From Somniosus microcephalus (lineage: Eukaryota), in NCBI GenBank assembly GCA_052327205.1, contig CM126203.1, forward strand, positions 36,766,001-36,830,000: 64,000 nt of DNA, in the 5' to 3' direction. A model generated the notes under the pieces. It did no database searches. It was not told where the DNA came from and saw only the letters and a list, made by a program, of their open reading frames with translations. Below, piece after piece: positions 1 through 64,000 of the stretch. How positions within the stretch are numbered: position 1 is the stretch's first letter; every line of letters begins with the position of its first letter. Position numbers and translations under genes: made by a program.

Positions 1-64
1 GACTTGCCATTCAGTTCAGCACTGAAACAAAGCTATTTATGCAGAGTGTCTAAAACATTCCATG

Positions 65-737
65 AGGCTGATTTTTGGCTGTAAACAGGATGAAAATCGG
101 TGATTTACCACTGGATGACCGTCCATTCTGATTTTGAGCATTTAGGCGGCCAGTGCTCCCGCCGGAAGCAGGCTGGGGCCTAATTAAAATATTCAGTTAG
201 GGTTCAACTGACATTGTCAGGACTCCCAACACCATTTTATCTCAGTCAATGCTGCTGCCGCTATTTCCTCAACCCATCAATATATAGGTCGGGAGGTGAC
301 CAGTTACAGCGCTATCTAAAGGGATCCTTAAATACAGTCAGGGAAAGGTACAAGCAGGTCTGGAACTCATTTCTTTCTTCAGTCTCTTGCGAGTTTTGAG
401 CATTAAAGGCTTCCATAAGTTCATCTCCTTGCTGCTGTGTTTACACATAACATTTCCTCACCACTGAAATCTGTTGCTCCATTTAACCCCCGAATCGTTC
501 AGCCCTCTCCTTTAAGGTGCTGCTGCAGGCCCACGATGATTTTCTGCCCCACCGGATTTCCCACCCTCCCAATTGGTGAGCTGCCTATAAAGACACGATT
601 AGCACTACCAGCTCAACAGTTCTAAATGAGGCCCGACCACCAAAATCAATTGGGCCTCCTACCAACATCATCAGACAGGCGGAACCGACTCCCCACCCAC
701 TGCCTGCCTGGTCTGCCGTGCATACCAAAATCAACCC
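65..737. mobile_element. Probable Harbinger-type MITE (degenerate)
   Basis: Imperfect terminal inverted repeats AGGCTGATTTTTGG (65-78) and CCAAAATCAACCC (725-737), resembling the other GGG-initiated TIRs in the window. No clean TSD. Confidence 0.45.
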
Positions 738-1539
738 TCATATTTCTTGAAAAAATTCCCTCAGCTAACCTTTAAAAAATAGCCTAATAGATTTTTCAGA
801 TTGACATTGCAGAGCAGGTGTTGTTTACTTGTATGCAGCACACAGACAGTCAGATGGACATCCTTGCCACAAAACTGTCATGGACCTGAACCTTTAGACT
901 ACCTGGTGCTCCAGCTAGACTATTACAATCAGCAGTGAGCTTCATTATTTTCTGATTGAGCGGCTATGTGAATCGCCTTGGTATAGTAGGGCACTGCTAG
1001 AAAAAAAAATACTAAGCCAAATTAGAAAACACAAATTATTGAGAATTTGTCAATTTTGTGCTTAATTTACAAAAACCTGAATTTTCTTTGTTTGTGAAGG
1101 TTTGTGAATAAGTTGACTGACATGCTACCCTTGTCCATCTCAAGCAGTCAGTTGGCAGTTGTTATGGCAACGGGTAGGCAAGTGGCTGTTGCCATGGCTT
1201 GACTCCCAGCAACAAAGCTTATCGTATCTTTCCAAGTGTTTTCACCTGGTCATTCAGTGCGGCATTCAATCACTTATCCTTAGGTTTTCATAGTACCCAA
1301 ATCTTGGTTCGTGATAGGTGATGCAGCCAATCTTTATGGGAGTAGTGGCAGCAGTTTAGCCTGTTTTCTTTTTTTGCGGGGGGACAGGTGCTTGAGGAGC
1401 TGCATCTGCCCCCTACAGTGATTAAGCTGCCATTTACCCCATTGTTATCAACTGCAAAGCAATGCAACTGAGGGAGGCTCACTCGCTGAAAGAGTTTATG
1501 AGCTAAGAATCTGAGCCTAAAGCCCCATAAAACCCCCAA

Positions 1540-2210
1540 AGAAAGAAAGGCTTCCATTTACATAGTGCCTTTTATGACTTCAGGACATCCTTCAGGGTAA
1601 GCCATTTAGGACTGAGATGAGGAGGAAGTTCTTCACCCAGAGAGCGGTGAACCTGTGGAATTCTCTACCACAGAAGGCAGTTGAGGCCAACTTATTAAAT
1701 ATATTCAAGGAGTTAGATATATTTCTTCAGGCTAAAGGGATCAAGGGATATGGGGAGAAAGCAGGGACAGGGTACTGAATTTTGATGATCAGCCATGATC
1801 TCATTAAATGGCGGAACAGGCTTGAGGGGCCGAATGGCCTACTCCTGCTCCTATCTTCTATGTTTCTATCCCAAAGTGCTTTACGGCCAATGAAGTACTT
1901 TTTGAAGTGTAGTTACTGTTGGAATATAGGAAACACGGCAGTTAATTTGCACACAGCAAGGTCCCACAATGTGATAATGACCAGATAATCTTGTTTTAGT
2001 GATGTTGGTTGAGGGATAAATATTGGCGAGGGCACTAGGGAGAACACCTCTTCAAAATAGTGCCATAGGATCTTTTATATCCACTTGAGAGGGCAGATGG
2101 GTTTGACCTCTCATCCAAAAGACGGCACCTCTGACAGCGCCTGAAGTGAGACTTGAACCCATGAGTTTCTGCCTCAGAGGTGAGAGTGCTACCCACTGAG
2201 CCATGGCTAA
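1540..2210 (-). mobile_element. tRNA-derived Deu-domain SINE (SacSINE1-like), interrupted by a CR1 fragment
   Basis: Same sequence as the intact copy at 26169-26623. The tRNA head lies at about 2140-2210 on the minus strand and the (CTTT)n tail at about 1540. It is split at 1590/1868. Confidence 0.8.
1591..1868 (+). mobile_element. CR1 LINE 3' fragment (family A)
   Basis: Near-identical to 8690-8968 and ends in the TTCTATGTTTCTAT tail. ATCC is duplicated at 1587-1590 and 1868-1871. Confidence 0.9.
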
Positions 2211-2478
2211 GAGTTGAATGTTTCATTTCGGAGTTGGGAGGAGGGGAAGTCAAATCAAAAACTCACCAGCCTTGTGGCACTGCAGGTGCATTGCCTTGTA
2301 GGCAGTCACAGAGCAGCATTGACAGTGATTGTGGAGAGGTTCTCGGTTGAGTGTGGTCCCACTCACCTAAGAAAGCCGAAGGAGGGTGCAGGATCTGTGG
2401 GTGGGGGTGGGGGGAGGAAAATATTGCGGCAAAAATATGTGGGATGAAAATAAAGTTTTTGAAAAGAGATACTGTTCA

Positions 2479-2890
2479 AGTTCCTCAGATGGCTTGGTGG
2501 ATTAATGAGCAGTTTAGTAGGGTACTAAATCTTGCAGATCAGGAAGGACCTAGGTTTAATCCTTATTCTGTGCTGAGTTAACTGATCTGGGCCAAGGCAG
2601 TAGTTGGGAATACTACAATTGGTCTCAGCAGTCCTGGCCTAGGGAGAAGAACAATCAACCATGATTGCTACTTCTGTTTACCATCCACTCAAAAGTGCAC
2701 TGTGTGGGCATGGAGATGAGGACAGGATTCGGCCCAGTCACGAGGCTCCCTCCTCCATCATTGAGTTCCTGGTTGATATTGTCCATGCTCATTCGTGTTG
2801 AACGGCCACTTTGCTGAGATATTGGATGACTGCTACCGCCCATGCAATTTTAATACAGCATGAGTCAGCGCCTCCAGGAGAAAAGGGGAC
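2479..2890 (+). mobile_element. Old tRNA-like SINE (second family)
   Basis: Colinear similarity to 55390-55583 plus 56513-56690. Has an A-box-like TGGCTTGGTGG and a B-box-like GGTTTAATCC. Confidence 0.55.
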
Positions 2891-3576
2891 AAAGATTTTT
2901 TTTTAAATAGTGTTCTGTAGCCATCTATTCGAGAATGTACAAGAGCATCCTGGATAACTTACCTCCCTCTACTTGACAGAACAGTAAAGGTCATGAACTT
3001 GCCACAAAGGGAATTCTATCCAAAGTGAGTTGGAGCTTGCTTGGAGAGTAAAAAGAAACACTGATCCAGAGGAAAGAGAGTTTATGCCAATCTGAGTTTA
3101 ATATTCAATAGCTGAAAAGAAACATATCTATAAAAGCACAATAGGTAGAACTTCTACCCTGAGGGCAGTTCTTTGTTGCTGGAGGTCTCCTGTGTAACAC
3201 ATTGCCCATTGTAGATTATATTCCTTCTATAATACTCTATTCAATCCACAAGCGCTGGAAATGTATATTAATGTATCAAGATTTCACCCTGAATTTTGAA
3301 TGTTACCACATTCTGAAATTGTTAAATATTTATTCTAAAGATGTGTAAATGATCTCATGATTATAACATTCATACAGCCTCCCCTCATTCTAAAGTTTTT
3401 ATTTCCTCAGGGTCGAGACTTTATATCGCGGAATGCACTGTATGTAATATTCGTACATAAAAGACCAGGAATCACTTCATGTTACTGTTATTTGTTACTA
3501 AGCATAAAAATAGACTGTAAAGTCAGTATTTATACACTGCATCAGATGGCTACCATTTAATTTCTACTCAACCAAT

Positions 3577-4651
3577 GGGCTGAATTTTAATGGGGAAGCG
3601 GGGTAGGGGGTGGGCTCCGAGATGGCTGGGAAACCATGGAAAACAGGTCTCCCTGCAGCCCCTGCTGAATTTAATGGCAGGGCCTGATTTGAATGGGAAG
3701 CCTCTGTTTCCCACCCGCAGCCAGCCAGATTGAGAGGCTAGCTGGCTCCAGGCGGGTAGGCCTACAGCACTAGGCCGCAGAGAGGAGGGATCACATGGGG
3801 GACGGCTGGAGGAGCAAGGGGGTGGTCCAAAAGATCGCAGGCCAGCCGGAGGAGTGGGAGGTGGGGAGGGCCGCAGTCCAGACCATCGCGGGCTGGCCGG
3901 AGGAGCAGGCGGGGGAGTATGAAAAGATCACGATCGCGGGCCGGGACCTGCACGGGGTGGAGGGGGGGGGGGGGGTCAGTTGGGGTGGGACCACAACATC
4001 GCTGGCCAGCTGGAGGAGTAGGGGGTGGGGTAGTTCAGTCCATCGCCGGCCGGCCGGCAGTACAGGAAGGAGGGGTCTAGACCATCCCAATCGCAGGCCG
4101 ACTAGGACCAGCACAGGGTGGGTTAGTCGGGTGAGGATTGGGGGACAGGAGCAGCACACGGGGGAACCATAGGAACAGTGGTAAGCCTGGTGGGGGTGGG
4201 GGCAGTGGTGATCCGAGGCCTGAGGGGGATCAAAGGCCTTGCAGGGGTGGGCGGGGGGGGGGACAGAAGTTCTGGGGTAGATCAGAGGCCTCGTGGTGGA
4301 GTCTCCAATGACGGGGTGTGGGTTAGGCAGGGATACTGGATTCAGGAGGTAAGTGTAAAGGCACTTACCTCCTGGATGCAGTAGTCCTCACCTTGCTGTA
4401 GCTGGCGGTTTTGACGAGGCCTGCAAAACCCAACCAACTGCAGTTAAACACAAAATGGAGGTTAAAGAAGAGGCTTCTAGCCTCATTATAATATTTAAAG
4501 AGACGGCCCACCTCCTGGTAGTGGAATGGCTCCCTGCCCCGCTTCCGTTAAAATCGCAAGTGAAGGGGTTGGAGGCGGGTTCAGGTCAGGATTCACATTT
4601 TTAACACTTTAACGCTCCCAACCCACTTTTTTTTTAGGTTAAAATGTCCCC
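3577..4651. mobile_element. Harbinger-type MITE with G-rich interior
   Basis: TIRs GGGCTGAATTTTAA and TTAAAATGTCCCC, followed by TAA. The interior shares blocks such as CAGCCAGCCAGATTGA with 54875-55378. Confidence 0.6.
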
Positions 4652-5799
4652 TAATCAGTCAGCTGCAGCTAGAGTTGGGTTGTAAGAACACCAGGCAAGT
4701 TAAGGGATGAGAAAAGGCCATTCAGCATGTTGAAGCTCACCCCTCCAGTACATTAATCTTTCCATCATGGCAGCTAATTGCATTTTGAATAATCTCAACA
4801 TCTTTACCTCAAATTACATTGTTTGATGTATTATTCCTAATGTTTCTCACACCTGGAGTAAAAAAAAGTGTTCCTAATATTTGTTCTAAATTTACTTTTC
4901 ACTCATTTCTGTTGCCGGTCCTACTTGGTGCTCTTTGAAGTAATCTGTTAACACCTTCAAGATTTCCTACAGAGATTGATTACAAACAAGCCTACAGTTT
5001 AATTCTGAATGACAGTGTCTATGCAAACTAATAAATATATGCAGAGCTGCATAATTAAATCGCATTTATCAAAAAAGCTATTCTGCAACAAATTCAAAAA
5101 CGTTTTAAAAGCCATTTATTGTCCCTGTACTTGATGCAGAAACTGGAAATCAATTTTATCTCAGCCTGAATAAAGTTCCATATATAGAATAAATAAGCAA
5201 CCAGAAAACCAGGCCATGAACAACAGGGGTGGAAAAGACAAGTATAAAAACAAATTGTTTAATTAGTAGCCAACCGGTGGCAAATCATCAAAAGAATAGC
5301 TGCTTCCAGTTTGACAGGAAGCTCCTTGAATCTTTAATGGATGAGGAATATTTGTTTCCATCTACTGCGTACCCCACGAATGGACATGTACCAACTGTAG
5401 AAATTCAGCTGAGAGCAGTGCCTCACAAACTATATAGTTTCACAAAAATACACATTCAAAATGTTGAAATCAGAAACCAGGGTTTTACGTCCTATGAGTT
5501 AATCATGCTAAGCCTCCGTGGATAATTAATTTCTCTTCCAGAAATCTCCAAGAAGGAACAGACAGCTTGGCATATATTTTAAATGCTTAGAGTTTAAAAG
5601 CAATTCTCACTTCAGATGCTCTTGATTTACATCCCCAGAACCACCTATAAGCAACCAGACCAATAGTTTGCTTGTTTTATGTGGAAGAGCTGGCAGCCAA
5701 AGATGAGATTTAAGCTGTTTCTGTATTGATCTTCGGTTGCTGTTCCGAAGTCTTCGGGAGCCAGTGGTCAGATGAATGTAAAACTGCTGGGGAGTTGAA

Positions 5800-8700
5800 A
5801 CCAATACAAACTGGACGGTTTGCAACTGGGCGAGACTGGAACCAATGTCCTAGGGGGAGTGTTTGCTAGTGCTGTTGGGGAGGGCTTAAACTAAAATGGC
5901 AGGGGGTTGGGAACCTGTGCAGGGAGACAGATAAAGGGAAGCAAGGATAGAAACAAAAGACAGGAAGGAGAAAAGCAAAAGTGGAAGACAGAGAAATCAA
6001 GGGTGTAAATCAAACAGGGCCACAGTACATAATAATTCTAAAAGGACTGAGAGTGTTAAAAAATCAAGCCTGAAGGCTTTGTGTCTTAATGCGAGGAGAA
6101 TTCGTAATAAGGTGGATGAATTAGCTGCGCAAATAGATGTAAACGGATATGATATAATTGGGATTATGGAGACATGGCTCCAGGGTGAACAAGACTGGGA
6201 ATTCAACATCCAGGGGTATTCAATATTCAGGAAGGGCAGGAAAAAAGGAAAATGAGGTGGGGTAGCATTGCTGGTTAAAGAGGAGATTAACACAATAGTA
6301 AGGAAGGATATTAACTCTGATGCTGTGGAATCTGTATGGGCAGAGCTGAGAAATACCAAGGGGCAGAAAACGTTAGTGGGAATTGTATACAGACTCCCAA
6401 ACAGTAATGCTGAGGTTGGAGATGGCATTAAACAGGAAATTAGAGATGCGTGCAATAAGGGCACAGCAATTGTCATGGGTGACTTTAATCTACATATAGA
6501 TTGGGCTAACCAAATTGGTAACAATACTGTGGAGGAGGAATTCCTAGAGTGTATACGGGATGGTTTCCTGGACCAATATGTCGAGGAACCAACTAGAGAT
6601 CAGTTCATCTTAGACTGGGTATTATGTAATGAGAAAGGATTAATTAGCAATCTTGTTGTGCGAGGCCCCTTGGGGAGGAGCGATCATAATATGATAGAAT
6701 TCTTCATTAAAATGGAGAGTGAAGTAGTTGACTCAGAGACTAGGGTCCTGAATTTAAATAAAGGAAACTACGATGGTATGAGGCGTGAGTTGGCTAGGAT
6801 GGTTTGGGGAACATTATTTAAAGGGTTGATGGTGGATAGGCAATGGCAAACATTTAAAGATCGAATGGATGAACTACAGAATGTGTTCATCCCTGTTTGA
6901 CACAAAAATAAAACAAAAAAGATGAATCAACCATGGCTAACAAGGGAAATTAGGGATAGCATAAGATCCAAGGAGAGGACATATAAATTGGCCAGAAAAA
7001 GCAGCAAACCTGAGGATTGGGAGCAGTTTAGGAATCAGCAAAGGAGAACAAAGGGATTAATTATAAGGGGGGAAATAGATTATGAGAGTAAGCTTGCAAG
7101 GAACATAAAAACTGATTGTAAAAGCTTCTATAGATATGTGAAGAGAAAAAGATTGGTGAAGTCAAGCATAGGCCCCTTGCAGTCAGAATCAGGGGAATTT
7201 ATAATGGGGAACAAAGAAATGGCAGGCCAATTAAATACATACTTTGGTTCTGTTTTCACAAAGGAGGACACAATTAACCTCCCAGAGATGTCGGGAAAAA
7301 TAGGGTCTAATGAGGGAGGAATTGAAAGAAATCAGTATTTGTAGAGAAATAGTGTTATTGAAATTGATGGGGTTGAAGGCCAATAAATTCCCAGGCCCTG
7401 ATAATCTACATCCTAGGGTATTTAAGGAAGTGGCCCTAGAAATAATAGATGCAATGCTGGTCATCTTCCAAAATTCTATAGACTCTGGAACAGTTCCCAT
7501 GGATTGGAGGATAGCTAATGTAACCCCACTATTTAAAAAAGGTGCTAGAAAGAAAACAGGGAATTATACACCAGTAAGTCTGACATCGATAGTGGGGAAA
7601 ATGCTGGAGTCCATTATAAAAGATGTAACAGCAGAGCACTTGGAAAACAGTGACAGGATCAGACAAAGTCAACATGGATTTACAAAAGGTAAATCATGCT
7701 TGACTAATCTACTGGAATTTTTTGAGGATGTAACTGGTAGAATAGATAAGGGAGAACCAGTGGAAGTGGTGTATTTGGACTTTCAGAAGGCTTTTGATAA
7801 GGTCCTGCATAAGAGATTAGCATGCAAAGTTAAAGCACATGGGATTGGGGGTAAGGTACTGTCTTGGATAGAGAACTGGTTGGCAGAAAGGAAGCAAAGA
7901 GTTGGAATAAACGGGTCTTTTTCTGAGTGGCAGGCAGTGACTAGTGGGGTACCGCAGGGATCAGTGCTAGAACCCCAGCTATTCACAATATATATTAATG
8001 ATCTAGACGAGGGAACTAAATGTAATATCTCCAAGTTTGCAGTTGAAACATAGCTGGGTGGGCGTGTGTGCTGTGAGGAGGATGCAGAGAAACTCCAGTA
8101 TGATTTGGACAGGTTGGGTGATTGGGCAGATACATGGCAAATGCAGTATAATGTGGATAAATGCGAGGTTATCCACTTTGGTGGCAAAAACAGGAAGACA
8201 GATTATTATCTGAAAGCCAATAGATTGGGAAAAGGGGAAGTGCAACGAGACCTGTGTGTCCTTGTGCACCAGTCGCTGAAGGTAAGCATGCAGGTGCAGC
8301 AGGCGGTTAAGAAGGCAAATGGTGTGTTGGCGTTCATAGCGAGAGGATTCGAGTACAGGAGCAAGGATGTCTTGCTGCAGTTGTACAGGGCCTTGGTGAG
8401 ACCACACCTTGAGTATTGTGTGCAGTTTTGGTCACCTTATCTGAGGAAGGATGTTCTTGCCATGGAGAGAGGGCAGCGAAGATTCACCAGACTGATACCT
8501 AGGATTGCAGGAATGACGTATGAGGAGAGATTGGGTCTATTAGGCTTATATTCGCTAGAGTTTAGAAGAATGAGAGGGGATCTCACTGAAACTTATAAAA
8601 TTCTAACAGGACTAGACAGACTAGATGCAGGAAGGATGTTCCCGATGGCGGGGGAGTCCAGAACCAGGGGTCACAGTCTAAGGATAAGGGGTAAGCCATT

Positions 8701-8968
8701 TAGGACTAAGATGAGGAGAAATTTCTTCACCCAGAGAGTGGTGAACCTATGGAATTCTCTACCACACAAGGCAGTTGAGGCCAATTAATTAAATATATTC
8801 AAGAAGGAGTTATATATGTTTTTTAAGGCTAAAGGGATCAAGGGATATAGGGAGAAAGCAGGGACAGGGTACTGAATTTGGATGATCAGCCATGATCTCA
8901 TTAAATGGCGGAACAGGCTCGAGGGGCCGAATGGCCTACTCCTGCTCCTATCTTCTATGTTTCTATGT
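5800..8968 (+). mobile_element. CR1 LINE (family A), 5'-truncated within ORF1; complete but disrupted ORF2 (APE endonuclease + RT)
   Basis: ORF1 esterase C-terminus DGLQL..GTNVLGGVFASAVGEGLN* ends at about 5894. APE motifs LNARRI, ETWL, GDFN and SDH. RT motifs YLDFQKAFD and GVPQGSVL; the catalytic motif has decayed to FAVET*. Stops near 6253, 6898 and 8051, frameshift near 7310. (TTCTATGT)n tail. Confidence 0.95.
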
Positions 8969-11519
8969 TGTTAGACCAACTTCGAGAATTACCCATTTGT
9001 TTAGTACCTGCCACCAATCAGACTGGCCAATAAAAAGAGCAATGTGATTTTATTCAGTTTCAGGATGACCACTGCTGACATCACGATATTCTCACCTACA
9101 CACCTATCTTATGATGCAGTTAAACAATAAAACTACATTTAAAAAAACTTATTAGCAGCATCTTGCACCCATTCCTATACTGATCACAAGTCAATCAAAA
9201 TGGCTGCAGAGAAAAACCTTGGACAGCTTGCATGACATAACCTCACTGGTTGGCATGTACAGTGGCCAATTTGTCACAACCACTCTACGCATGCATGACC
9301 CTTGCAGCACACTTTGCTGCTAGATCTGAGGGAGATCTTTGGCGCAATTTGCAAAGTAAATTCAAGCCCTTTAAATATGTACAGCTCAGCACAGGTGGAT
9401 TGGAGGTTATATTTCCCAAACTGCTTATTGTACTGTTGGGATGCATAAGTCTGTCCCATGATATAGTCAATTATTCCATCTTCGGAGCAGTCATGGGTTG
9501 GTATGGTAAAGCTTCACTGGGCTTGCCTTCCCCCTCAAACCTTGAGCTCATTCACTGCTGCAACATTCCAAATACATTGCAGCCTCATCCATCCTGTATG
9601 GTTAATGATGCAAGTCTGGCTGGATTTTCTTTGGTACTTCCATATTCCATCAGTTCTTTCCCTCAACTCTGATTATTCCTCCCACAGTGGAAGGTGAGGA
9701 CTTCCTGAGCTGGCACAGTTAGAGTTTAATGTGGTTTTAACAGATTTAAAATGAAGATGCTCAGGTCTTATAGTCACTTCCAACAATAATATCACCTTAA
9801 TGCTGACAATGTAATTGCCACATGACTTTTAAAGTAATCTCAAACCATGGCACAGGTGCCTAGCCTTTGGCAGCACTGTTGAAGCTCTTTACTAGCAACT
9901 TCTCTGACAGAGTAGCTGGGCTCGATTTTAATAGCCCTGAGGAGGTGGTTTTGGAGGCAAGTCTGTTGGGAAAAATCGGGAAAACTGGCTTCAGACACCC
10001 AGCCCGCCTCCATCCCGCCCCCACTCGATTTTCCTGAGTGTTTATTTAGCCGCTCCCAAACTGACCAGTCTCCAACCAGTGGGACAGGTAGTTAAGGCCG
10101 TTAACAGCCTGTTAACTGCCTTGCTAATCCTATTTTCAGTGTGGTTTCCCATTTTCCTGCTACTGGCTCCTGTTTCCCATCTTGTCAGAAACAGGCCAGG
10201 TTCAAGGAGACGAGTTGCTGGAGGACATGATTTGTATGCATTGGTGGAGTGCTTTAAAAGCATCCCTGAAACATGGCTGACATTCAAATGCAACAACTTT
10301 GCTGTTGTAGGTATGGGATAACATTTTGCACATCTACTGACCTTCTGACTGTTCAAGCTGACACCCATCTGCAGTGTGTCATGAATTGAATTATTTCAGG
10401 CCACTTCGACTGTGCGCTTGCAAGATTGTTACCTCAAATGAAATCTATAGCAAGGGAATGGGAAACATTTATGCCGTTTCATCCTTGTCCTCATAATTGG
10501 GGGAGTAGCAGCTGCGTGGCTCACCACATATCTTCCTGGGAAGAGGAGGAGGATGAGGGGAGCCTTGCATGCCCTGTTGTGACCAATGCAGCATCCCTCC
10601 TGTTCACTGCTGCCCGTCAACCAGGGTATGCACACTGCCATGCCACACTACCATAAGCTTACTCTTCGACCATAGGTGGCCACCATATGGCTCTGTAATT
10701 GCAGGCGACATTTGTCCAACGTCATACTTCATCTCTGCTATACCCTCTTATTTCCTATCACTTTTACCATCGGCATTACAAATGTAAGTCACCCTGAGCC
10801 CTCCATGCGCTTTTGCCATTTCCCAGAACACATAGGCCACACAATGAACTGTTTGCCATAATTTCTCTTTAACACATGACAAAATATACCAACAGCAGTC
10901 AGAAAAAAAGAAACATCACCCAAGTGAGTGCCCTTGTAAGGATAGGTGCTTACTTTTTCTCTTACGCGTGTTTCTACGTGGTGTTTCCCCTGTGGCTTCA
11001 GCAGATGTAGAGGCACCTTGCTGACTAGGATGCTGCTCCTGCTTAGACGCCTTTGGCGGGCATCCTCTGGGTTTGGGGGCCTGGGCGGGCTCGTCAACAG
11101 TTTGCTCTTCCTGCAGCTGTGTAGGGGCTGAAAAATCCATTTCAGTTGTCTCTGCAAAGTGGGTCTCTGACCGAGGGCTCCATAGTGGCATGGTCATACG
11201 AGCACTTTGAGAGGAGCCCACAATTCCTTCTGTCCTGCCAACAAAATCCCTCTCATGGGTCAGCAGTGCTCCAGAACTAGCCGCGCCGCTAGCCAAGCTG
11301 TTCCAGTACAGCTACAACACTGGCATCTATCCGTCTATGTGGCAAACTGTCCAAGTGTGTCCTGTCCACAAAAAGCAGGACAAATCCAATCTGGCCAATT
11401 ACCGCCACATCAGTCTACTCTCAATCATCAGCAAAGTGATGGAAGGTGTCATCGACAGTGCTATCAAGCGGCACTTACTCACCAATAACCTGCTCACTGA
11501 TGCCCAGTTTGGGTTCCGC

Positions 11520-12998
11520 TGTAAGTGCAGAGTTCTCAAAATTCCCGCACTTCCCGTAATTATGGATCAAGGGACCCTGTTCGGACAAGTTATTAAAAAC
11601 AGGGTACCCAAAAATGGCTTCTGCAGCCTCGTGACCAAACCGACAGGATTTTTAAAGCAAGGTTCTGCAGACAAGCAGGCCCGGAGATGAAACTTAAAAT
11701 GTAGGAATCTGTGAAATGGGACTCTCTGGAGCCAGCCAGACAAAGTAAACACAGAATACGCATTCATTCAACTTGAAACGAATCAAGCTAGTGTGGGCCT
11801 AGAATCGAGGCCATTAGGTTTCTGCATATTTAATTGGTAACAGCTCACAGTAGCCATCAAGTCAGGATGGGGACAATTAAGTCTTATCCATGACAAACAA
11901 ACAGGACATCAGGGCCATTAGACCTGGAGACAACCACTCCAAAAGTCGTTAAAGTAAGTGGTTGGAATCATTTAAACAAGCCCGCCAAAAGTAAGACAAT
12001 GGACTGACCTGATTTGGCGCGCAGATAAGGAGTTGAAGAATGGGTATAATTGTAGGCCCATCAGTCGTAATCATGGCTCGGTGTGCGCTTTGCTTAGCTC
12101 CCTGAACTCTTGCTGGAGGCCTCGGCCTGCTGCCACTCATACTCGCACCCTGGCCTCGTGGTGGGCTCTCTTCTCGCTCCCCGTGCCGCTCAACAACCAA
12201 GGACGCCCATTACACCAGGGCCAAATGCGGGAGGAGAACGAGACTCGAGTTAAAAACCACACAGGACACACAGGCCACAAAGGGGCAGACGAGACAAGAT
12301 GAGACGAAGAAGAAGGTAAACCGATAAAAGCAGAGAAGGGCAGTGAAAGACGCATTGGGAAAGTCCAAATGCCTAGTTATAAGCTGGCGCTTGGTGAATA
12401 AGTTGGAGTTGCATGCATCGACTCCGATCGTAACATTACCACCGACGACCGCCCGAGGGAGAAGAAGAAGAAAACCCATCGCGATGAGACGACGACGGTA
12501 GCTGAGGAAAAGGGAGGGTGCTTTGCATCAACAACTTCAGCACCGCGCCCTGAGACCATGTGGCGACGGGGTACCCCAAAGGACAGCAGGAGTGGACCTC
12601 AAAACTCAACCATTTAAACAACAGGTTTTGGATCGGTGAGCATGAATTCCTGGCCCCTCATAGCTTAATCTAGTTAGGTATAGGGGGTGGGATAAGGATA
12701 AGGGGATTGTTTAATGTAGTTGTTTTCCCTCGATGTGCCATGTGTTCTGCATTCCCATAGAAGGGTAATTGTTTTATGCCTGTAATTTTCATACCAGTAA
12801 TTCTCATAAGATTGTTCTATTCTGCTTTTTTAAAAATGTTGGTTTTCTTGCACCAAACCACTTGTCTACTCGATTTTCTGTATTGCCGCCTGTACCTAAG
12901 CCCGGTGTCCAGAACCCAGGGGTGTGGGAGCGATTTGAACCACTCAAAGGGGACAGCCAGAGGTGAAGCTGGCTGGGCACGACACACCACCCCCTACA
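11520..12998 (+). mobile_element. Long solo LTR (1479 bp)
   Basis: Ends TGTAAG...CCCCCTACA with a perfect 4-bp TSD CCGC (11516-11519 and 12999-13002). The host LINE sequence rejoins across it. Confidence 0.85.
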
Positions 12999-13304
12999 CC
13001 GCCAAGACCACGCAGCTGCTGACCTCATTACAGCCTTGGTCTAAACATGGACAAAGGAGCTGAATTCCAGAGGTGAGGTGAGAGTGTCTGCCCTTGACAT
13101 CAAGGCAGCATTTGACCGAGTGTGGCATGAAGGAGCCCTATTAAAATGAAGGGGGGAAATCTGTCCACTGGCTGGAATCATACCTAACACAAAAGGAATT
13201 TGGTTGTGGTGATTGAAGGTCACAGCCCCAGAACATCACTGCAGGAGTTCCTCAGGGCAGTGACCTAGGCCCAACCATCTTCAGCTGCTTCATCAATGAC
13301 CTTC

Positions 13305-13523
13305 TGTGATAAATCCATGTAGTGAGACAAGGACTCGAAGAGGCAATATCGTAGAATTAGCACGAGTACTTTATTAACAAACAGAGTAACAAACATCATG
13401 CCTGCATCTTGGCATTTCACCTTTGCTTAACTTGACAGGAAGCAAAGCTCTGACCTTAGCAGCAGCATTGGCTACAGCACCACCTGGTGGATAACCTTAA
13501 TCATAACATCCCAGATTACTATA
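13305..13523 (-). mobile_element. Short solo LTR (~219 bp)
   Basis: Starts TGT and interrupts the LINE at GACCTTC|CCTCC with an imperfect CTTC duplication. AATAAA on the minus strand at about 13371-13376. Confidence 0.6.
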
Positions 13524-14136
13524 CTTTCCCTCCAACATAAGGTCAGAAGTGGGGATGTTTGCTGATGACTGCACAGTGTTCAGTGCCATTCACAACTCCT
13601 CAGATAATGAAGCAGTCCATGCCCGCATGCAACAAGACCTAGACGATGTTCAGGCTTGGGCTGATAAGTGGCAGGTAACATTCGTGCCACCGAAGTGCCA
13701 GGCAATGACTATCTCCAACAAGTGAGAGTCTAAACACCACCCCTTGACATTCAATGGCATTACCATCACCGAATCCCCACTATCAACATCCTGGGAGTCA
13801 CCATTGACCTAACTTAACTGGACCAGCCACATAAATACTGTGGCAACAAGAGCAGGTCAGAGGCTAGATATTCTGCGGCGAGTGTCATAGAATCATAGAA
13901 AGTTACAGCACGGAAGGAGGCCATTTTGGCCCATTGTGTGTGTGCCGGACAACAAAGAGCTATCCAGCCTAATCCCACTTCCCAGTACTTGGTCCATAGC
14001 ACTGCAGGTTACAGCATCCCAAGTGCACATCCAAGTACTTTTTAAATGTGGTGTGGAGATGCCGGAGTTGGACTGGGGTGGACAAATGTAAGAAGTCACA
14101 CGACACCAGGTTATAGTCCAACAGCTTTATTTGAAA

Positions 14137-14173
14137 TCACAAGCTTTCGGAGCGCTGCTCCTTCTTCAGGTGA
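14137..14173 (-). ncRNA. Minimal hammerhead ribozyme, mirror copy in the inverted arm
   Basis: Exact reverse complement of 17197-17233. Confidence 0.75.
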
Positions 14174-14939
14174 AGTGGAGAAATGCATAAAGACACAGCT
14201 TATATAGTCAGAGAATCATGTCAGATGTTTACAGGTAACCTTTCCAACTGCCATTTATCACACCTCGGCAGAGAGATAATCACAGCAGTCAAAGGTGTGA
14301 ATGGTGTCCAAACAGGTCAGGCAGGGAAACATTACATCAAAGAACAATGAGGTGGGGTCACAAGGGGTCAAATATTGCAGATGCTGGGGTCTGTATGAAA
14401 AACAAAAAAACAGACAAAAAACATTTTTTTTGGCTGGAAATCACAGCAGGTCCGGCCGCACCTGTGTAGAGAGAACAAGCCAATGTCGACTCGAGTCTGG
14501 ATGACCCTGCATCAGGTGGGGTTACATGTAGCGTGACATGAACCCAAGATCTCGGTTAAGGCCGTCCTCATGGGTGCGGAACTTGGCTATCAGTTTCTGC
14601 TCGACGAGTTTGCGTTGTCGTGTGTCTCGAAGGCCACCTTGGAGAATGCTTACCCGAAGATCGGAGGCTGAATGTCCTTGACTGCTGAAGTGTTCCCCGA
14701 CTGGGAGGGAACACTCCTGCCTGGTGATTGCTGCGCGGTGTCCATTCATCCGTTGTCGCAGTGTCTGCATGGTCTCGCCGATGTACCATGCTCCGGGGCA
14801 TCATTTCCTGCAACGTATGAGGTAGACAACGTTGGCCGAGTCACATGAGTATGTACCATGTACCTGGTGGGTGGTGTCCTCACGTGTGATGATGGTATCT
14901 GTGTTGATGATCTGGCATGTCTTGCAGAGGTTGCTGTGG

Positions 14940-16848
14940 ATGCATCAACGCCAGATTCATCAGCCGCACTCACAAGACAGTCCAGAATGTCACCCGAGCA
15001 CAACGCAACGCCATCCACGCTCTCCAGACCAACCGCAACATCGTCATCAAACCAGCAGACAAAGGAGGTGCCATCGTCATACAGAACAGAACGGACTATT
15101 GCAAAGAAGTATACCGACAACTGGGCAACCAGGAACACTACAGACAGTTACCCGCAGATCCGACCAAAGAACACACCCGCCAACTCAACAGACTGATCAA
15201 AACCTTCGATCCAGACCTTCAAAGCATCCTACATGCTCTCATCCCACGTACTCCCCGCGTGGGAGACTTCTACTGCCTCCCAAAGATACACAAAGCCAAC
15301 ACACCTGGACGTCCTATCGCATCAGGCAACGGAACCCTGTGTGAGAACCTCTCTGGATATGTCGAGGGCATCCTGAAACCCATCGTACAGGGAACCCCCA
15401 GCTTCTGTCGCGACACTACAGACTTCTTACAGAAGCTCAGCACCCACGGACCAGTTGAACCAGGAACACTCCTCGCCACGATGGACGTCTCGGCACTCTA
15501 CACCAGTATCCCCCACGATGACGGCATCGCTGCGACAGCCTCAGTACTCAACACCAACAACAGCCAATCTCCAGACGCCATCCTACAACTCATCCGCTTC
15601 ATCCTTGACCACAATGTCTTCACCTTCGACAACCAGTTCTTTACCCAAACACACGGAACAGCCATGGGGACCAAATTCGCACCCCAATACGCAAACATCT
15701 TCATGCACAAGTTCGAGCAAGACATCTTCGCTGCACAGGATCTCCAACCAATGCTATACACCAGATACATCGACGACATTTTCTTCCTATGGACCCACGG
15801 CGAAAAATCACTGAAAAGACTACACGATAACATCAACAAGTTCCATCCCACCATCAAACTCACCATGGACTACTCCTCAGAATCAGTCTCATTCCTGGAC
15901 ACACGAATCTCCATCAAAGACGGACACCTCAGCACTTCACTCTACCGCAAGCCCACGGACAACCTCACGATGCTTCACTTCTCCAGCTTCCACCCTAACC
16001 ACGTTAAAGAAGCCATCCCCTATGGACAAGCCCTGCGAATACACAGGATCTGCTCAGACGAGGAGGAACGCGATGGACACCTACAGACACTGAAAGACGC
16101 CCTTGTAAGAACGGGATATGACGCTCGACCTGTCGATCGACAGTTCCGACGGGCCACAGCGAAAAATCGCATAGACCTCCTCAGAAGACAAACACGGGAC
16201 ACAACCAACAGAGTACCCTTCGTCGTCCAGTACTTCCCCGGAGCGGAGAAACTACGCCATGTTCTTCGCAGCCTTCAACATGTCATCGATGACGACGAAC
16301 ACCTCGCGAAGGCCATCCCCACGCCTCCACTACTCACTTTCAAACAGCCGCCTAACCTCAAACAGACCATCGTTCGCAGCAAATTACCCAGCTTTCAGGA
16401 GAACAGCGACCACGACACCACACAACCCTGCCACAGCAACCTCTGCAAGACATGCCAGATCATCAACACAGATACCATCATCACACGTGAGGACACCACC
16501 CACCAGGTACATGGTACATACTCATGTGACTCGGCCAACGTTGTCTACCTCATACGTTGCAGGAAATGATGCCCCGGAGCATGGTACATCAGCGAGGCCA
16601 TGCAGACACTGCGACAACGGATGAATGGACACCGCGCAACAATCACCAGGCAGGAGTGTTCCCTCCCAGTCGGGGAACACTTCAGCAGTCAAGGACATTC
16701 AGCCTCCGATCTTCGGGTAAGCATTCTCCAAGGTGGCCTTCGAGACACACGACAACGCAAAATCGTCGAGCAGAAACTGATAGCCAAGTTCCGCACCCAT
16801 GAGGACGGCCTTAACCGAGATCTTGGGTTCATGTCACGCTACATGTAA
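14940..16848 (+). pseudogene. Penelope reverse transcriptase + GIY-YIG endonuclease, 5'-truncated, premature TGA at 16567-16569
   Basis: Motifs IKPADKGG, PKIHK, GRPI, DVSALYT, GTAMG, RYIDD and FLD, then C..C Zn motif and VVYLIRC..*...WYISE...R...H...E...GLN. Confidence 0.92.
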
Positions 16849-17196
16849 CCCCACCTGATGCAGGGTCATCCAGACTCGAGTCGACATTGGCTTGTTCTCT
16901 CTACACAGGTGCGGCCGGACCTGCTGTGATTTCCAGCCAAAAAAAATGTTTTTTGTCTGTTTTTTTGTTTTTCATACAGACCCCAGCATCTGCAATATTT
17001 GACCCCTTGTGACCCCACCTCATTGTTCTTTGATGTAATGTTTCCCTGCCTGACCTGTTTGGACACCATTCACACCTTTGACTGCTGTGATTATCTCTCT
17101 GCCGAGGTGTGATAAATGGCAGTTGGAAAGGTTACCTGTAAACATCTGACATGATTCTCTGACTATATAAGCTGTGTCTTTATGCATTTCTCCACT

Positions 17197-17233
17197 TCAC
17201 CTGAAGAAGGAGCAGCGCTCCGAAAGCTTGTGA
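17197..17233 (+). ncRNA. Minimal type-I hammerhead ribozyme in the Penelope pLTR
   Basis: TCAC-CTGAAGA-A-GGAGC-AGC-GCTCC-GAAA-GC-TT-GTGA. Core CUGANGA and GAAA, helix I TCAC/GTGA, helix II GGAGC/GCTCC, palindromic AAGCTT in place of helix III. Confidence 0.75.
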
Positions 17234-19653
17234 TTTCAAATAAAGCTGTTGGACTATAACCTGGTGTCGTGTGACTTCTTACATTTTTAAATGTGGTTAG
17301 GGTTTCTGCCTCTTCCACCCTTTCAGGCAGTGAGTTCCAGTGTCTCACCTCCTGACTCCCCAAATCCTTTCTACCAGTTGCAAGGCGCAAGGAAGGAGAG
17401 TGATGGAATACTCTCCACTTGCTTGGATGAGTGCAGCTCCAACAACACTCAAGAAGCTCGACACCATCCAGGACAAAGCAGCCCACTTGATTGGCACCCC
17501 CGCTACCACCTTAAAAATCCACTCCCTCCACCACTGGCGTACCGTGGCTGCAGTGTGTACCATCTACAAGATGCACTGCAGCAACTCGCCAAGGCTTCTT
17601 TGGCAGTACCTCCCAAACCCGCGACCCCTTCCATCTAGAAGGACAAGGGTAACAGACGCATGGGAACACCACCACCTCCAAGTTCCCCTCCAAGTCACAC
17701 ATCATCGTGACTTAGAAGTATATTGGCGATCCTTCATCGTCGCTGGGTCAAAATCCTGGAACTCCCTACCTAACAGCACTGTGGGAGTACCTTCACCACA
17801 CGGACTGCAGCGGTTCAAGAAGATAGCTCACCACCACCTTCTCAAGGGCAATTGGGGATGAGCAATAAATGTGGGCCTTGCCAGCGACGCCCACATCCCA
17901 TAAAAATGAATTTAAAAAACCTTTAGTGCTGGCAAGTGGCAGGAGAGCACCTTGCTGCACTTCAGGGTGGCCATGAGGACCTGTATCTGCACTGGCAGTC
18001 CTCCTCAAAAGGGCATCCATGAAGCTCTGGTCTCTCTGCTCAGCAGCTGCCTATCACTCCTCCCGAGATGTCAGTCTATTCTGAACAGTCACCATGTTTT
18101 CCTGACTCTGGTGACTTATTTCCTCCATGGCCGTAGCCATCCTTTCCGCTAAGGTAGCCATCCTTTCCACAGAGGTTGCCATCCTATGTATGGTGGTGCG
18201 TTCATGCGCCACTGCCTCCACCGTGGCAGTGCTGATGTTAGAGATGAACTCCTCCATTCTCTTCACATTCGCACTAACCCTGGAGGCAAACCCTTCCAGA
18301 GACACCTACATTTGTTCCTGTCTTTCACAAACTGCTCTTTTTCTGGATGGCCCCAGAGGCACAGCGTCTGCATGCAGCTCAGCAGAGCTACGAAAGTCCT
18401 GCGACCTGTCGCTGTCTCCACCATCTGCTGATGCTCACTTGTGCACTGTGATAGACCAGGTGGCAACACATCTCTAACTCGCAATGGCCCCACCGAGGTG
18501 TGCATTGCTGCGCTGGTGCTGGGTGCGCTGAGTCCTGGTGACGCTGCTTCCTCCAAGGCTTCAGGTTCCTCTGAGATGTCCAGGTCTTCATCCTGAATCA
18601 TGGGGAGGGGGGCACTTGATGGTCCTGTGGGAGAGTAAAGGCTTGAATTAGAAATCTGATATTGATTTAGCAGACACATTCTTTTGAGCAGATGATATAA
18701 AGCAATGCTCTATGAACATCATATTGCATTGCTTTCTGAGAGGGATGAAACTCTATTATGTCACCAGCTTCCTCTAATGTGCCCGTCTCTCCATCGCCCA
18801 CTTCAAGGTCCTTGCCACCTCCAATAATCTTGTTTGCAGCCTCCTCAGCACTGGTCAATGTTGCAAGGGTAGGTGTTCCTCCTCCAGTCATTACTCTCTC
18901 CCTCTTATTGTGGGCTATCTTTTCCTGCAAGGATAGACACAAGCGGTGTTTCAGCCACAGTGATGGAGTGAGTTTGCTTAATCCCTACCATAGATGACGA
19001 AGATGGGGTAAGATGCCAAGAGGAAGGTAGCTCCCTGTGCATTGTTAGTTGTTGTCACTGCATGGCAGTGAGTGTGAGTCTAAAGGGTGCATAGGCAGGA
19101 TGCTGAAGTGATTCAGTGCAGAGACAGAGATGCATAGGAAAGGGTGAAAGGGAAGTAAGAGTAAGGTGTGATGTGAAGGAGGAGGCTTCCAAAGCAGAGT
19201 GCAGGTGATGAGAAGAGAAGTGAAGCAGAGTAAAGGCAAGTGAGATGGGATACTCACTTCTGATGTTCTCACAAGACCATTAAACCTTTTGCGGCACTGG
19301 ATCCATGAGTGTGCATAAATGCACTTTGCGCACACCTCCTGAGCAATGCACAGCCAAGCTACCTTGGTCTGCTGAGGAGGCTTCCTCCAGCCATTAGGAG
19401 GGAAGAGAATCTCCCTGCGCCCTCTGACAGAATCGGCAAGAACTTGGAGGGACTCATCATTAAACCGAGGTGCTGCCTTGCCTCTGGAAGAAGTCATAGC
19501 TGTGAAAAGAAGTGCAGGAAACCACAATGGAAAGACTCAAGCTGGAAGGCAGCTTTAAAAGCAGCTGCTATTGCGACATCATCAGAGGCGGCCAGCCGAC
19601 CCGATCCCACTCATTGGACCGGCCAGCGCGCCTCCATGAAATTAACAAGGTAC

Positions 19654-22600
19654 TGTTGAGATACCGTGGCAAACGTGGGAGTCAAGACCAGAGTTGATGG
19701 AACACAACTGCTTTAATTTACATCATGGCAAAACAAGTGCTTAAAAAGCCCGCGCAACCACTTAAATACTCCCCAGACAGGAAGTGCTCCCGGCAGCCTG
19801 TCCCTGCGGGAAACAAGTTGCCGGAGGAAAGGGCCCACGGCTGGGGGCAGCTGCTGCCGGCAGTGCACCTGCGTAAACTGTCCGTGCCACCGTGAGCGGA
19901 TTATGTCCAATGGTGGCGTGTCGCCACAGAGCTCCCCCCAGAATCCGCTTAGGAGGAGTGGACGAGTCGTGACGGTGGTCTAATGGTTCTGCTGGAGCAG
20001 CTCTGAGTGGCCGCCGGTCTAGTTGGTGGGGCCGGGCGGTTCGCCGCCGGCTGTGCTAGCTTGCTGGCGGGACGGCCTCTAGTTGGAGGTCGGGCCACGG
20101 GGACCTGTTCCCCTGGTTCTGTGTGTGCTGGTTTGAGTCGGTCGATGGAGACCGTTTCGACCCTGTCGCCGAGTCGCAGCTTGAAGGCCTTGTCCCCGGT
20201 TTGTAGTACCTCGTACGGTCCGTCGTATGGGGGTCGCAGGGGTCCGCGGTGTGCGTCGTGTCGCACGAAGACGAAGCGTGCCTGCTGTAAGTTTGGCGGA
20301 ACGTGAGGTGCGAGTTCGCCGTGTCGGTTGACCGGAAGTGGGGCGAACTGTTGAGCGGAAGAGAAAGAGTTGAGCCGCTGCTGTTCGGCCGACCAAGGCG
20401 TGGTAGCCTCCGGGAGGAATTCGCCTGGTACGCGCAGCGGTTGTCCGTAGACTAACTCCGCTGCTGAGGACTGGAGGTCTTCCTTGACCGTGGTGCGTAG
20501 GCCTAGTAGCACCCACGGTAGGCGGTCAGTCCAGGTACTGTCCTGCAGGCTGGCGCGGAGTGAGGCCTTGAGTGACCTATGGAAGCGTTCACACAGCCCG
20601 TTGGCCTGCGGGTGGTACGCCGTGGTTCGGTGGAGCGTCACCCCGAGGTTGCGTGCTGTGGCCGTCCAGAGTTCGGAGGTGAACTGGGTGCCTCTGTCGG
20701 AGGTTATATCGGCCGGTACGCCGAACCTCGCGACCCAGGTGTTAACGAACACCCTGGCGATGTCAGCTGTGGTGGTGGAGGTCAACGGCACTGCCTCAGG
20801 CCAGCGTGTGTAGCGGTCGACCATCGTGAGAGGATAAGTTTGGCCTTGCGATGGCGGCAGAGGACCGACGATGTCGACGTGTACGTGGTCGAAGCGGCGG
20901 CTGGGTACCTCGAAGTCTCCCAGGGGTGCTTTTGTGTGTAGCTGTACCTTAGCCCGTTGGCAGGCGAGGCAGGAGTTGGCCCAAGTCCGAACATCTTTGT
21001 TGAGGCCGCGCCAGACGAAGCGCTGGGAGAGGAGTTTAACAGATGCGCGGGAACCCGGATGGGAGAGCCTGTGGAGCGCGTCAAAGATGCGGCGGCGCCA
21101 GGTTGCAGGGACGACCGGCCTGGGTTGGCCGAGTGAGACGCCGCAAGTGACTGCCGTGGCTTCGGGCCCGTGCGCGACCTTGGCTAGACGTAGCCCTGGC
21201 AGGCTGGTAGCCGCCGAGAGGAGGTCTGGGTCCGTGAGCTGGGCCGCTGCTAGTTGCGCGTAGTCGACCGCTAGGTGATTCGCGCAGATGGCGGGATGGG
21301 AAAGGCAGTCGGCGACAACGTTGTCTCTACCGGAGATGTGCTGGATGTCCGTGGTAAACTCGGACACGGCCGTGAGCTGGCGTTGCTGCCTAGCGGACCA
21401 AGGGTCGGTGTTCTTGGCCATCGCGTATGTGAGCGGCTTGTGGTCCACGTATGCGGTAAAGGAGCGGCCCTCCAGGAGGAACCTGAAATGGCGGACCGAC
21501 AGGTGGAGCGCGAGGAGCTCGCGGTCGAAAGTAGAGTATTTGACCTCCGGGGGGAGCAGTTGGCGGCTGTAGAAGGCAAGTGGCTGCCACGCGCCATTGA
21601 CCCACTGCTCGAACACGGCTCCGACCACATGGTCGGAGGCGTCGGTGGTGAGCGCGACCCGGGCATCGGCCCTCGGGTGCGTGAGCAGGGTGGCGTCAGC
21701 GAGCGCGTTTTTGGTGGCATCGAAGGCGGCTGACGCGTCAGCGGTCCAGACTACGGCCATCTTGCCGGATTTACCTCGAAGGGAATCGTATAGGGGCTTC
21801 ATGAGGGCTGCAGCTCTGGGGATGAACCTGTTGTAAAAGTTTACCATCCCGAGGAACTCCTGGAGGCCCTTGATGGTTTTAGGGTGGGGGAATTGCTGGA
21901 CGGCCAGCACCTTGTTGGGCAGGGGGTGGCCCCAGCAGGGGTGATGTGGTGGCCGAGAAAATCGATCTCGGCTAGGCCGAATTGGTACTTCGCCGGGCTG
22001 AGGATAGGCCCATGTTGGGCTAGGCGCCCGAACAAGATGCGAAGGTGTTCGAGGTGTTCCTGTTTGGAGGAGCTGGCCACAAGAATGTCGTCTAGATAGA
22101 TGAATAGAAAGTTCAGGTCCCGGAGGACTGAGTCCATAAGGCGCTGGAAAGCCTGGGCTGCATTCTTGAGGCCAAAGGGCATCCTCAGGAACTCGAACAG
22201 GCCGAATGGGGTGATGACAGCCGTTTTGGGGATGTCCGCGGGGTGTACGGGGACTTGGTGGTAACCGCGCACCAGGTCGACCTTGGAGAAGACAGTTCGT
22301 CCAGCCAGTCGGGCCGAGAAGTCCTGGATGTGCGGCACCGGGTATCAGTCGGGGGTGGTGGCGTCATTGAGGCGGCGGTAGTCCCCGCAGGGGCGCCAGC
22401 CTCCGCCGGGCTTGGGGGCGATGTGGAGGGGTGAGGCCCAAGGGCTGCTGGAGCGGCAGATGATGCCGAGTTGCTCCATGGTGGTGAACTCGGCCCGCGC
22501 GATTTCCAGCTTGGCCGGGTCAAGTCTGCGGGCGTGGGCAGAGACCGGGGGGCCGGTGGTGGGGATATAGTGCTCCACACCGTGTTTGGCGGCTTTGGCC

Positions 22601-24036
22601 GAAAAGGTCGGGTTAGTGAGGGCGGGAAGCTCGGCTAGTAGTGCCGAGTAGTCGTCCATGGCTCTGGCGAGGCAGTAGGTCGTCAGGCCGACCGAACGGG
22701 CCGGGGTGACTGCGCCAGGGATGGGGGCCATAGTGTTGATGTCAATGAGGCGGTGCCTCGGAATGTCGACAAGGAGGCCGTGAGCACGTAGGAAGTCGGC
22801 GCCGATGAGTGGGCAGAGGACCTTGGCTGTGAGGAACTCCCAGCGGTAGCGGCGGCTTGCGAGGTCGAGCGTGACCATGCGGGTGCCGTATGTGCGGATG
22901 TCAGAGCCATTGGCTGCAGCCAGCGTGACACCCCGTACGCCGCGTTGGATTTCGAGGGCGGAGGCGGGGGTGATGCTGTGCTGGGCTCCTGTGTCGCACA
23001 GGAATCGGCGGTTGGTGCTGTCGTCGATGACGTACAGTAGGGGCCCCTTTTGCCCCGCGGCCATCGTGGGGGCCGGTGCGGGGGAGGGTTTGAAAGTGCA
23101 CGGTGGCGTGCAACGTTGGGCCCTAGTGCCAAACGGGTGTGGTAGTAGCAATGACCCGGAGTGGAAGGGCGGTCGGGCCTAGTGAGCCGGGGGGACCGCG
23201 TGGTCGTTGCTGTGAGGTCGGGCGCGACGTCGCGGGCGGTCTGCGCGGAGAGCAGCCGGTCGGCCTTTTCAGCTATCTCATTCAGGTCCATGGAGCCAGA
23301 CTCCACAATGAGCGGGCGGATGCTAGCGGGGAGCTGCCGAATGAAAAGCGTACGAAAGAGGGCGCCGGGTTTTTTGTCGTCCGAGAGGGACAGCATGTGG
23401 GAAAGCAGGTCTGATGGTGAAGCGTCACCAAGGCCTGGGAGGTCGAGGAGTTGGCAGTTGCGCTGGTAGGAGGATGCCTGAAATTTTTTAAGGAGCGCGG
23501 CCTTCAGATGTTCGTACTTGCCTTCCTCTGGTGGATCCTGCAGCGCTGCCCAAACCTTAGGGACTGTGGCGCAGGTGAGAGAGGCGATGAGGTAGTCGTA
23601 CTTCGTGGTGTCGACTGTAATGCTTCTCAGCCGGAATCTGGACTCGGCTTGAACGAACCAGGCCTCGGCCAGGTTCTCCCAAAAGTCCGGTAGTTTAACC
23701 GTGACTGCGTTTGTATCTGCCATGCTAGCTTAGGATTCGTCCTGAGCGTCGGGGTCACCAGTGTTGAGATACCGCGGCAAACGTGGGAGTCAAGACCAGA
23801 GTTGATGGAACACAACTGCTTTAATTTACATCATGGCAAAACTAGTGCTTAAAAAGCCCGCACAACCACTTAAATACTCCCCAGACAGGAAGTGCTCCCG
23901 GCAGCCTGTCCCTGCGGGAAACAAGTTGCCAGAGGAAAGGGCCCACGGCTGGGGGCGGCTGCTGCCGGCAATGCGCCTGCGTAAACTGTCCGTGCCGCCG
24001 TGAGCGGATTATGTCCAATGGTGGCGTGTCGCCACA
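19654..24036 (-). mobile_element. Full-length Ty3/Gypsy LTR retrotransposon, CsRn1 clade
   Basis: 275-bp LTRs at 19654-19928 and 23762-24036 (8 differences), TG..CA ends, TSD GTAC. PBS TGGTGACCCCGACG (23760-23747) is complementary to tRNA-Trp. PPT at about 19929-19942. Gag has a CHCC motif. Confidence 0.95.
19949..23723 (-). pseudogene. CsRn1-type gag-pol (Gag, PR, RT, RNase H, IN), disrupted
   Basis: Gag starts MADTNAVTVKLPDFW and has CYYHTR/FGTRAQRCTPPC across a frameshift near 23130. Protease DTGA. Stop at 22345-22347. RT YLDD. Frameshift near 21915. RNase H TDAS. Integrase H..H..C..C, DDE core and GPY motif. Confidence 0.93.
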
Positions 24037-26168
24037 GTACTTGAATAAAAATCGCAACTCTGCAGCTATTCCCGCCGGAAGCGGCTCCTGAACCCGCCCA
24101 CCAAGCAATCCGACTCCATCCCGCCTCGGGAATTAAAATCGAGCCCCTTGTCTCTCTTTCTCTCTTTTCCTTTTACGCCATCTTTAAGTCCATGAGCATT
24201 TTGGTAAATTCAGCTTTCTTTTTATGATCTCTTAAGTGTTTCCATGATACGACCTCAGGTTGCCAGCCCCTGTATATATTATAATAATTTGTACAGTGGG
24301 TGGAACAGTGCTAGATTTAGCATTTAGAATATTGAGATACCAGGGTGAATTTTTCATGGTTGATGACATAAAGTCAGCCTAGGGGGTTAACAATTATGGA
24401 TCGATATCACTGTCTGCAGATCACTACCTATTCAGCGCAACCCAACAACTTCCATTCAGGTAGGGCATTGGAGCAAAATGCTCTTAGCCAGAACAGACAA
24501 GAGCTTTATTTAAATATTACAATGGCCAGTTCACATATGGAAATGAAGTCAGACACATATGCCCAGTATTAGTCCTGGATATCCATCATGTGCTAAGCTT
24601 GTACATATAAAAAGAGCATTGTTGGTCTCTAAGCTGCGAGTTGCAAACAGGAAGTCAGCTCTTAAAGGGGGTCTGGCATTTCTTTACAATTCTATTTATG
24701 AAGGGTTCTGAAAAATAGTTTATTAGCCTATTTACTTCAGTGCTCTTTTTTGTGATCGCCTTTGTCAAAAGTGTTGGCGCTGCTATTATGATCGGTGCAA
24801 TATATATTGGCACCATGGGTTTCACTTTAGCAAATCAGTTCTAGGTATGATATTACAAGGAAACAGGGAAGAGCAGAGAAGTGCTTCCAGGCAAGTGAGG
24901 TTACACCAGATACAACAGCAAACATACATGGTTACCCTCGAATCTAGATCTATAGTCGCATCCCTGTAAAGTGTTCCATCAATACTTGTCAGCAGCCTTT
25001 TAAAGACAATTTTCTGGCCTGCTTCCCTGGAGAACTCCCACCATCTGGCCCAATATAGGGCAGGAGTTCACAACCTTTATTAAAATGCGGCTGATCCTTG
25101 AAGTTCCGGGAAGGGAGACAGCACTAATCAGGCAGATGCTATTCATGCTGCAACAGTGAGTCCAGCATTCATTGTGGGTAAGTATTAGATGGTATCCTGA
25201 AAGAGGGCATAAATGAACACCTAGCTAGCTAGGTGTGGCATGCTAAGAGGATGGCAACATAGATTTATGGGAAATGGAGTCTTGCCTATCTAACCTAATG
25301 GATTTCGTTGAAGAAGTTATGATTTTTGTTGACTACTTAAATTCTGTGGGTCGCATATATTTAGATTTTAACAGGCTTTTGACACTGTTAGTCCACACAG
25401 TACAAAGGCACAGAATAGAACACCTGCTGAGGTGGATTGAAATTGGGTAAACCAAAGGAGCAAAGAGTAGCTGTGAATGGAGCTGTGTCAACTTTTTAAG
25501 AGGTGGCCAGCAGGGTACCACAGGAATCTGTGCTGGGGCTGTTCCCAGTGCACATAAATGATGTGGAACAGCTACAGAAACAAATTTGTCTAAGTTTGCA
25601 GATGCACCAAATTGGCAGAGAGGAGATTCAGACAATAGGGAGGAAGGAAGGAAGGAAGGAAGAACGAATTTGTATTTATATAAAGGAATTTGAATAGGTT
25701 GGATAGGTGGCAAATGACATTTAATGTAAACAAATGCAATGTAATAAGACAAGGGAAAGGAAACAAAGGGAATATAAAGCTTGATTTCCCAATTGTTGCT
25801 CCTTTTGAGGAACAGCACTCACAGGGAGCATTGGTTGAGAAATCATGGTCCCAAAGACCTTTGGTTGTCCAGCCATTTAAATGAATGAGCGATAATTCAT
25901 GGGCTGCAGCCTCATTATTGGCTGACCAGCACCCCTGTAAATTAAATAAGGTAGCATTTCTGCAAAGGATTCCCCAATCTCCCGCTATACTTTTAGCAGA
26001 AACATTTACAGCGTTAGATCGGGGAACTGCAATGGAAAATCTACCCAAATTTCTCTAAGCTACAGGACCTAACACAGGATAAGGAACTGGAGCTTTTGTG
26101 GACAGCTCACTGAAAGTAATAGTGTGAGGCAGCAGTGAGGAAAGATAACTGGGCCTTAGGATGTATAG

Positions 26169-26623
26169 AAAGAAAGAAAGACTTGCATTTATATAGTGCC
26201 TTTCCACAACCACCAGACATCCCAAAGCGCCTTCCAGCTAATGAAGTACTTTTTGAAGTGTAGTCACTGTTGTAATGTAGGAAACGCGGTAGGCAACTTG
26301 CGCAAAGCAAGCTCCCACAAACAGCAATGTGATAATGGCCAGATCATCTGTTTTAGTATGTTTGTTAAGGGACACCGGGGATAACTCCCCTGCTCTTCTT
26401 CAAAATAGTGCCATGGGATCCTTTACATCCAGCTGAGAGAGCAGACAGGGCCTCGGTTTAACATCGCATCTGAAAGATGGCACCTCCGACAGTGCAGCAC
26501 TCCCTCAGCACTGCACTGGAGTGTCAGCCTAGCTTTTTGTACTCAAGTCTCTGGAATGGCACTTGAACCCACAAACTTCTGACTCAGAGGCAAGGGTGCT
26601 ACCCACTGAGTCATGGCTGACAC
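26169..26623 (-). mobile_element. Full-length tRNA-derived Deu-domain SINE (SacSINE1-like)
   Basis: Minus-strand A box TGACTCAGTGG and B box GGTTCAAGTGCC. L2-type tail ...GCACTATATAAATGCAAGT(CTTT)n. TSD TATAG at 26164-26168 and 26624-26628. Confidence 0.85.
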
Positions 26624-26798
26624 TATAGGCATAGAGCACAAATCACAGGAGGCGATAATGAGTCTGTACAAGGAACTGGCATGGCCATAACTGGAGTACA
26701 GTGTTCAGTTCTACTACAGCAAGGATGTCCAGGCACTGGAGGCATTGCTGAAAAGGGCAGCGAAACTGATGCCCAGCTTAACATATTGGAGCTTTAAG

Positions 26799-26902
26799 GA
26801 GAGAAAGAAAGAATTGCATTTATACAGTGCTGTTCACAAGCTCAGGATGGCTCAAAAGCGCTTTACAACCAATGAAGTACTTTTGAAGTGTAGTCACTGT
26901 TG
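26799..26902 (-). mobile_element. SacSINE1-like 3' fragment
   Basis: Matches 26169-26272. Confidence 0.7.
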
Positions 26903-27064
26903 GAGGTTGAAGAGCCTAGAATGTTTACTCTGGAACAATGAAGTCTCATGGGAGATATTATTGAAGTATTCAAGACTTTTAAAAGAATAGATAAATTTGA
27001 ATCCTGATCTTTTGGAGATTGACACAAAATTTAGAATCACAGGTACCATAATGTAGTGGTCATA

Positions 27065-27210
27065 GTACGGTAAAGTAGTGGTTATGGGACTGGACTAGCA
27101 GCCCAGAGGTCATAGTTCAAATTCTCATTATAGGAAGTTGTGAAATTGAGCTCAATAAATTTGGTCACTTGTGGACTAGCTGAAAGCTGACAGATTGTCG
27201 TAAAATCCAG
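27065..27210 (+). mobile_element. Decayed tRNA-like SINE head related to 61255-61440
   Basis: Shares TAGTGGT..T...ACTGG.CTAG, GTTCAAAT and GATTGTCGTAAAA with the head at 61255. Confidence 0.5.
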
Positions 27211-28532
27211 TGTGGGGTGTGTGTGAGCTGAAAACAAGAAATTGGTTGTCCCAGGGAGTTTAAAAAATTCCCTGGAGTGGTGGAAGTTTAAAGGTTAAAA
27301 GACATTTAGTACGATAATACCAATGGTCAGCTCCAATAAAATGTAACATCCTGTGCATTGTTAAGCTTCAGAGTACAACATCAATAGCCAGTAAACAGAA
27401 GATACACACTGGGTGGTTTACGGGAAATAAGCCACAAAGTGATGCAAACCGCATAACTTATATGTATTGAAGTAATTATACTTCAAACACTCTAAAGATA
27501 CAGAATACAAGAAAAACATTGAAATCACAGCTAGTGACATGGATGATTATCTTGCACTTGAAAAAGTATCCAAAGCTCCGGGACTGCTGGAGGAAGTGCT
27601 CCATATGGTGACCTTTGAGAAGGTCATTACCAAGGTCTAGAATCAATACGATAAATACAACAAGCTGTGTGATTCAATTTTGTAAGATCTTATATGGACC
27701 CGGTATCACAATACCAACAAAGGAAAACAAATTTTCATAGACAATTAAGTACTGTCAACTGAGAAGGGGGCTACAGTCCATTCATCTAAATTCCCTGTGA
27801 AGCAATCTTAAGATTGCCGCCACTTGTGAAGTTGATTTCTTTCTGGCTTTTCCTTAAGATGCAAATTAGTGTTTTCGAAGAAGAGCAGGCTTGGAGTTTT
27901 TGACCTCTGACTATAAGGGTCATGTGTCACTATTTGAATGCTGCCTGAATGTCTTGAATTGTATCCTGTTATCATGCATATACTGATTAGTATTTCCTGG
28001 AATGCAACTGCAAATTATCACACAATAACCTGGAAGTGATTATGTTACAATTATTAATCCTCTAGTGAGGATGTCAAAAGACAACAGCTGCAAGGAGCAA
28101 CCTGGCAGTCACTGTCCGCCATAACAGCCACCACTGGCAAAGAAAATCAAGCAAGCCTTATTTTTTTAATTGATGGTTATGATCTCATAGTTAATGATAT
28201 CATTAGGCCTATTGGAATACTGCGAAAACTTTGGTAGACTTATCAAATGGTGCAGGTTTTCTTCTTTACTGGAGGTTACATAGATAAAGAGCTTAAAGAG
28301 CTCTTTGCCAAACAGTATCCCCAGTCAGGATTGCATTATTCTGCATTCTGAATTTCTTGATGAGATTATCACCTGATAATCACTCCTGGGTATCTCCATT
28401 TACAAGAGATCTAATGGACTAAACCTGATAATTTTGTTGTATCCATCATGTACTATTGACAGTAAAGCAATTCAAAGTCAAACCCTCTGGAGAATCCTTA
28501 GGGTACAAGGAACAAATATGTATACACTGTTA

Positions 28533-28888
28533 TAATAATAATAATTCAACTTTATTGTCATTGCACAAGTACATGAACAACGAAATGTGATCTTGCAAGC
28601 TCCCATGACTGGGAGAAGCAAAGCCGCTGCGTCGGTGCGCGCCGCCATTCCATTTCCACCATTCCTCCTGTCCGACAATCTTCAGCCCACCGCCCGGGCC
28701 TGCTTACCAGCCGCTCCTCCTTCCGTGACCTTCTCACCAACCGCCCCTCCTCGGGGCTCCTTCCGTGACCTTCTGCACCTGGTCTTCCCTGATGGTCACC
28801 CACTCCAGGTACTAACCAGGCCTGGCTCTGCTTAACTTCCAAGCCTTGCCAGTGACCCTGTCCCTAGTCCCAGGAACACATGGAGCCA
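28533..28888 (-). mobile_element. 5S rRNA-derived SINE (SINE3-like) with Rex1/Babar-type tail
   Basis: 28843-28769 on the minus strand aligns to the 3' 75 nt of vertebrate 5S rRNA (about 80% by hand, against a recalled sequence), covering box A, IE and box C. The tail is CAATGACAATAAAGTTGAA(TTA)n. The 5' boundary is uncertain. Confidence 0.7.
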
Positions 28889-30319
28889 ATACACAGCATA
28901 ACACCCGAGGTAAAGCTGGGATTGTCAGATGAACATCTAGGATATGACTTCCCCACTGAAATACCACAAAGGGAAGCTCTAGAGATTATTGTATATCTGC
29001 TGATTCTGGTTTCCCCAGCCTTATGGTGCAAAAGTTCAGCAAAAAGTGGCAGCTACTCCGAAAACTGCAGTTCAAATAATAGGGAAATAATTTCAGAACC
29101 TCAATTCTGGTGCTACATTGTGTATTTATATATAAACATGGTCTCCATCTTATTCCTGTCCAGATAGAAATTATTTTAGGACATTTTGATTCATTGCCTC
29201 CAGTCTTCCTCAGCCTTGCTTGATCCTGTCCCCAATTTAAGATCCTGTCACTCTGCAGATAGATGTGAATGTAACAAAGCAGATGTAAATATGCATTGGC
29301 AGAATCTTAAACTGGGAATTGAATTAAACAGTAGGGCCAGAAACATAAGAAAGCTCATGAAGACTCAAGGCAACGTCTCAAAATAACATGGAATAATTTC
29401 CAGTCAGAACTGAAGACAGGAAAAAAACAGAGACCTAGGGGCCGATTTTCCCGCAGGTGCGGGGAATGGTCGAGTTCCCCGAATGTCGGGGTTCCGACAC
29501 GAATCTAAATAGGTCTGCCAGCTGGATGCAATTTTCCCACAATTGGCCAATTAATTTCCAGCGTGTGGGCACCCTTGCTAATTGACTATTTCCAGTCAGA
29601 AAGCCCCACAGAATTGTAGTGTATGTACCTTTAAGAGAGAACAACTTTTACAGCTCCTGTATACTGTAGTACCGGCAGTGACCACACCTGTATATAAGCC
29701 TTGAGCAGGCATCTGTACTGTTAGTCTTTAGACTACCCTCCTCCAGTAAACACCTGTTGATTGTTAATCTGCAGCCTCCGTCTAGTTATTGAAGAACACC
29801 ATACCTTAAGCTTTACGGAGTCAACAGTGGCGACGAGGTCGATTCGAATCTACCTGCAACTCTGCATTTCCTTCCAAGGATTCGCTCCGGGAGGATGGTG
29901 GAAGAAAGTCGAGGCCAGAAGCACGGGCGTCGACCACGAGCAACCGCCCAGTCATCCGGCAGAGAGTGAACATCGCAGGGGAGGCTGTTGAGAGCTGGGC
30001 TTGGTTCTCCAGCCACGACGATCCAGCAACAGACTGGCAACAGGTACAGCGCAGACCCTTCCTGGACAGCGGCGGCTGGAGCCAACCGACGGCACAGAAA
30101 AGGCCAAGCAGCGTCGACGGGGTAAGAGAGAGGGTAAAGCGCACAGGGCGCAGCCGGGGGTTGAAGACCGAGCGGCGTCAACGGAAAACAAAAAGAGAGA
30201 GAGGGTAAAGCACAGCCGGGGTTCAGGACCGAGCGGCGGCAACGAGAGAGGCGTACAGGAGAACGTGCAGAGCACAGCCAGGGCTCAAGGGCTGAGCAGC
30301 GTCCGCGGGGGAAAGAAAG

Positions 30320-30488
30320 GGAGCGCGGGAGACGCCATTGAACCGCGGAGAAGAAGGGAGAGCGCGGGAGACGCCATTTTTGAAGCCGCAGCGGAGAAGA
30401 AGGGCGAGCGCGGGAAGAAAGGAAAGCGCGGGAGACGCCATTTTGAGCCAGCGGAGAAGAAGGGAGAGCGTGGGAGACGCCATTTTAG
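30320..30488 (+). repeat. Four imperfect tandem copies of GCGYGGGAGACGCCATT in the Gypsy 5' UTR
   Basis: The unit recurs four times, separated by purine-rich (GAGAAGAAGGG-type) linkers. Confidence 0.85.
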
Positions 30489-30509
30489 AAAGTCTAACCA
30501 CACCCAGGG

Positions 30510-33500
30510 ATGCCAAAGAGTGGCAGTGTCACTGCGTTCGACAATGAAGTCGAAGAGTGGGCGACATATGTGGAACGCATTGAGGTGTACTGCAAGGCGA
30601 ATGAAGTGCCAGATGCCAGGAAAGCACTGGTTTTGTTGAATTCCATGGGTGCAAAAACGTATGGCTTACTGCAAAACCTAATAACCCCAGAGAAGCCAGT
30701 GGATAAGGAATTCGAATGCATAGTGGAAATCCTACAGGACCACTTAAACCCCACACCGCTGCTGATAGCAGAAAGATTTAAGTTCCACAAAAGGAACCAG
30801 CATAAAGATGAAAGTAATGCTGAGTAATTAACGGAACTGCGCAAGCTATCGAAATACTGCCAGTTTGGAATGGGACTAGCAGATACGTTAAGGGACAAGT
30901 TTGTGTGTGGGCTTCAAAATGAAGGAACCCAGAAACGGCTTCTATCAGAAAAGGATCTTACGCTGGACAAGGCTTTCAGCATGGCAGTATCACACGAAGC
31001 AGCCGCACGGGGCGCTGCAGAGATACAACGGAGACCGCAAGAATATGGCACCAATGAAATGTCATATGGAGCAGGGAAGTGTTATCGCTGCGGCAGAACA
31101 ACACACGACCAGAAGGATTGTTGGTTCAAGGACCAAGTGTGCAGACAGTGTGGAAAAGCAGGACACATAGCAAGAGTCTGCAGGTCAGGGAAGAAAACCA
31201 GCAGCAAGAAATCTCCACAGGAGAAGTACAAAAAGGTACATAAGGTGATGGACAGTAGATCAGATGAACAGAAAAGTGATACAGACTCCGGAAGCAAGGA
31301 GCTGGGTTGTCTGAAACTACATAAGGTAATCAAAATGGAGGATCACCAGACTATCTGGGTCATGCTCAAGATAGACGGAGTCCAAGTGAAAATGGAATTG
31401 GACACAGGATCAGCCCTAACAGTCATAAACCGAAGGGACTACAAGCGGCTATTCTCACATATACCCTTGAAAGCTACAGAGATTGTCTTGAAGACGTACA
31501 CGGGGCAAAAATCTACCCCAAAGGAAAAATAAGGGTGAACGTGATATACAAAGGCCAGGAAATAACAAAAATGGACCTATATGTATTGCCAGATGGAGGA
31601 CCACCACTACTAGGATGTGAATGGATCCAGAAGATACAATTAGATTGGCATTCCATACAGGCACTGAAGGTTGAGGCCAAAAAGGATGACGATGTCACAC
31701 CTGGACGACTGTCAAAAATGCTAACTGACGCACAAGAAGTGTTCCAGGAGGGACTTGGAACACTAAAAGGCATAACAGCGACGATTGAAATAGAGGAAAA
31801 TGCAAGCCCAAAGTTTTTTAAGGCCAGACCGGTGCCTTATGCGATCCGACCAGCTGTCGAAGCAGAGCTGGAAGGTTTGGAACGTTCAGGAGTACTGTCC
31901 AAAGTGGACTGGAGCGAGTGGGCTACACCCATCGTTCCTGTAATGAAGGGGTCATTGAGTAATACGCCTGGGGAACCAAAGAAGGTCCGCATCTGTGGGG
32001 ATTTTAAGGTGACATTGAACCCAGTCCTTCACACGGTACAATATCCGCTTCCACGGATTGAAGATATTTTCGCCTCGCTATCTGGAGGTAAACGCTTCAC
32101 TAAGATTGATCTGGCCCAGGCGTACCTGCAAATGGAGGTAGAAGTAGCCTCGAAACATTACCTCATGATCAACACTCATAAAGGTCTCTAGCAATACAAC
32201 CGGCTGGTGTTTAGGGTAGCATCGGTTCCGGCTATTTGGCAAAGGGCAATGGATCAAGTCCTGCAAGGGATTTCAGGGACCCAGTGTTATTTGGACGACA
32301 TCCTGGTCATGGGCGAAAATGACAGTGATCAACTCGCCAACCTGGAGAAGGTGCTCACTAGATTAAAGGAATATGGGCTGTGAGCTAATCGCCACAAGTG
32401 CGAGTTTTTCCAGAAGCAGATCTCGTATTGTGGCCACGTTATTGATGAAGAGGAGTTACATAAGTCCCCTGAAAAGATTGAGGCAGTAGTCAAGGCTCCA
32501 GCACTGGAAAATGTGTCACAACTGAGGTCGTTCCTTGGGCTGGTGAACTACTACCATAAGTTCTTACCAAATTTGTCTACAGTATTACACGCACTGAACA
32601 CCCTACTGCAAACGGGTGTAGCATGGAAGTGAAATGACGAATGTAAACGAGCTTTCCAGAAGTGCAAAGAATTGATCACATCAAAAGAGGTGTTGGCCCA
32701 TTTCAACCCAGCACTACCAATTCGGTTGGCGTGTGATGCATCACCCTATGGTATTGGAGCGGTGCTGTCGCACAAATTCCCAGAGGGGTTGGAGAGGCCA
32801 GTAGCCTTTGCGCTCGGTCACTAACCTCAGCCGAGCGCAACTATGCCCAGATTGACAGGGAGGCCCTCAGCCAATATGGGGAGTAAAAAAATTCAACCAC
32901 TATCTGCATGGGCAGAAGTTCACCTTGCTGACTGACCACCAACCACTTGTCTCCATCTTTAATCCAAAGAAGGGCGTTCCGGTGATGACTGCACAACGGC
33001 TACAAAGATGGTCCCTTTTTCTAGGGGCGAACCAATATGAAATAGAGTATAAGGGCACGAAACAGCATGGAAACGCTGATGGGCTATCACGCCTGCCACT
33101 GCCTACTGTGGAGGAAGCACCAGCAGTGGACCCTATCGAAATATTTTATTCATCGATAATTGAACGCTTGCCAGTAACTAACGCGGATATAGAGAAGGAG
33201 ACCCGAAATGATCCGACACTGCCTCGGGTATATGATTTGACGGTGAAGGGATGGCCAACACATGGCGACTCACTGTTGCCAGCATTCTCATCCAGAAGAG
33301 AACAGCTGTCAGTATGCCAGGGGACAGTGAGGTGTGGATCCCGAGTGGTAATTCCACCCAAGTTAAGGGAGAGAGTGCTCAATTAGCTTCACGAAGGCCA
33401 TCTGGGAGGGGTGAAAATGAAAAGCCTTGCTAGGGCTTATGTGTGGTGGCCGGGGATTGATCAACAAATCGAGGACCTAACAAAGAGCTGCTCAGGATGC

Positions 33501-34455
33501 CAGAAGGTCCAAAATGCACCACCACATGCCCCCCTGACACCCATGGGAGTGGCCCTCCTCTCCATGGCAACGGGTGCATATTGATTTTGCTGGTCCATTC
33601 ATGGACTCAATGTTCTTAATAGCAGTGGATGCGCACTCGAAATGGCCTGAGGTGATCAAAATGTCCTCCATCACTACAGAGAAAACGATTGCAGTCCTAC
33701 GGACCATATTTGCCAGGAACAGCTTGCCGGAGCAGATTTGCTCTGATAACGGACCACAGTTTGTGTCCGAAGAGTTTCGGAAATTTATGAGAAGGAATGG
33801 GGTAAGGCATTACACATCCACCCCGTATCATCCAGCCACAAATGGGTTGGCTGAGAGGTTCGTACAAACCTTTAAAAAGGCAATAAGGGCCATGTGCGAT
33901 GATGACATTCCACTACAGCATAAGGTGGACAATTTCCTGTTAGCCTACAGGAATGTGACATATGCAGTTACCAACCAGACCCCGGCCATGGTGTTCTTTA
34001 ACCGAAGGTTGAGATCTCGTCTGGATTTGCTCGGACCAAATGTGCGAAGAAATGTTGAGGATAAGCAATTCCAGCACATCAATGAGAAGCCGACAAGGAG
34101 CTTCAATGTAGGACAACCAGTCTTGGCCCGCGACTACCGAACAGAGAAATGGCAACCCAGAACGATATGCACACGGCAGGGGCCACTAATGTACACAGTG
34201 GATGTCGGGGAGAACATTGTGAGATGCCACGTCGACCAGATCCTAGCGTCACAGGAACGAGTCAACCCCATGTCTCGCGTACCTGGGGATGAACCCGACA
34301 TACCGGTAGCATCTACCCCAGAAACAGTAGCAGCGGAAACTGATGAACTAACCGACAAAAGGGGGCCAGAATCGCCTCCGCACCAAGAACAAGACACTCA
34401 GGAAAGGCGCTATCCAGAAAGGATCAGGAAGCCGCCCCAAAGACTGAATCTATAA
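30510..34455 (+). pseudogene. Mag-type gag-pol (two CCHC knuckles, PR, RT, RNase H, IN), multiply disrupted
   Basis: Knuckles CYRCGRTTHDQKDC and CRQCGKAGHIARVC. Protease LDTGS. RT RICGDFK and YLDD (about 32288). RNase H CDAS. Integrase HIDFAGP, SDNGPQF and ERFVQT. Stops include 30825, 32189, 32381 and 33384, plus frameshifts. Confidence 0.92.
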
Positions 34456-34836
34456 ATTGACTATTTCAGTTAAATGTGCATGTTAAAGTGTTAACTGTTA
34501 TTTGAATGTTATGGGTACTGTTAATCTAAAAGGGGAGGAATTGTAATGTATGTACCTTTAAGAGAGAACTACTTTTACAGCTCCTGTATACTGTAGTACC
34601 AGCAGTGACCACACCTGTATATAAGCCTTGAGCAGGCATCTGTACTGTTAGTCTTTAGACTACCCTCCTCCAGTAAACACCTGTTGATTGTTAATCTGCA
34701 GCCTCCGTCTAGTTATTGAAGAACACCATACCTTAAGATTTACGGATTCAACAAGTATGATGTCATCATTCGTGGTGCTTTTAAAGTCTATAGCAAGCTT
34801 TTCAACCTCTGCAGGCTTCTCAACGAGCCGTCCAGT

Positions 34837-36815
34837 ATGGCAGAGATGCCTGCAGCAGCTGCTGCCAGTGGCAGAACCCGAGCTGCCGCCAAATTTGACG
34901 AAACGTCACTGCAGACATTAGTGGATGGGGTTAGGGCCCACAGGGAGGTCCTCTTCCCTAGGTCAGGGAGGAACAGTCCTCCCAATGAGACCAAGGCTGC
35001 GTGAATGGAGATGGCAGCAGAGGTGAACTCTCAGGCAGTCACCAGAAGAACATGGCTGCAGTGCAGGAAGCGATTCCATGGCCTCCACCGTACAGGAAAA
35101 GTAAGTATGAAGTTTCCATCACCCTCAACCTGATCCCCATTGCCTTTCCCCAGCAACACTCAGCTTCAGCAATCTCTTCCTCCACATCCCACTTCACAGT
35201 CACATCCATGCACCCTTACCCATTCCGTATCTCTCTATGCTCACATTCACATAACTATTCCACCATGCAGCCCTCACACTGTCTCTCACTCTGATGCTTG
35301 GAACACAACTGACAACACACAGGGAGGGCCCTTGGTCTTGCAGCCTTACACCATCTTTGTCTCCCTCTAAGTATCTATGCTATGCAATCTTTACACTCAC
35401 TCCTGCCCTCTCACTCAAACTCCACTTGTCTCCCTCATTGCAGGAAAAGAGAGCTCACAATAGGAGAGAGCGAGCCAGGACTGGAGGAGGCCCACCCTCA
35501 ATAGCCCACCTGACCCCCGGGAGGAAGGAGTGCTGGAGCTTGTCGGGGCTGACGTGGCTGTGGAAGCTGGGGAAGGAGAGACAGGAGCAAGCCCGCAAGC
35601 TGGTGACAGAATAGTTTTCCATCTCTCTCATTGACATAGCATGAGTCACTGTTATGATTCTGAAGCTACATCATTTGGACTTATGAGTATCTGCAAAATC
35701 CAATGTGGATGTAGCCTTGGCATCACATCTCTAACTCTTTCCTTTACTCCCCCACAGGACCATCCAGAGCCCCCATCCCCACTGTCGAGGAGGAAGAGGC
35801 TGTGCAGCCAGACTCCTCAGAGTAAGTGCACCCAGCACCAGCGCAGACACCCACACCTCGGGGGGACCTTCGGGACATAGAGTAGTGTTATCATCTGGTG
35901 TTTCACAGCTCACAAGTGAGCATCAGCAGATTGTGGAGACAGGGACAGCAGTGGAGAGTCCTCGTCGGAGGGCGCAGGCCGCTGCCAGCTCAGCTCAGCT
36001 GCATGTCGACCCTATGCCTCTGGGTCCATCCACAAGAGAAGAGGTAATGGAGTCTCTGGCAGGTTTTGTCTCCAGGGTCACTGCGAGTGTGGAGCGAATG
36101 GAAGAGTCCATAGCGAACATGAGCAGAGCCTTAGTGGAGTCACTGGCGCATGAACGCATCACCACGGAAAGGATGGCTACCTCCGTGGTAAGGCTGGCTA
36201 CCTCCGTGGTAAGGCTGGCTACCGCCGAGGAGAGGTGGGCTGTGGCCGAGGAGAGGAGTGCTACGGCTGAGGAGAGGAGGGCTACGGCCATGGAGGAGCT
36301 TAGTCGCTAGGGTATGGAAAACATGGTGAGTGCTCAGAATATAATGACATCTCTTGAGGAGCGATGGGCATCTATTGAGCACCGAAACCAGACCTTCATG
36401 GAAGTCCATCTGAGCAGGACTTCCAGTGCAGATACGGGTCCCCATGGCCCCCCTGATGTGCATCAAGGTGCTCTCCAGCCACTTGCAGGCGCTGAGGGGG
36501 AGCTGACCCATGAGAGGGAGGTTTCTGGCAGACCTCAAGGAAGTGGGGGCTCCTCTCCACGCGCTCACACTTCCATGCCACTTCAGAGCCCTCGGTCAGA
36601 GCCCCGCCGGAGTCCACACCCAAGTGAGATAGGCGTCTCAACCCTTGCACAGCCGCAGGAGCAGCAGACTGCTGGCGAGCCCTCACAGGCTCGCCACCCC
36701 AAAGGTGTCGAGACAGGAGCAGCAGGAAAGTGAGCAAGGGGCCTCCACATCTGCTGAAGCCACAGGGGTACCACTACGTAGGAGCACGCATAAGGGAAAA
36801 ATAAAGCACCACTAA
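34837..36815 (+). pseudogene. Harbinger Myb/SANT-like protein gene, 3 exons (34837-35100; 35444-35602; 35758-36815)
   Basis: Reads KFDETSLQTLVDGV...A*MEMA...TWLQCRKRFHGL|EKRAHNRRERARTGGG. GTAAGT donor at 35101, CAG acceptors at 35441-35443 and 35755-35757. W-to-stop at 35002. Exon 2 is 1 nt shorter than the 160-nt exon of element #1 (frameshift). Confidence 0.85.
36170..36295 (+). repeat. 6 x 21-bp coding tandem repeat (heptads)
   Basis: AGG.TGGCTAC... units encode RMATSVV RLATSVV RLATAEE RWAVAEE RSATAEE RRATAME. Confidence 0.9.
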
Positions 36816-37068
36816 TCACAAGGGTAGTCACTTGGGTGAAAAGTTTTGTATATAGTTTTAATGCCATCTGTATCTTGTACATAAAAAATCTGATGGCATC
36901 TGCCGCAGTTGTGGCGTCTGTCATTTGGCGAATGGGGATTTCACATTGAGGCCGTAGGATTACTTGCAGTTGTCAGCAAGCTGGTCAAATAGGTAGAAAT
37001 GCGCAGGGATGGGCCATTGTCCATGGTCAGGTAAGAAGCAGCGAGGCTACAGTGTTTGATGTACTAGG

Positions 37069-38347
37069 CTAAGCAAATCTGGCCAGGATGAGTGCGTTCC
37101 TTGCATTCCGGCCAGCAATGTTCTCACATAATGGTGCCGCTGTTTGATGGGCCTCTGCAGGGTGCTAATTTTCAGCCTCCTCTTCCTCCTCCTCCTCCTC
37201 AGCATCATCCTCATCCGAGGCGGCTCTGTGAGGAGCCTCTTGGTCCTGCGGAATCTGCAAGCCACAACGCTGTGCCATGTTGTGAAGCACACAGCAAACC
37301 ACGACGATTTTGGAGACCCTGGCTGCTGAGTACTGTAGGGCTCCACCTGATCTATCGAGGCATCTGAAGCACATCCTTCAGCAATCCGATGGTTTGCTCG
37401 ATAATGCATCTGGTCGAAATCTGGCTGGTGTTGTAGCGCTCCTCATCTTCGTTGGCTGGTCTCCTCAACGGCGTCATTAGCCAAGTCCGCAGGGGATATC
37501 CCTTGTCTTCAAGTAGCAATCCCTGAAGTTCGTCTGGCGGACTGAATAGCGGAGGCACAGTAGACTGGTGCAGTATGAGGGAGTCATGGCAGCTGCCAGG
37601 GTACTTGGCACAAACATGCAAAATCTCCTTCTAGTGGTCACACACCAGCTGAACGTTAAGGGAGTGGAAGCCCTTACGGTTGACAAAAATACCTGGATTG
37701 CGATGGGGTGCTCTAAGGGCCACATGTGTGCAGTCAATGACGCCCTGCACCCTTGGAAAGTCTGCCAGCTGAGCTAATCCAAGCGCTCGCGCCCTCACAC
37801 TTGCGCGATCCCTGGTGAAATGGATGTGATTGTGCGCGAGGGCAAAGAGGGCATCGGTTACCTGCATGATGCAAGTGTGTGCGGCTGCCTGGGAGATGCC
37901 GCTGATGTCTGCTGCTGATCCCTGGAAGGAGCCTGAGGCAAAAAAGTTGAGTGCGGTGGTGACTTTGATGGCCACTGGTAAGGAGTGCCGACCTGGTGCT
38001 CTGGGCTCCAGGCCTTGCTGTAGCATTGCGCAGATATCAGTCACTACCTCTCGCGAAAGTCGGAGCCGCCTTTGGCACTGCTGCTCAGTCATGTTGAGGT
38101 AGCTCACCCTGTGTGTGTAGACCCTGCTTGGGGGGTATCTCCTGCGCCGACGGCCTTCCATGCGCTGGCCCCTTCTGGCCTGTGCTGCCTCAGGTGGGTG
38201 AGCCGCAGCCTGCCGCTCCTGCTGCTGCTGTTGCTGGTGCTGCTGTTGTTGCTGGATCTGCTGCAGCCTCCTCTGCTGTTGGAGATCCTCTAATGCCAAG
38301 AAGGGAAGGAAAAAAAGGCCTCCCATGCTTCTGGCAGATGCCTCCAT
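37069..38347 (-). pseudogene. Harbinger DDE transposase (HARBI1-like, DDE_Tnp_4), disrupted
   Basis: Motifs [57 protein letters not shown] and CCVLHN. Stop at 37631, frameshift near 37375. N-terminal polyQ. Confidence 0.93.
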
Positions 38348-39069
38348 TGAGGAAGCGCTGAGTGAGGGTGGTGAGAGGGGCTTCCCAGGAGCTCACACTG
38401 GAGAAGTGTGTGAGGCTCCAACCTTCCACAGCTGTGCCTAAGCCTTGAACAAGTTGCCCCAAGCCTGAAACAACAAGGTCCTGCAATCTACAATTGCTGT
38501 CTGATTAAATCTCTTCTTTCCTGATTGACCTGCAGCTGAAAGTAAGCAAGCCGACATTGTTCACGCCAAGTTTCATCAGCGGTGTTCCCACCAGGCGTGT
38601 TTTACGTGGGGAAAGGCTGAAAATTGCAAGGGCCCCTCAAAATGGCATTATAGATGCCAATTACTGGTGATTAGGATCCCGACGACCAGTCCCGCCTGCT
38701 GCGGGCGGGACTGATTCGGGTCGCATTGAAACGCCGGGGCGAAAGTCGGACGGGACGGGACGGGGAATCAGGTGGGGGGGGGGCGGTCACGACCCCCTAT
38801 TTTTGTGATTTCCCCCCCACACGCCTGAAACCCCACCTGACGGCTCCAGGAAAATCGAGGCCCTAATTTACGATGTATCTCCCTCAATGAACCAAGATAC
38901 TTCTTTCAAAATATATAGGTAATTATATGATGTGTAATTTGTGTGTATTGATGGATGCACAGGGAAAGTGTGACACTTACCACACTTGTGCGATTTTAAT
39001 CTATCACTAGAAAATCTCCCACAGTGCCCCTCATGGTGAGTCAAAGAATATGCTATTTTATAACAGCTA

Positions 39070-39684
39070 CTTTTAGCGCCCCGAAAGAATTAGCGCCCCG
39101 CAGCTGAAATTCATTGGTAGCACCACAAAAGGGAAGCGGGGCGCTACTGGAAGCCATGTGCAGGCCTTCCTCCCTTTCCTCCCCACAGCGCGACCCGGGG
39201 CCCAGCTGGGCCACCAGGGATCAGAGTGCCGGCAAAAGAGCCCGGCACTCAAGAGAAGTGCCGGGCCCATAGAGTGCGCACTCCGCGAGAGGGGGCTGAA
39301 GAGGAGACCAGGGATGGCAATGGGGGCAGGTGCTGTCAGGCGGCCAGCAACAAAAATGGCTGCCCGGCACCTCGCCTTTAATTAGCACCACCCCAGCCGC
39401 AGGTAGGCCCTCCTGACCCCGTCGGACATTGCGTCCGGCGGTAAGTCAGCGGGCGCTACCGAAGATCGGAGCCGGGGCGTGAGCAGGGTGCTGCGCTTGG
39501 TGATGAGGTAATCGTCGGTGGCGCAGCACCGCGGAGAGGTAATGATTACCGCCGCCCCTAACCTCCCGCTGAATTTCACAGGAGGCATTGGCGGCGCCGT
39601 GCCTGGGCGCTAGTTGCTTTGCACCCTGTTATCACCCTCTTAGGGCGCTAATAGGAGGTGAAAGGCAACCGAATTTGTCCCCCC
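39070..39684. mobile_element. GC-rich Harbinger-type MITE remnant
   Basis: Right end GAATTTGTCCCCC. Repeated TAGCGCCC/GGGCGCTA motifs shared with 42155-42836. Left TIR not found. Confidence 0.5.
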
Positions 39685-39927
39685 TGATATTTAGCAATAT
39701 TGGGAGGGGAGGTTGACTTTTAGCAGCACTGTTGACCAATTCTGGGCTTTAGTTGAACTGGAGGAATAGTCCTGAAGTTTGGCAGCATGGGGTAGGAGAA
39801 GTGTCCTGTGGTTTAGCAACACCATGGATTGGGAACCTGAGATTTGTAGAACTTGTGTGAGGTGGCAGGATGTGAGGTTTGGCTCACTAGTGGATTTCTA
39901 GGTTTGTCAGCAGTGAGGGAGGAGTTG

Positions 39928-40949
39928 GGGGGTCGATTTTCATTGACCCGTGGAGTCGGGATTGGAGGCGTGCGGGGGGTTAAAGTCCCGAATTCGGGGG
40001 TCCCGACACCATCCCGCCCCCAACCCGCCTCCATGTAAGTTTCATAGAAATATAGAAACATAGAAGATAGGAGCAGGAGTAGGCCATTCGGCCCTTTGAG
40101 CCTGCTCTGCCATTCAATGAGATTATGGCTGATCTTCCAAATTCAATACCCTGTCCCTGCCTTCTCCCCATATCACTTGATCCCTTTAGCCTCAAGAAAT
40201 ATATCCAACTCTTTCTTGAATAAAGGAGGCGGATACCTGCCCCGCACTTGGACCCGCCTACCTGAGGCGGGAAGGGATTAGTGCCAATTAACTGCCTGTT
40301 AACAGGTAGTTAACAGGCAGTTTTTAGCCTAATCCCTATTTTAAAGCTTGAAGTGTGGGATTCCCGATGGCTCCAAACCACGCCAAGTTAGAGGAGTCGG
40401 GCCGTCGGGTTGAAGGACTTGGAGGGGTCGAGATGTCGGTGTTCAGGTGAGTGATGTGTGAATGAGTGCAGAGGTAAGTGTGTTTGGTGTGTCTAAAGTG
40501 TGTAAAGAAGTTTAAATTACCTGTACTTACCTTTTCAGCCTTCCTTCCTCTAGGTTTCGGGAGTCCATCATCTAACCGGCACAGAAAGCAGAATGGCTGC
40601 GAACTGTCAAAAGTGACAGCCTGCAGCTTTCTGTGCCAGTGAGATTTCTAACTGAGTCTGTGTAGAAGGACTCAGGTTAGAAGTAAGACTGTCAGTGTTT
40701 GACAGCTTCAAGCAGCTGTGAAACATTGATATTTCATCTGTCAAAACGTCTTGGCAGATGAAATTTCAGTCTGTGACGTCACCTGTTGCCGGGTGGCCTT
40801 TAATTGGCCTGCTGAGCCTGCTGGGTGGGCTCAACAAGGTCAATCAAGTTAAAATCGTGTGGATTGGCCGCATCTCGATGGAGGCGGGACTACAACCCCA
40901 AAAGTTGTAGTCCCGCCTCCTTCCCGACTTCTGAATGAAAATCACCCCC
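39928..40949. mobile_element. Harbinger-type MITE with 3-bp TSD
   Basis: TIRs GGGGGTCGATTTTCATT and AATGAAAATCACCCCC. TSD TTG at 39925-39927 and 40950-40952. Confidence 0.8.
40043..40222 (-). mobile_element. CR1 family A 3' fragment inside the MITE
   Basis: Reverse complement of the 3' UTR at 8795-8968, including the (TTCTATGT)n tail. Confidence 0.9.
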
Positions 40950-41084
40950 TTGGTCTCAGTTCTCTGCCTGAAGGTAGTTTTAAGTGTGAAAACTGCGTTG
41001 AACTCTACATTTGAGACTGCTAGGAAATGGCTGCTCAGTGCGGGGAGATCTGGCTATGTTCTGCTGGGCCTGGGTCTTTTTTCC

Positions 41085-41770
41085 CTTCATGCTGCTATAC
41101 CATGGCCCCCTCCCTCAACATTACCAAAGCCACATGCCAACCTCAGTGCTCCCAGGCTCTCAAGCGCCCCAGTTCAGTTGTCCCTGCAAAATCCCCGCTC
41201 CCCTTCCCCAGTACGCCCATGCCATGGGACTCTTTCTCAATGCTACCAGATCTAGCCCTTCCCCTCTTCCTGTCCTACCAATGCTCTGACCTTTCCCCCT
41301 CCCAACCCCATGCTGCCACCCCCAATAATGAAAGATACTGGTACCCTCCTCCAATGCTCCCAGACATTGGCATCCCACTCAATGCTGCCAGACCTTCAGA
41401 CCTCTTACCTTATGATACTAGGCCCTGTCACCTTCCCAATCCTGTCATCCTCCTGCCCAGGGCCCCACACTTTAGGGCCTTCCATTCCCAGTACTAACAG
41501 ACATATATTCCTCCAATGTTCCTAGGCAGCAGTATTTTCCTCTAGCGAGCCAGACCTCAATATCTTCCCAATGTTGCCCAATCCAGAACCCTCTGCTCCA
41601 CTGCTGCCACATCCTGGGATTCTCTCTTACTACCAGACCCCAGGAATCACCAAACAAGCCAAAGCCCACATTCCACCTCTCAGTGCTACCAAACCCTCGG
41701 TTCTCCCTCTACAGTAGTGCTATATCCCATAATCACCCCCCACACCTGCCAATACTACCAGCCGATAACT
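41085..41770. repeat. Degenerate minisatellite-like array, core CAATGCTRCCAGACC with C/T-rich spacers
   Basis: Core variants near 41144, 41238, 41279, 41352, 41380, 41514, 41569, 41598, 41681 and 41750. Confidence 0.55.
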
Positions 41771-41949
41771 GCTGCTAAACCTAAGAATGCTACTGTTCAG
41801 TCTGCGTATGTTGCCTACCATCTTCATTTATGCCTCTTAAAAAGGTACTGCTATGGTTCTTTCCATAGCTATCTGTCAGCTGAATGGGTGCATGCAGTGT
41901 GAAGCATTTCCCACTCTGCATCAGTATATGAATCAGGCCATAATACTAT

Positions 41950-43330
41950 TTAGAACAATTTGTATTGATACAGTGCCTTTAATGTAAAAATTACCTGAAG
42001 GTGTTTCATAAACAGGCACAGTAAAAAAAATGGCACCAAACCAGGGAGGGAGAGATTAGGAAGGGTGAATGGAGGCTAGGTCGAAGAGGTGGGTTTTGAA
42101 GATGTGTTTAAAGATGGAGAGAGAGTTTCAGATGTGGAGTGGTTTAGGGAGACATGGCTAAAAATTCAGTTTGGGGCGCCAAGCTCGCCTGGGCGCCGGA
42201 ATTACCGCTGCGTGCGGAGCCACTTGCGCCATCCGGATATTCAGTTTCTGCGCCCCAAATGGAAGCGGGCCGCTAAACGAGGCTTCCCGCGCCCCACTTG
42301 GGGCGCTGAAACTGAATATCGGCGCGCTAAGGGCCACAGCGCCACACGCTGCGGCACAGCACGCTGCGGTACTGCAGGCCTTCCTCCCACTGTTAAGGGG
42401 GAGGTGCCAGCAACAGCGCGATTCCCGCTCACGAGTGCCGGCAAATGAGCCCGGCACCAAGGAGAAACAGCCGGCAATGCCGCGGGGGGGGGGTGTAGGA
42501 GGCCGGGGATGGAGGTGCGGGCAGGCGGGCGCCGAAAAAGCGGCCGGCCGCACCTCCACCTTAACTAGCGCCACTACCGCCACAGGTAGGCCCCTGTGTA
42601 CCGGTCGCTATTTGCGGCCGGCGCTGAGGAGGCGGGCGCGACCAAATATGGCCATCGGGGCGATAGCGGGGTGCTGCGCACACCGATGACGTCATCGGTG
42701 GTGGCACAGCGCTACAGGCTAACGCCGCCATTAGCGCCCCGCTAAATATCGCGATAGGTGTGGCCAGTGGCGCAAAAGCCACTGAGTGCCCTCTTTGGGC
42801 GCAAACTGGTGGCGCAGGCCACTGAATTTCTAGGCCACAGTTCCTAAGAGTAGGATTGAGGTGACTGAAGGCTCTGCCACCAATGGTGGGGTGAAGAAAA
42901 GTGATTTGCATAGAAGACCAAAATGGGATGAATGGTACATTCAGGAGGGGTAAAAGGACTGGAAGAGATTGCAGAGATTGAGTGGAGCAAGGCCATAGAG
43001 GGTTTTATGGTTGAGGGCAAGAGTTTTGATTTTTTTGGGCATTGGGGGACAGGCAACCGGTGTAAATCAGAAAAGATGGAAATGATGGGCTTGCAGGATG
43101 GAATAACTGCAGTAGAGCTTTGGACAAGTTAGACTTAATGGAGAATGGAGGATTGGATACCAGAAAGGAGAGCATTAAAGTAATCAAGGATGGAGGCGAC
43201 AAAGGTATAAGGGTTTCAGTATCAGAGGGGCTGAGATAAAGGCACAAGTGGAAGCAAGTTGTGTTGGCGATAGATAGGATATAGGTTTAAATCCCAGCTC
43301 AGGGTTCAACAGGACCCTATGTTTATTTTC
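41950..43330 (-). mobile_element. Decayed L2 LINE 3' portion, split by a MITE
   Basis: Reverse complement is similar to the L2 3' end at 49685-50232. Confidence 0.7.
42155..42836. mobile_element. GC/CpG-rich Harbinger-type MITE
   Basis: TIRs TGGCTAAAAATTCAGT and ACTGAATTTCTAGGCC. ACA flanks both sides (42152-42154 and 42837-42839). Confidence 0.7.
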
Positions 43331-43787
43331 CAATTGATTTAAAACCAAGCTGTAGATTAATTTTAAAAGCTTTTTTATGAAAAAGTTTCCGAGGAAAACT
43401 ATTACAAAGTATTAAGTCTTGCTTCAAGAGCGAGGCTGCTGAAAGAGACAAAGATAGCGAGAAAACAGAGGCTAATGATTAGAGTATCTTTTTATTTTTA
43501 TATTTAGAATTTTGACTTTAATTTTTCTCAGTGGAAAAATTCAAAGCATTTCTTCAGGTTATAAAACAATTGATGTTTTTTTTGTTTTTCTAATGATTTA
43601 AAAACAAGCTGCAAAAATATTTTAAGCCCTTTTTCAGGGAAAAATTCACACAGGTTCCATTATCTACTTCAAGGAGAAATGAGAGATGGACAGATAGAGA
43701 AAGAAGGGATGATTACAGCTCTGTTTATACATAGGATTCAAAAACAATATTTTTTTACATAAAGATTTGTTTATACCATTGTGCTAG

Positions 43788-45300
43788 TGTAGGGGGTTTC
43801 TCTTGCTCGTTCTGGTCTCCTACCAGGCTTCGTGCAATAATTACCCTTGAGTGGTTCGACCCACTCTCCCCTACGGTTCTAGACCTTGGACTTAGGTGCA
43901 GGGAACTGTAGTGCAGAGAAAGACTCAATAGACCAGGTTGAATAGCACGAAATGGATGCTTTTATTATTAAAAAGTTTGCAGCATTAAGAAATACATGTC
44001 ATAAGCACAGATTAATGTAACTACAAGCATACACATATCTATAAACTTAACTCTATGGAAATGGGGAACACACGGCACATCGTAAAAGGGGAAACACATT
44101 ACGATTACCCTTACCCCCTCCCCTAGACCTAGACTAAGTTTCGACTTGAGGAACTCGGAATCATGCTCACCACTTTCAGATTCACAAAAGAGGTGGTTCG
44201 CAGCCTTTTAGCACAGCTTTCCGTCGTCACGTGGATTTGGAAACTTCTGGCGCAGCTTGTTTTTCTCTCTCAGGCGATGAGGCAGTGGACACAGCCTCAA
44301 TGAGCGCTCGTCATGACTGAATCCGTTAAAAGTTGTTGAAGAACTGGATACATGGGAGAATCTGTCACCGATCCCTGGTCGAATGGTATGTTGAGGCCCT
44401 GGAGGACGAGGCCCGGAATGTCCTTTTTAACCGGCCTGGACCGTCGGTTTTCCTGAGGGTGTCTTCTCCTTCGGCCTGGGTCGTCGATGATCTCCCGACA
44501 ACAGTACTCGGGCCACCCTCGTCGTCTTCCCGTTGTGGCCGAGCCTTGCCTGGCCGAACACCGACCACGTTGCCTTAACCGAAGAGTCCGTCCCGAAACG
44601 TCCTCGAAAGAAGAAGACGTCCTGATCGAATTCCGAAGCTACCGAGGTAGAAGAAGCGTGTTCCCGAAGCGTGAATCTGAAGCAAAGCGTCCTGATGGAC
44701 TTTTCAATCCACAGTTATACCTTTTTGGGACAGTCTTATCTCCCGCCAAATCATAGTCCAGTCTTTGTAATATTTTTGGCGGGCAGAAATCTCTGCAGGG
44801 GCGCTTTGTCTTGTAACGGGAGCCGGTGATAGCTTAACTGGCCTTCCTGGCCGATAATGTCTTTTACTTTGTCACCGTAACTCGGTTCGCATATTGATTG
44901 GTCTGGAGATTGCCCTTGATGGCTGTTAAACGGTCTTTCCTTTGTACAGTAAATGGGTTTAAGTGTTCATTCAAATTGTCCGCCCATATCTTGATGGGCC
45001 CCATCCTGTTACCTGAAACTGTCTTGTACTTAGAATCCAATTAATATGTATGCTCAGTTCCCTGAGTTTCGGTTTCCCGATACTGGCTTTCGCGGGCTTA
45101 CTGTCCTCAATCCACAAGCCTGTCTGGTTTGCAGTAACCGAAATCAAATGGTCCCAGAAACTGATCACGAGGTCCGGCGGCCATTTTGTATGCCCCTTTT
45201 ATCAAAGGTTTTTCTGTACAAGCTTTCTCTTGGTCAATAAACTGTCTCATCAACCCTGTTTTGTTGCGTGATTGAATTCCTGAAAATTTCGAATCTTACA
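43788..45300 (-). mobile_element. Long solo LTR (1513 bp)
   Basis: The minus strand reads TGTAAG...CCCCCTACA. Perfect TSD CTAG (43784-43787 and 45301-45304). AATAAA at 43966-43961. Confidence 0.85.
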
Positions 45301-45479
45301 CTAGCTATTTATCTAGTGGCAATCAGTAAACACTATATTTATTTGGCAGAAACCAATCAGAAAACAATGGCTTCACTATCTCTGCTAAGAGGTTTTAGAA
45401 ACTTTTTCCAAATTATTCCACTGGAATGTTGCACCGTTCTATCACATCCTATCCCATAATCCTCCTCCCTTGCAGCCTA

Positions 45480-48400
45480 CCGAGGCGGGCTCAGTGCGGC
45501 CGAGGTAGGTGGCGGGTTGTGACCCCGCTCCTGGCTCCATCCCACTCTGTGAGAAGAATTTTCCATTGATTAGGCTTGTTAAGCCTGCCCTGCAAGGTTG
45601 CCGGCCAATTAAAAGGAAGTGGGTCTGATGACATCAATTGATGACCCGTCATCAGCCGATTTCCTTAAAGGGACCATATCCACATTGATTTTGACATTTC
45701 TGCTGTCAGTGTTCTGAAGATTTGAGGTGCTGCAAACACTAACAAGCACTGCACAAATGTGCACGGCTGCACACAGGCTCTCCCATGACTCCCTCCCTAT
45801 GCTTATGAAGGAAGTCACAGCAAACAGGGAGGTTCTCTTCCCTTACAATGGGAAGAAGAGACCTCCCCAGGAGACCAACGCAGCCTGGTTGCACATTGCA
45901 CAGGAGGGCACAAGCAGGGATGTCATCAGGAGAACATGGCTGCAGTGGCACAAACCTTTCAATGATCTCAGTAGATCATGAAACGTTACTGCAAAGCCAT
46001 ACTCAACCTCATCCTGCTGTGTCTCTCATCACATTACCAACACTCTGCCTTCCCTACCCTACTCCTGCACATCCTTACTCACACCTTGCACCTCAACCCA
46101 TCCCTCTCTCTCTCTATCTACATCATCACATCCCCATCTCACTAGCCACCCCACACACTCACCCGCATCCTTGTCCAATCATACCAACTAACACACAATG
46201 GTAGGCACTTAAGTGTTTTCACCAATGTTCATGTAAAGTTTCTGTTAATGTGTTTGCCTTCTTGGAGAGATTTGTGTGCCCCTTTGGAAGTGGCTTAGTG
46301 AGTTGCAGTGAATGGTGAGATATAATGGTACCCCTCACAATGGCGATAAGTGTGAAAGGAATGGCTTGGACATTGTAGGGATGCATTATGGTGCTGGTGT
46401 GGGATGATGCCAACCTGGCGCATTATATGGCAGCCAGGGTGTACAGCATCAAGTGAAGTCAATCTGGCCGTGGTGAGGCCATCCCTGGCATCCCGGGCAG
46501 CAATGTGGTCGGGTGCTGATGCCCTGTGTCCTGTGCAGCATCAGGTGATTGCGGAATGGTTGGTGTTGTTGTTGGTGATGCTGGTGTGCCTGGTGATGTT
46601 GGTGTTGGGGCTGATCATGGTGGGATTCTGAGGGCCAAGGTGAGATTTGTTCAAGGGTACCGATGCTGCTGGAATAGATGCCAGCTGAAGTTGAGATGAC
46701 AGAAGCGATCTGTCAATGGTGAGAGAGCTTGCTCCCAGGAGATGACAAGTGGATGGAGAATTTACTCCAAACACTTCCAAACTGCATAAAGCTGAAAAGC
46801 GTACTCCAAATCCTGAAAGCTCCAGCTTCTAACATTGGACGGTGAACAGCTGTGAAATGGTAGCTTTTATACCACTTTTGCAGCTGTCAACTATTCAGAG
46901 GAATGGAGAGTCATTGACAGATGTACTTACCTGACGTGATCCCCGAGCACCGGGAACCTCATGAAAAATTTGGTAAAATGTTAAGTGTAGGCGTTTTGCA
47001 AAATCCTCAATTTCCCTGAAGATTGAAAATATTGGTCCACATCGTGGATGAAGAATTGGGTGATGTGACTTGTCTACAGTGTTTTAAAATGTACCAAGAA
47101 CCGCAAAAGACTGCTCTGAGATGGACAGAACGTGGACAACACTGGAGTCATAGAGCTCTGTGGAAAATATTCACACACCTTAAGACAGTGTTTTTATTAA
47201 TAAAATTGTTCCCTGGAGTTTGGGCAATCACAAAAGGTTTTAAAATGGCCACAGAAAGCATTGGCCATGAAGAATGGGGCTTGAAAAAAAAGCAGCTCGA
47301 GTTGTCTGTGTGAAAAAGTGGGAGGATACAGTGGCAGTCATAGACCTGCCAATCAAAGGGAGGTTCCCTTCAGAAGCACTTGAAGTTGCTCATTTACTTA
47401 AGAGATTAGCCCACTTGAGAATAACCGCAGGACAATCGATTCAAAACTGCTTCTGTTTACACAGCCATTCAGACATTCAATAACTACTCAGACACACAAA
47501 GAGACATTGAAACCATGGACTGGATTTTGAATGTGAACAGTTTAAGCATTGAATGGGTTTAAATCACCCATCATTCTGGACAATAGGGCTGCTGCATTCC
47601 CTTTTGTTTTAGCCCAGGTGAGCTCCGGATATGGGTGGGAACATTTTGGCCCCACAGTGCAGACACATTAACCCATTCCAACCACTTTGAATCATCCAAT
47701 CAACAGCTTTTCTCTTGTGCATTGGAACTTTTTGGGCGCGAATTTTCCAGACAGGCAAACATCAGGGGGGCTCACCAGGTATATAAGAAAGCTCCTGAGA
47801 AGCTATCGCTCTGTTTTTACTTCCTGGGACCACGGGTGAGCTTCTCTCTCTCTCTCTCACTTTGCTGGACCACATGTGAGCAGAGTTTCTGACTCCTCAG
47901 CAAAGCAACCTAGTAAGGAGTTAGGGGATGGTGAATTAAGAGGATATTGCAAAGATTGTTTAATTAACATTGTAGCCATTTAATCCCTCATTTTTACCGT
48001 CTGCATTCCCCCATTTAAGTAATTTTACTGTAATTACTGTGTTCATGTGGTATAGTTTATAATTTGATTGTAGTTCATTTAGTTAATAAAAACTTGTTTT
48101 TTTTCTCTCATCCAAACCATGTGTCCGTTTTAATATCATTAATTATAAGTCCTTCAGTCAGAACTGGAAGGTGGGGTAGCGATTCAAAACCACTGTTTGA
48201 AAATTGGTTTATTGGAAATTGGTTTACAGTGTAGCAGCAGGCTGCCTGACCAGGTGAATTACCGTAAACCAGGTAAAAGATTGGAATTGGTCAGAGTGCA
48301 GGCAAAGGCTGCAAGACCAGGTAAATTACCTTAAACCAGTTAAGAGATGCCCCCCTACAAAAGTACATGGTAACATGGTGTTTAAGTACCTTTTAACAAG

Positions 48401-48590
48401 CTCTTAAGTATCTGAATTGACTCACCCGCCGCTTGGTGTTGGGTCTGTAAAGCGCAGACAGACCCAAAACTTGGGAAACTGACATGGAGGCAGATTGACA
48501 GCGGGATCCCGACCCACTGTCAATCTTTTCGATTTTGACAGGGGACCCACCTCCGAACCTGCCCTCTGAGTGCCGGCAAAATTCCGACCA
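45480..48590. mobile_element. Internally deleted Harbinger #3 (Myb exon-1 remnant and fused transposase ends), with solo LTR inserted
   Basis: 45770-45980 encodes REVLFP...PPQETNAAWLHIA...RRTWLQ..KPFNDL. Right end AAAATTCCGACCA|TAA. Left TIR not found. Homologous to 55584-56512. Confidence 0.7.
46986..48359 (+). mobile_element. Long solo LTR (1374 bp)
   Basis: Ends TGTAGG...CCCCCTACA, TSD TAAG/AAAG (1 mismatch). TATA-like GTATATAAG near 47779 and AATAAA at 48085-48090. Confidence 0.75.
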
Positions 48591-49684
48591 TAATTTCTGA
48601 CCCACTGTGAACCGTACCATTGGAAATCCAAATTTTATATATATGTATGCGTGTTTATACATATTATACATAAACATTTGAGGCACATCTATTGCACTTC
48701 AGGTGTCACTATCATGTTAACATATCCTTGCCACACCTAAAAAAAAGAAAGCCAATCATTTCCAATTTTCCAACTTGCCCAGGCACACAAAAAATTCTAA
48801 TTGACTTCAGGAATCCTATTTAAAAAATGTATTTAAGGACAAGAGAGCTATTGTGAGATCTACTCTACCTGAGGATCTGCTCAGAGCATTCAGCGTCTTA
48901 TTGACCTGAGGCATTAAAGGGGAGAACCATGTTACACGCAGAAGCACTTTAGCAGCAGAATAATAAATTGTGTATTGGATGTTGTAACCTGCTCTTTATA
49001 GGCAGCTTACCAATCTGGGGGTGGAAAATCTGGCAGGGTGACTGATATTGGAGGTCTTGCAGCAGCACCTTAAATGGGAGGGGTGGCAGTGACGTGAGTG
49101 ATAGGAAGCAGCCATTTTGAGCAGCAGGCAAAATTATTGCAGCAGAAAGGAGATTAAATATGGAATCCTTTAAGGCTCAAAGTCCACAAGCGATTGCATA
49201 AAAATTAGTACTTACTTCTAGTGTTTCCTGACTGCATATAAAGATCCTATTAATGTATGCCTGACTTCTACTGCCCATGTTTGGTGGATGGGCCAGGAAC
49301 TGGCGGTAATCCATAAGGAAGCGAGAAAAATAGCAGCAGGGGTCATAACTACATTTGATTCCCAAGTAACATATATTCAGGAGGTTCTTGCCTGTTTCTG
49401 GGTGAGACCTCTGGTGGCAAGATTGAAATCCACTTGATATCCAGAATGGGGTGGGCCTTGGTGGTAAGTCTGTGTTTCAACTAAATGCATTATTTTAGCC
49501 TCGCTACCATTGCATTTTTAGGCACAAATGGGGTGGTAGGGACATTAAAATTGCCTTACTGGGTTTGCAGGACTCTCATGTTTGTTGTAACCACCAAGTC
49601 ATCGAGCAGTTTTCCTCTCCCTCGTATGTTGTGTTTTAATCTCATTTTTCCTTTTTAATTGGTTTTCCATGCCTTTGTTACTTC

Positions 49685-50232
49685 TAGACTTGACTATTCC
49701 AATGCTCTCTTGGCCGGCCTCCCATCTTCCACCCTCCATAAACTTGAACTCATCCAATACTCTGCTGCCCGTATCCCAACTCGCAGAAAGTCCCGTTCAT
49801 CCGTCACCTGTGCTCACTGACCTACATTGGCTCCTGGTCTGGCAATGACCTAATTTTAAAATTTTCATCCTTGTTTTCAAATCCCGCCATGGCCTCACCC
49901 CTCCTTATCATTAACCTCCTCCAGCCCTACAACCCTCCGAGATCTGCACACCTCCAATTCTGGCATCCCCAATTTTAATCACTCCACCATTGAAGGCCGT
50001 GGCTTCAACTACCAGGGCCCTAGGCTCCGGAATTTTCTCCCTAATCCTCTCTGCCTCTTTACCTCCCTCTCCTCCTTTAAGGCGTTCCTTAAAACCTACC
50101 TCTATGACCAACCTGTCCTAATAACTCCTTACGTGCTTGGTGCCAAATTTTGTTTTGGTAATGCTCTTGTGGAGTGCCTTGGGACGTTTTACTACGTTAA
50201 AGGTGCTATATAAATGCAAGTTGTAGTTGTTG
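49685..50232 (+). mobile_element. L2 LINE 3' fragment
   Basis: RLDYSNALLAGLP...LIQYSAAR...LHWL remnant and tail GCTATATAAATGCAAGTTGTAGTTGTTG. Confidence 0.85.
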
Positions 50233-50346
50233 TTATTTTCTACTTTTGTTATTTATTAATCATAGAATGCAAATGTTTTAGTTTCAATCACATTACCTCA
50301 AAAATATCCCCCAAGATAGTGACCTTGACAGTTCCAGTTCCTCTTT

Positions 50347-50885
50347 CAACAACAACAACAACTTGGTTTAGGTTTATGGGGGGAATTCTGGAGCTTAGAG
50401 CCTAGGCTGCTAAAGGCACAGCTGCCAATGGCGGAGCAATGAAAATCGGGGATGCGCGAGAGGCGAAAATTGGAACAGTCGTGTCTAGAGGTAACAAAGG
50501 AATGGATGAGGGTTTCATCAGCAGGTGAGCTGATGCAGGGGCGGAGATGGTCGATGTTATGCAGCTGGAATTTGGTGGCGTGGGTGATGGAGACGACATG
50601 GGGTCGGAAGTTCAAATAGGACACCATAGTGGCAAAAAGGCTGGGTTGGCCTCAGACAGTGGCCAGGAGAAAGGGATTGAGTCAATGGGTAAGGAACGGA
50701 GTTTGTGACGAGGACAAAAGATAATGGTTTTGTTCTTCTCAATATTTAATTGTAGGAAATTTCTGCTCATCCAATACTGGATGTGGGACAAGCAGCGTGG
50801 CAAAAGAGAGGCAGTAGTAGGGTCAAGAGATGTAGTGGTGAGGTAGAACTGGGTGCTGTCAGAATGCATATGGATCCTGACATTC
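50347..50885 (-). mobile_element. L2 LINE RT fragment with deletions
   Basis: HMHSDSTQFY (decayed YADDTQLY)...CLSHIQYWMSRNFLQLN. (TTG)n tail near 50347-50362. Confidence 0.8.
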
Positions 50886-50975
50886 ATTCACTCTATATTC
50901 ACTCCATATATAGACCTAAAATTAAAATGTATCACATGACGAATACATAAAGTGGCTCAAAGGGAGAGCCAGTGT

Positions 50976-52436
50976 TCGATAGACTCTGGCACAGTTGCCA
51001 TGGATTGGAGGGTAACTAATGTAACTCCATTATTTAAAAAAGGTGGTAGAGAGAAAACGGGGAATTATAGACCGGTAAGCCTGACATCGGTAGTGGGGAA
51101 AATGCTCGAGTCCATTATAAAAGATAGAATAGCAGAGCACTTGGAAAACAGTGACAACATGGATTTGCAAAAGGTAAATTGTGCTTGACTAATCTACTGG
51201 AATTTTTTGAGGATGTAACTGGTAGAATAGATAAGGGAGAACCAGTGGATGTGGTGTATTTGGACTTTCAGAAGGCTTTCGATAAGGTCACGCATAAGAG
51301 ATTAGCGTGTAAAGTTAAAGCACATGGGATTGGGGGTAAGGTACTGACTTGGATAGAGAACTGGTTGGCAGTCAGGAAGCAAAGAGCTGGAATAAATGGG
51401 TCTTTTTTCGAGTGGCAGGCAGTGACTAGTGGGGTACTGCAGGGATCGGTGCTAGGACCCCAGCTATTCACAATTAACGATCTAGACGAGGGAACTAAAT
51501 GTAATATCTCCAAGTTTGCAAATGACACAAAGCTGGGTGGGCATGTGTGCTGTGAGGAGGATGCCGAGAAACTCATGTATGATTTGGACAGGTTGGGTGA
51601 TTGGGCAGATGCATGTATAATGTTGATAAATGCGAGGTATCCACTTTGGTGGCAAAAACAGGAAGACAGATTATTATCTGAACGGCAATAGATTGGGAGA
51701 AGGGGAAGTGCAACCAGACCTGGGTGTCCTTGTGCACCAGTTGCTGAAGGTAAGCATGCAGGTGCAGCAGGTGGTTAAGAAGGCAAAAGTTATGTTGGCC
51801 TTCATAGCGAGAGGATTCGAGTACAGGAGCAAGGATGACTTGCTGCAGTTCTACAGGGCCTTGTTAAGACTGCACCTTGAGTATTGTGTGCAGTTTTGGT
51901 CACCTCATCTGAGGAAGGATGTTCTTGCCATGGAGGGAGTGCAGCGAAGATTCACCAGACTGATACCTGGGATGGCAGGAATGACGTATGAGGAGAGATT
52001 GGGTCGATTGGGCTTATATTCGCTGGAGTTCAGAAGAATGAGAGGGGATCTCATTGAAACTTATAAAATTCTAACAGGACAAGACAGACTAGATGCAGGT
52101 AGGATGTTCTCGATGGCGGGGGAGTCCAGAACCAGGGGTCACAGTCTAAGGATAAGGGGTAAGCCATTTAGGACAGAGATGAGGAGGAATTTCTTCACCC
52201 AGAGAGTGGTGAACCTGTGAATTCTCTAACACAAAAGGCAGTTGAGGCCAATTCATTAAATATATTCAAGAAGGAGTTAGATATATTTCTTAATGCTAAA
52301 GGGATCAAGGGATATGGGGAGAAAGCAGGGACAGGGTACTGAATTTGGATGATCAGCCATGATCTCATTAAATGGCGGAGCAGGCTCGAGGGGCCGAATG
52401 GCCTACTCCTGCTCCTATCTTCTATGTTTCTATGTT
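50976..52436 (+). mobile_element. CR1 LINE family A, 5'-truncated RT + 3' UTR
   Basis: Colinear with and highly similar to 7475-8968. FANDTK motif and TTCTATGT tail. Confidence 0.95.
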
Positions 52437-54874
52437 AATTGTTTGAAAGGCATCACCGACAGCAGCAACAGCACGGTCTTTTTGGGAGCCTGTGGTACTG
52501 ACAGGCGTGGAGCAGAAAATCATCGCCTAGATTAATCTATTGTGAGATGGAAAAAGTGATCCTGTTGAAAGTAAAGAGAAAATCTATGAAGTATGAAAGA
52601 GAGAGAGAGAATCTGGTGAGCAGGGGCTAGAGGGAGATAAACCATGTTGAAGGAAGTAAGACATCTCTGTACTGTTAGGAATGGGAGGAATGGCTGCCAC
52701 CAAAAATAGCAATAAAAAAAATGAATGTGGAGCCAGAAGAATCAGGAGTGCTCCTCTCAGCTGCACAGCACTCCTGAGGGCGGCTGCTGGCCATGATCAG
52801 CCCCTTTCCTGCTGTTCTCCCCCATCTCAGCTGACCCCCATCCCTCCGGTGCTTACCTCTGGCCACTGTTGGCAAGGCAGGTGACCCGAAATTCGATCCT
52901 GCAGAAGGACAGGCATGACAGGCATTGGAAACTACACAGATGAGACTCGAGGCCCAATTTCGGGCTGGCCTCAGTCCTCCCGGCTCCAGCCGCTGATGAA
53001 TTTCTACCGCAGAATTCTTTTAATCACTATGAGCAATGCCAGATCTTCAGCTCTTTCAGCAAGGCATACATTTTATTAGAGACTGTAGTGTGGCGCATAC
53101 TGTGCCAGCACTCAATGCTACCTTGTGCATTTCTGCAAGTGCTATAATACCATTTGAGCTGGAGTGTAATCGTATATAAAGTTCCCTAAAATGCTGCCAG
53201 TAATGGATTTATCCTTTTACTTTTTATAGGCAGTTGTGTGTTTAAAGTTGATGTAAATTCAATAACAAAATCAATTACAATTAAGTGCAATTAAGGGTAA
53301 AGAACTGGCACTCAAGCCATTTTTGTTGTAACGCGATTGGCTTCATGAATGCTTGGCAACAGTTTAATAAAAAATGTTCCGGTGGTAGTTCATTGGAGGT
53401 GTAAACCATTTCTACCGGGACGCGTGCAATTATCGCCAAAATAACAGTAATTCAGGTGAACATTGGTCGAGGCCCATTTTTTCCAGCGGCGCTTCAACAA
53501 CACGTGGCCCAACCAGGAGGCCCGGCACCAGTGCACAATTGATCTTGGAGCCTCTTCAGCATTATTTGCATGAGCTGCAGCTGCTTGTTATACCTCCACA
53601 AGTAGCTTGCGTATTTTACTAAGATGAAAATAGGGCCGCTTGCCTCGTCTTAAGCAACCCAAAGGTAAGTCGTAGGAGGGGGCTTGGAGTGGGAATAGGG
53701 AGGCTGGGGGGGTGGGGTGGTGGGGGGACGGGGATGATCGCAAGGACTGTAGAGTCAGAGAAACACTCCTACTCCTTCTGGCTCCACAGGAACACTTTTT
53801 TAATTTAATAAAATAGTAAACTTACTGACATGAATCAGTCATTCATGAAAGAAAGACTTATGAAATAATACTGAGCAGCCTACGGGTGGCGCTGTCCAGG
53901 GAGAGTATAAATACTCGGGCATGGGCCCAGCTTGCGCAGGACATTCTTAACAGGAACTAGTGAAGGACACAACTAGATCTCCATGTTGTAAAACAGTTGA
54001 TTAAAGCTTTGTTTAACACTTAGACCAAGTGCCTAGTAGTTTTCTTATGTCACTTACCTGTTGTCGGCAGGCCGCTGTTTAGGCCACAATGGCCGCTGTA
54101 GTACGCTGTGCGGGCTAAATCAGCTCCTGCTCCACTCATCAAAAAACAATTCCCCAGGAGACCCTTAAACAGACGCTAGGCCCCTCATTAACCTCTGCCA
54201 GGAGCCTAACAACTGTTTTAAATGACAGCCCAGGACACCTTAAAGGTGGGCCTGACTAACTTAGCAGTGGCCCGAACCCATGTGCAGATTCGATGCGGGC
54301 CATCTCGCTGCTAAATTTGTCATCCAAGACAGCCAATCTAGCGCCTGCCCACTTTTGAGGAGGTGGTTGCTCAGGCCCCTCCCAGACCCCATGGTGTCCC
54401 CTCTTGGCCCCCCTGTGTAAGGGAGGCATTCCTGAATTGATTTTAAATTCTCCAGTCCTGAGGGATGGGTCGTGTCTTTGATCTGGACCCCACGGTGGAG
54501 CCAACTTGGTCCCATCTAGAGGCTGGTTTGCCTCACCTCACCCAGCATACCAGTCTCCAGTCAAATAAGCCAAAGAAGCAGAACCTCTTTTCGCAGGGAG
54601 TCCCTGTTCCCAGTTCCGCCCCCTGCCCCGGGGCCACCCCCAGCATCATTTGCTTTTTAAGGGGCTGTCTGAGGTTCCTCCGCTTGTATGGCTGCCTGGA
54701 AAATCCCAGTACCTTGCACAACCTGGCATCACCATTTTCTGGAATTCTTCAGCAGTTACAATGGACTCCAATGGAACCCCGAAGAACAGTGCTTCCTAGT
54801 ATCTGCTATTCTTTATGTGAGTTTATACAAGTGTGTGCATAATAAAATATGTAAATATATGTACATAATAATAG

Positions 54875-55378
54875 CCCCCATATTTCCGGGGAGGCGAAAG
54901 GGAAAAGGGGCGCGTGTCTGCGGCTGTGAAACCTGGAAATACCGGAATGGCGGAGGTCTGACAAATTTAACGGCAGGACCTCATTGGAATTTTTTTACTC
55001 TGTTGCCTGCCCGGCAGCCAGCCAGATTGAAGGATGACCAGCTGCGGGGCGGGTAAGTCTACGGTAGGAGGCCGGAGCTGGGGACGGGCCCCGGCAATCG
55101 GCGAAGATCGGGCATTGGTGGGGGGCTGTTCGGAGTGAGGCAGCGAGCAGGCAGGGAGAGATCGAGGAGTGGGTGGGCGAGAGAAACGGAGCCCCATTTA
55201 AATATTATAATCACTGACATGGCCCTCCAGAGCCGGTCACTCAGACGCCCCAAACCCGCTGCAGTTAAACAGGAAGTAGGCGTGTTCACAATGGGTTGTG
55301 GTCATGTTTCCCATTTTTCCCAAATTAACCTCCCACCGACCCCAACCTGCCCATCATGGGGGCTTTAAAATTCCTCCC
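54875..55378. mobile_element. Harbinger-type MITE, same family as 3577-4651
   Basis: Shared internal blocks. Right end TTAAAATTCCTCCC. Confidence 0.55.
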
Positions 55379-55389
55379 ATTCAAAAGGT

Positions 55390-56690
55390 AATGGCAGTAA
55401 ACGGTCCATTGCTAAGCCATACAGACTAGGCTTAGATTCCAAATGAGATCCCTGGTCTGTGTTGATCTAGCTGACCTCACCTGGACTGGCAGCGAAGGTG
55501 CTACAGTTTGCCTCTGCATACCTGGGATAGGAAGTAGAAAAATCTCCTATTGGCTATGCTGCAACCCAGTAGAAAGTAAGTATGGCCGAGATTTGGTCAC
55601 CTCGGTGGGTCTGGGGCGGGCGGTGTCCCTGGCGGGTCGCGCACCCACTGCTGGCTCTATCCCGCTGTGCAGAATGAACTTACCTTAATGGGGCTTGTTA
55701 AGCCTGCCCAGTGTGTCTCCCGGCCCAATTAGAAGGAGCGGGTCTGGTGACATCATTCATGATGTGTCTTGAGCCAAGCATCAAGTGAAGTAAATGTGGC
55801 CATGGTGAGGCCATCCCTAGCCTCCCGGGCAGCAATATGCTCGGGTGCTGATGCCCTCTGCCCTGTGCAACATCAGGTGATTGCGGAGAAGGTTGGTGCT
55901 GTTGTTGGTGTTACTGGTGTGCCTGGTGCTGCTGGTGTTGGGGCTGATTGTGGTCGGATTCTGAGGACTAAGGTGAGACAGTATAAAGGGCACCCATGTT
56001 GATGGAATAGATGGCAGGTGAAGTAGAGATGACAGAAGCGATCTGTCAATGGTGAGAGAGTTCTTCCAATGAGTGGAAAGGGGAAAGCCTGCAGAATCTG
56101 TGCTGGAGATGGACTGAGAAAGAGCCTGTGGCTGAGGAAAGTGAGGATCTGTCAGGTGGGAGCTTTTACTGTACATTTGAAGCTGTCAAGTAATCAGCAG
56201 GAGGAATGGCCACTGAACCACGCCTCAGGTTGACAGTTGTGGTACCCGCACAGTGCGGTTCCCGTGGTCATGCAGTTAAAGTCAAAAGGTAAGTTAAAAA
56301 AGCCTGTTAAGCATCTGTGAACTAGATGCAAATGATTTTATTTGGATCGCCCACCGCTGCCGGCCGGGTCTGCTCAGCGTTGACAGACCCGACATTGGGA
56401 AAGGCGTGTGGCAGCGGGTTGACAGCAGGTTCCTGAACCACTGTCAAAAAATGTTTTTTCCCACCCAACCTGCCAACAATCCCGCCCGCTAACTCCCCAC
56501 AATATCTCAGCCTATATGTGGATATTGGGTGTGGACATGATTAGGATTGAACTTGGCTGTAAGGTCACACCAATAGAATGGTTGGCTGATGCTCACTGTT
56601 ACATAAAGAATGGCCACTTGGACAAGGCACCAATGGCCCGCTGTGGCCTGTGGAAATGTACCCTGTCATTATTTGGGGGCAGGGGAGAGG
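55390..56690 (+). mobile_element. Old SINE (family of 2479-2890) split by a Harbinger derivative
   Basis: 55390-55583 and 56513-56690 rejoin colinearly with 2479-2890. Confidence 0.55.
55584..56512. mobile_element. Non-autonomous Harbinger derivative
   Basis: TIRs GGCCGAGAT and ATCTCAGCC, TSD TAT. The interior matches 45566-45650 and 46445-46730. Confidence 0.75.
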
Positions 56691-57489
56691 GTTGCAGGTA
56701 TTTAGCTATCTGTCATGATGGACAACGTCAAAATCAGTAAAGCAGCTACTGCAGAGGTAAAGAGAGTCCATCTAAGAAGTAAATGGATGGCAGGTTTAAA
56801 TGTTAAATATCTGAATTGTGTTCCCCCTGCAGTTTAAATTAGATACATGAGCCCTGAATCTCCATGGAGGTTCAGCCAGTTTTTCTGCCGTAAATCCAGT
56901 GAGAGACTGACAAAATCTGCAGGAAAATGGCAGAAACCCGGTCACATTGGGACTCAGCCAATTCTGCTTTTTCTTTGCCTTGTAATGGCCATAACTTCCA
57001 TCTGCCACTTACAAGACAACTGACAGGCAGGGGGTAGGGGCAAAGGTGGGGGACTCTCTCAGACAGGAGTTCCCTCTCCCGGGTCCTCAGCATTGTAGTA
57101 ATAGTCGGTACACCGAGTGACTGGAGGCTACTACAACACCAGCCTCCGCAAAAGCCAATGCAGGCCCCACTGGTGGGGTACAGGCCAAACAGGTGGCCTG
57201 GATGGCTGAAGAAGGTAAATTATTGTTTTTTACAACTTTATGCAGATTAACATTCTTGCTCAAGGGATCGAGGGAAATGTTGGATCGGGCGGAGCCTGAG
57301 CAAACCATCCCCCCACCCCACCCACTGATATACCAAAGCCAAAGTTTCTAGCGGCAGGTGGGCACCAAAGCCATGTCCATTGTGTTGCTTGTACCCGTCT
57401 ATCATTTAAATGAGTTGCCCTCCCACTGACACTGAAAACTCCAGCAGGGTCAACGCTAGAGGGCACCACCAGGCATGTCAAGTTAGGTT

Positions 57490-58567
57490 CAAAACTGACT
57501 CGGAGACAGGAAGCAGAGGGTAATGGTTGATGGGTATTTTTGCGACTGAAAGGTTGTTTCCAGTGGGGTTGTGCAGGGCTCAGTACTAGGTCCCTTGCTT
57601 TTTGTGGTATATATCAACGTTCTTGACTTGAATATAAGGGGTATGATTAAGAAGTTTTCAGATGATACTAAAACCGGCTATGTGATTGATACTGAAGAAG
57701 GAAGCTGTAGACTGCAGGAAGATATCAATAAATTGGTCAGGTGGGCAGAACAGTGGCAAATGAAATTCAATCCGGAGAAGTGTGCATTTGGGGAGGGCTA
57801 ACAAGGAAAGGGAATACACATTAAATGGTAGGACACTGAGTAGTGTGGAGGAACAAAAAGACTTTGGAGTGCATGTCCACAGGTAGCAGGCCAAGTGGAT
57901 AAGGTGGTTAAGAAGGCATACGGAATGCTTGCCTTTATTAGCCGTGGCATAGAATACAAGAGCAGGGGGGTTATGCTTCAACTGTATAAAACACTAGTTA
58001 GGCCTCAGCTAGAGTACTGCGTGCAGTTCTGGTCACCACATTACAGGAAAGATGTGATTGCACTAGAGAGGGTACAGAGGAGATTTACAAGGATGTTGCC
58101 GGGAGTAGAGAATCTTAGCTATGAGGAAAGACTGGATAGGCTGGGTCTGTCTTCCTTGGAAAATAGGAGGCTGAGGGGAGACCTTATTGAGGTGTATAAA
58201 GTTATGAGGGGTATAGATAAAGTGGATAATAAGGACCTATTTCCTTTAGCAGAAGGGTCAAAAACCAGGGGGCACAGATTTAAAGTAATTGGTGGAAGGT
58301 TTAGAGGGGATTTGAGGGGAAATGTCTTCACCCAGATGGTTGTGGGGGTCTGGAACTCACTGCCTGAAAGGGTGGTAGATGCAGGAACCCTAACCACATT
58401 AAAAAGTACTTGGATGTGCACTTGGGATGTTGTAACCTGCAGGGCTACAGACCAAGAGCTGGGAAGTGGGATTAGGCTGGATACCTCTTTGTTGGCCGGC
58501 GTGGACACGATGGGCCGAAATGGCCTCCTTCCATGCTGTAACTTTCTTTGATTCTATGAATCTATGA
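57490..58567 (+). mobile_element. CR1 LINE family C, 5'-truncated
   Basis: QGSVLGPLLF, KFSDDTK, LEYCVQFWSP and RRLRGDLIEVYK. Tail TTCTATGAATCTATGA. Confidence 0.93.
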
Positions 58568-59469
58568 TAATCGACCTGAGGGATTTCAGGGTCATGGCTG
58601 GAATCACATCATCTCCGAGAAATATTGTGTGTGGTGCTCAACAGAAATCGATATGGGTTCAAGGTCAATGTCAGATGTGGTTAGATGACAGTCCTTTACA
58701 ATTTTATAGATACATTTCATTTTTACATCCATAGACTAATTGTGCCAAGCAAAACCGAGGAGTTGGAATTTTTCTGCAGCCAACAAAGGTCATGGATCAA
58801 AAGAACATGGAATAATTTCAACAAGAGTGCATACAGGAAAATCTTTGAAACAACTATCTAAATGCAGAAATGGCACTGAGGTTCTCAAAGAGTTAAAGCT
58901 TTTATTTAAATTTGGGCATGCAAAGCTGAGCTGAAGATTCTGAGAGGGAGGCCCCATCCACAGACTAAACCTCTCTCTCTCTCTCCCATGGTTTTATAAG
59001 TGTCTGCAATGAGTTACCCTCTCCATCGTGCCCCTACTGATAGAAACAGTTGTCTAACTGTATCGGCTAAAGGATACAGTTTATCCCTCCATCTATTTGA
59101 ATTTGATACCAAAGCTGGCTACACTTACTTTATGGAAACAATAGTGAGGAGTCAGTGACTGCTGTTGTGTTTTGATAGAGAGGGGACAGTGCCGTGGCAA
59201 ACTAGATTGGCCTTCATAACTAGGCGCAAACCACATAAAAGGCAAGCAGCCATTGACTGTGTTTTGTGGCTGGCCTATGCTTTGTGACAGAACAAAACCA
59301 GAAATGCAGCGTGAGAGGTAAGCTCTCTACAGTTATACGGCATCATACAAAAAAGTTTTTTCTTTGCTTCGATTTGTAAAATGGCAATGGGTTCATTAAA
59401 GTGTTCAACAAATTGAAAACGAAAAGACATCACATTAATTTTAACCCAGAGCCATCAGTTATGGGGAAA

Positions 59470-59578
59470 AAACTGGGGTGGTTGGGGATTAAATTGGACA
59501 GCTCTTTCAAAGAGCCAGCACAAGAATGATGGGCCAAATGGCCTCCTTCTCTACTGTAAGATACTATGATTCTGTGAT
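59470..59578 (+). mobile_element. Short CR1-type 3' tail fragment
   Basis: GATGGGCCAAATGGCCTCCTTC...CTATGATTCTGTGA, like the end of 57490-58567. Confidence 0.6.
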
Positions 59579-60184
59579 CAGGGTCGATTCTCTTCTTTGG
59601 CACTTGAGGAACACTCATTTTTATGTTAGAAACACTTTCCATTAAGCCAGTAACCATTTAAATAGTTGCAATTATTATGGATCAACATTAAAAAGCCAGT
59701 AAGGAAATTGTCTTTTTTTACAATATAATAATAATAATAATAATAAATGTTTTCTGGAATGATAGTACTGTTTTCCTTTCAGTTATTGTCATTAGATTAG
59801 CAACAGAAATCACACTCCTTGCACGTATATGTGTATTTGACCTTGCTACATCATTGTTCCCGTACAATCAGCCAGCATAACTTAGCACTCTCCATTTATA
59901 TCACTACGCAACTGGAGCCAATATGATTTTGCAAGGGCAGCACAATGAGGGTATAATTCAGAATCTCATTAAAGATACTTTCCTTCACAGTAATCTGCAA
60001 GTGTTATGTAGCATTGCTCATGTTAACTGCCTCAAAACAAAAAACACTTAACCAAGTTATAATTTGTATGGCTGTGTTATTGAGGTTGTTTTACTTGATA
60101 CCACTGACTAGGAATTGTTCTTTTTCCTCAGGGTATATACAACAAAACAAAAAGCAAGGGAGTACTCCTCCCCCTCCCCCACCC

Positions 60185-60405
60185 CCGGTGTCCTGACCAA
60201 TATGTATCCCTCAACCAAGATCACCAAAACCGATTATCTGGTCATTATCTCATTACTGTTTGTGGGAGCTTGCTGTGCGCAAATTGGCTGCCGTGTTTCC
60301 TACATTACAACAGTGGCTACACTTCAAAAGTACTTAATTGACTGTAAAGCGCCTTGAGATGTCCTGAGGTAGTGAAAGGTGCTATATAAATGCAAATTCC
60401 TTTTA
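60185..60405 (+). mobile_element. SacSINE1-like SINE, 3' half
   Basis: Reverse complement of 26170-26380. Confidence 0.8.
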
Positions 60406-61254
60406 TAACAAGTGCAAGAATGGCACAAGCTCAAACTGTGGAGTGTAAATCAGGACTGGGCACAGTCAACAGTATAATTTGAACTCTGCCACACAATCCG
60501 TAGACAAGATTAAAATAGCTGGTCAAGGATTTCAAGGATTCTACTGAACCAGCGTAATCAAACATATTAAAGGAAAAAATCCCATTCATCGGACTCTGAT
60601 TTTCCTACAATTTTCCATAATAACTGTAATAATGATTGTATTTTAGGCAACCCTTCTCCATCATAAGGAAAGGGCACAGTATTGTTGGAAGAAATGTTGG
60701 TAATTATGGATATATAAATTCCCATCATAATGTGTGCTTCAAATACACATGCCGCTATGAATAGGCTTTTTGTACTGCTATAATGATGTAGGCAGTCGCT
60801 AATTTCTAAAGTCTGGTCCACTGTTTCTGGTAGATTTCAGTGAGGGTGTTTCAAGCTGCAGTTCATAGTTTTGTGATTGCATTTTTATAGAATTATTATT
60901 TGATCATTTACATGTTAAGTGTTCGATAGGCTTTGTAAATGTTTACTCAGACAAAACCTTTTATGCAAGAATCCAGCTTTCAGTACAACATTAATTTACA
61001 TAAGAACACAAGAACATTTAGAAACAACAAAAGGACCTTTAGACCCGACAAGTTCCATGTTCCAAAAATAAATCACCCCACATGCCCACTTTCTCACACT
61101 TGAGATGATGGGCCACAATTTGCGGCCCCTACGTGCATGCGAAGCTTCTGCCCAGTGAATGCCCATGAAATTCTTATGTCTGATAAAAGCAGATGTAAAA
61201 ATAATTTTTTATCAATCATATATACATTAAAAAACCTGTGCAATGAGTTAAGGA

Positions 61255-63434
61255 GGGAATGGTAGCATAGTGGTAATGTTACTGGGCTAGTAATCCAGAA
61301 GCCTGGACTAATGATCTCAGAAATGTAAGTTCAAATCTTATCCACAGGAATTTAAATTCAGTTAATTCAATAAATCTGAAATAAAAAGCTAGTAACAATA
61401 ATAGTAGCCATGAAACTATCGGATTGTCGTAAAAACCCATCTGGGTCACTAATGTATTTTAGGGAAGGAAATCTGCCATCCTTACCCGGTCTGGCCTATA
61501 TGTGGCTGCGAGACCCACAGCAATGTGGTTGACTCTTAACTGCCCTCTGAAATGGCCTAGCAAACCAATCAGATGTAGCAAACCACTATGCAACACAATA
61601 ATAAGAACAAAGCCGGATGGACCACCCAGCTATGGACACGGTACCTAAAAATGAGGTGCCAACCTGGGGAAGCAGCATGCTATAGGCAGGGCTAAGTGAT
61701 CCCACAATCAACGGCAGTCCTGCCACATCCAGTTGTGAACCATTAAACAACTGACAGGAGGAGGAGGAGGCTTCATGAATATCCCCATCCTCAATGATGA
61801 TGGAGCCCAGCACGTGAGTGTAAAAGACAAGGCAACCATCTTGGTGCCGAGTGGATGATCCATATCGACCTCCTCCTGAAGGCCCCACATCACAGAAGCC
61901 AGTCTTCAGACAATTCGATTCACTCCACGTGATATCAAGAAACAGCTGAGTGCACTGGACTATGGCCCGCAACAACATCCTGGCTATCGTGCTGAAGACC
62001 TGTGCTCCAGAAATAGCCAAGCTGTTCCAGTACAGCTACAACACTGGCATCTATCCGACAATGTGGAAAACTGTCCAGGACAAATCCAATCCAGTCAATT
62101 ACTGGCCCATCAGTCTAGTCGCAATCATCAGCAAAGTGATGGAAGGTGTCATCGGCAGTGCTATCAAGTGGCACTTTACTCACCAATAACCTGCTCACTG
62201 TTTGGGTTCCACCAAGACCACTCGGCTCCTGACCTCATTACAGCCTTGGTCTAAACATGGAGCTGAATTCAAGAGGTGAGGTCAGAGTGACTGCCCTTGA
62301 CATCAATGCAGCATTTGACTGAAAGTGGCATCAAGAGGCCCTAGTAAAACTGAAGTCAATGGGAATTGGGGTGAAAACACTCCACTGGCTGGAATCATAC
62401 GTAGCACAAAGGAAGATGGTTGTGGTGGTTGAAGATCAATCATCACAGCCCCAGGACATTGCTGCAGGATTTCCCCAGGGAAGTATCCTACCCAATCATC
62501 TTTAGCTGCTTCATCAATGACCTTCCCTCCAACATAAGGTCAGAAATGGGGATGTTCGCCGATGACCGCACAGTGTTCAGTGCCATTCACAACTCCTCAG
62601 ATAATGAAGCAGTCTATGTCCGCATGCAACAAGACTTGGACGACGTTCAGGCTTGGGCTGATAAATATCAGGTAACATTCGTGCCACACAAATGTCTATC
62701 TCCCACAAGCGAGAGCCTAACCACCTCCCCGTGACATTCAACGGCATTAACATTGCTGAATCCCCCACCATCAACTTCCTAGGGGTCACCATAGACCAGA
62801 AACTTAATGGACTAGCCACATAAATACTATGACAACAAGAGCAGGTCAGAGGCTAGGTATTCTGCAATGAGTGTCTCACTTCCTGACTCCCCAAAGCCTT
62901 TCCACCATTTACAAGCATGAGTGTGATGGAATACTCTCCACTTGCCTGGATGAGTGCAGCTCCAACAACACTCAAGAAGCTTGACACCCTCCAGGACAAA
63001 GCAGCCTGATTGATTGGCACCGCATCCACCACCTTAAACATTCACTCCCTCCACCACTGGCGTACTGTGGCTGCAGTGTGTACCATCTACAAGATGCACT
63101 GCAGCAACTCGCCAAGACCTCTTCAGCAGCACCTCCCAAACCCGTGACCTCTTCCACCTAGAAGGACAAGGGCAGCAGGGGCATGGGAACACCACCACCT
63201 CCAAGTTCCCCTCCAAGTCGCCAACCATACTGACTTAGAAATATATCGCCGATCCTTCATCATCGTTGGGTCAAAATCCTGGAACTCCCTCCCTAACAGC
63301 ACTGTGGGAGTACCTTCACCACACGGACTGCAGCAGTTCAAGGCGGCGGCTCACCACCACAAGGACAGTTAGGGATTTGCAACAAATGCTGGCTTTGCCA
63401 GTGACACCCACATTCCATAAACAAATCTTAAAAA
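61255..63434 (+). mobile_element. LINE family B derivative with tRNA-like 5' head and many internal deletions
   Basis: A box TAGCATAGTGG (61263-61273) and B box GTTCAAATC (61329-61337). RT remnants include MFADD near 62551. The 3' end is as at 17880-17919. Confidence 0.85.
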
Positions 63435-63588
63435 GCTATTTTTAGCCCCTTTAAAACATTTAAATTTATTTTTCAAAAAAATTAATTTTTGTATTAAATA
63501 TTTAAATAAATGGCATTTTAATTAATTTTAAATATGTAATGTTTTTTTTTCATTTATTTGATGTGTAGATGTATTTTTTTGGGATATT

Positions 63589-63643
63589 CCCATTCATGCT
63601 TATGGGATTTCCGTACATACGGAATCCCCATAAGCATAAATGG
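63589..63643. repeat. Near-perfect 55-bp palindrome
   Basis: CCCATTCATGCTTATGGGATTTCCGTA-CA-TACGGAATCCCATAAGCATAAATGGG (1 mismatch, 1 indel). Confidence 0.9.
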
Positions 63644-64000
63644 GGACCCCCCTTCTGCCATTCGTCAGGCTGGCCCACGTGATCCCAGGGGTGCTTGCGA
63701 TCCACATGCGCTCCTGGGATACATGGGCCTCTACCCGCGGGTACCCGGAGAGGCCCAGGACCGCGAGTCTCCGTACCTCCCGGACCACCAGGTACGTGGG
63801 CATTTTACATCATTCCATTACAGAGTTTGCTGGCACTTGCACGATCTGATCATTTTCACCAAATACAGCACACCCAATCGATCTTCCTGATATCATTAAA
63901 GGACTGGCTGCTGTATTTTCATTGCTGCTTACAAAATTGCTATCTTAGAAATCACACATTTCAAACCTGTGTTTTCCTGTGATTTTGGTAGTCGTTCATT

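Follow-up and report, generated by a model that had tools for sequence, protein, structure and literature searches.

The locus raises the question of whether a 5S rRNA-like segment lying beside a Rex1/Babar-like end belongs to a mobile family and, if so, how its parts were joined and how it is copied. Sequence analysis of the window, a stretch of 64,000 nt of Somniosus microcephalus DNA, identified the element as one copy of an interspersed SINE family, at 28878-28533 on the minus strand. Re-inspection found all features given in a preliminary description of this DNA at the positions named there. The element itself had been taken to begin at 28888; its actual start is 28878, the window copy lacking the first 4 nt of the family. 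It is very probably a 5S SINE whose 3' third is made up of the first 39-60 and the last 80-118 nt of a Rex1-type LINE, likely transcribed by Pol III from the 5S promoter and likely copied by Rex1 through the shared tail. Within the literature covered, two-ended designs of this sort are reported only from other retrotransposon groups.

Layout, abundance and age of the family

The established order of parts is a 5S promoter, a 119-nt spacer, a Rex1 5' end, a Rex1 3' end and (TTA)n (Table 1). Compared with the majority sequence of its short subfamily, the window copy has three substitutions and one inserted base, and its leader measures 35 nt as against 39 nt in full copies. The middle had been described as a unique CpG-rich body. 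It is CpG-rich, with 65% GC and a CpG observed/expected ratio of 0.95 over 28608-28768 (48% and 0.49 for the window), but it is not unique throughout, as 28649-28611 is the 5' end of a LINE. The 18-bp direct repeat reported there (28717-28734 and 28757-28774) is exact and belongs to a 40-nt unit present one to three times per SINE copy; the (TTA)n end was likewise read correctly.

Table 1. Parts of the SINE copy and their positions in the window
Feature	Positions	Strand	Basis or remark
One SINE copy, short subfamily	28533..28878	-	without first 4 nt of family
Non-5S leader, family nt 5-39	28844..28878	-	fold prediction
5S-derived segment, 5S nt 44-117	28769..28843	-	Rfam and alignment to own 5S genes
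Box A	about 28837-28823	-	assumed 5S box position
Intermediate element	28820-28815	-	assumed 5S box position
Box C	about 28807-28789	-	assumed 5S box position
GC-rich spacer, 119 nt, with 40-nt unit holding 18-nt direct repeat	28650..28768	-	
Rex1-type LINE extreme 5' end	28611..28649	-	36/39 nt identical
Rex1-type 3' UTR tail	28547..28610	-	75-82% to LINE
(TTA)4 terminal repeat	28533..28544	-	as in one LINE subfamily

The stretch of the body accounted for by neither 5S nor LINE sequence is 119 nt long and includes a 40-nt duplication. Neither leader nor spacer matched the 5S repeat unit, the window or 0.88 Mb of flanking DNA (best E 0.35), and an Rfam scan of the element gave no ribozyme and no other family of note. 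A comparison with an abundant flanking repeat, which we take to be SacSINE1-like and which stood in for an authentic Deu sequence, showed no similarity (E 3.4 or worse).

A genome search with the element returned 1201 candidates, the 40 that were scored being the query and 39 copies at 98-99% identity on many contigs. Exact markers were found 938 times for the short tail, 2043 for the long tail, 1592 for the 5' end and 1532 for the 5S part, each with 0 matches in the control. On the first 270 Mb of C1 the tail marker also caught 55 of 70 head-marked and 66 of 78 5S-marked copies. Scaled up, this recapture gives ~3,400-3,700 copies, an estimate drawn from one stretch and missing older copies. 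The copies share fixed ends and a fixed layout within unrelated flanks. The earlier reading as a multi-copy SINE family is therefore upheld by thousands of interspersed copies.

Two subfamilies of 349 and 409 nt are about 1% diverged. The short one lacks 9, 44 and 7 nt present in the long one, and its 44-nt deletion spans the junction of 5' piece and tail while a 39-nt core is kept. L137, a duplicate of L136, and 10 loci present twice were excluded before counting. In a set of 139 tail-selected copies, non-CpG positions differ from the subfamily majority by 0.9-1.0%, a value biased low by the exact marker, and 15 copies have no non-CpG change at all. The core is identical in four copies on four contigs. 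CpG sites have changed in 9-10% of cases compared with ~1% at other sites, which suggests germline methylation. The family is thus a young, abundant 5S-headed SINE of a cartilaginous fish.

Most of the 139 tail-selected copies start close to the family 5' end, 83 within nt 1-8 and 108 within nt 1-40. The 31 that start beyond nt 40 are 5'-truncated with intact 3' ends, and none of the 139 continues upstream as an intact LINE 3' UTR. A cluster of 5' truncations near nt 177-179, seen in the first 28 short copies, was gone in the set of 139. Among copies picked by the 5S marker, the leader is present in 29/30 and the Rex1 5' motif in 30/30. Target duplications of at least 6 nt flank 3 of 75 SINE copies, of which one lies within a tandem repeat (~1.5 expected), and 1 of 21 copies of the partner LINE; for the SINE this is not clearly above chance.

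Several long-subfamily copies (L079, L084, L090, L145, L220) have in common a tail deletion of ~19 nt bounded by short direct repeats, which is either recurrent or marks a minor sub-lineage with a minimal tail. At L217-L219 (G000 C6 216.08-216.09 Mb), the SINE occurs three times in identical form and between identical flanks, at a spacing of 5651 nt, a tandem duplication carrying the element. Sequencing runs of three organism labels hold 0.44-0.81 of the element's 27 sampled words, runs with a share <0.2 (organisms D-H) having been set aside; this is only a sign that close relatives also carry the element.

The 5S-derived head

An alignment to Rfam RF00001 had been suggested as a check of the 5S assignment. 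It does recover 5S, over 28886-28767 of the minus strand, at 23.9 bits (E=0.022), which falls short of the gathering score of 38, since the 5' third of the element does not fit 5S. The preliminary description had equated 28843-28769 with the 3' 75 nt of 5S at ~80% identity. Aligned to 5S genes of the same genome, both a sister copy and the subfamily majority agree with nt 44-117 in 62 or 64 of 74 positions (84-86%; E 2e-17 to 5e-20), with a score of 100 compared with 44 for the best of 2000 shuffles. Most copies align gap-free; in the window copy one base is inserted. The ~45 nt upstream are, as had been stated, not 5S-like, since 1781 of 2000 shuffles score equally well against 5S nt 1-43.

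The genome carries 5S rDNA in tandem arrays with a unit of ~2.5 kb and at least two gene variants (L031-L042; G000 C19, C153, C536). The SINE head is nearer to the L042 variant, at 64 of 74 compared with 62 for the other.

We take the control boxes of 5S genes to lie at +50-64 (box A), +67-72 (intermediate element) and +80-97 (box C). In the element these match the genome's own 5S genes at 13-14/15, 6/6 and 13/18 positions, respectively. As far as sequence can indicate, the 5 changes in the 18 positions of box C would count against Pol III transcription from this head. The T-run terminator of 5S is absent, the longest T run being 3, and full copies begin on a G, 4 nt short of +1 by 5S numbering. 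The roles of the three boxes are given in the sections consulted of PMC3123226.

Folding predicts a leader hairpin of 12 bp in full copies, of which 8 bp remain in the window copy (z -2.97; 1/200 shuffles as stable). For the 116-nt head, three hairpins are predicted (z -4.17; 0/200 shuffles). Of 14 helix IV/V pairs, which we assume from the 5S structure, 13 are predicted to form, two of them stronger than in the 5S gene. This pairing hints at selection on the head RNA, with four changed pairs only. The head RNA as modelled could refold into three hairpins, retain the 5S helix IV/V arm and still bind TFIIIA.

The Rex1-type LINE and its two pieces in the SINE

A LINE end with the same tail was first located in the flank of L024. 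For the corresponding LINE there were 3343 search candidates; a tail marker that includes the ATT repeat had 2659 exact occurrences and a 5' marker 324. Complete copies measure 3.1 kb, with a single ORF and no ORF1, and L159 (353-3355, minus strand) has an uninterrupted open frame of 1001 residues. The protein contains RVT_1 (1e-29) and ALKBH8_N (1e-16) domains and gives a weak endonuclease match at 1e-4, below the Pfam cut-off. The best named relatives come from teleosts, at mostly 55-71% identity, and none of the proteins returned bore a Rex1 label. Identities of up to 66-71% to teleost proteins are in line with the ray-teleost transfers discussed in the portion covered of PMC13343379.

Loci L153-L212 fall into subfamilies 90-97% alike with differing terminal repeats. 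The LINE 3' UTR ends in 3-, 4-, 5- or 6-nt units depending on subfamily, and the (TTA)n of the SINE corresponds to the ATT subfamily. In 30/30 loci with the 5' marker, similarity to the reference copy starts at LINE nt 1-5, and the matched LINE sequence is therefore the 5' terminus.

Rex1 elements lack ORF1 and have one ORF with AP endonuclease and reverse transcriptase (passages of PMC13343379 and PMC6274825). The 5' motifs were compared with the portion covered of the PMC13343379 supplement, a CR1-group set without RTE and Vingi that gives 400 letters per consensus. The 10-mer ATGGCGGCGC of the LINE 5' end falls in Rex1-labelled consensuses in 23/23 matches, as does a further 5' motif, GACGCAGCGG, in 6/6. 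The shorter start motif AAGATGGCG also occurs in L2 rows, 5 of the 24 among the matches listed, of 55. In the same material, conservation of the Rex1 5' motif extends over the Rex1 families of numerous fishes. Because the 5' motifs fall in Rex1-labelled rows and Rex1 elements are without ORF1, the LINE is classed as putatively Rex1-type on its structure and motifs. Published Rex1 PCR primers, as given in an excerpt of PMC4635592, do not match the LINE properly at the DNA level; the peptide motifs corresponding to them lie 573 nt apart, compared with a product of ~550 bp, which counts as weak agreement. An older Rex1-type family, 72-76% similar to the young one, is seen at L277, where a SINE copy has apparently inserted.

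The SINE matches this LINE twice, once at its very start and once in the tail, at 75-82% over 80-118 nt. Including the repeat, the tail measures ~80 nt in the window copy and ~118 nt in the long subfamily. This comparison with Rex1 3' ends of the same genome, which had also been suggested, supports the tail as being of the Rex1/Babar type originally proposed, the 3.1-kb LINE sharing both tail and (TTA)n end. Against the whole LINE the SINE body scores 34, compared with 16 for the best of 500 dinucleotide shuffles. The 5' piece of the long subfamily spans ~54-60 nt at 76-85%, with the tail directly after it. Both pieces thus abut directly and keep the order and orientation of the LINE. A T run of 4-5 in the LINE 5' piece is shortened to 3 in the long SINE, as would be expected if Pol III terminators have to be avoided. 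The tail hairpin does not exceed shuffles in stability (z 0.04 to 1.1).

In a search for a closer partner LINE, none of the 139 tail-selected copies proved to be a LINE, and 20 more full-start LINE loci held no better tail. With the best tail match at ~75-82%, the donor may therefore be another Rex1 lineage. At positions where the local LINE departs from the SINE, the skate consensus LeuEri_Rex1-5 has letters in common with it.

At L298 the SINE lies in a LINE copy that has 99.5% identity to another one, and ~60 nt of the target are missing. The locus was considered as a SINE-LINE chimera and rejected in favour of a plain SINE insertion into a LINE copy. The SINE therefore moved after that LINE copy did, and its activity overlaps or follows that of this LINE subfamily.

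Precedents, origin and genomic surroundings

Two-ended SINEs, 5S SINEs and Rex1-tailed SINEs are each already known kinds. RSg-1, the partner of OS-SINE1, SlmI and HpaI, is a Rex1/Babar LINE, and the combination of a 5S head with a Rex1 tail therefore has a precedent in OS-SINE1. In the sections covered of PMC3747384, OS-SINE1 of salmonids likewise has a 5S head and an RSg-1 tail, but it is a DeuSINE with no LINE 5' piece listed, whereas no Deu-like stretch was seen in the window element. The same sections list SINE2-5_NV with a tail common to a Rex1 LINE, and SlmI and HpaI with one common to RSg-1, but these have tRNA heads and no LINE 5' piece is listed for them. Zebrafish SINE3 and AmnSINE1 have the 5S-derived Pol III head in common with the window element but carry a Deu domain and a CR1-type partner (parts of PMC3747384 and PMC7245038). 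In lepidopteran SINE3 and Ajax, conservation of 5S is confined to its promoter part and the sequence upstream has diverged, as here. Replacement of the leader is thus no novelty by itself; hosts and partners differ, Ajax being an LTR element (part of PMC10886601). The supplement of that paper gave no match.

A LINE-derived body with two ends also has parallels. Ped-1, CoeSINE5, SINE-1_Pmo and HaSE3 likewise have a 5S head followed by LINE 5' and 3' pieces, but these come from RTE and the first is not always the very 5' end, whereas the window element draws on a Rex1-type LINE from its terminus (PMC5786205, in part). Like the bipartite LINE-derived SINEs of Kojima 2018, it has LINE 5' and 3' pieces in order on the same strand. 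All cases in the portion covered of that work have donors of the RTE or Vingi clade, whereas the longer 5' motifs here occur only in Rex1-labelled rows, of a set without RTE and Vingi. In the excerpted text of PMC5786205, the only donors given for SINE middles are RTE and Vingi, and two-ended derivatives are attributed to RTE, Ingi, Vingi and R2 alone.

Within the same host group, the shark SINEs HE1, SacSINE1 and CmiSINEs differ in having tRNA heads, V, Deu or CORE bodies and CR1/L2-type partners (parts of PMC3747384 and PMC5499810). The cartilaginous-fish SINEs treated in the passages of PMC5499810 are all tRNA-type. The open literature searched holds no description of the family and lists no 5S SINE from a cartilaginous fish; the suggestion of an undescribed SINE3 family stands to that extent and applies to the literature only. 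That Dfam, Repbase or SINEBase already list the family by a different name is rather unlikely, but the chance is far from negligible. An abundant and young family would be caught by automatic repeat finders; against this stand the open literature searched, in which it is not described, and a 2024 table of rDNA-derived elements without any cartilaginous fish (PMC10946416, in part).

For the origin, the favoured account is that an internally deleted Rex1 gained the spacer and the 5S head by template switching. The short subfamily, including the window copy, would descend from the long one through losses of 9, 44 and 7 nt. Alternatively, the Rex1-like pieces were gained separately: first the tail, then the 5' piece, either through another template switch or out of a different Rex1 lineage. 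In that case a two-ended non-autonomous Rex1 never existed. The difference between 92% over 39 nt in the 5' piece and 75-82% in the tail favours separate gain, as does the conservation of the 5' motif among fish Rex1 families. No free-standing two-ended family was found either: 1 of the 139 tail-selected copies starts near the Rex1 start, and of 12 matches to a pattern for such elements 11 have upstream SINE sequence and 1 does not. However, the pieces abut in LINE order and orientation, the first from the LINE terminus, as an internal deletion would give, and L170 shows that internal deletion does occur in the partner LINE. Separate gain is thus considered unlikely. L170 is a single internally deleted Rex1-type copy in which ~nt 1-361 are joined to the last 60 nt, with other break points.

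In the favoured Pol III pathway, TFIIIA and TFIIIC would bind box A, the intermediate element and box C; transcription would start at the G 45 nt upstream of box A. The RNA would read through the element, because no run of four T is present. The Rex1 endonuclease and reverse transcriptase would then prime on the (TTA)n end and insert a copy, often 5'-truncated and mostly without target duplication.

On a rival reading, the element is a non-autonomous Rex1 under Pol II control, with transcription from the Rex1 5' motif or through read-through and with the 5S piece as passive cargo; this would account for the diverged box C. RNA-seq in two runs of one organism gave 455 and 786 reads on the element and none on the flanks. 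Depth is highest over 28610-28671, as this reading would expect, though loose ends show LINE reads there too. The reads run in both directions without a sharp 5' start, a pattern that fits copies embedded in longer transcripts and is neutral on Pol III. The 83 of 139 copies that start within 8 nt of the point fitting a 5S promoter speak against Pol II, with only 1 of 139 near the Rex1 motif, as does the retention of only the promoter-bearing part of 5S and the absence of T runs. This makes a Pol II origin very improbable. The idea that a 5S pseudogene merely happens to lie next to a Rex1 stub, or that the assembly is at fault, finds a foothold in the Rfam score under the gathering cut-off but is practically untenable, being refuted by thousands of copies in one fixed layout with unrelated flanks and by family reads in two RNA runs.

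More tentatively, it is hypothesised that Rex1 is a further LINE clade yielding two-ended derivatives. Its first 40 nt would be kept for a cis action, by protein binding or 5' joining, making the 349-nt element a natural minimal Rex1 substrate, and the head may be under selection as RNA. Why only few LINE clades make two-ended derivatives or feed SINE bodies is an open question in the part covered of PMC5786205, to which a young Rex1 case adds a clade. The element offers a direct test of the role of a LINE 5' end inside a Pol III transcript, and the family would place cartilaginous fishes among the few known hosts of 5S SINEs. With ~1% divergence, a few thousand copies and mostly no target duplications, its insertions could mark presence or absence among close species. 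The effect of these points is limited to retrotransposon biology.

The window also holds other mobile-element sequence. Broken pieces of a CR1-type LINE ORF2 lie at 6256-8788, 51155-52220 and 57844-58551; the best named relatives of the CR1 protein fragment are from skate and ray (74-79%), then sawfish, chimaera and shark. By eye, a 552-residue open frame at 14911-16569 resembles a Penelope-type reverse transcriptase, and frames at 19045-19536 and 35735-38392 resemble remnants of Harbinger-type Myb/SANT and transposase sequence. Gypsy-like LTR retrotransposon coding regions were recognised by eye from the ORF list at 19949-23729 (minus strand) and 30828-34455 (plus strand), the former with long open frames.
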